Positions 1 to 64,000 of a DNA stretch of 64,000 bases are shown here, piece by piece. Origin of the DNA: Camelus dromedarius. Lineage: Eukaryota. The position numbers were made by a program, and so were the translations under genes. The notes under the pieces were generated by a model that saw only the letters and a program-made list of their open reading frames with translations, did no database searches and was not told the DNA's origin. The stretch lies in contig NC_087454.1 in NCBI RefSeq assembly GCF_036321535.1, forward strand, positions 19,034,001 to 19,098,000, written 5' to 3'. The stretch's first letter is position 1. Every line of letters begins with the position of its first letter.

Positions 1-1170
1 GAGGTTGAGCACCGGGGATTTTTAGGGCAGTAAAACTATTCTGTATGATACTCTAATGGTGGATACATAACATTATACATTTGCCAAAACCCATTGAATG
101 CACAACACAAAGAAGGAAACATAATGCAAAAATCCTAACAGTGCTCTAAAAAATAGTCCGTTAATTTAAAAAGAAAAAACTATGGAATCGAGAAGCCGAC
201 TTAGTATGAATTCGAATCTTAAGAACTATTGCCTGATACAAGACCAACATATACAAATCAATGATTCATCTACAGCAGAAATAATTTTATAGAAAATTTA
301 ATAGGATATAAGATAAAATTATAATAAAAACAAATTCACTTTTTAAAAAATAAACAAAACTTGCAAACATTTTTAATTTCATCCAAGGATTTAAATTAAA
401 ACTGAATAAAGGTAGCAATATATCACATTTTTATATGACATAATTAAACATTGTAAACATGTCATTTGTTCAAAAAAAACCAAAAATGAATTCAATAACC
501 ACATTTCACAATTTTTATTGAAGTAAACTAGTTCTGTGTTTTTGGCAGAGACTACTAGTGTCCACTAGGTATTTATTATCTCATTTTTCCTTGTTACAAT
601 TTATGTTAGGAGTCAAAGTGACCAGCTAAAAGATGATATTTCTCATCTTGCCTGTCAATTGACTGCAGTCATGAGATTAAGCTCTAGACAGTTAGACATG
701 GCAAATTTTCTGCCTGGAAGACAGCATGATTACCAAAATTAATGCAGCTCCAGCAGTTGACCTTGAGGATAAAAGCCATACGCTAAAGACTGAAGGAGCT
801 TTAGACTATGATGATCCACCGCATCCTCACCAAACTACCTACGTCTGGACTTCGTTTACATGAGAGAAAAATGAACTTCTACTTGTTTAAAACTCTATAT
901 TGACAGTCTCTAATAGTTAAATGTGATTCCTATATGAATTCAGGAAATGATATACCATGGATCAAGTTATTAAAATGGTGAATATTAGGCTAGAAACAGA
1001 GGAGAGTAAGGAGATTGGGGCAAAAGTTCTCATTTGGATAGAATTAAATTTGAGATGCTTGTCAAATATCTAAGGGTAGAAGACATATGATAGCCTGAGT
1101 ATTTCAATCTTTCTATCTATATTTATATAAAAGAGGAAAAGATAGTTACTCAAAATATATAATCTATAAA

Positions 1171-1252
1171 GTGTGTATATATGTGTGTATGTATGTATAT
1201 GTGTGTATATATATATACACACACATATATATACATATATATATATATATAT
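1171..1252. repeat. (TG/TA)n low-complexity microsatellite
   Basis: Run of gtgtgtatat...tatatatata seen directly. Confidence 0.85.
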
Positions 1253-1481
1253 AAATACTGTTAAGGGTTATGAAATGTTATGACCACATGTTCACCTCTT
1301 CAAGATAATCTGACTTAAGGAAGCAAAGCAGTAACTAGAAAGATTTTGTGAGTTTTCAGCAATCTTTCTGATTTTACTTCCAAGTCATTGTTACTAGCAG
1401 ACCTCTGTTTAATTGTTGATTTTACAGCACAACTCCATTTAGAGGCAATTTTCTTTATGGAAAATTCCTCCAGATTTGCCA

Positions 1482-1748
1482 CTAATGAGTAACTCTGGGG
1501 ACAGCCTCTAAGGACAGGAAAGATTCCTAATGCAAGCCTACCCTTTCCAATCCCAAGGGAGATGAAGGTCGATAATACTCAACTCCTAAGCTGCATCTTT
1601 GCTACCTATGGACATTATCTCGCCAATGTAGACAAAGGATTCTGGATTCTCTGGACTGTCCTACTTGCTCAATAAGAGCACTGTATAGAATACATATTTC
1701 TAAGGCCATCACTCATGGGGTGAAGATTAGGAAAGCCAGTAGGTAAGT
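1482..1748 (+). promoter_or_regulatory. Candidate promoter and 5' non-coding exon donor of the OR at 4977
   Basis: Homeodomain-type CTAATGAG (1482-1489) and O/E (EBF)-type TCCCAAGGGA (1551-1560), the motif pair typical of OR promoters, followed by a consensus donor AG|GTAAGT (GT at 1743). A matching acceptor ttccttccttgtag ends at 4963, 14 nt before the ATG. The linkage is inferred. Confidence 0.45.
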
Positions 1749-1949
1749 GTGGAAGGTAGCATTTAACAAACAGATTAACAGCTCAGATTTCAGAGTGGAA
1801 CATAGTGGATAGAAGTTACGTGCTTGGGGGCTAGATCTGTGTCTGTTTCCAAATCAGTATGTAAATCAATCTATCTGTAAGAAATATCTTACATGGTAAA
1901 ACTTCTGACAGACGTTTGTAAGGACTGTCTAATAGGAAGAACACATCTC

Positions 1950-2460
1950 ACAGGAAGTTAAATATGTGAATCTAGAGTTTAGAAAAGAAGATGGAATGGT
2001 AGGTATAACTTAGGAGTTTTTTGTTTATGGATATTTAAAGCCTGAGACTAGAAGTAAGAGAAGAGAAGAGATCCAAAAGTGAATAATAAGAAAGAGGAGG
2101 AGCCAGCCAAGACTAAGGAGTCATCATTGAGATCAATACATACCCAGGAGACAGTGGGAGTGTTCCGGAAGCAAAGGGAAAAAAAGTTTTTGGAGTAAGA
2201 AGAAAGGAGTCAACTGTGTTAAGTCTTATTGTGAAGTCAAATAACCCAAGGACTGAAAACTGAGCTTTGACATTGACAAGAGTGATTTCAGTGGAATGAC
2301 AAAGGCAAAAGCTTGATTGAAGAGGGTTCAAAAGATCATGGAAGGTAAAACAAAGAATTTGGAGAGAAGTGGACAAGGAGTGATGGAGACCAGTAAGTTT
2401 TGAAAGATTTGTCACAAAGAGCAGAGAAGTGGAAGAGCCCCTGGAGAAGGCTGTGGGGAA
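1950..2460 (-). mobile_element. Ancient LINE-2 fragment (approximate limits)
   Basis: Purine-rich degenerate sequence resembling L2 consensus; explains the spurious 116-aa ORF at 2113-2463. Confidence 0.45.
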
Positions 2461-4089
2461 CACATTAAAATACTAGGATATCATCCATCTGATGGTGAAA
2501 TTTTAGAAACTTAGAGCCTCACAATTTTAGATAGTTAGGACCTCACGTATTTTTGATGCTGAAAATGCACATAACCTCAGTTCTTAATCACACCTGATCG
2601 AAGATCGAACACAAACGATAATTTTTCAGGTGAATTCCCTGGTGATGTGTACAACAGCGGTAAGATTTCTCAAGCAAAATCATCAGGAAGATCCAGCCTG
2701 GAAAAAGATGTAAAAATGTAAGAGGTATGGTCAGGCCTGAGCTGAAGAACTATTGTTCTTAAGAGACAAAGAAGTAAGGGAAGCCTTAATCTTGTAGGAA
2801 AAAGGGAAATCTTCCAGTTTCCAATTTTTTTTAAGTCTACTAAAACATAGTTTATGGCATATAGAACCCAGAAATCTGTAACTTAACTAGCTCTCCAGGT
2901 GAAAGTTTGAGAAGCTTTTTTCTCAAGTACTAACAAATGCTCTGCTTAAAGAGGAAAAAGATTATGTGCCTTCATCCTAAATCAATTATCCACTGGAACA
3001 TTTAAAAATTAGTAGAAGCAAGGACATTAATGAGTGTATCAATGGAAACATAAAAGGAGACTGTTTCATATAATTAGAGAGCCATCACTAAGCAATAGTC
3101 CTTTGTACAGACTATGAGCTCAACTCTTTGGCTGTTGGTTTAAAGAATTTTTAAAAAGAAAAAATGTTTCCTACTCTCAAGGCATTTATAAAGTAATTGA
3201 TAAGACATTTTATGACATTTATATGTCATAAAAAACAGAAAACACTTTAAGGCAATATTCAATTAAGGGCTAGATTATCCTATCTATGTATCAGCGTGGG
3301 AAAGCATGAATGAGCATATTCATGGAGCTATGAGGTGATTGGCCCAAGAAGAAAGGACACTAAACAGCAATGAGTAATGGAAAGCCGTGTTTATTGGTAG
3401 GTGGATACAAAGGTAGACGTTCTTGATAACCAGGCACAGATATGTATAAGTGGTGCCTTGGAAAATAAGATATTGGAGATATTTGAACAAGGGATAATCA
3501 GGCCAAAAGCAGAAAGTTATACATTATCTGGCAAATGCTTGCAGCATGAATCATAATAATTAGAATGGAGTCAATGAAGCTAGTTAAGCTGCTGATGAAA
3601 TAAGCTGGGAGCAAGGTGATGAAAGAAAGTCCAAAGAAGCTGCCTATGAAAGTGGTGAGAAAAAGACTAAAATGGGGATCACTTTGTAGTTTAAAAAAAA
3701 AAAAGTGTTATAGTACTACATACTAGTCTGGATTTTAGGGATGAAATAAAAAGATGAATCAATGTTTCCAACCCATATGATTAAGAGAATATTTGGAGGA
3801 AAAAACTTTTAATCATAAAATGTGGCAATGAAAGGGAGGACATTTCAACACTTGGGGAGGACAGCATATTGCCCTCTCCTGTCTTCAGTTTTAATTTATT
3901 TATTCCTGTTGTGACAAATATTTTCTAAAGGATGTCAACACTGGGGATACAAAGGAGAAGAAAAACTGATGTGATAACAGCAACAACGCACTTTCTGGCC
4001 TGGTGAAGGAGTCCAGGATTAACTAAATATGTTAAATCAATATTTTAACAAAATAAATATGAATTGCATTCTCTATATTACAATTGTAA

Positions 4090-4690
4090 GAGTTCTTATG
4101 AAGGTGCTATAACAACATATAAAGGGTGGGTTTGACTTAGTCAAAGAGGCAAAGGAAAACTTTCCTAAGAAAGGCACCAATTGATCTGAGACTAAAAGAA
4201 TGAGCAGGAGTTGACTCAGAACGAAGAAAGCAGCACATTGCTTTGCACATGAGGGAATGCACTGCAGCCAGAGTGACTGGGGAGCCGAGAATGTGGGGAC
4301 TGCAATGCAAGGTGAGGCTGCTGAGACACCTGGAGGTCAAAACATTTTAAGCTTTGTTAGACATGGTGCGAATTTTTATACTTTCATAAAGCCAGTGCTT
4401 CTCCCGACACCTATTTTTAAATAAGTAAGAGACATGATCAGATTTTCTTTTTTGAAAAGATCACTCTGATAGCAGTGTGGAGGACGTATGGAATGGCGCA
4501 AAGGTGGGTATATTAAACCAGTTAGAAGGCTAGCAGTCTCTAGTCATTGACAACAGCTTGAACTAGAGTAGTGACTGTGTAGGTGGGCAGGAGCATTTAT
4601 TGAGCTCCTACTATGCACCAAACACTAAGTCCTGACATGCAGTCTCTGCTCTAAAAGGTTCATGATCTTGTAATGAAAACTGATTCATAA
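4090..4690 (-). mobile_element. Ancient LINE-2 fragments (approximate limits)
   Basis: L2-like motifs such as gaaaagatcactctgatagcagtgtggagg and catttattgagctcctactatgcacca. Confidence 0.45.
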
Positions 4691-4976
4691 ACAAGGAATT
4701 GTACCACCCGTAATACCAAGTTTAAGAGAACTCTTTTACACTTAAAACTCCAGCAAGCTGCTCTTGTTCCCTTCATCCCCTCATCTTTGTGCCTCCTCAC
4801 TCAGATCCTCCTTCAGAAAGTCCAAATCGTGTCCCTCTCATTGCTGTTTTAATATCCCACATTGGTGGTATAAGAGAACCCACTGGCAAGAGAAGAGATC
4901 CAGGGCCTTAGCACAGTAGCTAATAGTGAGTGAATCCTCTCCACGCTGATTCCTTCCTTGTAGCACATCATTCAGT

Positions 4977-5906
4977 ATGAACTGCAGCAAGAACCCCGAC
5001 TTGGTCCTCTCAGGGCTGTCCAGTGACTCAGAGAAAAGACGGCTGCTCTTCGGTGTCTTCCTGGCCCTCTGCTCGCTGAGCCTCCTAGGGAACTTGCTCC
5101 TGCTCCTGGCCATTGGTGCTGACACCCGCCTCCACACTCCCATGTACTTCTTCCTCAGCCAGCTCTCCCTGGTAGATCTCTGTTTCACCACCACCACAGC
5201 CCCCAAAATGCTGGCGGCTTCGTGGACCGACAATGGATCAATCTCTTTCTCTGAATGTCTGGCCCAACTGTATTTCTTTGCAGTTTTTGCTGATATGGAC
5301 AACCTACTTTTGACGGCCATGGCTATCGACCGCTACGCTACCATCTGCCATCCTCTGCACTATCCACTCCTAATGACTCCCTGCAGATGTGGACTGCTAG
5401 AGGCTGGGTCACGGGGAGTGGCCCACGCTGTCTCTCTTGTGCATGCCCTGTTGCTATCTCAACTATCATTCTATACGAATCAAGACATTCCCCACTTTTT
5501 CTGTGATTTTGGCCCACTCTTTCAACTTTCTTGCTCTGATACCCACTTCAATGAGGACCTGATGATGGTTCTGACAGGACTTTTAGGAATCAGCCCTCTC
5601 CTCTGCACAATAAGTTCTTATGCCCATACTTTCCTTGCTGTAGCTAGGGTCCCATCAGCACAAGGGAAAAAGAAAGCCCTGGCTACATGCAGCTCCCACC
5701 TCTCCATGGTCATCATCTTCTACAGCACAGTCTTTGCCACCTACCTGAAGCCCCCATCAACTTCTTGCTCCTCTGGGGAGCTGGTTGCCGCTGTCATGTA
5801 TAACCTGGTAACTCCCACTCTCAACCCTTTTATTTATAGTCTGAGAAATAAGGATGTGAAGACTTCACTGAGAAGCGTTCTGGGCATACAGAGTTTATGG
5901 GATTAA
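4977..5906 (+). CDS. Olfactory receptor, family 1 (OR1O-like), 309 aa, ORF intact
   Basis: OR motifs LHTPMYFFLSQLS, MAIDRY..ICHPLHY, KALATCSSHL, PFIYSLRNKDVK; ATG 4977, TAA 5904-5906. The subfamily is inferred from the family-1 OR genes in the rodent MHC-linked cluster. Confidence 0.9.
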   Translation: MNCSKNPDLVLSGLSSDSEKRRLLFGVFLALCSLSLLGNLLLLLAIGADTRLHTPMYFFLSQLSLVDLCFTTTTAPKMLAASWTDNGSISFSECLAQLYFFAVFADMDNLLLTAMAIDRYATICHPLHYPLLMTPCRCGLLEAGSRGVAHAVSLVHALLLSQLSFYTNQDIPHFFCDFGPLFQLSCSDTHFNEDLMMVLTGLLGISPLLCTISSYAHTFLAVARVPSAQGKKKALATCSSHLSMVIIFYSTVFATYLKPPSTSCSSGELVAAVMYNLVTPTLNPFIYSLRNKDVKTSLRSVLGIQSLWD

Positions 5907-6279
5907 AAATAATCCTCATAAAAAAGACATTTTGGGAAAAATCCCCACTCTTCACCAGCACACTGATAGAGTCAGTTAATACCAGGCATGTCACAGACCA
6001 TGATATGGTATATTGGAAAGAACTCTAAATAGAAATTAGGAAAACTAGATTTTAGGTCCCACCATAGGTGCAAGCTTATTTATATATTCTTGTTTTAGGT
6101 ATATATATTATATATTATAGTTATTATTATATCAAAATATTATATCAGTAATTGTCAAAGGGAATATTATATGTATTCCATAATAATATATATACTCAAG
6201 TGTATTATATAGATATAATATACATAAGGATAGATTGGATAAACTGTGCTTTAAATTGCCTTGTAACACTAATATTACT

Positions 6280-6470
6280 GAAACTCGATCATCTATTGCC
6301 CTCATTACCACCATTTTGATCACCACTGCCATTTCTATCACCAGTTAAATAATGAAGACCCTCGCTATCAGCTTTACTATGGTCAATGTCATCTTTGTTG
6401 TCATCAGAGTCACCATACAGATAACCACCTTTGGTTCTATCCCCATCAGTACCACCAGTGCCATCATCAT
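6280..6470. repeat. Degenerate (CAT/CAC)n trinucleotide-like tract
   Basis: Repeated catcaccacc/atcacc motifs; produce low-complexity false ORFs on the minus strand. Confidence 0.5.
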
Positions 6471-9136
6471 GAGTGAAAGAGTGGAAACTGGTTCTATACA
6501 CTTTTTCCCCTTTTAATGCCTCATTTTTATGAATGTTTTATTTAGTTGTGTGTTTGTGCTGTATTTGAAGCTGTCTATAGAGATTCTTCTAGTCATTGCT
6601 GAGAATTTAAAGACCAGCAACAATTGGAGGACTTTTAAGTTATATTCTTGGGGGTTTTAATAGAATTTTAAAATATTTCCTACATAAATTTTATTTATGA
6701 CTTCTGTTCTGCAAACATAAAGTATCTATGTATCGTTCAAAAAATTCTTTTTTTCACTATAGACTCTCAAAGAGCGATACAGAGACAGGATTTACTGCAT
6801 TGTAAAGAAAATGCACTCTAACTAGGTCAGTCACTGCTGGTCTAGCTTGTCTCTCTGTATATACCAAGCACTGTGTCACAGCAAAGAATATGCATTAGAT
6901 TTCTTTATCACACCCACTATAGTTCATGATACTGTGCATCATGGGGGTCTGACTAAATAATTGATAATTAATTCTATCTAAGAGAACAACTCTAGCTACA
7001 TGGATCTGACAGAGCGCCAACTTAGCACGAGTAATCCAGGTGAAGCAGCTGGAGGCTGTGTTCTGAAGCATTGGAGAGGAGGAAGCTGTGCCTTGGGGCC
7101 CCTGGAGGTACATTTGGATGGGTGGCCTGTGAGCTCTGACTGATAGCCAGACTGCACATGTGAGGGGAAAAACTGTTTAAGACTTACCAGGGACAAACCG
7201 CTAACGGATTAAAATTAAAAACACTAGTGACAGAGCAGGGCTTGGGGAGGAGCTGTACCAGGAGAATGTGCTCTTCTGAGCCTGCTGAACCGAGAAGTCT
7301 CATTAACACCTCACTAATACCTCTGCCATCCTGCTGAGACACTAAATGACCAAACTTTAAGAGTAAAAAATCATATTCTTGAGTAACGTATGCCTAGATC
7401 TGGCCTAGCAAAGCCCAAAATTAAATCCTAACAATGTTCACAGGAAAGAAAGAAATTGGAGACTGAGTCATGCCTAGATAGGCAGGCTTGAAAAATGCCT
7501 CGGGCTAACATAGATATATACTACCAAGACAAGAAATCAAGCCTACTCACGTTCAAGCAGATTTCCTTAGCATTGAAATGCCTTATATAACAAAGCTAAC
7601 ACTCTTCAGAAGAAAATAACAGAATCTACAGTTTCTACAAAGATTGATATTCTCTCAAAAAATTACTACTCATACAAAGACATGGGGAAAGCAATATTCA
7701 AAAAAATCAATAAAACTGAATTTGATATGGCCCAAATGTTGTGATCTATAGACAAAGATTTTACAACAGCTATTGAAACCTGAACCAACTGGTGAATAAT
7801 ATGAATAATATCACTAAAAGTGGGCAAGATAAATATTTTGTGCCTTCTGATATGATGCAATGTAATAACATAGCAAACTTGTACTATTTTGCTGAAAAAC
7901 AAAGTTAGCCAAGATCCAATCAAGTTTCTATTTAACTTTTTTTAATTTATATAAAATACAACATATAAAGATAGAAGTTAAACAAAACTGCAAGTAAGCA
8001 ATAAATTTAATTTTGAATATGAAACATTTTACAAAACAGATAAACCAACTACTCCGATAAGTCAATGGTATAAAAGGGGGAGAAGAGGACTCCTGTACAA
8101 TAAGTGGATTAAGAAACACAATACAAGATGCACTGTGTGAAACTTGTTTGCATCCTGATTTTAAGAAATATTTAAAGACAGTCTGAGAAATTTAAATTTG
8201 GTTTGTATATTTGATGATATTAAGAAAATAGTGATAATTATAGTAAGTATCATAATGGCATGGTGGATATTTTATTAAAATATCTTATTAGCTTGCACAA
8301 CACAATACATATTCAATGTCTAAAATTGGCTTTAAAATTTTCCAGTAAAAACAAAACAAAAAAAACAAAAAACAAAAATTGGAATGGGAGATAGATAATG
8401 GGCACAATATTGGCAAACTGTTGATGCCAAAGCTGGATGATAACCACATGAGGATTTATTTTGCTACTCTCTGTACTTTTCTGAATGTTTGAAATGTTCT
8501 ACAATAAAAACTTTAAATGATTAAGTAAAATACATTCAGCTTCAAATATTTTTAAAATATCTAATCCTTAGGCATGATCAAACCATCGAGAATATAAGTA
8601 AATTCTAGGTATAAAAAAAATGTTTGTACAGTGAAAAAAATTGAATAACTAAAATTTTCCAGTGATAAAAAATTACTTAAGCACATTCTGTTTAGTCATA
8701 CTATGAAGCCCAGAAAAATAAAGTACATACTTGTTGATCTTGAAAATTTGTTACAACAATGTTCACTGGAAAACCAGATTACAAACATAATGATCCAATT
8801 TCTGTTATTAACACATACACATAGAATGAAATTCTGATGACATACAAGGATATAAACAGCCAATATTTTTAGGCTTCTTTTGATGTTATTGTTTGTATTT
8901 AACTATTTTTCCATATAAAATATTCATGGCCTATTTAACAAAGAAGTAATAGACTTTAAAATAAAATTTCTTAATCTAGAACTTGAAAATTGACATAACC
9001 ATCCTCACTTTTAGAGGAACTATAAAAGGGTTAGAGCAGAATAACAGAATAGACAAAGATACTCTTTTCCAAACAATCTTGGGAGACTTCTCAATGGAGA
9101 CACTTGAATTCCAAAATAAAATCATCGTCACTCTTC

Positions 9137-9983
9137 TTAAATCAGGTGTTTCACTTTCCTTATGCAGCGATGCCTCCTAAGTGCCTGATGAAACAATTTG
9201 TCCCAAAGGGTGTAGCTCACAAGACTGACGATGATAGTGACCCCAACATAAAGCAGAGTAAATGTGGACATTCCTAGGTAGGAGTACCATGCAGAGAGAG
9301 CCTTTCTCTTTCTGGCCCCAGCAAGAACTCTCAGTACAACCACCACAAACCAGGCACAAGCAGTTGAAAGGGAACAGTGAAATAGACTACAGAAAAAAAT
9401 GAATATTTTCACCTGGACCACTCACTCTGGGATCTGAGCAAGCTAGGCTTATCAAAGGCATGAAGTCACAGTAAAATTAATTAATGTGGTTGGGCCAAAG
9501 AATGTCAACTTCGCCATCAGGCCCACAACCAATCCATCTACCATGAAGTCAGTGAGCCAGCTGTGACCACCAGCCCCAAGCACCATCTGGGAGTGGGTGA
9601 CAGAGTGAGGACCAGTGGTGAGTATATCCCTTGCTAGCCAACCAGAGCATCCAGCTGTTCCTGGAGAGCCAAAGATCAAGAACTGGATGAAGGAACCAGC
9701 CATAGAGATGAATGCCTCCTGCAGGAAGTCCTCCAGCATTTTTGGCATTACTTTAAGCATGTAGAGATTCTCAAAGTAGGACAGATTAGTCAGGAAGAAA
9801 CACATGGATATGTGAATCCTCTGGCAGCTAACCATGGCCAGAATGACTAGCACATTCCCTATGATGATGGAAGCACAGATCAGAGTATAAATACAATGAA
9901 GACAGGGAGAGAGATGCAGCTCACCTATGTTACAGAAACCAAGAAGGACAAATTCAGACTCACACTGGAGAGACCAGCTTCAT
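9137..9983 (-). pseudogene. Degraded OR11A paralogue
   Basis: Fragments align to the OR11A1 copy at 18169-19098 (FFLTNLSYFE, PKMLEDFLQEA, DFMVDGLVVGLMAKL, HQALRR) but are broken by multiple stops, frameshifts and deletions. The former ATG is at 9983. Confidence 0.85.
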
Positions 9984-11829
9984 TCCTCCAGAGAGAAATG
10001 TAAGATTTGGGATCCCAAAATGAAGGAAAATAATTTACTGTTATTACCAACAGTGAAGAGTTATACTTAGAAGGAACGAAATCAGTCCTACTTTTTCCTA
10101 TTCCTCTTTTTTGTTTTCTGTAGAGCCACAGTAATAGATAAATAGAATATTAACCGTCTTTCTGTATGGATGGATCAATGGGCTGTCACTGGCCCTCTGT
10201 CCTTAACTGTCATTACCTGATTTCCTTCTGTTTTATGCAGAATTTTTCCCAGAGAAGTTCCCAAGATGAAAAAGTGTGTCAATACCTCTGTCCCATGAAA
10301 TGAACAGTAATATAAACAAGAAAATATGAGGCCATGGAGATTTGTACTGTTTGTGGTTCTGAAACTAAGAAATAAGCATATTAAGGAAAGAAAATAAGAA
10401 AAATGAAAAAAAAAAATGAAACTCAAGATAGGAATTCCCCAAGGAGAATTCTCTTGTATTACAGGCATAGAAAGGCATCTTGTTTACTCTTACAATAACC
10501 CTCTCAAACCCAGGGGACACTCAGGATTTGTATGTCTAGAGATCTGTGGATCATAAAAGACAGGCAGAATTTCAGAAAGAAGAGATTTTGGAAGATGAAG
10601 AGCTTGTGCTGCAATCCCAATGTGATATGTCACTTCAAATATTTTTCTACTATTTACTTTTCAGGAGTATAAAGGTTGGAAAAGCTTTCCTACCTGGGAA
10701 TTTGAACACTCAATCAGGTATGAGAATGAAACAAGAGACAGGCAGGGGAGTTACCCATACTGTCTGTCTTCTTGCTAGAATTAAAGTTAAATGCCCAGGA
10801 TTTAGAGCTGGTTTCCTATCTTATCATGGACTCCTCGCTGTGCTTGTGGATTAGGAAGGCTCTTTACCACCTACATTTTTATTGCTGTATCTCTAGATAT
10901 TCTCTAGAGTAAATATGCATCTGTAACTATTCAGGATGCAGTGAAGTAAATCATCTAGTACAGAAAGTCTGATTGCTAGGAAAAGGGTTTTATTCCCCAG
11001 GTGAATTTTTTAAATGATTTTGTTTTATGGGTCAGAGAACCAAAAATGAGGTCTGGTATATGATTTGTATCTTAAACAAGAGTGATAAATTGTTAACGAT
11101 ATACAAAATAGACACGGCTGTCAAAGAAAGCTACTCTGAATTTCTAGAAGCCATCCTTTCACAGACATGTAATAAATGAAGACAATCTCTCAAATTTTTC
11201 TCAAGCTAGAAAGCCCAGAATCCCAAGGGATCCCCTGAAATGTTCCCTAGTTAATTCACTTTTTTATTCTAGTCACAATAAACATTTTCTTCTCCTTTCA
11301 AGGATTTTCCAAACTTTGAATAATTTCCTTTTTATAACAAATTCTACAGTGTCTGCATCTCTATTCAGGTTTGTTATAGCTCTTATTAGTCTCTTATTTT
11401 CTATTTCCTTAAGCAAAAACCCTTCAGGTAGTCTCTTACTAGGTCAGGAGATAGCAGTGTGGTGGAGTACTTTAAAATGTACCCTGGGTTAGAGCTGAAT
11501 TAGGACGATAAAAAGCAAGTCATATCAGAATGTGGTTCACAGACAGAGAAGATGGTAGGCTGGAAACATGTACTGAATCCCTGGGAGAAAGAAAAATATT
11601 CATGATAAATCTATTTTAAAAAGGGACTGCATAATAGTCCATCACCAACATGTAACCTTAATAATTTATAAGCTAATGATCCAAATATTGTAAAATGGTT
11701 AGTGCTGAGACTATTTAAAACAACAATGCTCTCCCTCAAAATACTGTTGTGTAGGTGGGAGCATCTCAGCTGGAGGACTCTGGTTCCCATTGGAGAGAGC
11801 ATTCCATATATTATTTTGTCTTTTAAGTG

Positions 11830-12756
11830 ATGCTGAATCAAACAACAGTCACTGAATTTCTCCTCCTGGGAGTCACAGACATCCAAGTATTGCAGCCTTT
11901 TCTCTTTGCAGTTTTCCTTGCCATTTACTCTGTTAACGTGGCTGGGAATGGAGCCATCCTGATGATGGTTATTTCTGATCCAAGACTCCATTCTCCTATG
12001 TATTTCTTCCTGGGAAACCTGTCATGTCTGGATATCTGCTACTCCACGGTGACACTGCCAAAGATGCTGGAGAACTTCCTCTNNNNNNNNNNNNNNNNNN
12101 NNNNNNNNNNNNNNNNNNNNNNNNNNNNNNNNNNNNNNNNNNNNNNNNNNNNNNNNNNNNNNNNNNNNNNNNNNNNNNNNNNNNNNNNNNNNNNNNNNNN
12201 NNNNNNNNNNNNNNGTTACACTCTAATCATGAATCACCAGGTCTGTACCCAGATGGCCCTCACTGTCTGGATCATTGGCTTTTCCCACGCCCTGATGCAC
12301 TCCATAATGACCTCTCGCTTGAACTTCTGTGCTTCCAACCAGATCCATCACTTCTTCTGTGACGTTAAGCCATTGCTGGAGTTGGCCTGTGGGAACACTG
12401 AGCTCAACCAGTGGCTGCTCAATACTGTCACAGGGACCTTGGGCATGGCCCCATTCTTTCTAATACTTCTGTCCTATTTCTACATTATTGTCTATCTTTT
12501 CTTCAAGACCCATTCTTGCAGCATGCTTCATAAAGCTCTGTCCACGTGTGCCTCCCACTTCACGGTGGTTGTTCTTTTCTATGTTCCTGTTGTCTTCACT
12601 TATATTTGTCCCGCCTCCAGTAGCTCCATGGACCAGGACCGGATGATTGCCATTATGTACAGTGTGGTCACTCCTGTACTAAATCCACTGATCTATACTT
12701 TGAGAAACAAGGAAGTAAAGGGAGCCTTGAGGAGGGTGATCAGAAGGAGTCTCTGA
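11830..12756 (+). CDS. OR12D2: Olfactory receptor 12D subfamily (OR12D2-like), 308 aa; codons 85-129 hidden by Ns
   Basis: MLNQTTVTEFLLLGVTDIQ...LACGNTELNQWLL...[31 protein letters not shown] matches human OR12D2 as recalled. The true ATG is 11830 (the track starts at a GTG). Intactness within 12083-12214 cannot be seen. Confidence 0.8.
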   Translation: MLNQTTVTEFLLLGVTDIQVLQPFLFAVFLAIYSVNVAGNGAILMMVISDPRLHSPMYFFLGNLSCLDICYSTVTLPKMLENFLXXXXXXXXXXXXXXXXXXXXXXXXXXXXXXXXXXXXXXXXXXXXXYTLIMNHQVCTQMALTVWIIGFSHALMHSIMTSRLNFCASNQIHHFFCDVKPLLELACGNTELNQWLLNTVTGTLGMAPFFLILLSYFYIIVYLFFKTHSCSMLHKALSTCASHFTVVVLFYVPVVFTYICPASSSSMDQDRMIAIMYSVVTPVLNPLIYTLRNKEVKGALRRVIRRSL

Positions 12757-14134
12757 CCTGAAGAAATCCAGAGAACTCTTCTGAGGCATAAATAAATAGG
12801 CTATAAGAAAGTTGAGAGGTGAAATTATATTGTTTCTCAAGTTGTTTACTATTTGTAAAACAAAGAAAACTGTATAAAGGAAAACCAAATGGGAAAGTCC
12901 AGTCTTGTTGTGTTAAACAATGCAGTCCTACATAATGTAAGGGAAAGTTGAACAAATGGGACACTATCCATGGAATCTTAATGTTGAATTTTTTGGGGAC
13001 GTATCTATCAGCTGACAAAACCAATTTGCTATGTATTCTTTTGTGTTGTGAATGAAATCACATATAGACACTTGCCAATATTACTCATATATTGTGTAGT
13101 TGGGTAGTACTTACACCTGTTTATCTGTGTATTCCCTGTATATTAACATATTATACTGTGAGCAATAAAATGTTTATGCTGTTATTTTAAGGACCATGGC
13201 TACTCAACTGGAAAAGTAAATGTTAACTCACATATGACTTAAAGGAAATTTGTAAGCAATATGTCATGATTTCTTTTTCTTCAAGCAGGGAGGCAAGTAA
13301 GTTATTAAAACAAATAATTGTGAATACTAATTAACAGAGATACAGTAACCAATGGTTTACCTAGAGTTTTGTAAACTCTGACTCCAAAGATGTTTTATAA
13401 CTCAATTGGATAGTCAAAGGTTACTGTAAAATATTATTAAAAGTCGAGGCAGAAAAAAAAAAAAGGTCGAGGTAGATTGAAAAAAACATTTCAGGAATAC
13501 CTTTCTAGCTCATTAGTATGTTATTTTCCCCTCAATTTGTGGTCCTGAAAAATTTTAAGCTTCAAAACTCTTCTTATTTATTTATTTTGCTTTTCTATTT
13601 CTATACGTTTTTACAGATTGTAATGTGATGCAATATGATGTAATAATACCAGTGAAATATGAGGAATTCATCAAATTTTGTCTTGTTTTTCTTACCTGTC
13701 ACCAAACCTATACTAAGTGAAAGCTAATAAATCATAATTGCTGAAGTATTTTAGGAGCTAATAGGCAAGACTTACTATGTTCCTTATTTTGTAAGTTCCT
13801 AGAAGTGGCTGCTGGGCTGAAACAATGCTGGGTGCCAGCGTTTACAATTATTTACAGATACAGACAGATCAGACTATAAAAGAATATTTTGAGCTCATGG
13901 ACAGACTGTTCAAATTTTTTATATTCACTTTGTAAACCCAAACAATTTGGTTCTAAGCTTATCACATGCTTTTTCTGTCTTCTAACTTTATCTTCTTTGG
14001 TCCTTCAATTCTGATTTTGTTTATAAAAGAATATATGTGTGGAGAAGGCATCTTCTATCCTGAACTGTCACAGATCAGAATTTTTTATATAATCCACCCT
14101 GTGTGAAGGCTGTAAACTATAGAGGAACCCATAG

Positions 14135-14480
14135 GTTCTGGTTATCTCTTGCTGCATAACATACTATCACCCAAAACATAGAAGGTTAAACACTTAGTTA
14201 ATTAAATCGCATTATTCTGTGGGTCAGAGATTCAGAAGAACACAGCAGGGCAGGGCTGACTCTGTTTAATAGTGTCTCAGGCCTCAGCTGGGATGACTTC
14301 AACAGCTGGACATGAATCAGCTGGGAGCTGACAAAGTCTGTTTCTCTCTCTCCAGTTTCTCCACGTGGCTATCACGTGCTTCTTCAGAAGACATGCTTCA
14401 GGCAGACTTTTTACATGGGGGCGAACAGACCAAGACAAAATTTGCCAGTCATCTCACAGACAAACCCTAGGACCCAAGAC
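14135..14480 (-). mobile_element. MLT-like (MaLR/ERVL) LTR fragment
   Basis: gttatctcttgctgcataac...ttctgtgggtcagagattc...ggcctcagctggg resembles an antisense MLT consensus. Confidence 0.55.
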
Positions 14481-14759
14481 ACTTTCTGCCATCTAGAGTA
14501 CCTGGGACTGCTATATAGTTTAATTTTTTGACCCTGGGAAGTCCTGACTCCTTTAATTTTTCTCTAAATTTTGCATGAAAATAGATTGGTTTGTTTTTAG
14601 CTTATCTCATTCTTCTTTATTTTATAATAGTCAACTAAAAGAAGTCAGTTGTAACTTTCACCATTCTTTCTGATAATTTCATTTGCAAAATTCATGGGTT
14701 TAATCCATGAGTTTAAGCCATTCTGTCTTCCATTTTACCATATGGAAATCTTTTTTTGT

Positions 14760-16560
14760 TTTCAAGCCGATCGTTAGAGATAAATCCCTGCATAAATTAA
14801 CTGAGGATGTCCTGGGGCTGTGAAGGAAGTAAAGAGATTAAACCCAAAGGAGTTGTAAGTATTAGCCACTATGGACTGGTAGAAGTAATCACAGAATTGG
14901 ATTTTGAGGATGCTTAATCAAGAGACTGGAACATAAAACTGAATTAAAAAAAAAAAAAAGAATGCATTAACTTGACTTAGGCAGAGATACCAGGGGATGG
15001 GGCAAACCTGCTGCTAGTGTGGCTCTTAGAAGCCTAGAAAGAAGTCAGTGGCACATGCTAATCAATGATGAAATCCCTGCGTTGCTCTGGCAGATCACAG
15101 AGAAAGAAAGAAAGCAACTCAAGGGAAGTGGGATATTGGAATGGACATATTATGTGAGGCCAGATAATCCACCATAATATTATGCTACATGGGAGAGTTT
15201 AGGGGAGATATGCCATTCAACAAGGCCATTAGGAATGTTCTGGTAGAGGAGTACCAGAAGTACTAAATTCAGTAATGATTTTAGACCAGGGCTGATGACT
15301 GGGGATGTAATCACAGAGCTGTACTGAGAGTAGAAATGAAGAGGAAGGGGCACTATCAAACAGACAGTAGGACTGAACCACCAGAATTCAGCAGCTTACG
15401 ATGTCCATAACTAACAGTGAGAAGAGGGGTGGTCACAGAGGGCTGTGGAGATGGTTAATGTAATATTGTGTCCCTAGGGGAAAATTAGGGAGCAGTCAGT
15501 GAGGGTGCTGCTTGATATATGTCAGAACAAAAAAAGTGGAGGAGCAGGAGACTGAGAATGGTCTCCTTAATAAAATGGCACAATTCCCTGCCAGTTTATT
15601 GACCAAAGCCAATTTTCAGATGCAGAACACATTGCCTGAAAATGTCCCCCAGGAAGAATTGACAGTCACACTATGGCAAACATTTACTGAAAAGATACCC
15701 CCATTAACTCCCCAAATGGAACTCTCTCCCTTTTGCAGATGACTGTTAACTGAGAAAAGAGAAAGAGAAAAATTCCTAGATATTTCAAGGACTATTGCAC
15801 ATACTGTCTGACTTGACATTAAAAGTGCTGTCACCAGAGCATCATCATTGCCCCCCTATTAGAGTGAGCATACAGAGGCCAGGTGATAAATAAAGTCATG
15901 CTTAGCCTGGCTTACAGTGGGGCACCTGTTAGTGCAGATGCATCCCAACTGTCATTCTCCAGCCACTAGAGGTACACTTGACATACTTAAAAGGTATTGT
16001 AGCTCTATCTCATGTCTTAGTCTGTGGGGAAAGCCAAGTGGAAGACTTTGAATCTGCTTCATCAGGCTAGGATATTACACTAAAACAATACCACATCTTG
16101 GGAAGGATAGCCAAGATTTGTGCCCCACACCCAGTTATCAAAAGACTGAAAGATCACTTGCAGAGATTAGCTGGATCCTGGATAATGACTACAGACTGTG
16201 CCAAACCCAACCAAGTACTAATCTTTCTCCCAGCTGTCATGCCAGACATGGTATTATGAATAGAGCAGATTAACAGGGTTTCAGGTGCATAGTATACCCG
16301 TACTGATTTGGCAAATGCATTCTTGTTTCCTGGGAGCACCCAAAGAGTAAATGTTTCAAGACATCCAGAAAGATGTTGCAAGGTATCTTATGATCTACCC
16401 TCAAAAGTCCCAGAACAAGTCACTGTACCAGCACGAATCAAAGAAGAAAAGAACACCAAAGGGTATCAATTCTGGGAGGCATGTTTCACTGACCATCCAT
16501 GTTTCAAGACTGGCTACCACACTGTTTTGAGACTCATTGTGACACTCCAATCTGAAGAGT
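14760..16560 (+). mobile_element. Decayed ERV-L internal sequence (gag/pol, including an RT fragment)
   Basis: Around 16170-16330 the broken frames read GSWIMTTD...NQV...AVMPDM...EQINR...DLANAF, matching the ERV-L RT motif (GSWRMTVDY...DLANAFFSIP). Many stops. Confidence 0.65.
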
Positions 16561-17559
16561 TATGTTTTTCTTTCTACCTAGCAAAAATGTACATAATCAT
16601 TCTAGGTGTCAGACATTAGGCTAAGTACTTCACACATATTAACTCATTTAATCATCATCATAATCTTTATCTTTATTTTATACATGCGTTAATAAAGGCA
16701 CATGTACGTTACGTTTGCCCAAAGTTTTGAGACAGTGATTGGCAATGATGGATTACAAGTCCAAGCACTGTGGCTACAGTCTTTTTCTTAAACATTGTAC
16801 TGTGCTTTCTCCACAGTTACCTCTTCAAATGTAACCCATTCTCCCTGTTATATTCTGCGTGACTTCCTTTTTATCTGATGTGGTGGGAAATTTTCTGTTT
16901 TCCATATTCTTTAACTTATTGTTCATATAATTAATCTACTTATTGTCTAGGTCTGAATTTCAATTTTTATCTCAGATCTTCCTTTCACTTTACAATTGTT
17001 CTCTTTAGCTTTGTTCAATCAGCAATTTGACCCTATCAATAAGTTTTTAATTTCAAAGATTCTGTGTTTTATTTCTAGAAGATTTTCATGGTTCTTTTCC
17101 AAACCTGCTTGTTGTTTTTAAAATAATATCTTTATCTTTCTTTAGGTTTCCATTTCTTCTTTTATCCCTGTAATAATTTTTAAAACTTTAGTTGATATTA
17201 AAATCTTCTTTTATGTCAAATCCTAAAGATGCTGCTCTATAAGTTTATCTCATTCATTCATGCTGTATTTTTCCTGACATATTTTATACTATTTAATGTG
17301 CTCTATCTATAAGAAGATGTTCAAGACATAGTAGTCAATGGAAAACCAGATTACAAACTTCCATGATCCAACTTGTTGTGTATATATATATATATGTAAC
17401 TAATATTTCTAAGTTTGATTTATGTTGCCATTTTGCATGTCTATTTTTATATTAAATATTCATAGCCTATTTAAATAAAGAAATAATAAAAGATAAAAGT
17501 AAAAAATTTTAAGTTAGCACTTAAGAATTGTTGCTCTACCGTACTCATTATTTCCTCTT

Positions 17560-17955
17560 TTTAAATTGAGATATAGTTGATTTACAATGTTTTGTTAGCT
17601 TCTGGTGTACAGCATAGTGATTCAGTTATGCACATATATATACTTTTTTTCATGTTCCCTTTCATTATAGGTTATTACAAGCTATTGAATATAGTTCCCT
17701 GTGCTACACAGCAGGATCTTGTTGTTTATCTGTTTTCTATATAGTAGTTTGAATCTGCTAATCCCAAACTCTGATTTACCACTCCCCTCTTTCTCCTTTG
17801 GTAACCATAACTTTGTTTTCTATGTCTGTGAGTCTGTTTTGTTTTGTAAATAAATTTGTTTATGTCACTGTTTTAGATTCCACATATAAGTGATATCATA
17901 TGATATTTATCTTTCTCTGACTTACTTCACATACTATGATAACCTCTAGGTCCAG
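17560..17955 (-). mobile_element. L1 3' end fragment
   Basis: ttttttaaattgagatatagttgatttacaatg...ttccctgtgctacacagcaggatcttg...tagattccacatataagtga, a typical antisense L1 3' UTR. Confidence 0.8.
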
Positions 17956-18168
17956 CCCCATATTCATTTTTCTCCATTGTATAGCCTTGCCTTCTTTCAC
18001 ATATTCATTTTTAGTATGACTATGATAACTATAAAACTTTTCACAGAGAAATGTCAGAACACAACAAAGTTATTCCTCCCCAGCCAAGCCTGGAAGACAC
18101 CCCAATAGAGATATCCAGAGTCCAAACAAATTTTTTACCACCATCCTTTCTCAATCAAGTGTTTCAGA

Positions 18169-19098
18169 TTATTTAATGCAGAGAAGCCTCCGTAGTGCCT
18201 GATGAACCTCCTTATTCCTCAGGGTGTAAATCACAGGATTGAAGAGAGGGGTGACCACAGTGTAGAGCAGGGCAAAGACCTTGGAGAGGAGCTGGGAGTG
18301 GACAGCCGAGGGTGCAATGTACAACACCATGAGAGTTCCATAGAATGTGGACACTACAGCTAGGTGGAAGGAGCACGTGGAGAAAGCCTTTCGTCTGCTG
18401 GCCCCAGCAGGAACTCTCAGAACAGCCAGCACGATGCGGGCATAAGATGTCAGGGTCAGTCCAAAGGGAACAGTGAGGCAGACCACAGAGAGAATGAATG
18501 TTGTCATCTGGGCTGCACTGGGATCTGAGCAGGCCAGGCTCATCAAAGGCATAAAGTCACAGTAAAAGTGGTCAATGTGGTTGAGGCCACAGAATCTCAA
18601 TTGAGCCATTAGGGCCACAACCAGTCCATCTACCATGAAGCCCGAGAGCCAGGCTATGACCACCAGCCCCAAGCACCATTTGGGCCCCATCAGGAGTGGG
18701 TAGCGGAGTGGGTAGCAGATTGCCAGGTAGCGATCATATGCCATGACAGCCAGCAGGAAGCATTCAGCAGTGGCTAGAGAACCAAAGATAAAGAACTGGA
18801 GCAAGCAGCCAGCCACCGAGATGGCTGCCTCCTGCAGGAAGCCCTCCAACATTTTTGGCACCACTGTGGAAGTATAGAGGATCTCCAGGAAGGACAGATT
18901 AGCCAGGAAGAAATACATGGGTGTGTGGAGCCTCTCAGAGCTAACTACTGCCACAATGATGAGCATGTTCCCTGCAATGATGGAGGCGTAGGTGAGCGTG
19001 AACACAATAAAGAAAGGGAGACTCAGTTCAGCTACGTCATAGAAACCAAGAAGGACAAACTCAGTAATAGTCTGGTTGCCAATGGAGACAATTTCCAT
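18169..19098 (-). CDS. OR11A1: Olfactory receptor 11A1, 309 aa
   Basis: MEIVSIGNQTITEFVLLGFYD...PKMLEGFLQEA.ISVAGCLLQFFIFGSLATAEC...SAVHSQLLSKVF matches human OR11A1 as recalled. Likely start is 19098; an upstream in-frame ATG lies at 19107. Confidence 0.92.
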   Translation of the reverse strand: MEIVSIGNQTITEFVLLGFYDVAELSLPFFIVFTLTYASIIAGNMLIIVAVVSSERLHTPMYFFLANLSFLEILYTSTVVPKMLEGFLQEAAISVAGCLLQFFIFGSLATAECFLLAVMAYDRYLAICYPLRYPLLMGPKWCLGLVVIAWLSGFMVDGLVVALMAQLRFCGLNHIDHFYCDFMPLMSLACSDPSAAQMTTFILSVVCLTVPFGLTLTSYARIVLAVLRVPAGASRRKAFSTCSFHLAVVSTFYGTLMVLYIAPSAVHSQLLSKVFALLYTVVTPLFNPVIYTLRNKEVHQALRRLLCIK

Positions 19099-20318
19099 GA
19101 GGATCATCCAAGTTTCTGCTTGGCAGTGATTAAGGGAGAAATTTTAGTGCATCTTTGTATCTTCTGCACCAATCCTGAGGTAAGTAGAGCTACGATGAAA
19201 AAGATAAAAGTGAGTCTCCAAAACAAGAATCATCTACACAAGTCCTCATCTGTCCCCCTTTATAGTTGCTTACACCTTTTCCAACTCCTGTTCTTCCCTG
19301 CATTCCTTAATTGTGCATATTCTTGAAGCCCCAAGAGAATTTATTCAAACTCATCATTTCAGTCTTCAGAGCCCTTTAACTTAATAGTTCAATGTAACAC
19401 TTTTATGATACAATAAATTTCACCACCCTAGTCTGTACAACCAGCCATAGAGCCTTTCTCATGAGCAACAGTGTAATACCCTCCCAATGCCTGTAAGACA
19501 TGTTCTATCAACTCAAAATTGGCCTGATCACAACCAGCTCCAATGAGAGTGGTTTGAAAACTCCACCTGATACCCAAGCTTGCTATATTATAGTCATCTT
19601 TATCTTAGTACTATCTCTCATTCCTCATACCCCAATCCGTGAAATCTTATCAATTGTTGCTTGGAAAATGCCTATATATTCCCTCTTCACTGTCGCACCA
19701 TTAATCTCACAACCTCTTTGCAACTATCTTAGCACACTTGCTCTCTGTGTAGCCTTCTAGTCTCCAGATTGATTGCCCTCTCCCATCTCAAAAAAATTTT
19801 AAATACTAGTTTCATCAAATCATTCAAGATTTTGTAGTGCAAATGTGATAAATCATAACATTGAGAAAAGTGTAGATGCTGTGGGAGCAGAGAGATCAAA
19901 CACAGACTGGGAGAGGAGGAGGGTGTGAGAATAGAGGTCAGAGAAGGCTCCCTGAAGAAGATAGTTGTAGGCTGTTTTGGAGGACAGATAAGAGTTGGCC
20001 AGGCAAAGGACAGGCATATAAGCATAGCATTCCAAGCAGGAGAGACATAAGTGAAAGCAAAGATGTGTAATTGAGTTCTTGAAGAGCTAAAAAATGGATC
20101 TGTGTACCTGCAAGGAAGATCTCATATGCTATCTGAAGGGACCTGTGTGTTTTATATTAAAAACAATGAGGATACATTAAATGATTGGAAGCAGAGGGGA
20201 AAGGTACAGAAAAAATGCAGATTTTCCTGTGTGTCTGTGTGTGTGTGTGTAGTAAAATAAAAAAAATCTTCTAGCAGAATTTGTGAAAATATGGTTGCCA
20301 TCTGTTTGGGAGTGTTTT

Positions 20319-20412
20319 GTTTTGTTTTGTTCCTTTAAATGGAGGTACTGAACCCAGGGCCTCATCCATGCTAAGCACACACTCTACCGCTGAGCTGTAT
20401 CTATTTCCACTC
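20319..20412 (-). mobile_element. tRNA-derived SINE (camelid Vic-1-like) with 13-bp target-site duplication
   Basis: Reverse complement agatacagctcagcggtagagtgtgtgcttagcatggatgaggccctgggttcagtacctcc plus an A-rich tail. TTGGGAGTGTTTT is duplicated at 20306-20318 and 20413-20425. Confidence 0.8.
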
Positions 20413-20829
20413 TTGGGAGTGTTTTAAAGGTTCACTGATATGAAAACTATTTTCAAGTTATACCATAATCCTGGCATTTCAGACTACCACATTCCCCTCT
20501 ATTTTTGAAAGGACTGGGGAAGTGGGGAGAAAGAGGAAGGTAAAGAGGAGGTAGTAGGATGTGAGTATTGTAGAGAAATGGGGAAGACATTGCAACAGCA
20601 GGGTTAAGTGGGTAAGAGGCCATCATTCCCTTGCAAGCAGAGAAGACCATGGACTAGGGGAAGAAGCTGAATTTCAAATTGGAAGACTCCAAGGAAGGCA
20701 GGACGAGTTTGAAATCAAGACAAAATTTACTGTACTATCTGGTAGGAAAATGAAAACAGTGCAAAATATGTGTCCATTTTCTGAAAAACAACCAATCACA
20801 GACTCAACCCTATAAAGGTGAAAGTTATA

Positions 20830-21100
20830 GCGTGGATCCCTCCAAGTTATCATCATTTCTGGAAAAGAAATTCGAAGTACATTCCAAGAAAAAAATATTT
20901 GAAGAAATATAGACCAAACTAACCAATTTTAATTTTGCTTTGAAAAATGAGGACAAACTTATTCTCATATATTTTGCAATGTCTGCTAAGCTGGTTCTTT
21001 TTATAAACAGGAAACAATAGTAAATAAATTCTGGTTTAGTTTGAATTTTTAATCTGCTCTCTTCAAGGCTCTTTGGCATTTACTCTAAAATAAGGCAGAA
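20830..21100 (-). mobile_element. hAT-Charlie transposase fragment (decayed)
   Basis: Minus-frame peptide ...SLADIA...FFKAKLKL resembles the Charlie/ZBED YLADIF...FKAKLKLW region. Confidence 0.4.
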
Positions 21101-22780
21101 ATACATACTAAAGAAAATTGTAAAGAAAACAACTTGAGTTTAAGTGTATCCCACAAGTTTTGTTATCCCACAAAAAAAGTAGGAGGATAAATTCCCACCA
21201 TGAAAATAAAAAATGTATGAGGATGTCCTACTCCATAATATACTCCAACTGAAACTGTTCTCGTGAATATCTGCTGCTCTTCATCTCCAGGAGAGATGAG
21301 ATACAAGAAATAATCTGGGATGCAGCCAGAAGGACTCAAATTCTGCTTCTTACTGATTCAGTGGGAGACACTGCAGCACTACGATTCTGGAGGAAGATGG
21401 CAGCATTTCCTTAAATGTCTTTGAAAAAGAGACTTTTTGCCTCTCTGGCTTAGATGAAACGTGTTACTGATCAGAGGAGAAAACTCCATAAAGAACAATT
21501 CTTTAGCTTCTTTTCAAGGATCTGTGAACTAAGCTGTGAACCATTATACAAAAATAGGAAACTCACCTGCAATAGCAATACTAAAGGGAAAAAAGAAAAC
21601 CTTAAGAGATGAAGTCTTCAGAATGCTGAGGCTTCCCACATTCAACTCCTCCCTCCTTGAGCTCAGTCTGAAATAATGTAGGACTTTGATTAGGAATGTC
21701 GCATGCGTCACCCTCCACTCCCCAGAGCAATTCTCTCCTCCACTCTCCATCGCCTTTTCTGGCTCCCAGACTCTTCTGGCTTTTCCTTGTAGGTCCTTCC
21801 CTTTATCACAAAGGAGGGATGACGATTGCCAAGAGGAGAGAGGCCCCTGAGAACCAATTACTGATTGACTGGAAAGCAGCCTTAAATGAAAAAGAAATAT
21901 CAGCCCCCTGAGATACCTTTTTCCAGACGAGGTTCCTGAACAGTTGGCTTGACCAAAAATAGGGCAGAAACCAAGAGTCATATGGGAACCCACGTTTCCA
22001 TCCCCATGAAGGCTAATACTCTCCACCAAGCATCTAATCCCCCAATTTCCAGTCTCTTCCCCAGAACTCATCACAAAATTCTCCTAAGTTCTCTGTAGCA
22101 TCCCTAAACCACGCCCACCACTAGTGGTCCTCCCAGAAGACTGCTCCCAACCCTCACTCCCTACCCTCCAGCTTTTGGACTCCCTTACCATCCCAGAAAA
22201 CTATTTCAATTGAGACAGCCCTTACTACGAGAATTTTATAGATTATCAAAGCCTTGCCAACGTTGGGCCTGCTTTAATGGGAAGGAATAGCCTCTTCCAT
22301 TTTTTTTTTATTTCTTATTCTTTGTTTTACCCATTTGCATTTGGATCAATTTTCTCATTAATCACAGGATTTATTTCTGTATTTGGTAAAACATTGTCCA
22401 TTGTTCAATTAGATATAAGCTCCTTTAGCAAACCGCACCTTAAAGGAAAAATAACACCTCGAAAAGTTCTCCACACCCAGGCACCAGGAGCACGGACTTT
22501 GACAAACCTGAATTCAGTCATGGCTCTACCTTACTCCCCATAAAACACAAATTTATGAAGGGTCTCATTGTCAAGGTCTGAACTGGGGGACATACCATGT
22601 CTTGGGTATTTTATACTCTCCCATCATTTCACATATGCTGTTTAATTTTACTTCTCACAGTAATTTCTGTGGTTGATGTAAAAGACCAGATGATAGAATA
22701 AAGCTGGAGAGGAGACCACATAACTGAGGACATCTCAAGATCATATGTCTTCTCCTTGCCCAGGTGAGCCACCCAGCTGA

Positions 22781-23689
22781 ATGGAGAGAGCCAGCCGCAC
22801 ACTGGTCACTGATTTTGTCTTCGTGAGATTTTCCAACTCTCCAAGGGTTCAGCTGCTCTTTTTCTCCCTCTTCCTCCTGATCCACCTCTCATCTCTGGTG
22901 GGCAGTGCACTCATTGTGCACACTGCGGCTGTGGATGGGCGCCTCCACACTCCCATGTACCTCTTTATCTGCAATCTCTCCTTAGTAGAGCTCTGGTACA
23001 CCACGGTGACTGTGCCCAAAATGCCGGCCAATTCTCTAAATTCCCAAGGGGTCATCTCAGGTCTCAGCCACATCAGCCAGTACTACTTCTTCTCTTTGGC
23101 CACCGCAGAGCTCTTCATTCTCACCACCATGGCCTTTGATGTGGCACTGCCATCTGCCAACCATTCCTCTACCCACTGCTGCTCAGCCCTCAGACTTGGG
23201 GTTCTCTGGCTGGGTCTGCTGGCTTGTGGGATTCCTCTGGCCCATGTTCCCCTCATTCCTTCTTACACAAATCTCCTTCTGCACCCCCAACCAGATCAAC
23301 TGATGCCAATCAGACTTTCCGCCTTTCTTGCACAGACACGTATGCCATCCTAACAGTGGGCTATGCTTTTAGCACTGTCACTATCCTAGAGGCCCTGGTC
23401 TTTACCATGGCTTCCTATGCCCCAGTCCTGACCACAATTCCAGCCATGGCCTCGGCCGCTGCTCGACGCAAGGCCTTTTATACATGTGCAGCCCATCTTT
23501 CTGTGGTCACCATCAACTTCAGTACTCTGGTATTCATGTATGTCCCCCACAGTAAAGTATGAGTCAAATGTCCACAAGATTGTGGCTATCTTCTACTCAG
23601 TCATCACCCCACTTCTCAATCCTCTCATCTATACACTCCGTAACAAAGATGTCAAGGAAACTGTGAAGGTGTTGGTGTCCCAGATCTAA
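22781..23689 (+). pseudogene. Olfactory receptor pseudogene (family 6/11-like)
   Basis: [47 protein letters not shown] and [16 protein letters not shown] fall in different frames. Frame breaks near 23140 (in the MAxDRY motif), 23310 and 23550. Confidence 0.88.
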
Positions 23690-24479
23690 AAAGTGCCTCC
23701 CAAACAGGCAGGCAAAGTGAGTGTGCCACAGAAGTCAGAGAAAGCAAAGCTGGTGGAATACTCAACAGAATATAACCCCTAACCATTGACTTTCACCTGT
23801 GCAATGTACCTTTTTTAATCATTAAGTTTGTATAGTTGCTTTTTGTGAGTTATCTGTGGCACATTTTAAGTGAAAGAGTTTCTCCTCCTGCTGCCCACTG
23901 TGTCTATTAGCTGTCTGTTCCTTCAATTGCTCAGCTTCTCCAGAAAGCAGATAATCTCACGTCAATATAAGTGCAGAGAAATGGCACAGGCTTTGCGGTC
24001 CGCGCATCTGGGTTGGAAACCAGCTCCCCACTTGTTACCATCAGCTAAGTAAGCCAATAAGACTTCTGCAGAGATAACACCAAAGAACATCGAATCTTTT
24101 TTACTTTCCTCGGAGGGAAGTTCTGATGTTCAATTGACCTAATAACACATAAAGCAATAAACAAGTGTTGGTTTATTTGATTACATTAGCCTCCATCAAC
24201 CATAATTACAAAGATCAGACTTGACTTCTGCCAACATACTTATTTTTTCACAATGTAATTTTTTCCTATCATAAAGGCAAAGCATGTTCATTACAAAGAA
24301 GTCAAATATTAAAGAATTGCATGGCATAAAAGTATGAATCTATCCTCTATTTTAATCAAGAAAATGATTTTCAGTAGTATCCATGATGGTGACCGCAGGA
24401 TCTTCAACTAAAAGACTTTTTTTTTTATTCCTGTGATTTAAAATATCTGCCAGATAAGCCAAACATAGATTTTATTTAA

Positions 24480-25340
24480 AAATAAAAAACTTATTTTTAA
24501 AAATCAGACTTCTGAAAGCCAGACATTCTACATGGTAGACAAGCTCCTTGTAATATGACCTCATTTCATGATGAAATCTTTTTAAATTCAATGAAAAGAG
24601 CCCTGCTCCTGATTGCTTCTGATGTCTATTTTGACTGTTGATTTTCCGTATTGTTGGAAACATCTATTGCCAGAGCATGCCTATGTAAAGCATCACGAAT
24701 GATAGGAATTTGGGAGCTTTCTTCATCACTAAAGTATCAAAACCAGATGTATCATTAAACATCACAGAAGCTCCATCTGAGCAGAGTGTGAAGATTTTCT
24801 CTACAAAGTTTAGTTTTAAAAAAAAATCTTGTAGCATTTCCAAAATAACAATAGTTTTAATAGTTTACAAAGAAAACTTGTAAAGTAGAAATTCTCTGAT
24901 AGCATCAGCTTGAGCAAAGCAAACAGCAAACAAAAAGAGAGAGAGAGAGAGAGAGCTGGTACACTGAGAGATATCTGCAGTTTCACCCAGCTGTGCACGA
25001 CAGAGAACCGAGAAGGCTGCTGTTCCTTGTTGATCTACTTTGAAATATTTAAAGAAATATCAACAATTCCAGAACAAGTTTTATCTTTAACAAAGAAATA
25101 GCTTCCAATTTTTCTCAGTTCCCTTCTGCAAACTACCCTTTTCCATGGCCCCTCCTTCAAAAATCCTCCAACTCAGGCTTCTTTGGTTTGGGAATTTGAA
25201 AGCAACTTTACCTTGTACGCTAAGAAAATGTTTTTATGATTTGGCAAGTCCTCATTTGTAAGTGCCCCAGCTTTTTTGGGTGGATTCTTTTCACATAAAA
25301 AACACAGAAGCCAAAATACATTTTCAGGATAAACAGATCT
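24480..25340 (-). mobile_element. hAT-Charlie DNA transposon fossil (transposase), interrupted by (GA)n
   Basis: Minus-strand fragments QL.ETADISQ, CSDGASVM, LHRHALA and EMRSYYKELVYHVE correspond to Charlie transposase motifs (QLDESTD, CTDGAPAM, HRHALA, EMGAEH..LLYH). Confidence 0.6.
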
Positions 25341-25349
25341 GAGGTGCGC

Positions 25350-25647
25350 TTTCAATTCCCAAATCTAAGGGCCTTCAGATTCATTCCTGTTTTCTTCCGT
25401 GAGTTTTTTTAGTTTTAGCTCTTATGTTTAGGTCTTTGATCCAATTTAACTCATTTTTAACTAACCAACTAACTTCTGTATATGATTTAAGGTAAGGATC
25501 TAACTTCATTCTTTTGCATGTGATTATTCAGTTTTCCCAGAACCATTTATTAAAGATTATTATTTAGCCCATTTAAAGATCTTGGCACCCTTGTCAAAAC
25601 TCAGTTGACCATTGATGTGAATGTTTATTTCTAGACTCTCAAATTAG
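25350..25647 (-). mobile_element. L1 ORF2 3' segment (antisense)
   Basis: ttttagctcttatgtttaggtctttgatcc...cttggcacccttgtcaaaa, typical antisense L1 ORF2. Confidence 0.8.
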
Positions 25648-25823
25648 NNNNNNNNNNNNNNNNNNNNNNNNNNNNNNNNNNNNNNNNNNNNNNNNNNNNN
25701 NNNNNNNNNNNNNNNNNNNNNNNNNNNNNNNNNNNNNNNNNNNNNNNNNNNNNNNNNNNNNNNNNNNNNNNNNNNNNNNNNNNNNNNNNNNNNNNNNNNN
25801 NNNNNNNNNNNNNNNNNNNNNNN

Positions 25824-27200
25824 GCAGTTTTTTAAGAAGGAAGTTAATAGCAATAAATGCCTCCATCAAGAAACAAGAAAGATCCCAAGTAAACAATCTA
25901 ACTTTACACCTTGAGGAACTAGAAAAAAGAAGAACAAATGAAGCCAAGGTTAGTAGAAGAAAGGACATAACAAAGATCTTAGGAGGAATAAATGAAATAG
26001 ACACTAAAAGATCATAGGAAAGATGGATGAAACTAAAAGCTGGGGTTTTTAAGATAAGCAAAATTGACAAACCTTAGCTAGAATCATTAAAAAAAAAAAA
26101 GAGAGAGAGAGAGAGAAAGCAAATAAATAAAATTGGAAGCGAAAGGAGAAATGTTATAACTGATACCACAGAGATACAAAGGATCATAAGATACTATTAT
26201 GAACAATAGTATACCAAGAAATTGGACAACCTAGAAAGAAAGGATAAATTCCTCAAAACATACAACATATCAAAACTGAATCATAAAGAAATAGAAAATC
26301 TGAACAGGTCTATTACTAGCAAGGAGATTGAATCAGTCATAAAAACTCCCAACAAATAAGTCCAGGACAGGTAGCTTCACAGGTGAATTCTACCAAACTT
26401 TTAAAGAATTGATACTAATCTTTCTCAAACTGTAAAAAAATAAAAGAGAAGAAAATACTTCCAACTTCATTTTATGAGGCCAGCATTACTCTAACCAAAA
26501 CCAAAGAAACCACAAGAAAAGAAAATTACAAGCCAATATCCCTGATAAACAGAGATGCTAAAGTCTCCAAGAAAATATTAGCAAAGTGAACTCAGCAATT
26601 AATTAAAACGATCATATACTATGATCCAGTGGGATTTATTCCAGCAATGCAAGCATCGTTCAACATCCAGAAATCAGTCAATGTGATATACCACATTAAC
26701 AAAATGAAGGATACAAATCCTATAATGATCACAGTAAGTGCAGGAAAAGCATTTGACAAAATCCAAGACCCATTTATGATAAAAGGTCTCAACAAAGTGA
26801 CCATAGATGAAACGTATCTCAACATAATAAAGTCCTTTTACAACAAGCCCACAACTAATATCACACTCAACTGGGAAAAGCTGAAAGCGTTTCCTCTAAG
26901 ATCAGTAACAAGACATGGATGATCATTCTCGACATTTTTATTCCACATAGGATTCAAAGTCCTAGCAAGAGCAATTAGGCAAGAAAAAGAAGTAAAAGAC
27001 ATCCAAATCGGAAAGGAAGAAGTAAAACTGTCACTATTTGCAGATGACTTGACACTATATATCGAAAACCCTAAAGTCTCCACCAAAAATCTTTTAGAAC
27101 TAATAAAGGAATTCTGTAAAGTTGCAGGATACAAAATCAATATACAAAAACCTGTTGTGTTTCTATGCAGTAATAATGAACTATCAGAAAGCGAAATTAA
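25824..27200 (+). mobile_element. L1 ORF2 segment (endonuclease-RT region), decayed
   Basis: [53 protein letters not shown]. Confidence 0.9.
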
Positions 27201-29309
27201 NNNNNNNNNNNNNNNNNNNNNNNNNNNNNNNNNNNNNNNNNNNNNNNNNNNNNNNNNNNNNNNNNNNNNNNNNNNNNNNNNNNNNNNNNNNNNNNNNNNN
27301 NNNNNNNNNNNNNNNNNNNNNNNNNNNNNNNNNNNNNNNNNNNNNACGCTCTTGTTGTAATGATTGCTACGTGTCTTGAAAACATCTTATCTGATACACA
27401 GGCTTTTTCATATCTATGAAAATGTGTAAGAACATTAAAAAAACAAAGCAAACACTAAATCCAAGTGATGATAGTGCAAAGAAATTTCTCATATAAAAAA
27501 TGAAAAGTTCAAAACATGGAAAATTACAGTTTTCCAAGAAAATAACATTTATTAGCTCATTAAGGTCAAATAATATATTTATTTCTCTTTTATAACTTAC
27601 TGATCTGTAGAATGACTGAAATATATAAGGAACTCTATGAATGGTTATCAAATAAATTGATTATTAAATTATATCAATAGCAATGAGACAGAAAAAAAAT
27701 TGCATTACCTTTCATAAATGTACTAGGACATCTACAGTAATGAGAAAGGAGAAGAAATAAATGATTGAACCAGAGATATTATTACGATATTATTAAGAAA
27801 AAAATAAACATGGACATTTTCTCTGGCATGTTTTTGACAGGTCACCCTATACTTTTTGTAATTTAAAATCAGACTTCAAAACAACAGATTAATTGGTTAT
27901 ATGAAGAGCTCTTCCCTTTGGAAAGTCAAATATGCTTGGAGACTCAGGTCCTCGGAGACCTTAAAGAGACACCAAATCGAAGAGTACCTTCCTCACGAGG
28001 GATCCACTATGTAGAAAAAGGAGAAAATATGCAAGACATCAAATATCATCTGCCTTTTTCGCTGGTTATTTCTCTAAACAGAAAGACATCATTCAGACAG
28101 TATCTCCTGGGAAATGCCAAAGAGCCACTGAGGCGGGAAGAACCAAGGACTTTCAAACTACAAAGGGATAGCCGTGTGTGAGCTTGTATTTTCAATAAGC
28201 ATTCCTGAATATGGTTATATTTTTGCAAAGAATTTAGATGTATGCAGCTATTATATGTGTGGGTGTGCTTGTATTTTTACGTTAAATGTATTTTCTCACT
28301 CATTGTTATTTGTAATGGTATTCTTATGTGTATACAACACATAATTTATTTGTGACCTCAGATGAATCTAGAATCTGAAGATATTAGGCTATTTTTTTAA
28401 GCTTGTATCTAGAATGCAGTATGTTAGTGTGTGGACTTGTGAAGTTTATATATGTGATTTGTGGGTCTGCATGTGTTTTGGTAAAAGGGGATGAAGTTTG
28501 AGAGACTAAAATGCAGAAATAAGTGAACAAGAATCATCTTGTCATCTCCTTCTGAGGATCTTTTAGAACTAGAGAGATCCTCACTCCTTTGGATAACTGA
28601 ACTGTTTCACTGCCTATAGAGCTTGCAAGAGGTAATCTTCCCAATTTCTTCCCTCCTCTGAAAACCATGAAATGTATCTAGTGGCAAAATGATAGAAAAA
28701 AAGGAGAGAAGCTGAGTGGATCTGGTGACTGCAGAAAGAGCTGGAAAGGGAGGGAAAAGAGTTAAAAATTGTTTCAGAGAGGAGACAAGTTGAGAGGAAA
28801 AGAGGAAACGTGTGAGAGAAGGAAAGAAAAAGAAGGAAGAGGACTCAAGAGGGAAAGGGATGCGACAGAAAAGTCCCTCGGCTTGGAGTGGGGTTTGTCA
28901 TGCCCTGAATGCAGAACACATCTGACTTGAGTAGGAGAACTTCTGCTGAGAGGGAAAATTCTGTCCCCAGCCCTGTGGGAAGGATGGGAAAGGGAGAAAA
29001 GAGTGAAATGGGGCTAGAATGATCCAATCCTCACCCTTGCAGAAACTGACAGCAGGATTCAATGTGTTCCTGTGAGAGGTGGGAGGCGGAATCAGGTGAG
29101 GGAAGTGGGCTCGGAGCTGTGTTCACCCAGGGCTCCGAGACTGATGAGCTCAAGGCTGAGCTCAAAGGCCATGAGATTCTGAAAGAAAGGAAGTTCCGGT
29201 GCTTTCAACAGATGCAGAAAGAGGTCATCTTTGCCCACTTCTCTATCCCGTAATGGTAACTGTCCCTTGCCGTTTCTTTTCTCCACCGGGCAGAAGGGCT
29301 GTGGGCGGG

Positions 29310-30252
29310 ATGAGTGCAAACGCCTCCACGGTGCCTGAGTTCACTCTCGCGGGCTCCTCCCGCCGGGCTCAGCCCCAGGGCTTGCTCTTCTCCTTCTTTC
29401 TCGCGGCCTCCGTGCTCACCGTGGCTGGCAACCTGCTCGTCGTGGCGCTGGTCTCAGCGGCCGCTGCCCTCCAGTCCCCCGTGTACTTCTTCCTGCGGAC
29501 CCCCTCGGCCCTGGAGATTAGCTACACGTCTGTCACCCTGCCCCTGCTGCTTCACCAGCTCCGCACCGGTCAGCGCCACATCCCTCGCTCTGGCTGTGCT
29601 CTCCAGATGTTCTTCTTTCTCTTTGTCGGTGCCACAGAGTGTTGCCTCCTGGCTGCCATGGCCTATGACCGCTATGCAGCCATATGCGCACCCCTCCGTT
29701 ACCCTCTGCTGCTGAGCCGTCGGAAGTGCCTGGGGCTGGCCGGCTCAGCGTGGGCCTGCGGAGCTATGGTGGGCCCGGGCCACACTTCCTTCATCTTCTC
29801 CTTGCCCTGCTGTGGCCCCAACACCATCCCGCACTTCTTATGTGAGATCCAGCCCGTGCTGCAGCTGGTATGCATGCGGAGACACCTCCCTCAATGAACT
29901 GCAGGTTATCCTGGCCGCTGCGCTCCTCATCCTCTGCCCCTTCGGTCTCATCCTGGGCTCCTACAGGCGCATCCTGGCTACTGTCTCCCGGATCCCTTCT
30001 GCTGCTGGCCGCCGCAAGGCCTTCTCCACCTGCTCCTCACACCTGGTGGTGGTCTCCGTCTTCTACGGCACTGCCGTCTTTACCTACATTCGCCCCAAGG
30101 CCGGCTACGATCCCGCCACTGACCCTCTGGTCTCCCTCTTCTATGCCGTTGTCACCCCCATCCTCAATCCCATCATCTATAGCCTATGGAACACTGATGT
30201 CAAGGCTGCCCTAAGGAGAACCATCCAGAAGATGGGCCCAGCGAAGATTTGA
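29310..30252 (+). pseudogene. OR10C1: OR10C1 with a 4-bp frameshifting duplication
   Basis: MSANAS...SGCALQMFFFLF..ATECCLLAAMAYDRY...EIQPVLQLVC|GDTSLNELQ...YDPATDPLVSLFYAVVTP matches OR10C1. ATGCATGC at 29870-29877; the length is 943 = 939 + 4. Confidence 0.9.
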
Positions 30253-30404
30253 CAAAGGATGATGACTCCTACTACTAGCCAGCTGTAAATCACAGATCAA
30301 AGGGAGAGGAGGCCTGGTCTCACCTGGGGAGAGCGCAGCCTGTCAAAAAGACCAAGTTACCTTCGAAGAACCACTGGAGTCAAACCCGTCCTCAGACTCT
30401 GTCA

Positions 30405-30411
30405 ACACACA

Positions 30412-30452
<41 letters not shown>
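30405..30452. repeat. (CA)n microsatellite
   Basis: Direct observation. Confidence 0.95.
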
Positions 30453-30600
30453 TGTTCCGCCTTCTATTGTAAGAAACAAGAAAAATTCAGGATGGAGTAT
30501 CAACTTAACAAGCAGAACAAGTTTGCAACTCAGGAAAAGTTACAAAATGTAACCAACAGACTAGCAAGATAATAAAATTTCCAGCCAGAGTAATGATTCT

Positions 30601-31484
30601 TTTTTTTTTTTTAACACTTTTTTTATTGATGTATAATCATTTTACAATGTTGTGTCAAATTCCAGTGTAGAGCACAATTTTTCAGTTATACATGAACATG
30701 TATATATTCATTGTCACATTTTTTTCTCTATGAGCTACCATAAGAGCTTGTAGATATTTCCCTGTGCTATACAGTATAATCTTGTTTATCTATTCTATTC
30801 TACAATTATCTTATCTATTCTACAATTTTGAAATCCCAGTCTATCTCTTCCCACCCCCCCTCCCCCTTGGCAACCACAAGTTTGTATTCTATGTCTGTGA
30901 GTCTATTTCTGTTTTGTATTTATGCTTTGTTTTTGTGGCTTTTTTGTTTGTTTGTTTTTTGTTTTTTGTTTTTTAGATTCCACATATGAGCGATCTCATA
31001 TGGTATTTTTCTTTCTCTTTCTGGCTTACTTCACTTAGAATGACATTCTCCAGGAGCATCCATGTTGCAGCAAATGGCGTTATGTTGTCATTTTTATGGC
31101 TGAGTGGTATTTCACTGTATAAATATACCACATCTTCTTTATCCAGTTATCTGTCGATGAACATTTAGGCTGTTTCCATGTCTTGTCTGTTGTAAATAGT
31201 GGTGCTATGAACATTGGGGTGCAGGTGTCATCCTGAAGTAGGGTTCCTTCTGGATATATGCCCAGAAGTGGGATTCCTGGGTCATACGGTAAGTCTATTC
31301 CTAGTCTTTTGAGGAATCTCCATACTGTTTTCCACAGTGGCTGCACCAAACTGCATTCCCACCAGCAGTCAAGGAGGGTTCCCTTTTCTCCACAACCTCT
31401 CCAGCATTTGTCATTTGTGGATTTTTGAATGATGGCCATTCTGACTGTGAGGTGATAACCTCATTGTAGTTTTGATTCGCATTT
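30601..31484 (-). mobile_element. Relatively young 5'-truncated L1 with 15-bp target-site duplication
   Basis: PolyT head, L1 3' UTR and ORF2 end ([20 protein letters not shown]). CAGAGTAATGATTCT is at 30586-30600 and 31485-31499. Confidence 0.92.
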
Positions 31485-31809
31485 CAGAGTAATGATTCTT
31501 AAAGTTATTTGATATACATCCTAGGTAAGGCATTTATTTATTTATATAATAGCACACTTAATTATACTTAATTAAATCTATCACTAGGTGAAAAGAAAAA
31601 CCTTAAAAAGTGAGGAGAAGTGATTAAGTTTCAATAAATGTAAGTTTATACTGTATATAAAATAGGTGAACAGCAAGGTCCTGCTGTATAGCACAGGGAA
31701 ATATATTCAATACCCTGTAATAAACCATAGTTCTGCTGTAAGCCAGAAACTAACACAACATTGTAAATCAACTATACTTCAATAATTTTTTTTAATGTAA
31801 GTTTATATG

Positions 31810-31990
31810 GGAATCAGTATGACACAGAGGTTAAGAGATTAGATTATAATGTCAGACTTCAATTCAAAGTTCTAATTCTTCCAGCTGATTAGCTAGCTGT
31901 GTGAGCACAGGAGAATTATATAATCTCTCTGAGCCTTAACTTATTTACCCATAAATTTGGCATCATAATAGAATCTATTTCTTTGGAGTT
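31810..31990 (+). mobile_element. MIR fragment
   Basis: ...ctctctgagcctta...catcataatagaatctatttct...gttttgtgaggattta, resembling the MIR core. Confidence 0.55.
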
Positions 31991-32379
31991 TTGTGAGGAT
32001 TTACAGACTTGCAAATAACCAAGCTTAATTACTCATACAAAATAATCCAGATAAACAACGGAAATGTGGGCTGTTTCCAGTTTTATTATTACAAGATAAG
32101 CTGCTATAAACATTTGTGTGCAAGCCTTTTAATGTTTCATTTCTCCTGGGTTAATATTTGGATGTGGACAGGTGTATCCTATGAAAAATGTATATTTAAC
32201 TTTTTAAGAAACTAGGTAATCACTTTGCCCTGTTTGTACAACAACTAGTAAACTAGTCAAATATGTAACTCATTTCCAGGAAATGTACATGCTCTCACAG
32301 TGTACTTTTGAAATACTCATCTGGTATGTGACTTCACCATAACTTTTCTTTTTTCTTTTTCTTTTTTCTTTGTTTTTAC

Positions 32380-32640
32380 CTCTTTTTTATTGCAATATAG
32401 TCAGTTGACAATGTTGTGTCAATTTCTAGTGTACAGCATGTTCAGTCATACAGATACATGCATATATTCCTTTTCATATTCTTTTTCATTATAGGTTACT
32501 ACAAGATATTGAATATATTTCCCTGTGCTATACAGAAGAAACTTATTGTATATCAATTTTATACATAGTAGCAAGATTTGCAGATACTAACTACTATATA
32601 TAAAATAGATACACAAGTTTCTTCTGTATAGCACTGTATT
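32380..32640 (-). mobile_element. L1 3' end fragments
   Basis: ttttattgcaatatagtcagttgacaatgttgtgtcaatttctagtgtacagc...ccctgtgctatacagaag. Confidence 0.7.
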
Positions 32641-34157
32641 TTTCTTATTCTACCGTTTTCTTTGTCCAATCTACTTCATCTTTATTTTCTGCATACTGTG
32701 TAAAACTTCTTAGAACCTAGAACAAGGCTAGAGTTATAAGCATCCAAAAACAACAGGGGGTGGAAGTTGAAAGGAAAAGCCTGGATTAAGACTGAAGCCC
32801 TGAGTTAACATCTCCCCTCTGCTACTAAAGACTTATATTACCTGGCACAAACTCCTTTCATCATTACTCTGGTTTCCAATTTCATCTCCAATAAACAGTA
32901 GAGCTGAACCAAATGAGCATTAGGTCAGGCTTGAGCTCCACTATTCCATGCCTATTTCCCCAAGGACTTTCTGCTGCTTGTGGCTGATTCTCCCATAAAG
33001 AACCAAAAGCATCATGATGAATGTTCCCTCCTCACCATTGCTACCAAAGGATCTTGAACTAAGCTAATCCTGACCAAACATAAGAATGTTCACTTTGTTG
33101 CCATGGCAAATACTGGTCAAAATAGCTAGCAAGTTTCTAAATTCAGAACTACGACCCGAGATCTAAAAGAAGTCAAGCAGACAGGTTTCTGTTTATTTTA
33201 TTCACATAGAGATTTCCAGCAGAGAGCAGACATGTGTGTGCTCATGAGAGAAGGAAAAAACACAGGGAGGAGCCAGTTGTTGGAGCAATCTTTGAGTGGC
33301 CATTGTCCAACTTCGCCCAGGGTTGAGGAACCAAGAAACCAAATGACACCTGCTTCCAAAATCCAGTGTGCTTTCTGCCCCACTTCTCTTTCTGATAGAT
33401 GCTCACCCTATCTGAGAGTTGTATCTAAGCAACCAGCATCTCATCTAGAAAATAGCGTCTAAGATGCAGTGTCTCACACAGGGCCATCAGCTCCGTGTCT
33501 GGGTGAGATCTCCCAAAGAAGGGAAAGGCTCTTAACCATCTATGGAGTTATTTGAAAGCAGTCCCAATATCATGGTGGGTTTTCAAACTAGGCACAAGAT
33601 GAAAAATTAATACAACTGCCTGACAAGGTGCCTGAAACTGCACCCTTAAACATTCATAAAAGGCCTTCCCTTTTGATCATGGATAATGTTTCAAATCAGG
33701 AATTTCTGAAAAGGTACATCACCTGCACCATTTATCATTTACAGCTTAAAGGAGAGTTCTAGGAGCAAGATGCCACAGGATTTGGAACCCAGACAGGTGG
33801 AGAGGCCAAAGCAAAAAGGGTCTTGAATGGTGGAAAGGTGGCTAAAGTCGACTTTGTCCATGTCTCTGTAGGGCCCCAGTCAACAATGCAGCTTCTCTTG
33901 GGTAACCTATACCTCATCTGGGCTCTCATTTCCCAGCACTTCTCAGCTTTTCCTGATGACCTAATGAGGCAACAGACAATTTTATAGAGTGCCCCCTTGT
34001 GGTCAGGGACGTGGAACAGACTACCCTCCTCTCTTTCCAACACAGTTTGCACAGACTGGAACACCCTGATCGCCTATTATGTGGAATACGGTGGGAATCT
34101 GGAGTGGTGGAGCCACCACAGGAACTCAAAACTATTGGTTTATCGTTTCATAAGAAA

Positions 34158-34290
34158 AGTGGTTCTCAAAATGCTGTCCTCCAACCAGCAGCAACAGCAT
34201 CACACATGAATTCAGTAATGTAAATTCCCAGACCTACTTAATCAGAAATTCTGTGATTTTTAAAAAACCAGCTTAAAGTTTCAAACTACT
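34158..34290. mobile_element. MER5A-like hAT fragment
   Basis: agtggttctcaaa...ccagcagcaacagcatcac...cccagacctacttaatcagaaattctg. Confidence 0.55.
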
Positions 34291-34757
34291 CCCCTAGACT
34301 TTAGCTCAAGGGATAGTGGCTACAATACTTCAGGACCAAGGCTTGTCCTCCAGAATACTGGAGACGATGCAGTTCCCCAACTTGCATCCTGACACACCAA
34401 TCCTGACATCCTGACATTTTAACTGTGACCAGCACCGTATCAAGGTCGCTAAAGGGAAAGGGCTCTGTTCGGAACATGGTAGGCTCCTGAAAAGTTTAGG
34501 AGAATTAAAAAGCCAAAATGAAAGTATTTGTAAACAATATCTTTAAACCAGTTCCCAAAGACAGCACAGGAAAGTGGGGCTGTTCCAAATAATTCACCTA
34601 GAAAGAGAAATGCTGGCTTCCCACCAACCACAAGTTTAAAAATAACTTCCTTCTTCCAGTGAGAAGGTGGCACATTGAAGGGAAGAGCTGGTGCACAAGA
34701 AAACACACGGGAATCCCCAACCTCCACGAGGTGCTTCGAGTGGATTTTGGTAATAAC

Positions 34758-35256
34758 TGTTGTGGGCACACATACGGTGACAGTGACACGTGGGTTGGTA
34801 AAGAATTACCAGAGCTCGAGAAGAGTTTAATAGGGATGCTGCTACAGGTAACAGTGGGCCACACGGATGAGAGGTGCCTTTGTGAGCGTGGGGGATGGGC
34901 ATGCAGGGTCCTTTATTGGGGGGAGGGGGTTGTGCACAAAGGAGTAAGGGCTGCATGATAAATTCATGCCCAGGTACCTGATTGGTTGTCAGATCTGTCA
35001 GGGACTTCTCTGAACAATAGGTTTTCAGACTTTGATAAGGGCAGTATGAGGCCTGTCTGCCTAGTGTATTGTGAGACGGGCTATCTCCTGGGGCGATGGG
35101 TTTTGTTAGGAGGAGATGATTTTTACCTTGAAGAAATGCAGGTATGCAAAGGCTCTTGCAGTGGGGAGTAGGGGTTAAAGTGTCAATAGGCCCCAGGCAC
35201 ACGGAGAGCCCAGGGAGGGGGTTTCATGACTCCAGAGAGTGCCAGTTGGCTCCACA
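34758..35256 (-). mobile_element. Solo LTR #1 with 5-bp TSD ATAAC
   Basis: The minus strand starts TGTGGAGCC and ends CCCACAACA, with CCAATCAG, a TATA-like AATAAAGG and polyA-like ATTAAA. ATAAC flanks at 34753-34757 and 35257-35261. Confidence 0.8.
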
Positions 35257-35326
35257 ATAACATTCGCCTCCAGAAAGACTGATTTTCCAGGCGGGGGACT
35301 GAGCAAAGAATGGTATTTCCACCCAT

Positions 35327-35642
35327 TGAGAAGGAAAAGCCAGGCTGGAATAACTTGTAAATCTAAGTTTAATAAGTGTCAGTAACTGATCTGTTCTTAC
35401 TAGATAAGTTCCGGTTTACTGATTCCCTGCTTCTGCCTTTGTGATACTGCTGAGCTGTTTGTACCCTATTGGCCAATATACCCCAAGCTTGTAATCTACC
35501 TTATAAAACCTCACGCACACGTCTTAGAGGTGCTCAGAGCCCCAGAGCGATAGTCCCTCTGAGCCCGCAGGTGTAATAAACCTGAGTACTCCAACCCTCT
35601 GAGTGGTGCTTGTTTCTTGGCTGGCCTGTCGTTTCCATAACA
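35327..35642 (+). mobile_element. Solo LTR #2 (ERV1-type) with 4-bp TSD CCAT
   Basis: TGAGAAGG...TTCCATAACA termini, with CCAAT, TATAAAA and AATAAA. CCAT at 35323-35326 and 35643-35646. Confidence 0.88.
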
Positions 35643-35648
35643 CCATAA

Positions 35649-36277
35649 TGAGATAGGAGGGAAGGGTGCAGGGCACAGCCATTCAAGGCATGCCGCAGCA
35701 ATTAATATCAAAATGGTGGAAGATTCAACCCCCAATAGGCTTTGAGGCTCAGGATGCTGAGAGATTTAACTTCTAGCAGACTTTGAGCTTCATTATATGC
35801 CCACTGTAATATATTAACATGGTGAATAACACACCCACAGGTACCAGGGCAGTCCCAAAGCTAGCCACAAAAGGTCAAAGAGTGGGAAATGGCCAACTTC
35901 CTGGGAATCCCAGCCCCTCCCCCAGGCTACTTAGACTGGTCCTTCCACTTATTAGCATATGAAGCCACTAAGCCCATAAAAACCAGCAACACGATGCCTC
36001 GCGGCCGCCTCTCTTTCTCCCTCTTCAGAGACAGCCCGCACTCTGTGGAATGTGTACGTACTTTTAGTCTGAGCACCCAACCCCCACACCTTGTGGCCTT
36101 TCTCTTACTTTTCAATGTATCTCTCTGAATAAATCTACCTTTACTCAGCTGTGGCTCGCTCTTGAATTCTTTCCTGCATGAAGCCAAGGACCCACACTTG
36201 GTGGGGCATGTTCCAGGGGCTTAACCGAAGCCTGGGACACAGCCCTCCTCACGCCCCACATCTGTTTTCCTGCATCA
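35649..36277 (+). mobile_element. Solo LTR #3, MER41-like (ERV1)
   Basis: TGAGATAGG...CCTGCATCA termini. Colinear with MER41 as recalled (TTAGCATAT...CCATAAAAA; AATAAA...ACTC...GAATTCTTTCCTGC). Flanks ATAA/GTAA are a 4-bp TSD with one transition. Confidence 0.75.
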
Positions 36278-36662
36278 GTAACACATCACTTCTGACACCA
36301 CTTCAACCAGGAAATACGAAGTGCTAAGATGAAGTTGGGCCACTAACACCCTCCACCCCCATCACCTTTATGTTGAACTTCTACCCCAACTTTTGAGTTT
36401 TGAGTTCTGTGAAAGACAAAATGTGTTGTTTTTGTTTTTGTTTTTGTTTTTGTTTTATTGATTTATAATCATTTTACAATGTTGTGTCAAATTCTAGTGT
36501 AGAGCATGATTTTTCAGTTTGTTGTTTGTTTTTTAATTTTCTAACTACCCAAACTCCCACCACATCCTGCCCTATGTAAAACCTGAGCAGGAAATCACAC
36601 CACTGAGCAAAGGCCAAGTACAGTTCTAAAGAAAATCCCATCCCCCAACCCACCGAAGCTCA

Positions 36663-37114
36663 TGTGAAGGAAAAGCTGGGTTGGTCTAACAAGATAACTC
36701 ACAGGTCTAGGAATGTGAAGGAGAGGCTGGGCTGGGCTAACAAGTCTAAATATTGGAATACTGATCTGAGTTCTGCTGGACTAACTTATAAATCTAAGTT
36801 AATTAGTGTTGGTTTGCTGTTTATGTTTTTTGCTAGCCAGCTGGATTTTCAAAGATACATATCTGGCTTTGGAATGTTGGTTTGCTGCCTCCCCGCCTCC
36901 ACTTTTGTGATGATAATGCTGCTAAAGCTGTTCCATGCCTATTGGCCAAATACCCCAAGCTTGTACTTTACCCTATAAAACCTCATGTGCACATCTTGAA
37001 GGTGCTCAGAGCTTTGGAGCAGAAGCCCCTCTGAGCCCACCGGCGTAATACATCTGAGTACTCCAACCCTCCGAGTGGTGCTTGTTTCTTGACTGGCCTG
37101 TCGTTTCCGTAACA
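36663..37114 (+). mobile_element. Solo LTR #4, same family as #2, 4-bp TSD CTCA
   Basis: TGTGAAGG...TTCCGTAACA termini. The 3' half is nearly identical to LTR #2, and the U3 motif is duplicated at 36663 and about 36713. CTCA at 36659-36662 and 37115-37118. Confidence 0.88.
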
Positions 37115-37619
37115 CTCAGAACTTCCTGGCATCTCAATCGAACACTGAGGATTTGGGTGGAAGGAGAAGAGAGAAGTTGATGGGCTGATGCAAATGAGGA
37201 CACTTGAGCTGCAGGGCTCAGAAGGTCATTTGGGGGTGGAAACCTAAGAAGGGACCACTTCAGAAGGGGGCTACCTCCTCCTCCCTCTTTAATGTCTCCC
37301 AGGAAGTAGACCAGATGGGCTCCAATGAGTCACTAAGGAGTGGGAGTGAAAACCTTAGAAAATAAGATAAGGGAAGTTAGATGAGGAAACTCTACAGAGA
37401 GGTTTTACTGGATCCCCCACCACCTGCCATACTCTCGCTTCATATGTCCTGCTCCCAGATCATTCCCTGGGGACCCAGGGACCTAGAGATTAGCTGTCTG
37501 ACACTCTCTCGGATTTCCCACACTTCTTGGGAGAAGCCTGGGGGAGACTCTGAAGAGGCAGGAAGAACAGAAGCCTGATTAGAAACCCGGCAATCCCAGG
37601 GATTTGCCTGAGAGCGACA

Positions 37620-38283
37620 AGATCCCTGCAGAGGCCGGCTACTGAGCATCAGCTAAGCTCCCCACTGCACCCCCACCCTAGTGTGGTCCCAAATCCTCCC
37701 TTGACGACTCCCACTGAGAAAGGCTGAAGTCCGGGAGCGGTGAAGCCCAGGACCAGGCTCCTGAAAGCGGGTCGCCTCTGCTCAGCCCCAGCTAAGAGCC
37801 TCAGGCTTCGGTCCCAGGTCTGGACAGGCCGCCAAGTGCCACCGCCTGCTGGCTGTCCACCCCGCAGCTTCTGGTGCATGGTCAGGTTGATCTTCTGACT
37901 GAAGCTCTTGCCCCACACGCCGCAGCCTTAGGGCTTCTCGCCCCTGTGGCCCCTGCCGTGGGTGAGGAGGTCAGAGCATCTGCTGAAGCCCTTGTCCCGG
38001 TCACAGCCGTGCCCCTGTGCGCCCTCTGCTGGATGATAGGGTGCGAGCTCCCGCTGAGGCTCTGCGAGCAACCCCGCGACTTGCAGGCCTTCTCCCAGGA
38101 GTGGACCCGCCTGTGCAGAATGAGATTGGCACTGTGGCTGATAAACTTGGTACAGTCCTGGCACTGGTAGGACCTCTTGCCCGAGTGCGTGTGCCAGCGC
38201 ACCGGCAGCCGTGAGCTGCAGCTGAATCTGCAGGGCGCCTGTGGGCACGGGAAGGGCCAGTCACTGGTGTGCGTGCAGCACAT
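37620..38283 (-). pseudogene. Decayed C2H2 zinc-finger array relic (about 5 fingers plus GC-rich 3' sequence)
   Basis: SYQCQDCTKFISHSANLILHRRVHSWEK, DKGFSRCSDLLTH..HRGEKP* and CGVWGKSFSQKINLTMHQK lie in different frames, with lost Cys/His ligands. Confidence 0.75.
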
Positions 38284-41253
38284 TAAATTTCAGCCTATGA
38301 GTTTTATAAAGCAGTTTAAGTTATGGTGATGTAGCAGAAGACAGGAAAGCAAGAAAATGTGTCACAATGATACCAAATGAAGGATGTTGGGTTACGTTAC
38401 TAACATAACACACCCAAAGTGGGCTTTGATAAAATCCTACATATCCTTCATGATCTGAAGGCTTTGTATGCGCACAAGGCTACACCATGAGGAAGACACT
38501 CATCTGGGACTGAACATGAGGACTTGCAAACCCAGAAAGTAAAAGCCAAGACAAATTTACAAACTGGCCTGAGCTTTGAATGCATTCTCCAAACCACACA
38601 GAGCCATCAATTAAGGTTGGAAGACTCAACGTCCCAAAGTGTTTAAGCACAACCTTTAACCAATCATTGACTAACCAACAAACTAGATTGATACAGGGGA
38701 GACGTCTAAGAAACAAGCCTTAAAAATGAAAACAAAAATGTTAAAACACATGGCTAACAATGCAGGAAAAGAGAGCCCAAAGAATCAGTTCAAGCAAGTC
38801 ATTAACCAAATAAACAGCAACAACTACCCTTGGGAGCAGAATCCGTCTTTGCTACATCATCTAAAATATCCAGTAATCAACAAAAAATCATGAGACATGC
38901 AAAGAAACAGGAAAGTGTGACCGATATGCAATAAAACAACACTTGATATAAACTATCTCTTAGGAACCCCAGATGTTAGATGTAACAAAGACTTCAAAGC
39001 AGCTGTTATAACTATGTTCAGAAAACTAAAGTGTTAGTGATACTACATTGTACATTTGAAAGTTGTTAAGAGAGTAAATCAAGTTCTCAGCAGAAGAGAA
39101 AAATGTGTGGTGTTGGATGTTAACTAAATTGATATGGTGACCATCCTGCAATATATACATATATCAAATCATTATGTTGTACACCTAAAACAGATACAAT
39201 GTTATGTGTCAACTACACCTCAACCAAAAACAAATATAAAAAATAAAATAAATATATAGAGACACTGATTAGGCTGTGATAGGTAGAAGCAGAAGGTCTC
39301 ATGGAAGCTCAAAGAAGAAACACCTAGTTCAGACTTTAGGGCTGGCCATGAGTAGAAGGCTGGAACCAGAGATTCAGAATATGGAGTTGAATTATGAGGG
39401 ATGAGCATGAGTCACTCGGGAGTAGAGGACGGAGTCCTGGCACAGAGGGGCAGAGGTCAATAGATCACATAATGGATAACTCTCAAGCACCAGGGGTAAG
39501 GCAGGGCAATGTGCCCGATGCTACAGGGAGACAGAGACATGTGGTACTTGGTGCCTGCCCCAGGTTATTACAGTCACCCCACACCCCCTCCCCAGGGGAG
39601 CAGCATTGATAAAAGTGCACCTTATCAACTGAGGAAATGCAAACAGCACTTGCCACTCCTTCCTGCTGCCTGCTGCCCAGACTAGCCCCTTTGGCAGCTG
39701 CCCCACAGAAATTCGCTCAGGGGAGAATCAAGGTCAAGTTTCTTCAGGAAATGTGCTGTGCACAAGAAATTCAACAAAAGAGAAATGGATTTGACAGAGA
39801 AGACAAGCTCTTTGACTTTTGAAGTAAAATCTTAGAAGATTTGAGGCTCAAACTATGCCATCTCTCCTCTTGACTTATGGTTCTTCCTAGTATTTTGCTT
39901 AAAAATTATAAATCCACTGTAAATCTCCTTTCAGTAAGTAAAGAACAAGTATGTCAAAGTAAGATGTGAATGCTGAAATAGGGCCTAGAGAAAAACACTG
40001 GAGTTAAAAACACTTAGGCAGATGCTGTTGCAAGAAGTTGAAACATGTTGAAAGAAGATATGTTCAGATAAGCTGGAAAAAAACAAACTTTAGGCTAATG
40101 TGGTGAGTTTGCTTTAAAACTAGTAGTTAACCACACAAACCCCCAAACCAAACAGAAGCTACTTTTTAATTTTTTACTGTTTCGTCTTCTCCATCATTGG
40201 GCTCTCTTTGTAACTCTTCCCTTCCATTAGCCTGAAGACTGGGAAGGGGCTCCATTTACTACATGAATATGTATTATTTGGTTTTGAGTTCTTCTAAATC
40301 TGTCCATGGGCTATGGGACTCCTAAACAAAAATGAGACACAAACACACACATACTAGAACTATGCAATTATAAACACATATATACACCCAGAGACATGCA
40401 TATACAGATGATCTCTGTGAGAAAGGATGAGATACCCAGAGTCCTCTCAGTAGGCTAGTGGGCACTGATGGCCTGGGGGGTGCGGTCTGTGTAACAGTTT
40501 TCAGCTGTTTAAAAATAAGAAGTCATCAAAGGCATGACCTTCTCTGCCTTAGCATGAGGCACAAACACACACACAAAAAGATTCATGCTTATACATGTGC
40601 TATAAAGGAGGATAATCTATAAATTTACTATTCACTCACATGACCTCAGATGTACAGCAAGTCAGTGAGCCACGCTGCTGAGAAACAGGGCCCCAGGGTC
40701 CTCCAGAGATGTAAGGGGAAAGAGGAGGAGGAGCTGGCCTGGCTTGCTGCTAAGAAGAATCCCAGAATGGTCCTCTGAGAGCCAAGAAAAACAGGAAATA
40801 GGATCTAAGGGCAGACTTTGGGCTTCAGAGATAAATACCACCCACTCTTCTATTCACTCTCCTTTCTTCTGGCCAGTCCCCATCTGTCTTGCAAATCTGC
40901 AAGTAATTATCAAGGCCCCACAGTGTACTTTATACTAAACATTCTCCATGATCTGGATTTGCCTTCCTCCTCCACTCAGCATTGCTTTTCTATCCTCCTC
41001 ATTCTCCCTCAAGCTCATCCAAACTCAGACCCACTCCATCTCTCCCTTGTGAGCCTCCCTTCCCTGTCTCCTTTCTCGTCACCCCATCCAACACCCTACA
41101 GGGATATGCAAAGTTATCAGTCTTCATCCACCAGAACTGTCATCACCACTGCCCACCACACCCAGCTGGTATGTGTGAGCATTTCCTGAGCATGTTTCCT
41201 CTCTCCACGGCTAGGACTGACAACGTCACCTGCCAGGGGGATGGGTAACAAGG

Positions 41254-42330
41254 TGTTGAACTAGCATCAACAACTAGGCTGCAAAAAACAAAAAGCTTTC
41301 TTTGGGAGTCTTAGAAATTGCAGTTTGAGAGACACGGATTCTGGTAAAACCAAAAGAGTGTTCTAGGAAAGAGAAAGAGTCAGGGCAAAAGCCACAAGGT
41401 GGTTAAAATTGTTTTGCAAGAATTATGATTGACTCTGACACTAAAAAGAAACTTTTGTCCTTAAGGGATAGACTGTCATGGGTTATTTAGGGTCAGGGTC
41501 CATAAATATCTTTATGATCAACTATTTTATTATTTTTGCATCAGCACTGACTTCCTTGACTCTGGGAAGGCTCATTCTCAGAAAGTCATGTCCCATGGAG
41601 GACAGAAAGGGGTGGTTGTGTGAGTGGTCTGCTTCATAAAGCTTACAGGCACATTTGAGCAAGAAGGAAGGGCATCTTAGGTGGTGTCCAAAACAGAAGA
41701 ATTTCATGGATCTTCATTAGGAAAACTGTTATAGGAGTGATCAGTCATCTCCAGACATCAAGCTATCATCATTCCTGTGGAGGGCATCATAATACAGCAT
41801 CAAGAGATATAAAGCATTAACAACTCGTGGAATACACAGACAGTAATTAATATTGCAAGAATCAATAGTAATGTCATAAGCAAAGATTTTAGCCAGCTAT
41901 CACCTGAGCCAAACTAACCTTTTGATCTCCAAGACTGGGTATTGGATCATTCATAACATTTGTTTGCTTTTTCATATGACTTACCAAGTGGGTGACAGTA
42001 GATGATTCATCTGGTGTGAAAACACAGCATCCAGTTTGTACTATAGCACAGATACCACCCTGAGAGACCAGAACAATGTTAAGAGCCATCGGATTTTGTA
42101 AGACTGCCTCTCTTATTAAAGGTATTTCAGAATATAAAAGATTTATAGCTTGGTGGCTGTCATTTAGGTCTTGTTGGATAAATTTAGGTAAAGCTTCTGT
42201 AAAATAATGACATCTTCAAGTCCCAGTGAGGGAATAAAAATAGCTGCCAAATTATCATACCAGTGAAAGACTGACCTAGCCCATCTTGTTTTTGACAAGA
42301 GGGAATCTGCAGGGGCCATATTGAGGGTTA
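41254..42330 (-). mobile_element. ERV1-type env TM remnant plus probable 3' LTR
   Basis: Minus frame IREAVLQNPMALNIVLVSQGGICAIVQTGCCVFTPDES contains the immunosuppressive domain and CX6CC (about 41990-42115). LTR-like U3/R sequence ends ...GTTCAACA at 41254. The LTR start is uncertain. Confidence 0.7.
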
Positions 42331-42469
42331 TACAGATATGCCCCTGAGTGCAAGGAAATCCTAAGGTGCAACATCCTATCTATGCAGGAAGGATCCAAAG
42401 CCAGAGGTTAGTTCCACAAAGCTATTGCGTTCCATTTAGAGCTACACATTACATACTGGTCATCCATCC

Positions 42470-43800
42470 CAATCAAGAAGACCAATGGAACAGAACTGAG
42501 AGCCCAGAAATAAACACATGTATTTGTGGTCAACTCATATTTGACAAGGGAGCCAAGAGTACTCAACAGGGAAATGATAGTCCCCTTAATAAATGGTGCT
42601 GGGAAAACTGGAAATCCACATGCAGAAAATGGACTCTCTCTCATACCACTTCCAAAAACTAACAGAAATGGTTTAAAGATTTAAATGTAAGACCTGAAAC
42701 CATACTACTTCTAGAATAAAACAAAGAGAAAAGGGTCCTTGACATCTGTCTTGGCAATGATACTAGATATGTCACATAAAGCATAAGCAACAAATAAAAA
42801 CTCAGCGTGTGCGACTGTATCAAACTAAACATCTGCACAGCNNNNNNNNNNNNNNNNNNNNNNNNNNNNNNNNNNNNNNNNNNNNNNNNNNNNNNNNNNN
42901 NNNNNNNNNNNNNNNNNNNNNNNNNNNNNNNNNNNNNNNNNNNNNNNNNNNNNNNNNNNNNNNNNNNNNNNNNNNNNNNNNNNNNNNNNNNNNNNNNNNN
43001 NTACTGATTAAAAAATGGACAAAGGATCTGAGTAGACATATTTCCAAAGACATACAAATAGCTACCAGGAGCATGAAAAGTGCTTGACATCACTAACCAA
43101 CAGGGAAATGCAAATCAAAACACCATGAGATATCACCCTACACTTGTTAGATTACGTGACAAGTAAGATACCAAGTGTTGCCTGGGATGTGGAGAAAAAA
43201 GAACCCTGGTGTACTATTAGTGGAAATGTAAATTGGTACATATATGTGTGTGTGCATTTTATATATTTAAATACGTGAATATTTATATATATTGTTTATA
43301 TGTATATGTATAAAGGAATATTATTCAACCATAAAAAAGAAGGAAATCTTGCCATTTGTTACAACGTGAATGTACTTAAGGACATCATGTAAGTAAAATA
43401 AGTCAAACAGAAAAAGACAAATACTGTACAGCATCATTGATAAATGGAATCTAAAAACATTAAACTCATACAAAGAGAAGAACATTGGTTGTCAGGGGCT
43501 GAGGGGTAAGAGAAGGGGAGAGATGATGTTCTGAAGGCACAAATCTTCAGTTTCAGAATGGTAAGTTCTGGGGACCTAATGTGCTGTGTGGTGACTATAG
43601 TTAACAATATTGTCCTGATTACTTAAAAGTTGCTATGAGAGTAGCAACAAAATGATAATTATGTGAGATGAAGAATGTGCTAACTGCCCTGAGCGTGGTA
43701 ATCACTTCACAGTATATAGGTGTATCAAATCACAACATTGTACACCTTAAACCTACACAATGTTATTGTGTATAATGTCTATTATGTATCTCAATAAAAC
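42470..43800 (+). mobile_element. L1 ORF2 3' end and 3' UTR, decayed
   Basis: [35 protein letters not shown] and an L1 3' UTR ending in aataaaa; N gap at 42842-43001. Confidence 0.88.
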
Positions 43801-45106
43801 TGGAAAAGATAAAAACTCAAATTAGTGCTCATGAGTGTAAAGTGGAACTTCTCAGCAGACTATGGCTATTTCTCCAGCCACAATCAGCTGAACAAATGTA
43901 GGGAAAGGACTGGATCTGGATTGGATTTCAACAGGAACATTGATAGTATGTGTGCAAAGGAGTAATTGTAACGACTGACCAGGGAAAATCTGAGCTATAG
44001 AGAGAGAGAAGTGAAGATGTGAGGGAGGTGAAGGACAGTGATAAATGTCCAGATGCCCACTGAGGAAGGAACTGAGAGGAGGCAGTATAAAGTCTAATCT
44101 CCATGGATACCAAATTCACCGAGAATTATTATGGTAGCAGCACTGGAGAGAGTGAGAGTGAGTCAGGGACAAAATCTTCAAGGAATAAAGAGGAGCAAAG
44201 GGATGAGGTGGGGGGTGACAGCAAAGGAGGGTTAGTGGGCAAAACCAATGACATGAAGGTCAACGCTGCATTCAAAACTGAGGATGACGTCATCGAAACT
44301 ACAACATCTCCCCCGGGTAAGGGTTGCTACCCACGTTTTACAGATAATGGCACTGAGACTCACTGAGGTTAAACAGCTGGCTTAAGGTCACTCAACCAGA
44401 GAACGAAATCCTAAACCAGTTAAAAAAAAAGAGCAGTGATGACAGTGAGAAGGAATTTCACACACTGCCAGGGACACTACCCGAAAGGAAATTTCCCTCT
44501 AGAAGTTTCCCTTCCTTACCCTGAGGGAGCCCTCTCTGGACACCTCCACACAAAAGACTAATGAGAGAGGGACATAGATTCCCCAGGGCTCCATCCTCTT
44601 TTCTAATAACAGGGAAAATTGATTCCCCTGCTTCATCCTGAGTAAGAGGCTTATCAACACCCTTCCTCTTTCTCTACAGCTGCTGTGCCCTTCAGAATCA
44701 GGAAGGGTATTTTTGCTGCCACCACCAGCTAACACTGATTTGCCACCACCACAAGGATCAAGTCCTTGCCTTGTCTATACCTCGTTCCAAGGCTCTCCAG
44801 GAACACACATCACCACCTCTGTCTGGATCTCAATGTTTCACAGGACTTAAGGGGCTTCTTGCCCTAAGACATTCTATTCATTCTTCTGCTGACCAGCAAA
44901 GAAGGCACTACCCCCATCCACGTCTTCTTCCTGAGGTCCGCGCTCTGATCTCAGGCACCCATTCCAGAAATCAACAGTCATGAGACCGGGTCTTTCTTTC
45001 ATCCCTCCCACTGCCGTTGTAAACCCAGAGAACCCAGAACAGGGGCAAGAGACCAACTTCCCACCTGGAAACTGAAGGCCTAAATATTAGTGCCAGAGAA
45101 TAAGCT

Positions 45107-45112
45107 ATGAAG
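45107..45112 (+). CDS. OR2I1: OR2I1 coding exon 1 (Met-Lys only)
   Basis: taagctATGAAG|gtaggt has a purine at -3 and a strong donor. The phase-0 join to 47329 gives MK-ANQS..., matching the N-terminus I recall for human OR2I1P (MKANYSAEERFLLLGFSDW). Splicing is inferred. Confidence 0.78.
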
Positions 45113-45589
45113 GTAGGTTCATTACTATATTATCTTTTCTTAGAATGGTCTTACATATGCATGACACATTCTAGAATACCAAATGAGGTGTGGAGACACA
45201 GTATAGAATATTAGTTACAACTGATTTGTGTTCTGGATGCCTGAGGGGAATTATGGGCTGTGTGTATGTACAAATGTGTCTGGGCTATGTGTTTGGGAAT
45301 TCATGCATACACGTAGCAATTTGATCACTGTGTGCCTGTTTTCAGGGTTTGGTATGTTTGGAGAAGAATGACTTAAGGCCTGGCTGAACTAGCGTGTGTC
45401 TATGTCATCACAGAGTCAGAAAATTTGACTTTTTGTAACTCAGCATCTCTAGCACCACTGGACCATAAGCCTGAATGCCAACTCTCATGCTTCAGTCATC
45501 TCCAGTATAAATATAAAATTACCTAGACATGAAAGTCAGTCTTTGTACGTGCTTTTATCCTTCACAGTCCCCAGCATATTAGATAGAGC

Positions 45590-46070
45590 CAGGTTTATAA
45601 ACAGAGCAAGGATCTCGGAATTAGTCATATTTAGGTTGAAATCCTGATAAGCATTTACAAACCATGTGACCTTGGGCAAGTTATTTAACCTCAGTTACCC
45701 TCCTATCTTACTGTCTAAAATATGAGTATTATCTAATTTTCAGATGAGTAAAGATCAGAGTTAATATATGAAAAGGGATATAAATTTACATACCAATTCT
45801 GTCCTTACTGGATGTAGGAACCCTCTAAATACCTGTTTCCTCATGTGAAATAGGGATCATAGTTACTATTTATTAAACGGCTACTGTAAGTCAGGCACTG
45901 GTCTAAGAGCTTCACGCGTTTGACCTACTTAACCAGTTCTATTTTTATATGAGGAAACTGGGGCCCAGAGAGTTTAAGCAATATTGCCCAAGGCTGCTCA
46001 GCTAGGAAATGGCAGAACCAAGACTGAAACTCAGGCAGTCTGACCCCCCAATGCTGTTTTTAATCACAAT
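45590..46070. mobile_element. MIR fragments in the OR2I1 intron
   Basis: gtgaccttgggcaagttatttaacctc and gaggaaactggggcccagagagtttaagcaatattgcccaaggc MIR motifs. Confidence 0.65.
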
Positions 46071-47328
46071 ATTAGTACTTGTTCTGCTTAAAGAGGATAA
46101 AACCAGAGAACCATATAAACATAACATTTTGTTAAGGGGAAGAGAGTTCTTTCCTGATTAAAAAAAAAAATAGGGGATTATGATTCTTGAATTAAGAACA
46201 GTGAATATTATCTATATAATGATACTGTCAGGAACCATGCAGTAGAAAGATTTCTATGTATCCTTTATCCATTGCATCAATCTTGGTGTTTTCAGTACCT
46301 TTAGGAAATTTGATTCAGCATCACTCTCAAGGGTTAAAAGGCTTCTACATCGACATTTCATTTGTTTAAAAAAAAATCTATTAAAATTAGAGCCAGAAAG
46401 GTGGTACAGGAAACAGAGGTCTAGTTCAAACTCCTCCTTTCACACTTGAAAACATTGAGGTGAAGGGAAGTGAAGTGACTTCCTCATATCAAATCACTAG
46501 CCAAAGGCAGTTATGCTAGGTGGAACTCAGGCCTCCTGACTTTCATTTTAGCGTTCTTTCCTCTACCCAGATAACTCTGACTTTAAAGGCTGGTACACAT
46601 GTGCTGTCTGTGTTGATCGTGATCATCACACTAGACAGTAAGCAGGAGAGGCATGGACATTGGAAGCAGCCTAGAAGAGAGATTCACCACAGATTAAAAT
46701 TCAGTAGTCAGTGGTAATAATGGGTTGTATTAATAGAAGTAGAGCACCTGAAACAAAGAAGGTGACAGTTCTCATTTACCAAAAATGTTGGTTATACCAA
46801 ACTGAGGGTATTACACATGTTTTTAGGCACTACACATTTCAAAGAAGGGGTTGGGAGCTCAGAGTGAAATCTGTCTTCAAATATTTGAAGGGTTATTGTA
46901 GTGGGGGTTGGAGATTCGATTTCTACTTTGGTCCCTAGGAGTACAAGCAGAAGCAGGGAAGCAGCTGAAAAACACTGATTTTGGAAATCAGACAGGCTAA
47001 GTAAAGCCCATAGGGCCACTCATTAGCTATGACCTTGAGATGCTTCAGCCTTTTGAGCCCAAGTTCGTTCATTTATAAAATAGAGATTGTATCTCCCTCA
47101 TAGAATCTGGTAAATATATCAACTAAGATAACTAATATAAGGTTACCTTCCTAAACTAAAGGTTCAGATCTGTCAAGGAGCTTACAATGGATACATAAGC
47201 ATCGTGTGTGCTTCCATCCCTTCCCCCGCCCCACCCCCAATTGCCCTGGTTTTCCTTCGCTTTTAAGGGATAACCTCACCCTTTTGTATGTCGTCCTTTC
47301 AAACGTTCTGGGAGTTTTCCTCCTTTAG

Positions 47329-48270
47329 GCCAACCAGAGCACAGAGGAGCGCTTCCTCCTGCTGGGTTTCTCGGACTGGCCCTCCCTGCAGCCTGTCCTC
47401 TTCGCCCTTGTCCTTTTCTGCTACCTCCTGACCCTGACTGGGAATTCGGCGCTTGCACTGCTGGCTGCGCGCGACCCGCGCCTGCACACGCCCATGTACT
47501 ACTTCCTCTGCCACCTGGCCCTGGTGGACGCGGGCTTCACCACGAGCGTGGTGCCACCGCTGCTGGCCAGCCTGCGCGGCCGGGCGCTGTGGCTGCAGCG
47601 CGGCGGCTGCCTGGCCCAGCTGTGCGCGTCGCTGGCTCTGGGCTCGGCCGAGTGCGTCCTGCTGGCGGTGATGGCGCTGGACCGCGCGGCCGCCGTGTGC
47701 CGCCCGCTGCGCTACGCCGGGCTCGCCTCGCCGCGCCTCTGCCGCGCGCTGGCCGGCGCCTCCTGGCTGGGCGGCCTCACCAACTCGGCGGCGCAGACGG
47801 CCCTCCTGGCCTCGCGGCCGCTGTGCCCGCCCCACCAGGTGGACCACTTCATCTGCGAGCTGCCCGCGCTACTCAAATTGGCCTGCGGCGGCGGCCGGGA
47901 CATCCCAGAGCGCCAGATGTTTGCTGCCCGGGTAGTCATCCTGCTGCTGCCATCCGCTGTCATCTTGGCCTCCTATGCTGCGGTGGCCCGCGCTGTAAGG
48001 GGCATGAGGACCACAGGGAGCCGCAGGAAAGCGGTGGGCACCTGTGGGTCCCACCTGACAGCCGTCTGCCTGTTCTATGGCTCAGCCATCTACACCTACC
48101 TGCAACCCACGCTCGGCTACAACCAGGGACACGGCAAGTTCGTTTCACTTTTCTACACCGTAGTCACACCCGCCCTCAACCCACTCATCTACACCCTCAG
48201 GAATAAGGAAGTGAAGGGGGCAGCGAGGAGGCTCCTGGGGAGTCTTGGGAGAGGGCACGCTGGACAGTGA
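47329..48270 (+). CDS. OR2I1: OR2I1 coding exon 2 (313 aa + stop); intact
   Basis: Acceptor ttttcctcctttag|GCC; open frame ANQSTEERFLLLGFSDWPSLQPVLF...MALDRAAAVCRPLRY...[30 protein letters not shown]. The in-frame codon just upstream is TAG, so there is no ATG in this exon before residue about 58. Confidence 0.9.
   Translation, partial: ANQSTEERFLLLGFSDWPSLQPVLFALVLFCYLLTLTGNSALALLAARDPRLHTPMYYFLCHLALVDAGFTTSVVPPLLASLRGRALWLQRGGCLAQLCASLALGSAECVLLAVMALDRAAAVCRPLRYAGLASPRLCRALAGASWLGGLTNSAAQTALLASRPLCPPHQVDHFICELPALLKLACGGGRDIPERQMFAARVVILLLPSAVILASYAAVARAVRGMRTTGSRRKAVGTCGSHLTAVCLFYGSAIYTYLQPTLGYNQGHGKFVSLFYTVVTPALNPLIYTLRNKEVKGAARRLLGSLGRGHAGQ
47370..47940. promoter_or_regulatory. CpG island within the OR2I1 coding exon
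   Basis: Visibly very high GC with dense CG dinucleotides (e.g. gcgcgcgacccgcgcc, ccgcgcggccgccg) against AT-rich, CpG-poor flanks. Confidence 0.8.
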
Positions 48271-49906
48271 GCGTATCTGGTAGGGAACGAAGTGTTACCC
48301 CAGGGCCCAAGGATGGGATGCCCACTGGAAAGTCAGTCAGTTTAGCCTTCAGGCTGTTCATTTCTGAATGACAGTCTGCAAGATTTGCGCTCACAGAAGC
48401 CAAGGGGAATGGGGGAGATCCTTTCCTCCCGAGGATCAGGAAAGGTTCATTGCTGTAGGGAGAACCCCTACAGCCATGTACATGCAGGTTTAATGAGGGG
48501 GAAATGGCTTTCAGGTTTTCTCCTAAGCTGATGAAGAAAGTTTGATTTCTGGAAGACCTTCCCCATCCACAGAGGACACTATAACCACCTAGGAGGAATC
48601 CATATGCTGGAAAGATGGTTTGGTGTGATTCCAGTCTGATGGAAGAGATCATGAAAGACCTCATGGTGCCTGTCACCAAAAGTGTCCCCCAAAATGGCAA
48701 GAGAATCATAAACTCTGCCCTGCAGGAGTCCCCATCCAGAAGAAGAAACCATGGTCTCTCATCTCAGGGAATCAGTCCAACCTAATGCTCACCTAGCCAG
48801 GGGACTGACTAGTGCCCACCACAGAGCACTTGACCCAGAGGTGTAATGAGGAACACCTACAAGTCTGGTTTGTGCTGAGTGGGGGTAGAGTTGGGAAACT
48901 CTTCTGCAGAAAGTGGTTCTTGAGCAAGTTATAAAGAAGAGAAGAGACTAAATTAGTGGAGTAGGCAGGCATAACTTAGGCTGTGAGAAAAACATGCATG
49001 TGATCAGTAAGGAGACATGAGGCATTGAGATGGAGGAGTAAACGAAGGTAGAAACATGGGAGAAGCAGAGAGGGAAAAGCTCCATTAGCCAGAACTTGGG
49101 CAGAGTGCTGGGGTTCAACCCAGAAACCAACACTACTTCCTTCATCCAACCCAGAGAAGACCTGCTAGACCTTAAGGCAGGCAGGACAGAAACTGGTCCA
49201 CAATCCCCCACCTCTCAGAAAGTCCGTTCCCTCCCGAAGCACATCTGTTCCCAAGAAGCCCCTACTAGAGACATAAAATCTCTAGATCCCCAAGGTAAAT
49301 ATCTTGCCATGCCCACCATCATCCCCAGAAATATGAATAGTTTAATTGGGTGTGAGACAGAGAATAAGAGGGGGCACGGTGCCAAGTTTCGTTTCATACC
49401 AAACAGCTTTAGATAAGGAAAGGAGAAGTAGTTCGACTGAATTTCTAAATTATTTATGAATAAGGTTAGAATGATGTTAAAGTAATTAATTCACTTCAAA
49501 ATAAACCATTTCACTGTTCTATACTAAATGGAAAGTCAGCTTGGTTCAACGATTAGTGAGTAATATGATACACGAAGCACACAGACAACAAACACAGAAT
49601 TTAGTAAAACATAGGTCCCAACCTAAAACTTATTTTATTGTTGGATAGGAAAAGAAATAGGAGTTTTTCTAAGAATCAGAGGGAACCAAGAAAGGATTAA
49701 ATGTTATTCCCTGTCCTGAAACTTATTCAATCATGTTAGAATCAAGGAATCAAAGAGTCAGAAATATGCTACAGTCTTCCTCCCGAGTCCAGACCAAATC
49801 TTCTTTCTACTGATCTTTCTCATTAATTTGGGGACATTATCAGTAATGTGAGCAATTATTAGTGAGTAAGAAGTAGTCGAAAATAAGGCCATTTTTTTTA
49901 TTGCTG

Positions 49907-50374
49907 TCACCCGCCAATGCAGTGAGGTGTCAGAAAGAGTATATTGCCCTTTCTGATGCCATAATCTCCCAGGATCTTCCCATCTTCCAATCTTTTTCCA
50001 TTGCAAGTCACAATCTGCTTCTTAGGAATTATAGCGGTCTTCGCCTTAATCATCTCCTTCACCTGGGCCACTGAGCTGGACCTCCGCACCTGGAGGAGGT
50101 GCCTCTGCCCCTCAGCACCTGACTCCACCAAAACCAATGGCAGCTCCTCATCACTGGGCTTCACCACCTTCAGGGTGAGGTGGATTGTCGTCTCCTTGTC
50201 GATACCATAAGATGACAGGGTTCTCTGGGGCTTTAGGGTCTTCGAGCCCAGCTGGAGGACCTGCTCCTGCACGGGAATCTTGGTCTTAGACCGGACATGT
50301 TCATTGATCTTCTTCACTCTGTCTTCCAAGTTGGCACTGAAAGTCATTGAATTCCATTGCTCAGAATGGACCAC
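49907..50374 (-). CDS. UBD: Ubiquitin D / FAT10 coding exon 2 (two ubiquitin-like domains, C-terminal diglycine)
   Basis: Acceptor ctttcattgtccag|GTG; VVHSEQWNSMTF...KINEHVRSKTKIPVQEQVL...KVVKPSDEELPL...VTCNGKRLEDGK...HCIGG*. Confidence 0.96.
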   Translation of the reverse strand: MVHSEQWNSMTFSANLEDRVKKINEHVRSKTKIPVQEQVLQLGSKTLKPQRTLSSYGIDKETTIHLTLKVVKPSDEELPLVLVESGAEGQRHLLQVRRSSSVAQVKEMIKAKTAIIPKKQIVTCNGKRLEDGKILGDYGIRKGNILFLTPHCIGG

Positions 50375-51674
50375 CTGGACAATGAAAGCCAAGAGACAGT
50401 TGCTTAGAATGCCTGTCACCTTTTACACCCTTTGTTCCCCCTCCTTAATTGCTCCCATCCTTCACTGCCTATCTGGTCCTCCAGATCCTTTACAACAAGC
50501 TGTGTCCCTCTCTTTTTTGAAACGTCTCTTTTGAAATTTCCAGGTTATAATGCAAGAAAACCAGTCTTATTCCTTTGTAACCATACCTCTTATCCATCCC
50601 AAAATGTTATTAATAATTTCCCACCTTATTTACCTGTCTCCTCAGCAGATAAAGTTTGTCAAATGTCAAAAACTAAATACAACTACAAAGCATCCAAAGA
50701 TGTACACCAGATTCGAAAAACAACTCTCCAAGACTTGATAGACTAGTGAAATACCCACAGGGCTGTCCTCCATGACTGCTTTAGAAGGAAACTCTGTTTA
50801 GGACACATATTCTCTGTACTGTTAATTTCTTTTTTAATATCTGATTGCTTTATAATAGGAACTAATGCATTATAGTGATGCTATGTTCAATATCACCTGT
50901 TCATCTATATTTCCTATGTTTTTATATCTACCTGTTAAAGAATATGATCTCCTCCTTTAATCAGGTCAGGGCCCTATTCACAGAAAGTAGGGACTACATC
51001 TAAGTCTTCCTTCAATATTCTGAAAACGGGGAAGCTAACTCCTGTGCTGTCATTTGAAAGCCTCAGAGGACCTCTTTCAGGCTTCATTCAAAAATATCTT
51101 CCCAATCTATATGCCACCAACATTTCTTCACTGGATGGTCACTTCTCTTTGCTAAGCCTTGCCCTCATTCCACGTTCTCTCTGCAGAGCATATATTCTTA
51201 CATAAGGTAATGTAACAGGTCATTAACAATTTAGGATAAATGATTTTTATGAACCTCTCTTCGGGGAAGAGAAGGAAGCTTAAGTTTGAGAGCCCTGGAC
51301 CGCTAGACAGGATAAGAGGGAAAGAGATCAGGACAATAGTATCATAGTTTCAAATCTCACCATCCTGCTAAGCACAGAGTCCACTCCCACTTCCTATCAT
51401 TTGTCCCTAACAGTGGTCAGTCCAAGATCTCACACAAAAGAGAAATCAGGAACGAAACGACCTGAAATCAGGAACCAAATGACCTGGTTCTCTTCACAGA
51501 AACTTTCTTCACATTCAGTAGCTATCTATCTATGCTTATGTCTCATCCCCTTTGAGATGCCCTCCCAGCCACCCTACCTTCTTGAGCACTGTCCTTCACC
51601 CCTTCCTGACATCTCTCCCCATACCTTGGAAGCCCATTCCCTTCCTCCACCCCCCATTATCAGTCCCAACTCAC

Positions 51675-51692
51675 ACAGAGGCAGGAAGCCAT
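51675..51692 (-). CDS. UBD: UBD coding exon 1 (MASCLC)
   Basis: Minus strand ATGGCTTCCTGCCTCTGT|gtgagt, phase 0. The spliced product is 161 aa and parallels human MAPNASCLC|VHVRSEEW. Confidence 0.92.
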
Positions 51693-51744
51693 TTCTGCGA
51701 ACAAAGGAGCAGAATCAGGAGACAGAAAGGGATCTCAAATGCAG

Positions 51745-51846
51745 TTTATATAAGGAGCTAAACTGGAAATCCCCACCCTGCTGACTATGTTAAGATTTCC
51801 TGTGCCCTTTGTTCTTATAAAAGCTGGTGAATTTTCTTTCACTTTT
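51745..51846 (-). promoter_or_regulatory. UBD core promoter: TATA, NF-kB and IRF-type elements
   Basis: Minus strand TATATAAA (51745-51752), GGGGATTTCC (51765-51774) and AAAAGTGAAAGAAAA (51832-51846). This fits the known TNF and IFN-gamma inducibility of FAT10. Confidence 0.8.
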
Positions 51847-54419
51847 GCTATTGTGTTGTCAAAAACAAAAATATCTTCTGATCAAGCACTTCTCCCCTCA
51901 GCCAATCCATTTGTCCTCCTTTTTTCTAATATGGGATGTTTCGTCTCTGTTGAAAAATTTCCTGTGATTAACAAACCACCACTCCCAGTCCTGACATGAC
52001 TTTGCAGACTGTAGTCCTGAACCCTCACTGACCTGAAGACCTTTAACACTTTGTGGTCCTCCCCTGCTGCTTTTAAGAGCTGTCCATTAGTCAGGGACCT
52101 TCCTGAGAGCAAGGACGCCCAGGAAAGGACAGTGAGAGTTGGGGTGGAGTGATGTGACCAGGAGCAGCCTGTGCACACTCGCCTGGTAGAATGTGTGAAG
52201 CAGGCCTTGAGAAAACATAGGATAAATAACCCTGGACTGAGAAGAGACATGAGTTCCAGCCCCAGGGATGCCACTTGCTAAATTAACTTGAGCAAGTCTG
52301 TTCACCTCATGAAATGTTGATCACCTCATAAAATGATGATTGAAGAAAATTCCTAAGTGTCTTCTAGGCCCAGAAAACTTTGTTTTTAAAATGTCCTTGA
52401 CAAAGAACTTTAGATTCCTGGGTCTTGAGCTTTCTAACACTCTTCCTATCCTGTATGAGGACCTGCAAAGTAAATCCACTACTTGAGAACAATCCAGTGC
52501 CGACAATCAACCACTGACTTCTGGGCATCAAAACAATCACACAACCACTTTCACACCAGAGTCCCTCTATTTCCTTACCTTTACTCCTGGAGACTCACTG
52601 CTGTGATCGCAGAGATGCCCAAGGTGCTGTGTACTCCCTGGCTTTTGAGATTTGAATTGGAACAAAAAAAGAGGACATAAGCTGTGTGTGCTCAGGGAAT
52701 TGACTTGATTACTCTGATCTCCTAGCATTCCAAATTAATCGCTGCCCTCTCCCAAAGTCTCAGGACACTGCCATAAAACCCATTTTTAAAAAAGTATTTA
52801 TTAAAAGTGCTCCAAATGTTTTCAAAGTAATAAGTCTGTAAAAATACAAGCTCGTCATCTCTGTTTGCTGTGCTTTCGGTGGCCGTTTACTGTACCTTCG
52901 CTCACTGATAAATTTCACACGATCACTTTTTACTTCAGAGGTTTCCACCCTGGAGAACTAGGTTTTATAGAAGTGCTTCCTTAGAGTAACAGGATCCAAG
53001 AGCTCATTCCAATATTTCAACAAGCTTAACATAAATCACATTCTCCTATTTGAAGCTCTCATTAGACAGTTAATAAAATTGGAAAACTAATTATTATTTA
53101 AACATAGTTCTTGAGGTAGACATACTTTTTTTTTTTAAACACATAGAATGAGTATGAAGGGGGATGAATGCCTGATAGAATCGACTGGAAACTTTGACCC
53201 TGCTCTTCTCCCTTCAGATATATCTCCAGGTTCCAATTGTCCCTGCGTTTTGAATAAAAGATTGTGACCTTTGGCCGCTGCACAGCAGAAAAGGGCTGTG
53301 TCCACTGTCCAATAGGATTTGGAGACTCTGAAACATCACCAGTGGCCAGGCAGAAAATGTCAGATCAGGTTGAGAGTGATATGGAAAGAGAAAGCCCTGC
53401 AGAAGGGCGCGGTCGGGGGTGGGTCTGGAACAAGAAAGAAAAAGCTGAACAACACAGACTTGAGTAAACTGCTTTCAGCTTTCAAGTTGTATTTGCACAC
53501 ATCAGTTTCTTAGATCTCCACATTATTTCTGGAAAGAGAAGAGGGACAGTAGATGGTTAAAGCTGCTTAAAATTAAATCACCTTTTCTCTGTTTACCCCT
53601 CTGGCCTCCGTATCCTACACCATCTTGATGCCAATGTCTGCATTCTCAGGGGAGCCCGAGGAATGACACTTCCCAGGGATGATATTTTTCTGCTGATACC
53701 TCTCAGATCTATACCCACAGCCGGGCCCCGAGCTGCAGACCTGTATGTCTAGCTGCTTTTATGTGTGGTTCCCTAAACTCCCTGCTTGTCCTTGAACATG
53801 CCAAACTCTCTGCCACCAGGTCACTGATCATGCCTTTCCATCCCACTCTACCCCCCAACACCATGGATTTGTAAGAATATACAACACAAGTGACGTCTCC
53901 CCCGGGAAGACTTCCCTAACTCTCTTCCTTCCTATTCTGGGTTATTTGCCCATCTTCTGTCCTTTTATACTCCCTCAGCAAGCCTCTCAGAGCATGTGTC
54001 TCCAACAATAAGGTCATCTGCTTACTTGTCCTTCACCCCCAGTAAACAGTAGGAATCTTGAGAGTCATGGCTGTGTCTTAACTTGTATCTTCAGCACTTC
54101 CCAGGCATGCTGTCTGGCACAGCACATCCTTACTAAATGTTTACCAAATGCATGAGTGAATCAATAAATCAATGAATAAGTAAGTGAATAAAAATAGGAA
54201 AATAACATGTGGTGAGCGCTTACTATATTTGAGGAACCGCACAAGGTATTATTAAATGGTACCCCATTAAGTATTTTAGCATTCTAATGCGGTAAGGTCG
54301 GTATCCTAATTCATAAACAAGAGACCAGCTCATCCATAATCATATTAGTAGTAGCTGGTAAGCAAGGGTTCAAATGCAAACCTCTGTTTCTACACTCCTT
54401 GTCTTCTTATATTGTGCTT

Positions 54420-55050
54420 CAGTGGAATGAAAATCGAGGTGGGGGTGGCACAAGAGCATGCTTTTTTATTACAGGAAAGGTACAAGTTGGAGGGAGAAAG
54501 AGAGAAAGGGAAGCAGAGGAGCCTCAGAATGAGTGAGTGAGAGCAAGCAGAGCTTGGGGATCTACGTGCAGGCAGGAGCATCCTTGGGTAGCACGCCCAG
54601 CCTGATGCTTCCCCACTTGGCTCACATGCAGGAGTCAGAGTCTGGAGGCCATCTGCCTAGTGCAAAGGTGGAGGAGAACTGCCCTCCCGGGCCTGTGGGT
54701 GTTGAAAGACAACACGGTGAGGCAATCCACGTGGCAGTAAACAGAGGAGCTGGGGCTTTCCAGCCTAGAATTACTAGAGGGCGAGCCTGGGATTTTCTCA
54801 GGGAAAACTAGTCCACGGGATTCTCTCCCCATAGAGGATCTGGATTCTGAGAAACAGTGTCATTTCAAGGAACGAGGATAACAAATTTAGACTCTGTTCT
54901 CTGTCTCTCTCTTCCCTCCTCCCTTCCTGTGTGAAATTCCCTCCTGGCCTAAGGCCAAGGCGAGGGCTGTCCCAAACACCCCATGCCTGTTTGCTGACAT
55001 CAGGTAAAATTTCTTCTTGGAAACTGACCTCTTCCTTGCTTCTTACCACA
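54420..55050 (-). mobile_element. Probable ancient ERVL-type LTR
   Basis: The minus strand begins TGTGGTAAG, contains AATAAA near its 3' end and ends ...TTCCA. No TSD recognised. Confidence 0.4.
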
Positions 55051-55569
55051 GTGTCCATCTGACTTACTTTTTTCCTCTGTGTCACAACAAACTTTTTTAG
55101 AGGCAAAAAGATTTCATTGCATTTGCCCCTATGACAAATTCAGAAAACCAGCCAAGGTCAGAGATCATGCTGTGGAGATTTTGGCGGGTTATAAGACAGC
55201 TGCCTCAGATATCCACAACCTCCCAGCTAACTGGGTGCGCTAGGGCAAGTCACTGCCCCCACTGAGACCTCCCTGGGGCAGAAGCCTCGTCCCCATGAAA
55301 GAGTTTGTAAAACTGCTTTGAGATCAGGAGTATTGCTTCAGAAATGCCCATCAAATGCAATGAAATAGCCAGTATGAATTCCAATTTATTGATGGTTGGG
55401 ATAAAAGTCTGTCCACTCTCAAAGAAGGACAATTTGGAAATACCTGTCAAAGTCAAACATGGACATGACAAACTAAAACAGCCCAAACGCCTTTTAGTAC
55501 TAGGGAAATAGATAACTGAACTGTAGAATACCATAGCAATAAAAATGGATGGATGATACCTGAAAGCAA

Positions 55570-56170
55570 CAATAGTATTTTTCTTTCTCTTCCTGACTTA
55601 CTTCACTTACTCCATGTCCATCCATATTGCTGCAAATGGTATTATTTTGTTCTTTTTTATAGCTGAGTAGTATTCCATTATATGTATGGAATAATATAGA
55701 TATATATACACCACATCTTCTTTATCCAGTCATCTGTTGGACATTTGGGTTGTTTCCATGTCTTGGCTATTGTAAATAGTGCTGCTGTGAACATTGGGAT
55801 GCATGGCTCTTTTTGAATGATATCTTCCTCTGGATATATGCCCCGGAGTGTGATTGCTGGATCATATGATAAGTTTATTCTTAGTTTTTTTTTAGGAATC
55901 TCCATAGAAAGGACACAAATGAACTTAACTACAAAACAGACATAGAGAATAATCTTATGGTTACCAAAGGGTAAAGGAGGTGGGAATGGATAAATTGGGA
56001 GTTCAAAATTTGCACCTCTTGGGGAGTGATGGAAATGTTAGCTATTTTGATTGTGATGGTGGTTTCATTGGTGTATACATCTATCAAAATTTATCAAATT
56101 GTACATCTGAAATATATGTTGTTTATTGTATAGGAATCATACCAAAATAAAGGTGTTAAAAATTAAAAAA
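55570..56170. mobile_element. L1 3' fragments in mixed orientation
   Basis: LRINLSYDPAITLRGIYPE...KTWKQPKCP on minus; L1 3' UTR pieces on plus. Confidence 0.75.
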
Positions 56171-58158
56171 TCAATAACCTCCCCCAAAAAACCTCAGTGA
56201 ACTGTACATTAAAATCTGTGCACTCCATTATCTAAATTATACCTCTATTTAAAATGAGAAAGGAAATAAACCAAAGTAAGGGAGTACTGAATAAGCACAT
56301 TAGAGGCTTGAGAGGGAAGACTTGACATAGGGCTTNNNNNNNNNNNNNNNNNNNNNNNNNNNNNNNNNNNNNNNNNNNNNNNNNNNNNNNNNNNNNNNNN
56401 NNNNNNNNNNNNNNNNNNNNNNNNNNNNNNNNNNNNNNNNNNNNNNNNNNNNNNNNNNNNNNNNNNNNNNNNNNNNNNNNNNNNNNNNNNNNNNNNNNNN
56501 NNNNNNNNNNNNNNNNNNNNNNNNNNNNNNNNNNNNNNNNNNNNNNNNNNNNNNNNNNNNNNNNNNNNNNNNNNNNNNNNNNNNNNNNNNNNNNNNNNNN
56601 NNNNNNNNNNNNNNNNNNNNNNNNNNNNNNNNNNNNNNNNNNNNNNGAGACGGTAGCAAGAAGAAAACAATGTCCTTGTACTCCCCAATGACACAGAGAA
56701 GCAGAGGGTGAGCTTTTTATTTACCAAAGAGAGCACTATTTTGGCGAGTTTTCTCTAGATCCCAGCCCTTCTTAGCCATCGTTAGTGGCAATGGCTAATT
56801 AATTGTGAGTTGTGAGCCCCCTTGTCTTGGCAGAAATAATGAGCTGTTTCTCTCCACTGGATGAGATTCCCAGGATCACTCTATCACTGACTCTGCTTCC
56901 CTTTCTACATCCAAGACCACTGAAAGAGAAATTAATTTCCCAGACTGAGGAGGAGTGTTTACTATCCAAAAGCTCCTCAGTAAAGAGCTAGCTCTGGCCT
57001 CACATGTTCAGCAAAGTAATGGTGGGATGTGGTTATTATATGACCTCTTCAGACAGCCCACCTGGGTTCAAGTTTCAATACAGGTGCTTACTAGCTATGC
57101 TTTCCAGAACAAGTGATTCATCTTCTGTTCTCATTTCTTTGTCTGAAAAGGAAGATAATAATTGCACCTATCTCTTGAAATTGTTATAAGAACTATATAC
57201 TGTGAAGTGCTTTGAAAAGGGGCTGGGGAAGTAAGCACTAGCAATCATTACCCTTCCCTGAAATCTAAGCTCTAATCAGTTTCAAGGGTATAATATTTCC
57301 CATAGCCTGCTTTTCTTTCTGTGTGGTGATCAAGTGGCAGCTCCAACCAGCCCAAACGCTCCGTATCTGTATCATGGGAAAGCTCTGGCAGGAAGGCGAT
57401 GAGGAGATTCTGACTTGACAGTAGGTAAGTTACACATTAATCCTTCTCCTACAGCCTGTCAGTTTCCATATATCTTCACTAGTGTTTGGAATCAAACAGG
57501 GTCTAGAATCCTGGCCCTGACACAAGTTACTTGAACACATTACTTAACCTCTCTGAGACTGTTTCTTCTATAAAACAAGGATAATATTAACAATTTTTTT
57601 CGTGGTTTTTCTGAGATCCATATATTTGGGAATTTTTTTAACGTAGTGTCTGGTACTTAGGAAACACTCAGGAGATGGTTACAACTAAAATAATATGAGA
57701 TTGTCATTACTGGATTGTGGAGCAGAATTTGAATCTCATAACCCTGTAGCTCTTAGTAAATGACTGGCTCTTCGGTGACCAATGAAGGAATAAATGCTTC
57801 ATGAATATAGAACTAATGGGAACTGGGAAGAAGCGCTTGCCTTTCTCAGTGTAAGAGAAAAGAAGAACCTAGAGAAAGAGGGTGAGGAATAGACATGTTC
57901 AGAGAGACAGACAACAAAAAAGAAGAGAGAGTCAAAGGAAAGTATAACCTGAAGAGATTCAGAGATAACGTAGAGTGAGACAATACATTGCCAAGAGAAT
58001 AAGAATGTGAGAAATCCTACACTTGATGGATGAATAAAACTTGGTGGTTAATTGTTGAGATACAAAAGATATGACAACTACCAAGTTCAAAAGGAATGAT
58101 GGAAAAAAAATACAAAACCAAAAAAACAAAAGGAATGATGAATTTAAAATAACCAGAA

Positions 58159-58388
58159 TAACAAGGTCCTACTGTATAGCACAGGGAACTATATTCAATA
58201 TCTTGTAATAGCCTATAATGAAAAAGAGTATGAAAAGAAATATATATATGTATAACTGAATCACTATACTGTACACCAGAAATTAACACAACATTGTAAA
58301 CCGACTATACTACAATTTAAAAAATTTTAAATAAAAAAAGAAACTACTAAACAGATAACATAAAAAAATAAATAAGATAAAACAAAAT
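58159..58388 (+). mobile_element. Short L1 3' end insertion with 13-bp TSD
   Basis: taacaaggtcctactgtatagcacagggaac...A-rich tail; AAAATAACCAGAA at 58146-58158 and 58389-58401. Confidence 0.8.
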
Positions 58389-60415
58389 AAAATAACCAGA
58401 ACAGTGTTTTCTTCTCTGAGAGTAAAGGAGATGTGAGCAGGGAGGGACACACATAAAGCTCTAAAATATGGGTATCATTTGTTCTGTTCTTAAATTGGGG
58501 TCGAAGGGAGCAGGTGTACCACGTGTTTATTTTATTATTCTGTAAAATCCATGACATATTTTATATACTCTTCATTATTCAAATAATTCACAGTTCTTTT
58601 AAGGGAAATAAATCTTATCCTCAAGAGGAAAGAAATATACAGGAAGGAATATAGAAGACCAAAAAGGAGTCCTATTAAAAAGGGAATGAGATACAGTTTT
58701 TAACACAAAATGGAGACTTTATGATGAAGAGATGTTTATGCCATCCCATAAACTCCCAGGTCCTTTCTGCCAACAAGGCTACCAGCTTGTTTGCCTCCAC
58801 ATCACCTAAATGGCTTCCTAAGAAAGCCATTTCCGTTCTGGTTTTCTCAGAAAACCAGTTCCTTTCTCTTAAGTGCCTGAGTGGCTGCCACACTTCACAC
58901 CCATCTTTGAGCTCACCACGCGTCCCCACACAAACAATCTGCAGGGGGTTTCCTTGACTGACCCCTCCCAGATTCCTCCTTTCAGTGCAGACTTCCTTCT
59001 CTCACACACCTATTATTTTTGCTTTATTTGCTTCCAGTTTTGGTGGGGGAAGGGTCTTGACAGTTTTCCACACCTTCCCCAGCATTGAACTTGTGAACTT
59101 CCTCCATCCTCACAGCTTCTCCTGGTGAGGACTGAATCCATCACCCTATACTTTAAAGTTTGTTTGTTCATTGGCTAAGAAAAGGCTTCTCTAGAGTCCA
59201 TATTTCTACACTGGATATTTTATGGGAAGAATTACTATAAAGAACAATTATTAGCAAATTATGAGTATAAACTATTGATTAATAATAATATTTTATCAAT
59301 TTTGGATTTCATGTATTTAGCAACTGTTCTGTGTTTACATAAAGAATTTCCTTTTGCTTAGAAAATACATGCTAAAATACAAAGGAGTGAAGGAGCATAT
59401 ATAATCCAGTAGCTCAGAATAAATATAAAAAGAAAAGATAGAACAATAAAAAGTGGCAAATATTAACAATTTATTGATATAGATAAAGAATACCCAAAAG
59501 TTTTTTGGACAGAAATTGTCTGTAAGTATGATATTTGTATATAAAAAGTTATTTAAATCTCAAATAGTGAACAGAATTAAGGAAGGAGTAAACAAATTCT
59601 TGTTTAATTCTTGAAAGGGAAAAGGCTTTTTTAAATCTTTCTTATTTCTAAGGCCAATACATACAGACTTTGCAGTTATAAAACAAGACAACTGGCAGCC
59701 TTTTTGTTCTTATTTTGCCACATTGCACATAAGGTTAAGTTGAAGTTAGTGCTTTTTATTTGTAAAGAATACTCTTGTGCTTAGTTTAAATAAATTACAT
59801 TTTTTTTAATGGGACAGGATCATCTAGTTAATATCTCTGTGGTGGGGTGACTTAACACAGGAGAAACTCCTTAATTCATACATACTGACTCCGGTGGCTC
59901 TCCTACAAATGAGGGTAAAGTAGATAAAACACAATTGATTCTAGAAAATTTATGCTCCAGAGTAGAAAATTACCCTGCATAAATACTCTTGAAAGAGACA
60001 TTCAATCAAAAGGATTCCTTTGCTAATTCTTTCTGGATACATAAGGGAATACTGAGAACTAGCACAGTATTCAGAACAAAACAGGTCCTCAACAACTGAT
60101 TATTGAATTAATGGAAACTAATTAATTAATCCATATTTCACATCAGTTTTCTTTACCTTCACTCAGTAAGTCTGGATACCAGTGTGAGGCTCCATCTGTT
60201 TCTGCACATTCATGGTTTCCTGACTCCCCCTGGACAACACCTGACCTAGAGGAACAGGGGAAGAGAAGGGGCTGCTGGATGCTGATGTGCCTGGAGATGC
60301 TGGGTTAGAGGAACAGGAACAGACACATCCACTTGGTATGACCTGACTAGTACCGAGGGTGAGTTGTTATAATACACTCTGGACACACTGTTCTGACACC
60401 TCATCCCTCTAGGTC

Positions 60416-61354
60416 ATGGTCAACCACAGCTCCCCAGCGGACTTCCTCCTTCTGGGCTTCTCTGAATACCCAGGACTTGAAAGAATCCTCTTCGTGCTCG
60501 TCTTAGCTTCCTACCTCATGACTCTGGTGGGCAACACACTTATCATCCTGTTGTNNNNNNNNNNNNNNNNNNNNNNNNNNNNNNNNNNNNNNNNNNNNNN
60601 NNNNNNNNNNNNNNNNNNNNNNNNNNNNNNNNNNNNNNNNNNNNNNNNNNNNNNNNNNNNNNNNNNNNNNNNNNNNNNNNNNNNNNNCTTCCTAGGCTGC
60701 TCAGTCCAGCTCTTCATCTTCCTGTTCCTGGGGACCACAGAATGTGTCCTCTTGACAGTGATGGCCTTTGACCGCTATGTGGCTGTCTGCCAGCCCCTCC
60801 ACTACACCACCGTCATCCACCCTCGCCTCTGCCGGCAGCTGGCGGCCATGGCCTGGGTCATTGGGCTGGTGGAGTCTGTGGTCCAGACACCACCCACCCT
60901 CCGCCTGCCTTTCTGCTCCCACCGGCAGGTGGATGATTTTGTGTGTGAGGTCCCAGCTCTAATTCGACTTTCCTGTGGGGACACCAGCTACAATGAGATC
61001 CAGATGGCTGTCGCCAGTGTCTTCATCTTGGTCGTGCCCCTCAGCCTCATCTTGATTTCCTATGGAGCCATTGCTAGGGCAGTGCTGAGGATTAACTCTG
61101 CCACAGCGTGGAGGAAGGCTTTGGGGACCTGCTCNNNNNNNNNNNNNNNNNNNNNNNNNNNNNNNNNNNNNNNNNNNNNNNNNNNNNNNNNNNNNNNNNN
61201 NNNNNNNNNNNNNNNNNNNNNNNNNNNNNNNNNNNNNNNNNNNNNNNNNNNNNNNNNNNNNNNNNNNNNNNNNNNNNNNNNNNNNNNNNNNNNNNNNNNA
61301 AAGAGGGCATTCAGGAGGTTGCTGGGGAAGGACGTGGATTCCAGGGAGAGCTGA
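60416..61354 (+). CDS. OR2H2: Olfactory receptor 2H subfamily, 312 aa; two segments hidden by Ns
   Basis: MVNHSSP..FLLLGFSE...FLGCSVQLFIFL.LGTTEC...VIGLVESVVQTP...QVDDFVCEVPALIRLSCGDTSYNEIQ. Acceptor ccctctag|gtc precedes the ATG. It sits on the far side of UBD like human OR2H2, though some motifs resemble OR2H1. Confidence 0.8.
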   Translation: MVNHSSPADFLLLGFSEYPGLERILFVLVLASYLMTLVGNTLIILLXXXXXXXXXXXXXXXXXXXXXXXXXXXXXXXXXXXXXXXXXXXXXFLGCSVQLFIFLFLGTTECVLLTVMAFDRYVAVCQPLHYTTVIHPRLCRQLAAMAWVIGLVESVVQTPPTLRLPFCSHRQVDDFVCEVPALIRLSCGDTSYNEIQMAVASVFILVVPLSLILISYGAIARAVLRINSATAWRKALGTCXXXXXXXXXXXXXXXXXXXXXXXXXXXXXXXXXXXXXXXXXXXXXXXXXXXXXXXXKRAFRRLLGKDVDSRES

Positions 61355-61384
61355 GGGAGAGCTGCCTGATGTGCTTTCTGAATT

Positions 61385-62400
61385 ATGAAGCACTTCTTCA
61401 AAATATAAAAGTTTTATACCTCAAAGGACACAATCAAGAAAGTGAATAAACAACACACAGAATGGGAGATAATATATACAAATCAATATTTGATAAGGGT
61501 CTTGTATCTAAAACATATAGAGAACTCTTACAACTCGATAATAAAAAGACAACCCAATTTTTTTAATGGGCAATAAGCATGTGAAAAAATATTTGATATG
61601 ATTTATCATCAATGAAGTGAAAATCATAACTACAATAAGATGCCATCACACACACTAATTAAAAAAAAAAGAAGGGAGGAAAAAAGAAAGGGAGAGAAAG
61701 AAAGTGCTAGAATGATGTGGAGAATGTAAAATGAGGCAGGGGCTTGGAAAGCAGTCTGGCAGTTCCTCAAAAGTTTAAACATAAGTTTACCATATGATCT
61801 ACCAATTCTACTCCTAGCTTTATACCCAAGAGAATTAAGGATAATTGTTCATACAAACACTTGCACATGAATGTTCATACCAGCACTGTTCATAATAGCC
61901 AAACAGTAGAAACAACCCAAAAGTTCATCAACCAATGAATGGATATACAAAATGTGTAGTAGCCATACAATGGAATATTATTCAGCCATAAAAAGGAATA
62001 AACTACTGATCCACATTACAACATGGATGAATCCTGAAAACATTATGCTATATGGAGAAAGCCAAACACCAAAGGTCATGTATTGTATTATTCCATTTAC
62101 ATGAAATGACCAGAATAGGCAAATTCATAGAGACAGAAAGTAGATCAATGGTTGCCAGTACTGAGGAAAAAGGGAGTGACCACTGTGAGGTTTTTCTTTG
62201 GGCAAATAAGAATATTCCAGATTTATATAGGGTTGTTGATTGCACAGCTTTGTAAATATACACAAATCCAATACATTGTATGCTTTAAATGGGTGATATT
62301 TATAGCATGCAAAATAAAAAAGTCCTAGAGATCTGGTGCACACCATTATGAATATAGTTATCACCACTGAATTATATACTTAAAAATGGTTAAGATGGAG
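61385..62400 (+). mobile_element. Old L1 ORF2 end / 3' UTR fragments
   Basis: gaatgggagataatat...taccatatgatctaccaattctactcctag...gatgacatgaaatgaccagaataggcaaattcatagagacagaaagtag. Confidence 0.75.
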
Positions 62401-62439
62401 AATATGTTAATGTGTTTTTTACCAAATAAATAAATAAAT

Positions 62440-63070
62440 GATTTTCAGGCTCAGATTGTTTTACAGGCAAGTTCTACCGATTTATTTAAAGAAAAAATAA
62501 CACAAATTTCACAAAATCTCTTTCAGGAAACAGAAGAGGAGGGAAACTTTCCAGCTCATTTCATGAGGCCAGTATTATCTTGACACTAAAACCAGATAAA
62601 AACAGTATATGGAAAGAAAACTACATACCAGCATCCTATATGAGCAGGAAAATTTGCAACAAAATATTAGTAAATATAATCCAGCAATACCTTTAAAAAG
62701 CTAATACAGCAGGACCAAGCGGGGTCCAGGGAATGCAAGCCTAGATCAATATTCAAAACACAATCAATAATCCTCCGTATTAGCAATTAAATAAGTGCTC
62801 GCCTTGGCAGCACATACACTAAAATTGGAATGACAGAGATTAGCATTGCCCCTGAGCAAGGATGACATACAAATTCGTGAAACGTTCCATATTTTTTTAA
62901 TTTAAAAAAAAATTAAAGAAGAAAGTCACATAAACATATCAGTAGCTGCAGAAAAGCATTTCACAAAATTCAACATGCATTCATAACAAACAAAAAAACT
63001 CTCAATAAACTAAGAACAGAAGGAAATTTTCCTAACTGATTGAAGGCATCTACAAAAAACCTACAGTTAA
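62440..63070 (+). mobile_element. L1 ORF2 fragment, host of the U6 copy
   Basis: cagaagaggagggaaactttcc...catgaggccagtattatc...gcagaaaagcatttcacaaaattcaac. Confidence 0.7.
62795..62896 (+). pseudogene. RNU6: U6 snRNA retrocopy
   Basis: gtgctcgccttggcagcacatacactaaaattggaatgacagagattagc...aaattcgtgaaacgttccatattttt. It has substitutions and small deletions around the ACAGAGA box, an A-tail and a TSD-like AATTAAA(T/G)AA at 62785-62794 and 62911-62920. Confidence 0.9.
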
Positions 63071-64000
63071 CATGGTTTGGTGCCAGAAAGTAAGGAAATG
63101 CTCAAAAATTGATGGGGACATGTCAAAAATTCACAGAACTCAACTTAAAGTCACTCCCAACAGTCAAACATAATACAGTTTGTGTAACAAAATAAATAAT
63201 CAGAGTAATAGAGAATAAAACAAACACATAGGAAGTCATTACTCATAAGAATAAATAAAATCAACAATAAATAAATAAGTAAATAAATAAGATGAAAGGA
63301 ATAGTTTCTCTGTTCAGTAAAATTCAAAATAATAAATATGGAAGAAATGATGGAAATAGTTTCCATTAGGCAAACATCCCAGAAATAATTTTTGTAGTCA
63401 AGAATTTGTAATGTTGGATGCTAAAATTGGTGGACAAAAGTACAGGTAATTTCTAGGGCAATGGGAATGCTGTATATCTTGAATGGGGTGGTGATTATCC
63501 AGGCATATACTCTGGTCAAAACTTATTAAACTATGTACTTAAACATATGCATTTTATTAGATATTAACTGGACTTCAATTAAGATGATTTTTTAAAAAGA
63601 CATGAGCTGCTGACACATGAAAAGACTTGGATGAATCTCAAAAGAATTATGCTGAGTGAAAGATGCCTGACCCAAAAGAGTACATATTATTTCATTCCAT
63701 TTGTATTAAGTCCGAAAAGAGGCAAAATTAAACTATGGGGATAGAAATCGTAATTGTGTTTACCTCTGGGCAGGGCTGTGGACAGGTATCAAGGAAAGAG
63801 GCAAGGGGGAAGGTGTGGAAATATTCTGTATCTTGACTGAGATCATAAAAATTCATCAAACTATACCCTTAAAATGTGTGTTTCTTATTGTATGCAAATT
63901 ATATCTTCATTTCAACAAGGAGAAAAGAAACAAAAAATAATGGAGTATTGAATGGTTCCAAAGAGGCTTGAGAAGAAAGGATGGGACACTCAAGGGATGG

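Follow-up and report, generated by a model that had tools for sequence, protein, structure and literature searches.

Where does the protein encoded by the olfactory receptor (OR) gene OR2I1 begin in the dromedary, Camelus dromedarius? Within the window, by which we mean the whole 64,000-nucleotide stretch of DNA that we analysed, the receptor's main open frame is preceded directly by an in-frame stop codon. The original prediction was that the gene is nevertheless intact and that its start codon sits on a separate exon 2.2 kb upstream. Our analysis indicates that this is very probably the case: OR2I1 is a split gene in which an upstream Met-Lys exon is joined, across a 2216-nt intron, to a main exon carrying residues 3-315 of an intact receptor. 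Below we set out the anatomy of the locus and its published counterparts, and weigh the split gene against three other readings.

Coding anatomy and identity of the locus

The main coding exon spans 47329-48270 on the plus strand and, as assigned from sequence, Pfam matches and dN/dS, encodes residues 3-315 (ANQSTEERF...GHAGQ) followed by TGA. Its open frame (47329-48267) comprises 313 codons, with the stop codon at 48268-48270. The earliest ATG in this exon lies at 47494 and corresponds to Met56, in the PMYYF motif of the second transmembrane segment (TM2); because no ATG appears before this point, a single-exon ORF list yields just 258 amino acids (aa). The main exon is without a usable start unless it is spliced to an upstream exon.

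Such a connection is offered by the sequence on both sides of a candidate intron. The acceptor ttttcctcctttAG has its last base at 47328; its closing TAG (47326-47328) shares the reading frame of the receptor and directly precedes Ala3. On the 5' side, an ATG at 45107 opens a coding stretch whose final exon base is 45112, in the context taagctATGAAG|gtaggt, and an in-frame TAA (45101-45103) lies two codons 5' of this ATG. The coding end of exon 1 (45107-45112, plus strand) thus reads ATG AAG, for Met-Lys, and is followed by the donor GTAGGT, an assignment based on the sequence, the orthologues and annotated proteins. Between the two exons, sequence and orthologous introns define a 2216-nt GT-AG intron in phase 0 within the coding sequence (CDS; 45113-47328, plus strand). 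Joining the exons in silico gives a CDS of 6 + 942 = 948 nt that encodes 315 aa, with an N-glycosylation sequon (N-x-S) at N4. Direct reading of the sequence confirmed the positions originally given for ATGAAG and its gtaggt donor, the end of the acceptor, and the length of both CDS and protein; the predicted sequon was likewise found in the spliced product.

The spliced protein is an OR by every profile and nearly every motif considered. It matched Pfam 7tm_4 (E = 2e-39; 136.4 bits against a cut-off of 27), covering positions 3-277 of the 280 in the profile, and 7tm_1 over the full profile (1-260 of 260). It also shows the intact two-exon ORF of more than 300 aa, with transmembrane domains free of deletion, that is expected of a split OR in the sense of Barnes et al. 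2020. The signature motifs of ORs are an N-terminal N-x-S/T, PMYxFL in TM2, MAYDRY after TM3, KAxxTCxSHL in TM6 and PxLNPxIYxLRN in TM7. Camel OR2I1 carries NQS, PMYYFL, KAVGTCGSHL and the TM7 motif; MAYDRY is replaced by MALDRA, both here and in every OR2I1 orthologue that we retrieved.

A protein search with the main exon recovered, at 82-89% identity, proteins of many mammalian orders that bear the name 'putative olfactory receptor 2I1'; the nearest paralogues, which are OR2Y1/OR10-like, reached at most 59%. The neighbourhood agrees with this. Two ubiquitin domains are encoded on the minus strand at 49907-50419, placing UBD (FAT10) tail-to-tail with OR2I1 and 1.6 kb from the receptor's stop codon, and a convergent UBD also lies downstream of OR2I1 in donkey, sloth, manatee and pika. 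From its sequence, we identify the locus as OR2I1 of a camelid, orthologous to the gene in other mammals; the receptor belongs to class II, family 2, and lies in the MHC-linked OR cluster. Outside the placentals, the tammar wallaby OR2I1 model has 343 aa over 31 kb, and with such a span that gene, too, is multi-exon.

Split olfactory receptors in the literature and in public annotation

The split structure of OR2I1 is not new: it was published in 2020 for human and mouse, and it is already present in the public annotation of this genome. Barnes et al. (2020, BMC Genomics 21:196; PMC7055050) curated human OR2I1P and mouse Olfr94 as split ORs, and HAVANA classed both genes as protein coding (PMC7055050). 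In Supplementary File 3 of that paper, the human transcript ENST00000641137 has a 315-aa ORF interrupted after residue 2 by an intron of 2367 bp, and the mouse transcript ENSMUST00000222190 has a 311-aa ORF interrupted after the same residue by an intron of 2959 bp (PMC7055050). Camel OR2I1 is orthologous to both, shares their UBD synteny and has its intron after residue 2; at 2216 bp this intron is comparable in size to theirs, and the camel ORF is exactly as long as the human one, with mouse Olfr94 four residues shorter. The human gene bears a pseudogene-style name, OR2I1P, because its main exon lacks a start, and the camel main exon has the same anatomy. In human olfactory mucosa, OR2I1P reached normalised counts of 147-771, far exceeding those of neighbours such as OR2H2 (PMC7055050). 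Transcript support for the split junction is published for human and mouse only; in camel, the junction 45112^47329 is predicted from sequence and is probably used.

OR2I1 also resembles the first class of split ORs in Barnes et al. 2020, exemplified by Olfr1174-ps, Olfr286-288 and Olfr1358, which were formerly typed as pseudogenes and whose main exons have no initiating ATG (PMC7055050). OR2I1 and this class share a first coding exon of only 1-13 residues, a conserved junction and an intron located in the N-terminal extracellular region. Split ORs show conservation across mammals and their expression is like that of ordinary ORs, and a mature neuron can have a split OR as its only receptor (Barnes et al. 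2020, PMC7055050). They arose independently, and all are separate events in the human tree (Barnes et al. 2020, PMC7055050). Unlike other split ORs, OR2I1 shows strict one-to-one orthology in the placentals sampled and has a coding exon that coincides with a CpG island.

The public protein model of this genome, found in both NCBI and UniRef, has 315 aa, begins MKANQSTEERF and is 100% identical to our spliced model. Its UniRef cluster mates, likewise named 'putative olfactory receptor 2I1', come from Vicugna pacos (XP_072801920.1, 98.1% identity) and Camelus bactrianus (XP_074205163.1, 99.4%). A literature search for 'OR2I1' as a whole word returned nothing relevant, and in PMC11800647 the split-OR paper appears solely in the reference list. 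Taken with conservation and selection, described below, this public 315-aa model and the curated human and mouse intron position bear out the original claim of an intact OR2I1 with Met-Lys encoded 2.2 kb upstream. The split start of camel OR2I1 is a real, ordinary and already known feature. It carries little new biology; in practice the analysis serves as an annotation check, and it extends to all four placental superorders the conservation recorded for the Met-Lys exon and both of its splice sites.

Conservation of the start exon and its splice sites

A short ATG followed by a donor is a weak signal by itself. In the 6 kb 5' of the acceptor (41328-47328), a local scan counted 95 phase-0 mini-exons consisting of an ATG, an open frame and a GT, and by a crude donor weight matrix the exon at 45107 ranked second of the 95, behind ATG|gtaagt at 43558. 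The ATG...|GT pattern by itself is not beyond chance. Sequence alone was accordingly rejected as proof of the start exon, and because of these chance candidates the case rests on comparative evidence.

We compared six orthologous loci, from Equus asinus, Choloepus didactylus, Trichechus manatus, Ochotona princeps, Daubentonia madagascariensis and Scotinomys teguina; with camel, the seven species span Laurasiatheria, Euarchontoglires, Xenarthra and Afrotheria, and thus all four placental superorders. Conservation of ATGAAG|GT across mammals had been set beforehand as a test of the prediction, and ATGAAGGT, which covers this region, was unchanged in all seven placental species, although for the ATG this is partly a matter of ascertainment, because the loci were picked from gene models already beginning with MK. 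Despite this choice, the positions are orthologous, since their flanks can be aligned: the approximately 150 bp 5' of ATGAAGGT show 77% identity over the seven species. The acceptor AG|G was also invariant (7/7), and its polypyrimidine tract is conserved. Immediately before the acceptor AG, five species have T and two have C, which points to a YAG splice site rather than coding constraint and makes the apparent stop codon a by-product of the acceptor. Every species retained a spliced CDS of 948 nt with one terminal stop and no indel, and the introns of the six other species measure 2121-3522 nt. In all seven, residue 56, in TM2, is the earliest Met after the start, and no conserved Met would open a full-length ORF on the main exon alone. 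What lifts the exon at 45107 above chance is its conservation in orthologues and its agreement with the curated gene models of human and mouse. What the genomic DNA adds to the cited paper is that the Met-Lys exon and both of its splice sites are invariant in all four placental superorders.

A receptor that is intact but starts elsewhere would be compatible with some of these data. In that reading, the camelid protein would begin on another or a further 5' exon, and 45107-45112 would be used rarely or never. Candidate mini-exons with good donors do exist at 43558-43560 and 44284-44316, and gene predictors assign different N-termini in some species; predicted proteins with other N-termini occur, for example, in Lepus, Hippopotamus, Meles and Erinaceus, in which the exon may have been lost or the gene models may be wrong. 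Yet the ATGAAG|GT exon, the sole one scored for conservation, is conserved and fits the residue-2 junction of human and mouse, and MK followed by ANQS appears in the public models of this genome and of two other camelids. We therefore regard a different camelid start exon as improbable, and take the exon at 45107-45112 as the start of the split gene in what follows.

Regulatory context and selection on the coding sequence

Conservation extends well beyond the start exon. The 606 bp up to the donor (44507-45112) show 71% identity across the seven placentals, and the most invariant stretch of the alignment, 44525-44629 on the plus strand, forms a putative OR2I1 promoter block. OR promoters are usually marked by the pairing of a homeodomain-like site with an O/E-like site. 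Within the block, a homeodomain-like TAATGA lies at 44559-44564 in camel, where the other six species have TAATTA, and fifteen bases past it an O/E (EBF)-like TCCCCAGGGC occupies 44580-44589. A conventional OR promoter approximately 520-550 bp 5' of the ATG thus most likely drives OR2I1, and such a promoter leads us to expect expression in olfactory sensory neurons. Transcription would begin downstream of the 44525-44629 block, with exon 1 extending to 45112; the phase-0 GT-AG intron would be spliced out, joining ATG AAG to the main exon; and translation from 45107 would produce a full seven-transmembrane receptor with an N-glycosylation sequon in its extracellular N terminus. Upstream ATGs are found at 44833 (5 codons) and 44980 (31 codons), and both would precede the OR2I1 start if exon 1 begins at the putative promoter. 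Upstream ORFs have been reported in most OR genes (Barnes et al. 2020, PMC7055050).

At the other end of the gene, a CpG island (47300-48050, delimited by GC content and CpG observed/expected ratio, o/e) coincides with the main coding exon. The exon has a GC content of 0.68 and a CpG o/e of 0.76, rising to 0.74 and 0.94 in the core (47400-47900), against an o/e of 0.18-0.22 in the flanks. This contrast between exon and flanks is equally present in the six orthologous loci. Outside the split start, the conserved island is the sole somewhat unusual feature that we observed. Strict one-to-one orthology, the conserved CpG-island exon and the convergence with interferon-inducible UBD could together point to an additional role of the locus outside olfaction, for instance expression in germline or immune tissue or an intragenic regulatory element, with inclusion of the tiny ATG exon deciding whether protein is produced; we give this idea little credence.

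Public sequencing runs and assemblies were also considered. The exon-1 region and the main exon are both present in six runs (X1-X5 and X10), their RNA type being only guessed. Four runs recorded as RNA (X7, X8, X12 and X14) cover the main exon at approximately 70% of its sampled words, and among the runs found, the exon-1 region was absent from every one recorded as RNA. Logan-derived ORFs were 256-350 aa long; those inspected are unspliced or truncated forms, and none among the members listed has the spliced MK start.

A further proposal, made with the original prediction, is that the split start acts as a regulatory switch, in which a tissue-specific choice of first exon, for instance in immune or cytokine-treated cells, turns the receptor on or off beside UBD. 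A published study reported that OR2I1P transcripts increase alongside UBD in inflamed human kidney grafts; UBD lies only 1.6 kb away in tail-to-tail orientation; human OR2I1P also has non-coding isoforms (PMC7055050); and the coding exon is itself the conserved CpG island. Convergent or overlapping gene models could, however, alone produce co-variation with UBD if the RNA-seq was not strand-specific, the conserved upstream block shows an ordinary OR promoter signature, and split ORs are ordinary ORs in their expression level and in the rule of one receptor per neuron (Barnes et al. 2020, PMC7055050). On this balance, a switch is very unlikely.

Selection on the coding sequence points the same way as conservation of the start exon. 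We estimated dN/dS by pairwise Nei-Gojobori comparison of the seven placental spliced CDSs. Over the whole CDS, pairwise values were 0.11-0.27, with a median of 0.18. Codons 3-55, 53 in all, are the informative segment, because they precede the first internal ATG on the acceptor side and can be translated only from an upstream start. Here the median dN/dS was 0.31, with neither stop nor indel in any of the seven species, and the N-x-S sequon, which falls within these codons, was retained in all of them. Purifying selection on codons 3-55 speaks against a truncated pseudogene, and the dN/dS check that had been proposed for OR2I1 thus came out in favour of an intact receptor. It is hardly credible that the locus is a start-less, truncated pseudogene with a coincidental ATGAAG|GT, whose product would be no more than a fragment of 258 aa begun at Met56: the absence of an ATG ahead of Met56, the 95 phase-compatible mini-exons that occur by chance upstream, the P that ends the human symbol and the 258-aa RefSeq models of several other species all lend themselves to that reading, but they are set against an invariant ATGAAGGT at the orthologous site in seven species of all four superorders, constrained codons 3-55 with a conserved sequon, a full-length ORF under purifying selection, and the HAVANA protein-coding curation and high olfactory mucosa expression of the human gene (PMC7055050).

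OR2I1, though split, belongs among the intact receptors when camelid OR repertoires are counted. As had been anticipated, single-exon ORF finders truncate this gene: in RefSeq, OR2I1 is modelled at 258 aa in Equus przewalskii, Macaca fascicularis, Papio anubis, Rhinopithecus bieti, Peromyscus leucopus and Myodes glareolus, illustrating how ORF-based OR miners will miss or truncate OR2I1.

Putative promoter and upstream ATGs of OR2I1

Alignment of the camelid window with the OR2I1 loci of six other placentals delineated an invariant block 5′ of the gene (44525-44629), a putative promoter that contains a homeodomain-like site, TAATGA (44559-44564), and an O/E-like site, TCCCCAGGGC (44580-44589), both roughly 520-550 bp 5′ of the OR2I1 ATG. 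The homeodomain-like site reads TAATTA in the six other species and has become TAATGA in the camelid through a 3-bp deletion. Two further ATGs, at 44833 and 44980, lie 3′ of this putative promoter and ahead of the start codon at 45107. Neither is in frame with that start, and 5 codons follow the first and 31 the second; the ATG at 44980 is found in six of the seven aligned species.

A CpG island over the OR2I1 coding exon

By GC content and CpG observed/expected ratio (o/e), the coding exon of camelid OR2I1 is itself a CpG island (47300-48050), which is unusual among OR genes. CpG o/e is 0.76 and GC 0.68 across the exon, rising to 0.94 and 0.74 in the island core (47400-47900), whereas the flanks are CpG-poor, with an o/e of only 0.18-0.22. 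The same contrast was present in all six other placental loci (L001-L006), with CpG o/e of 0.78-0.86 in main exons versus 0.12-0.28 in introns. The human OR2I1P region is among the top hypermethylated regions in rectal cancer (PMC9817986).

Protein models and the MALDRA motif

RefSeq models of OR2I1 are 258 aa long in six species: Equus przewalskii, Macaca fascicularis, Papio anubis, Rhinopithecus bieti, Peromyscus leucopus and Myodes glareolus (P0124, P0137, P0140, P0141, P0162 and P0170). This is the length of a protein truncated at Met56, the first internal Met of the main exon, as if the short upstream exon encoding Met-Lys had been missed in those models. Some predicted OR2I1 proteins have differing N-termini: the Hippopotamus model (P0007) begins MKIRIK, as though its sequence had been read through the donor of the Met-Lys exon, and the models of mustelids (P0022 and P0027) and Lepus (P0003) read through the acceptor region. 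In these species the conserved exon may be damaged, or the predictions may be faulty. Every OR2I1 orthologue retrieved shares with the camelid protein the sequence MALDRA (47680-47695) in place of the MAYDRY motif after TM3.

UBD and other OR genes in the window

The main exon of UBD/FAT10, encoding two ubiquitin-like domains, lies on the minus strand (49907-50419), convergent to OR2I1 and separated from its stop codon by 1.6 kb. Because the sole plus-strand AATAAA 3′ of OR2I1 is at 49500, the 3′ UTRs of the two genes may overlap. Five other OR sequences of the MHC-linked cluster, either genes or fragments, also lie in the window, on the plus strand at 4977-5906, 11827-12756, 22781-23353 and 60416-61354 and on the minus strand at 18169-19107. 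Those at 11827-12756 and 60416-61354 have N stretches and carry their ATG as the second ORF codon, and that at 22781-23353 matches the OR profile over the N-terminal third only.
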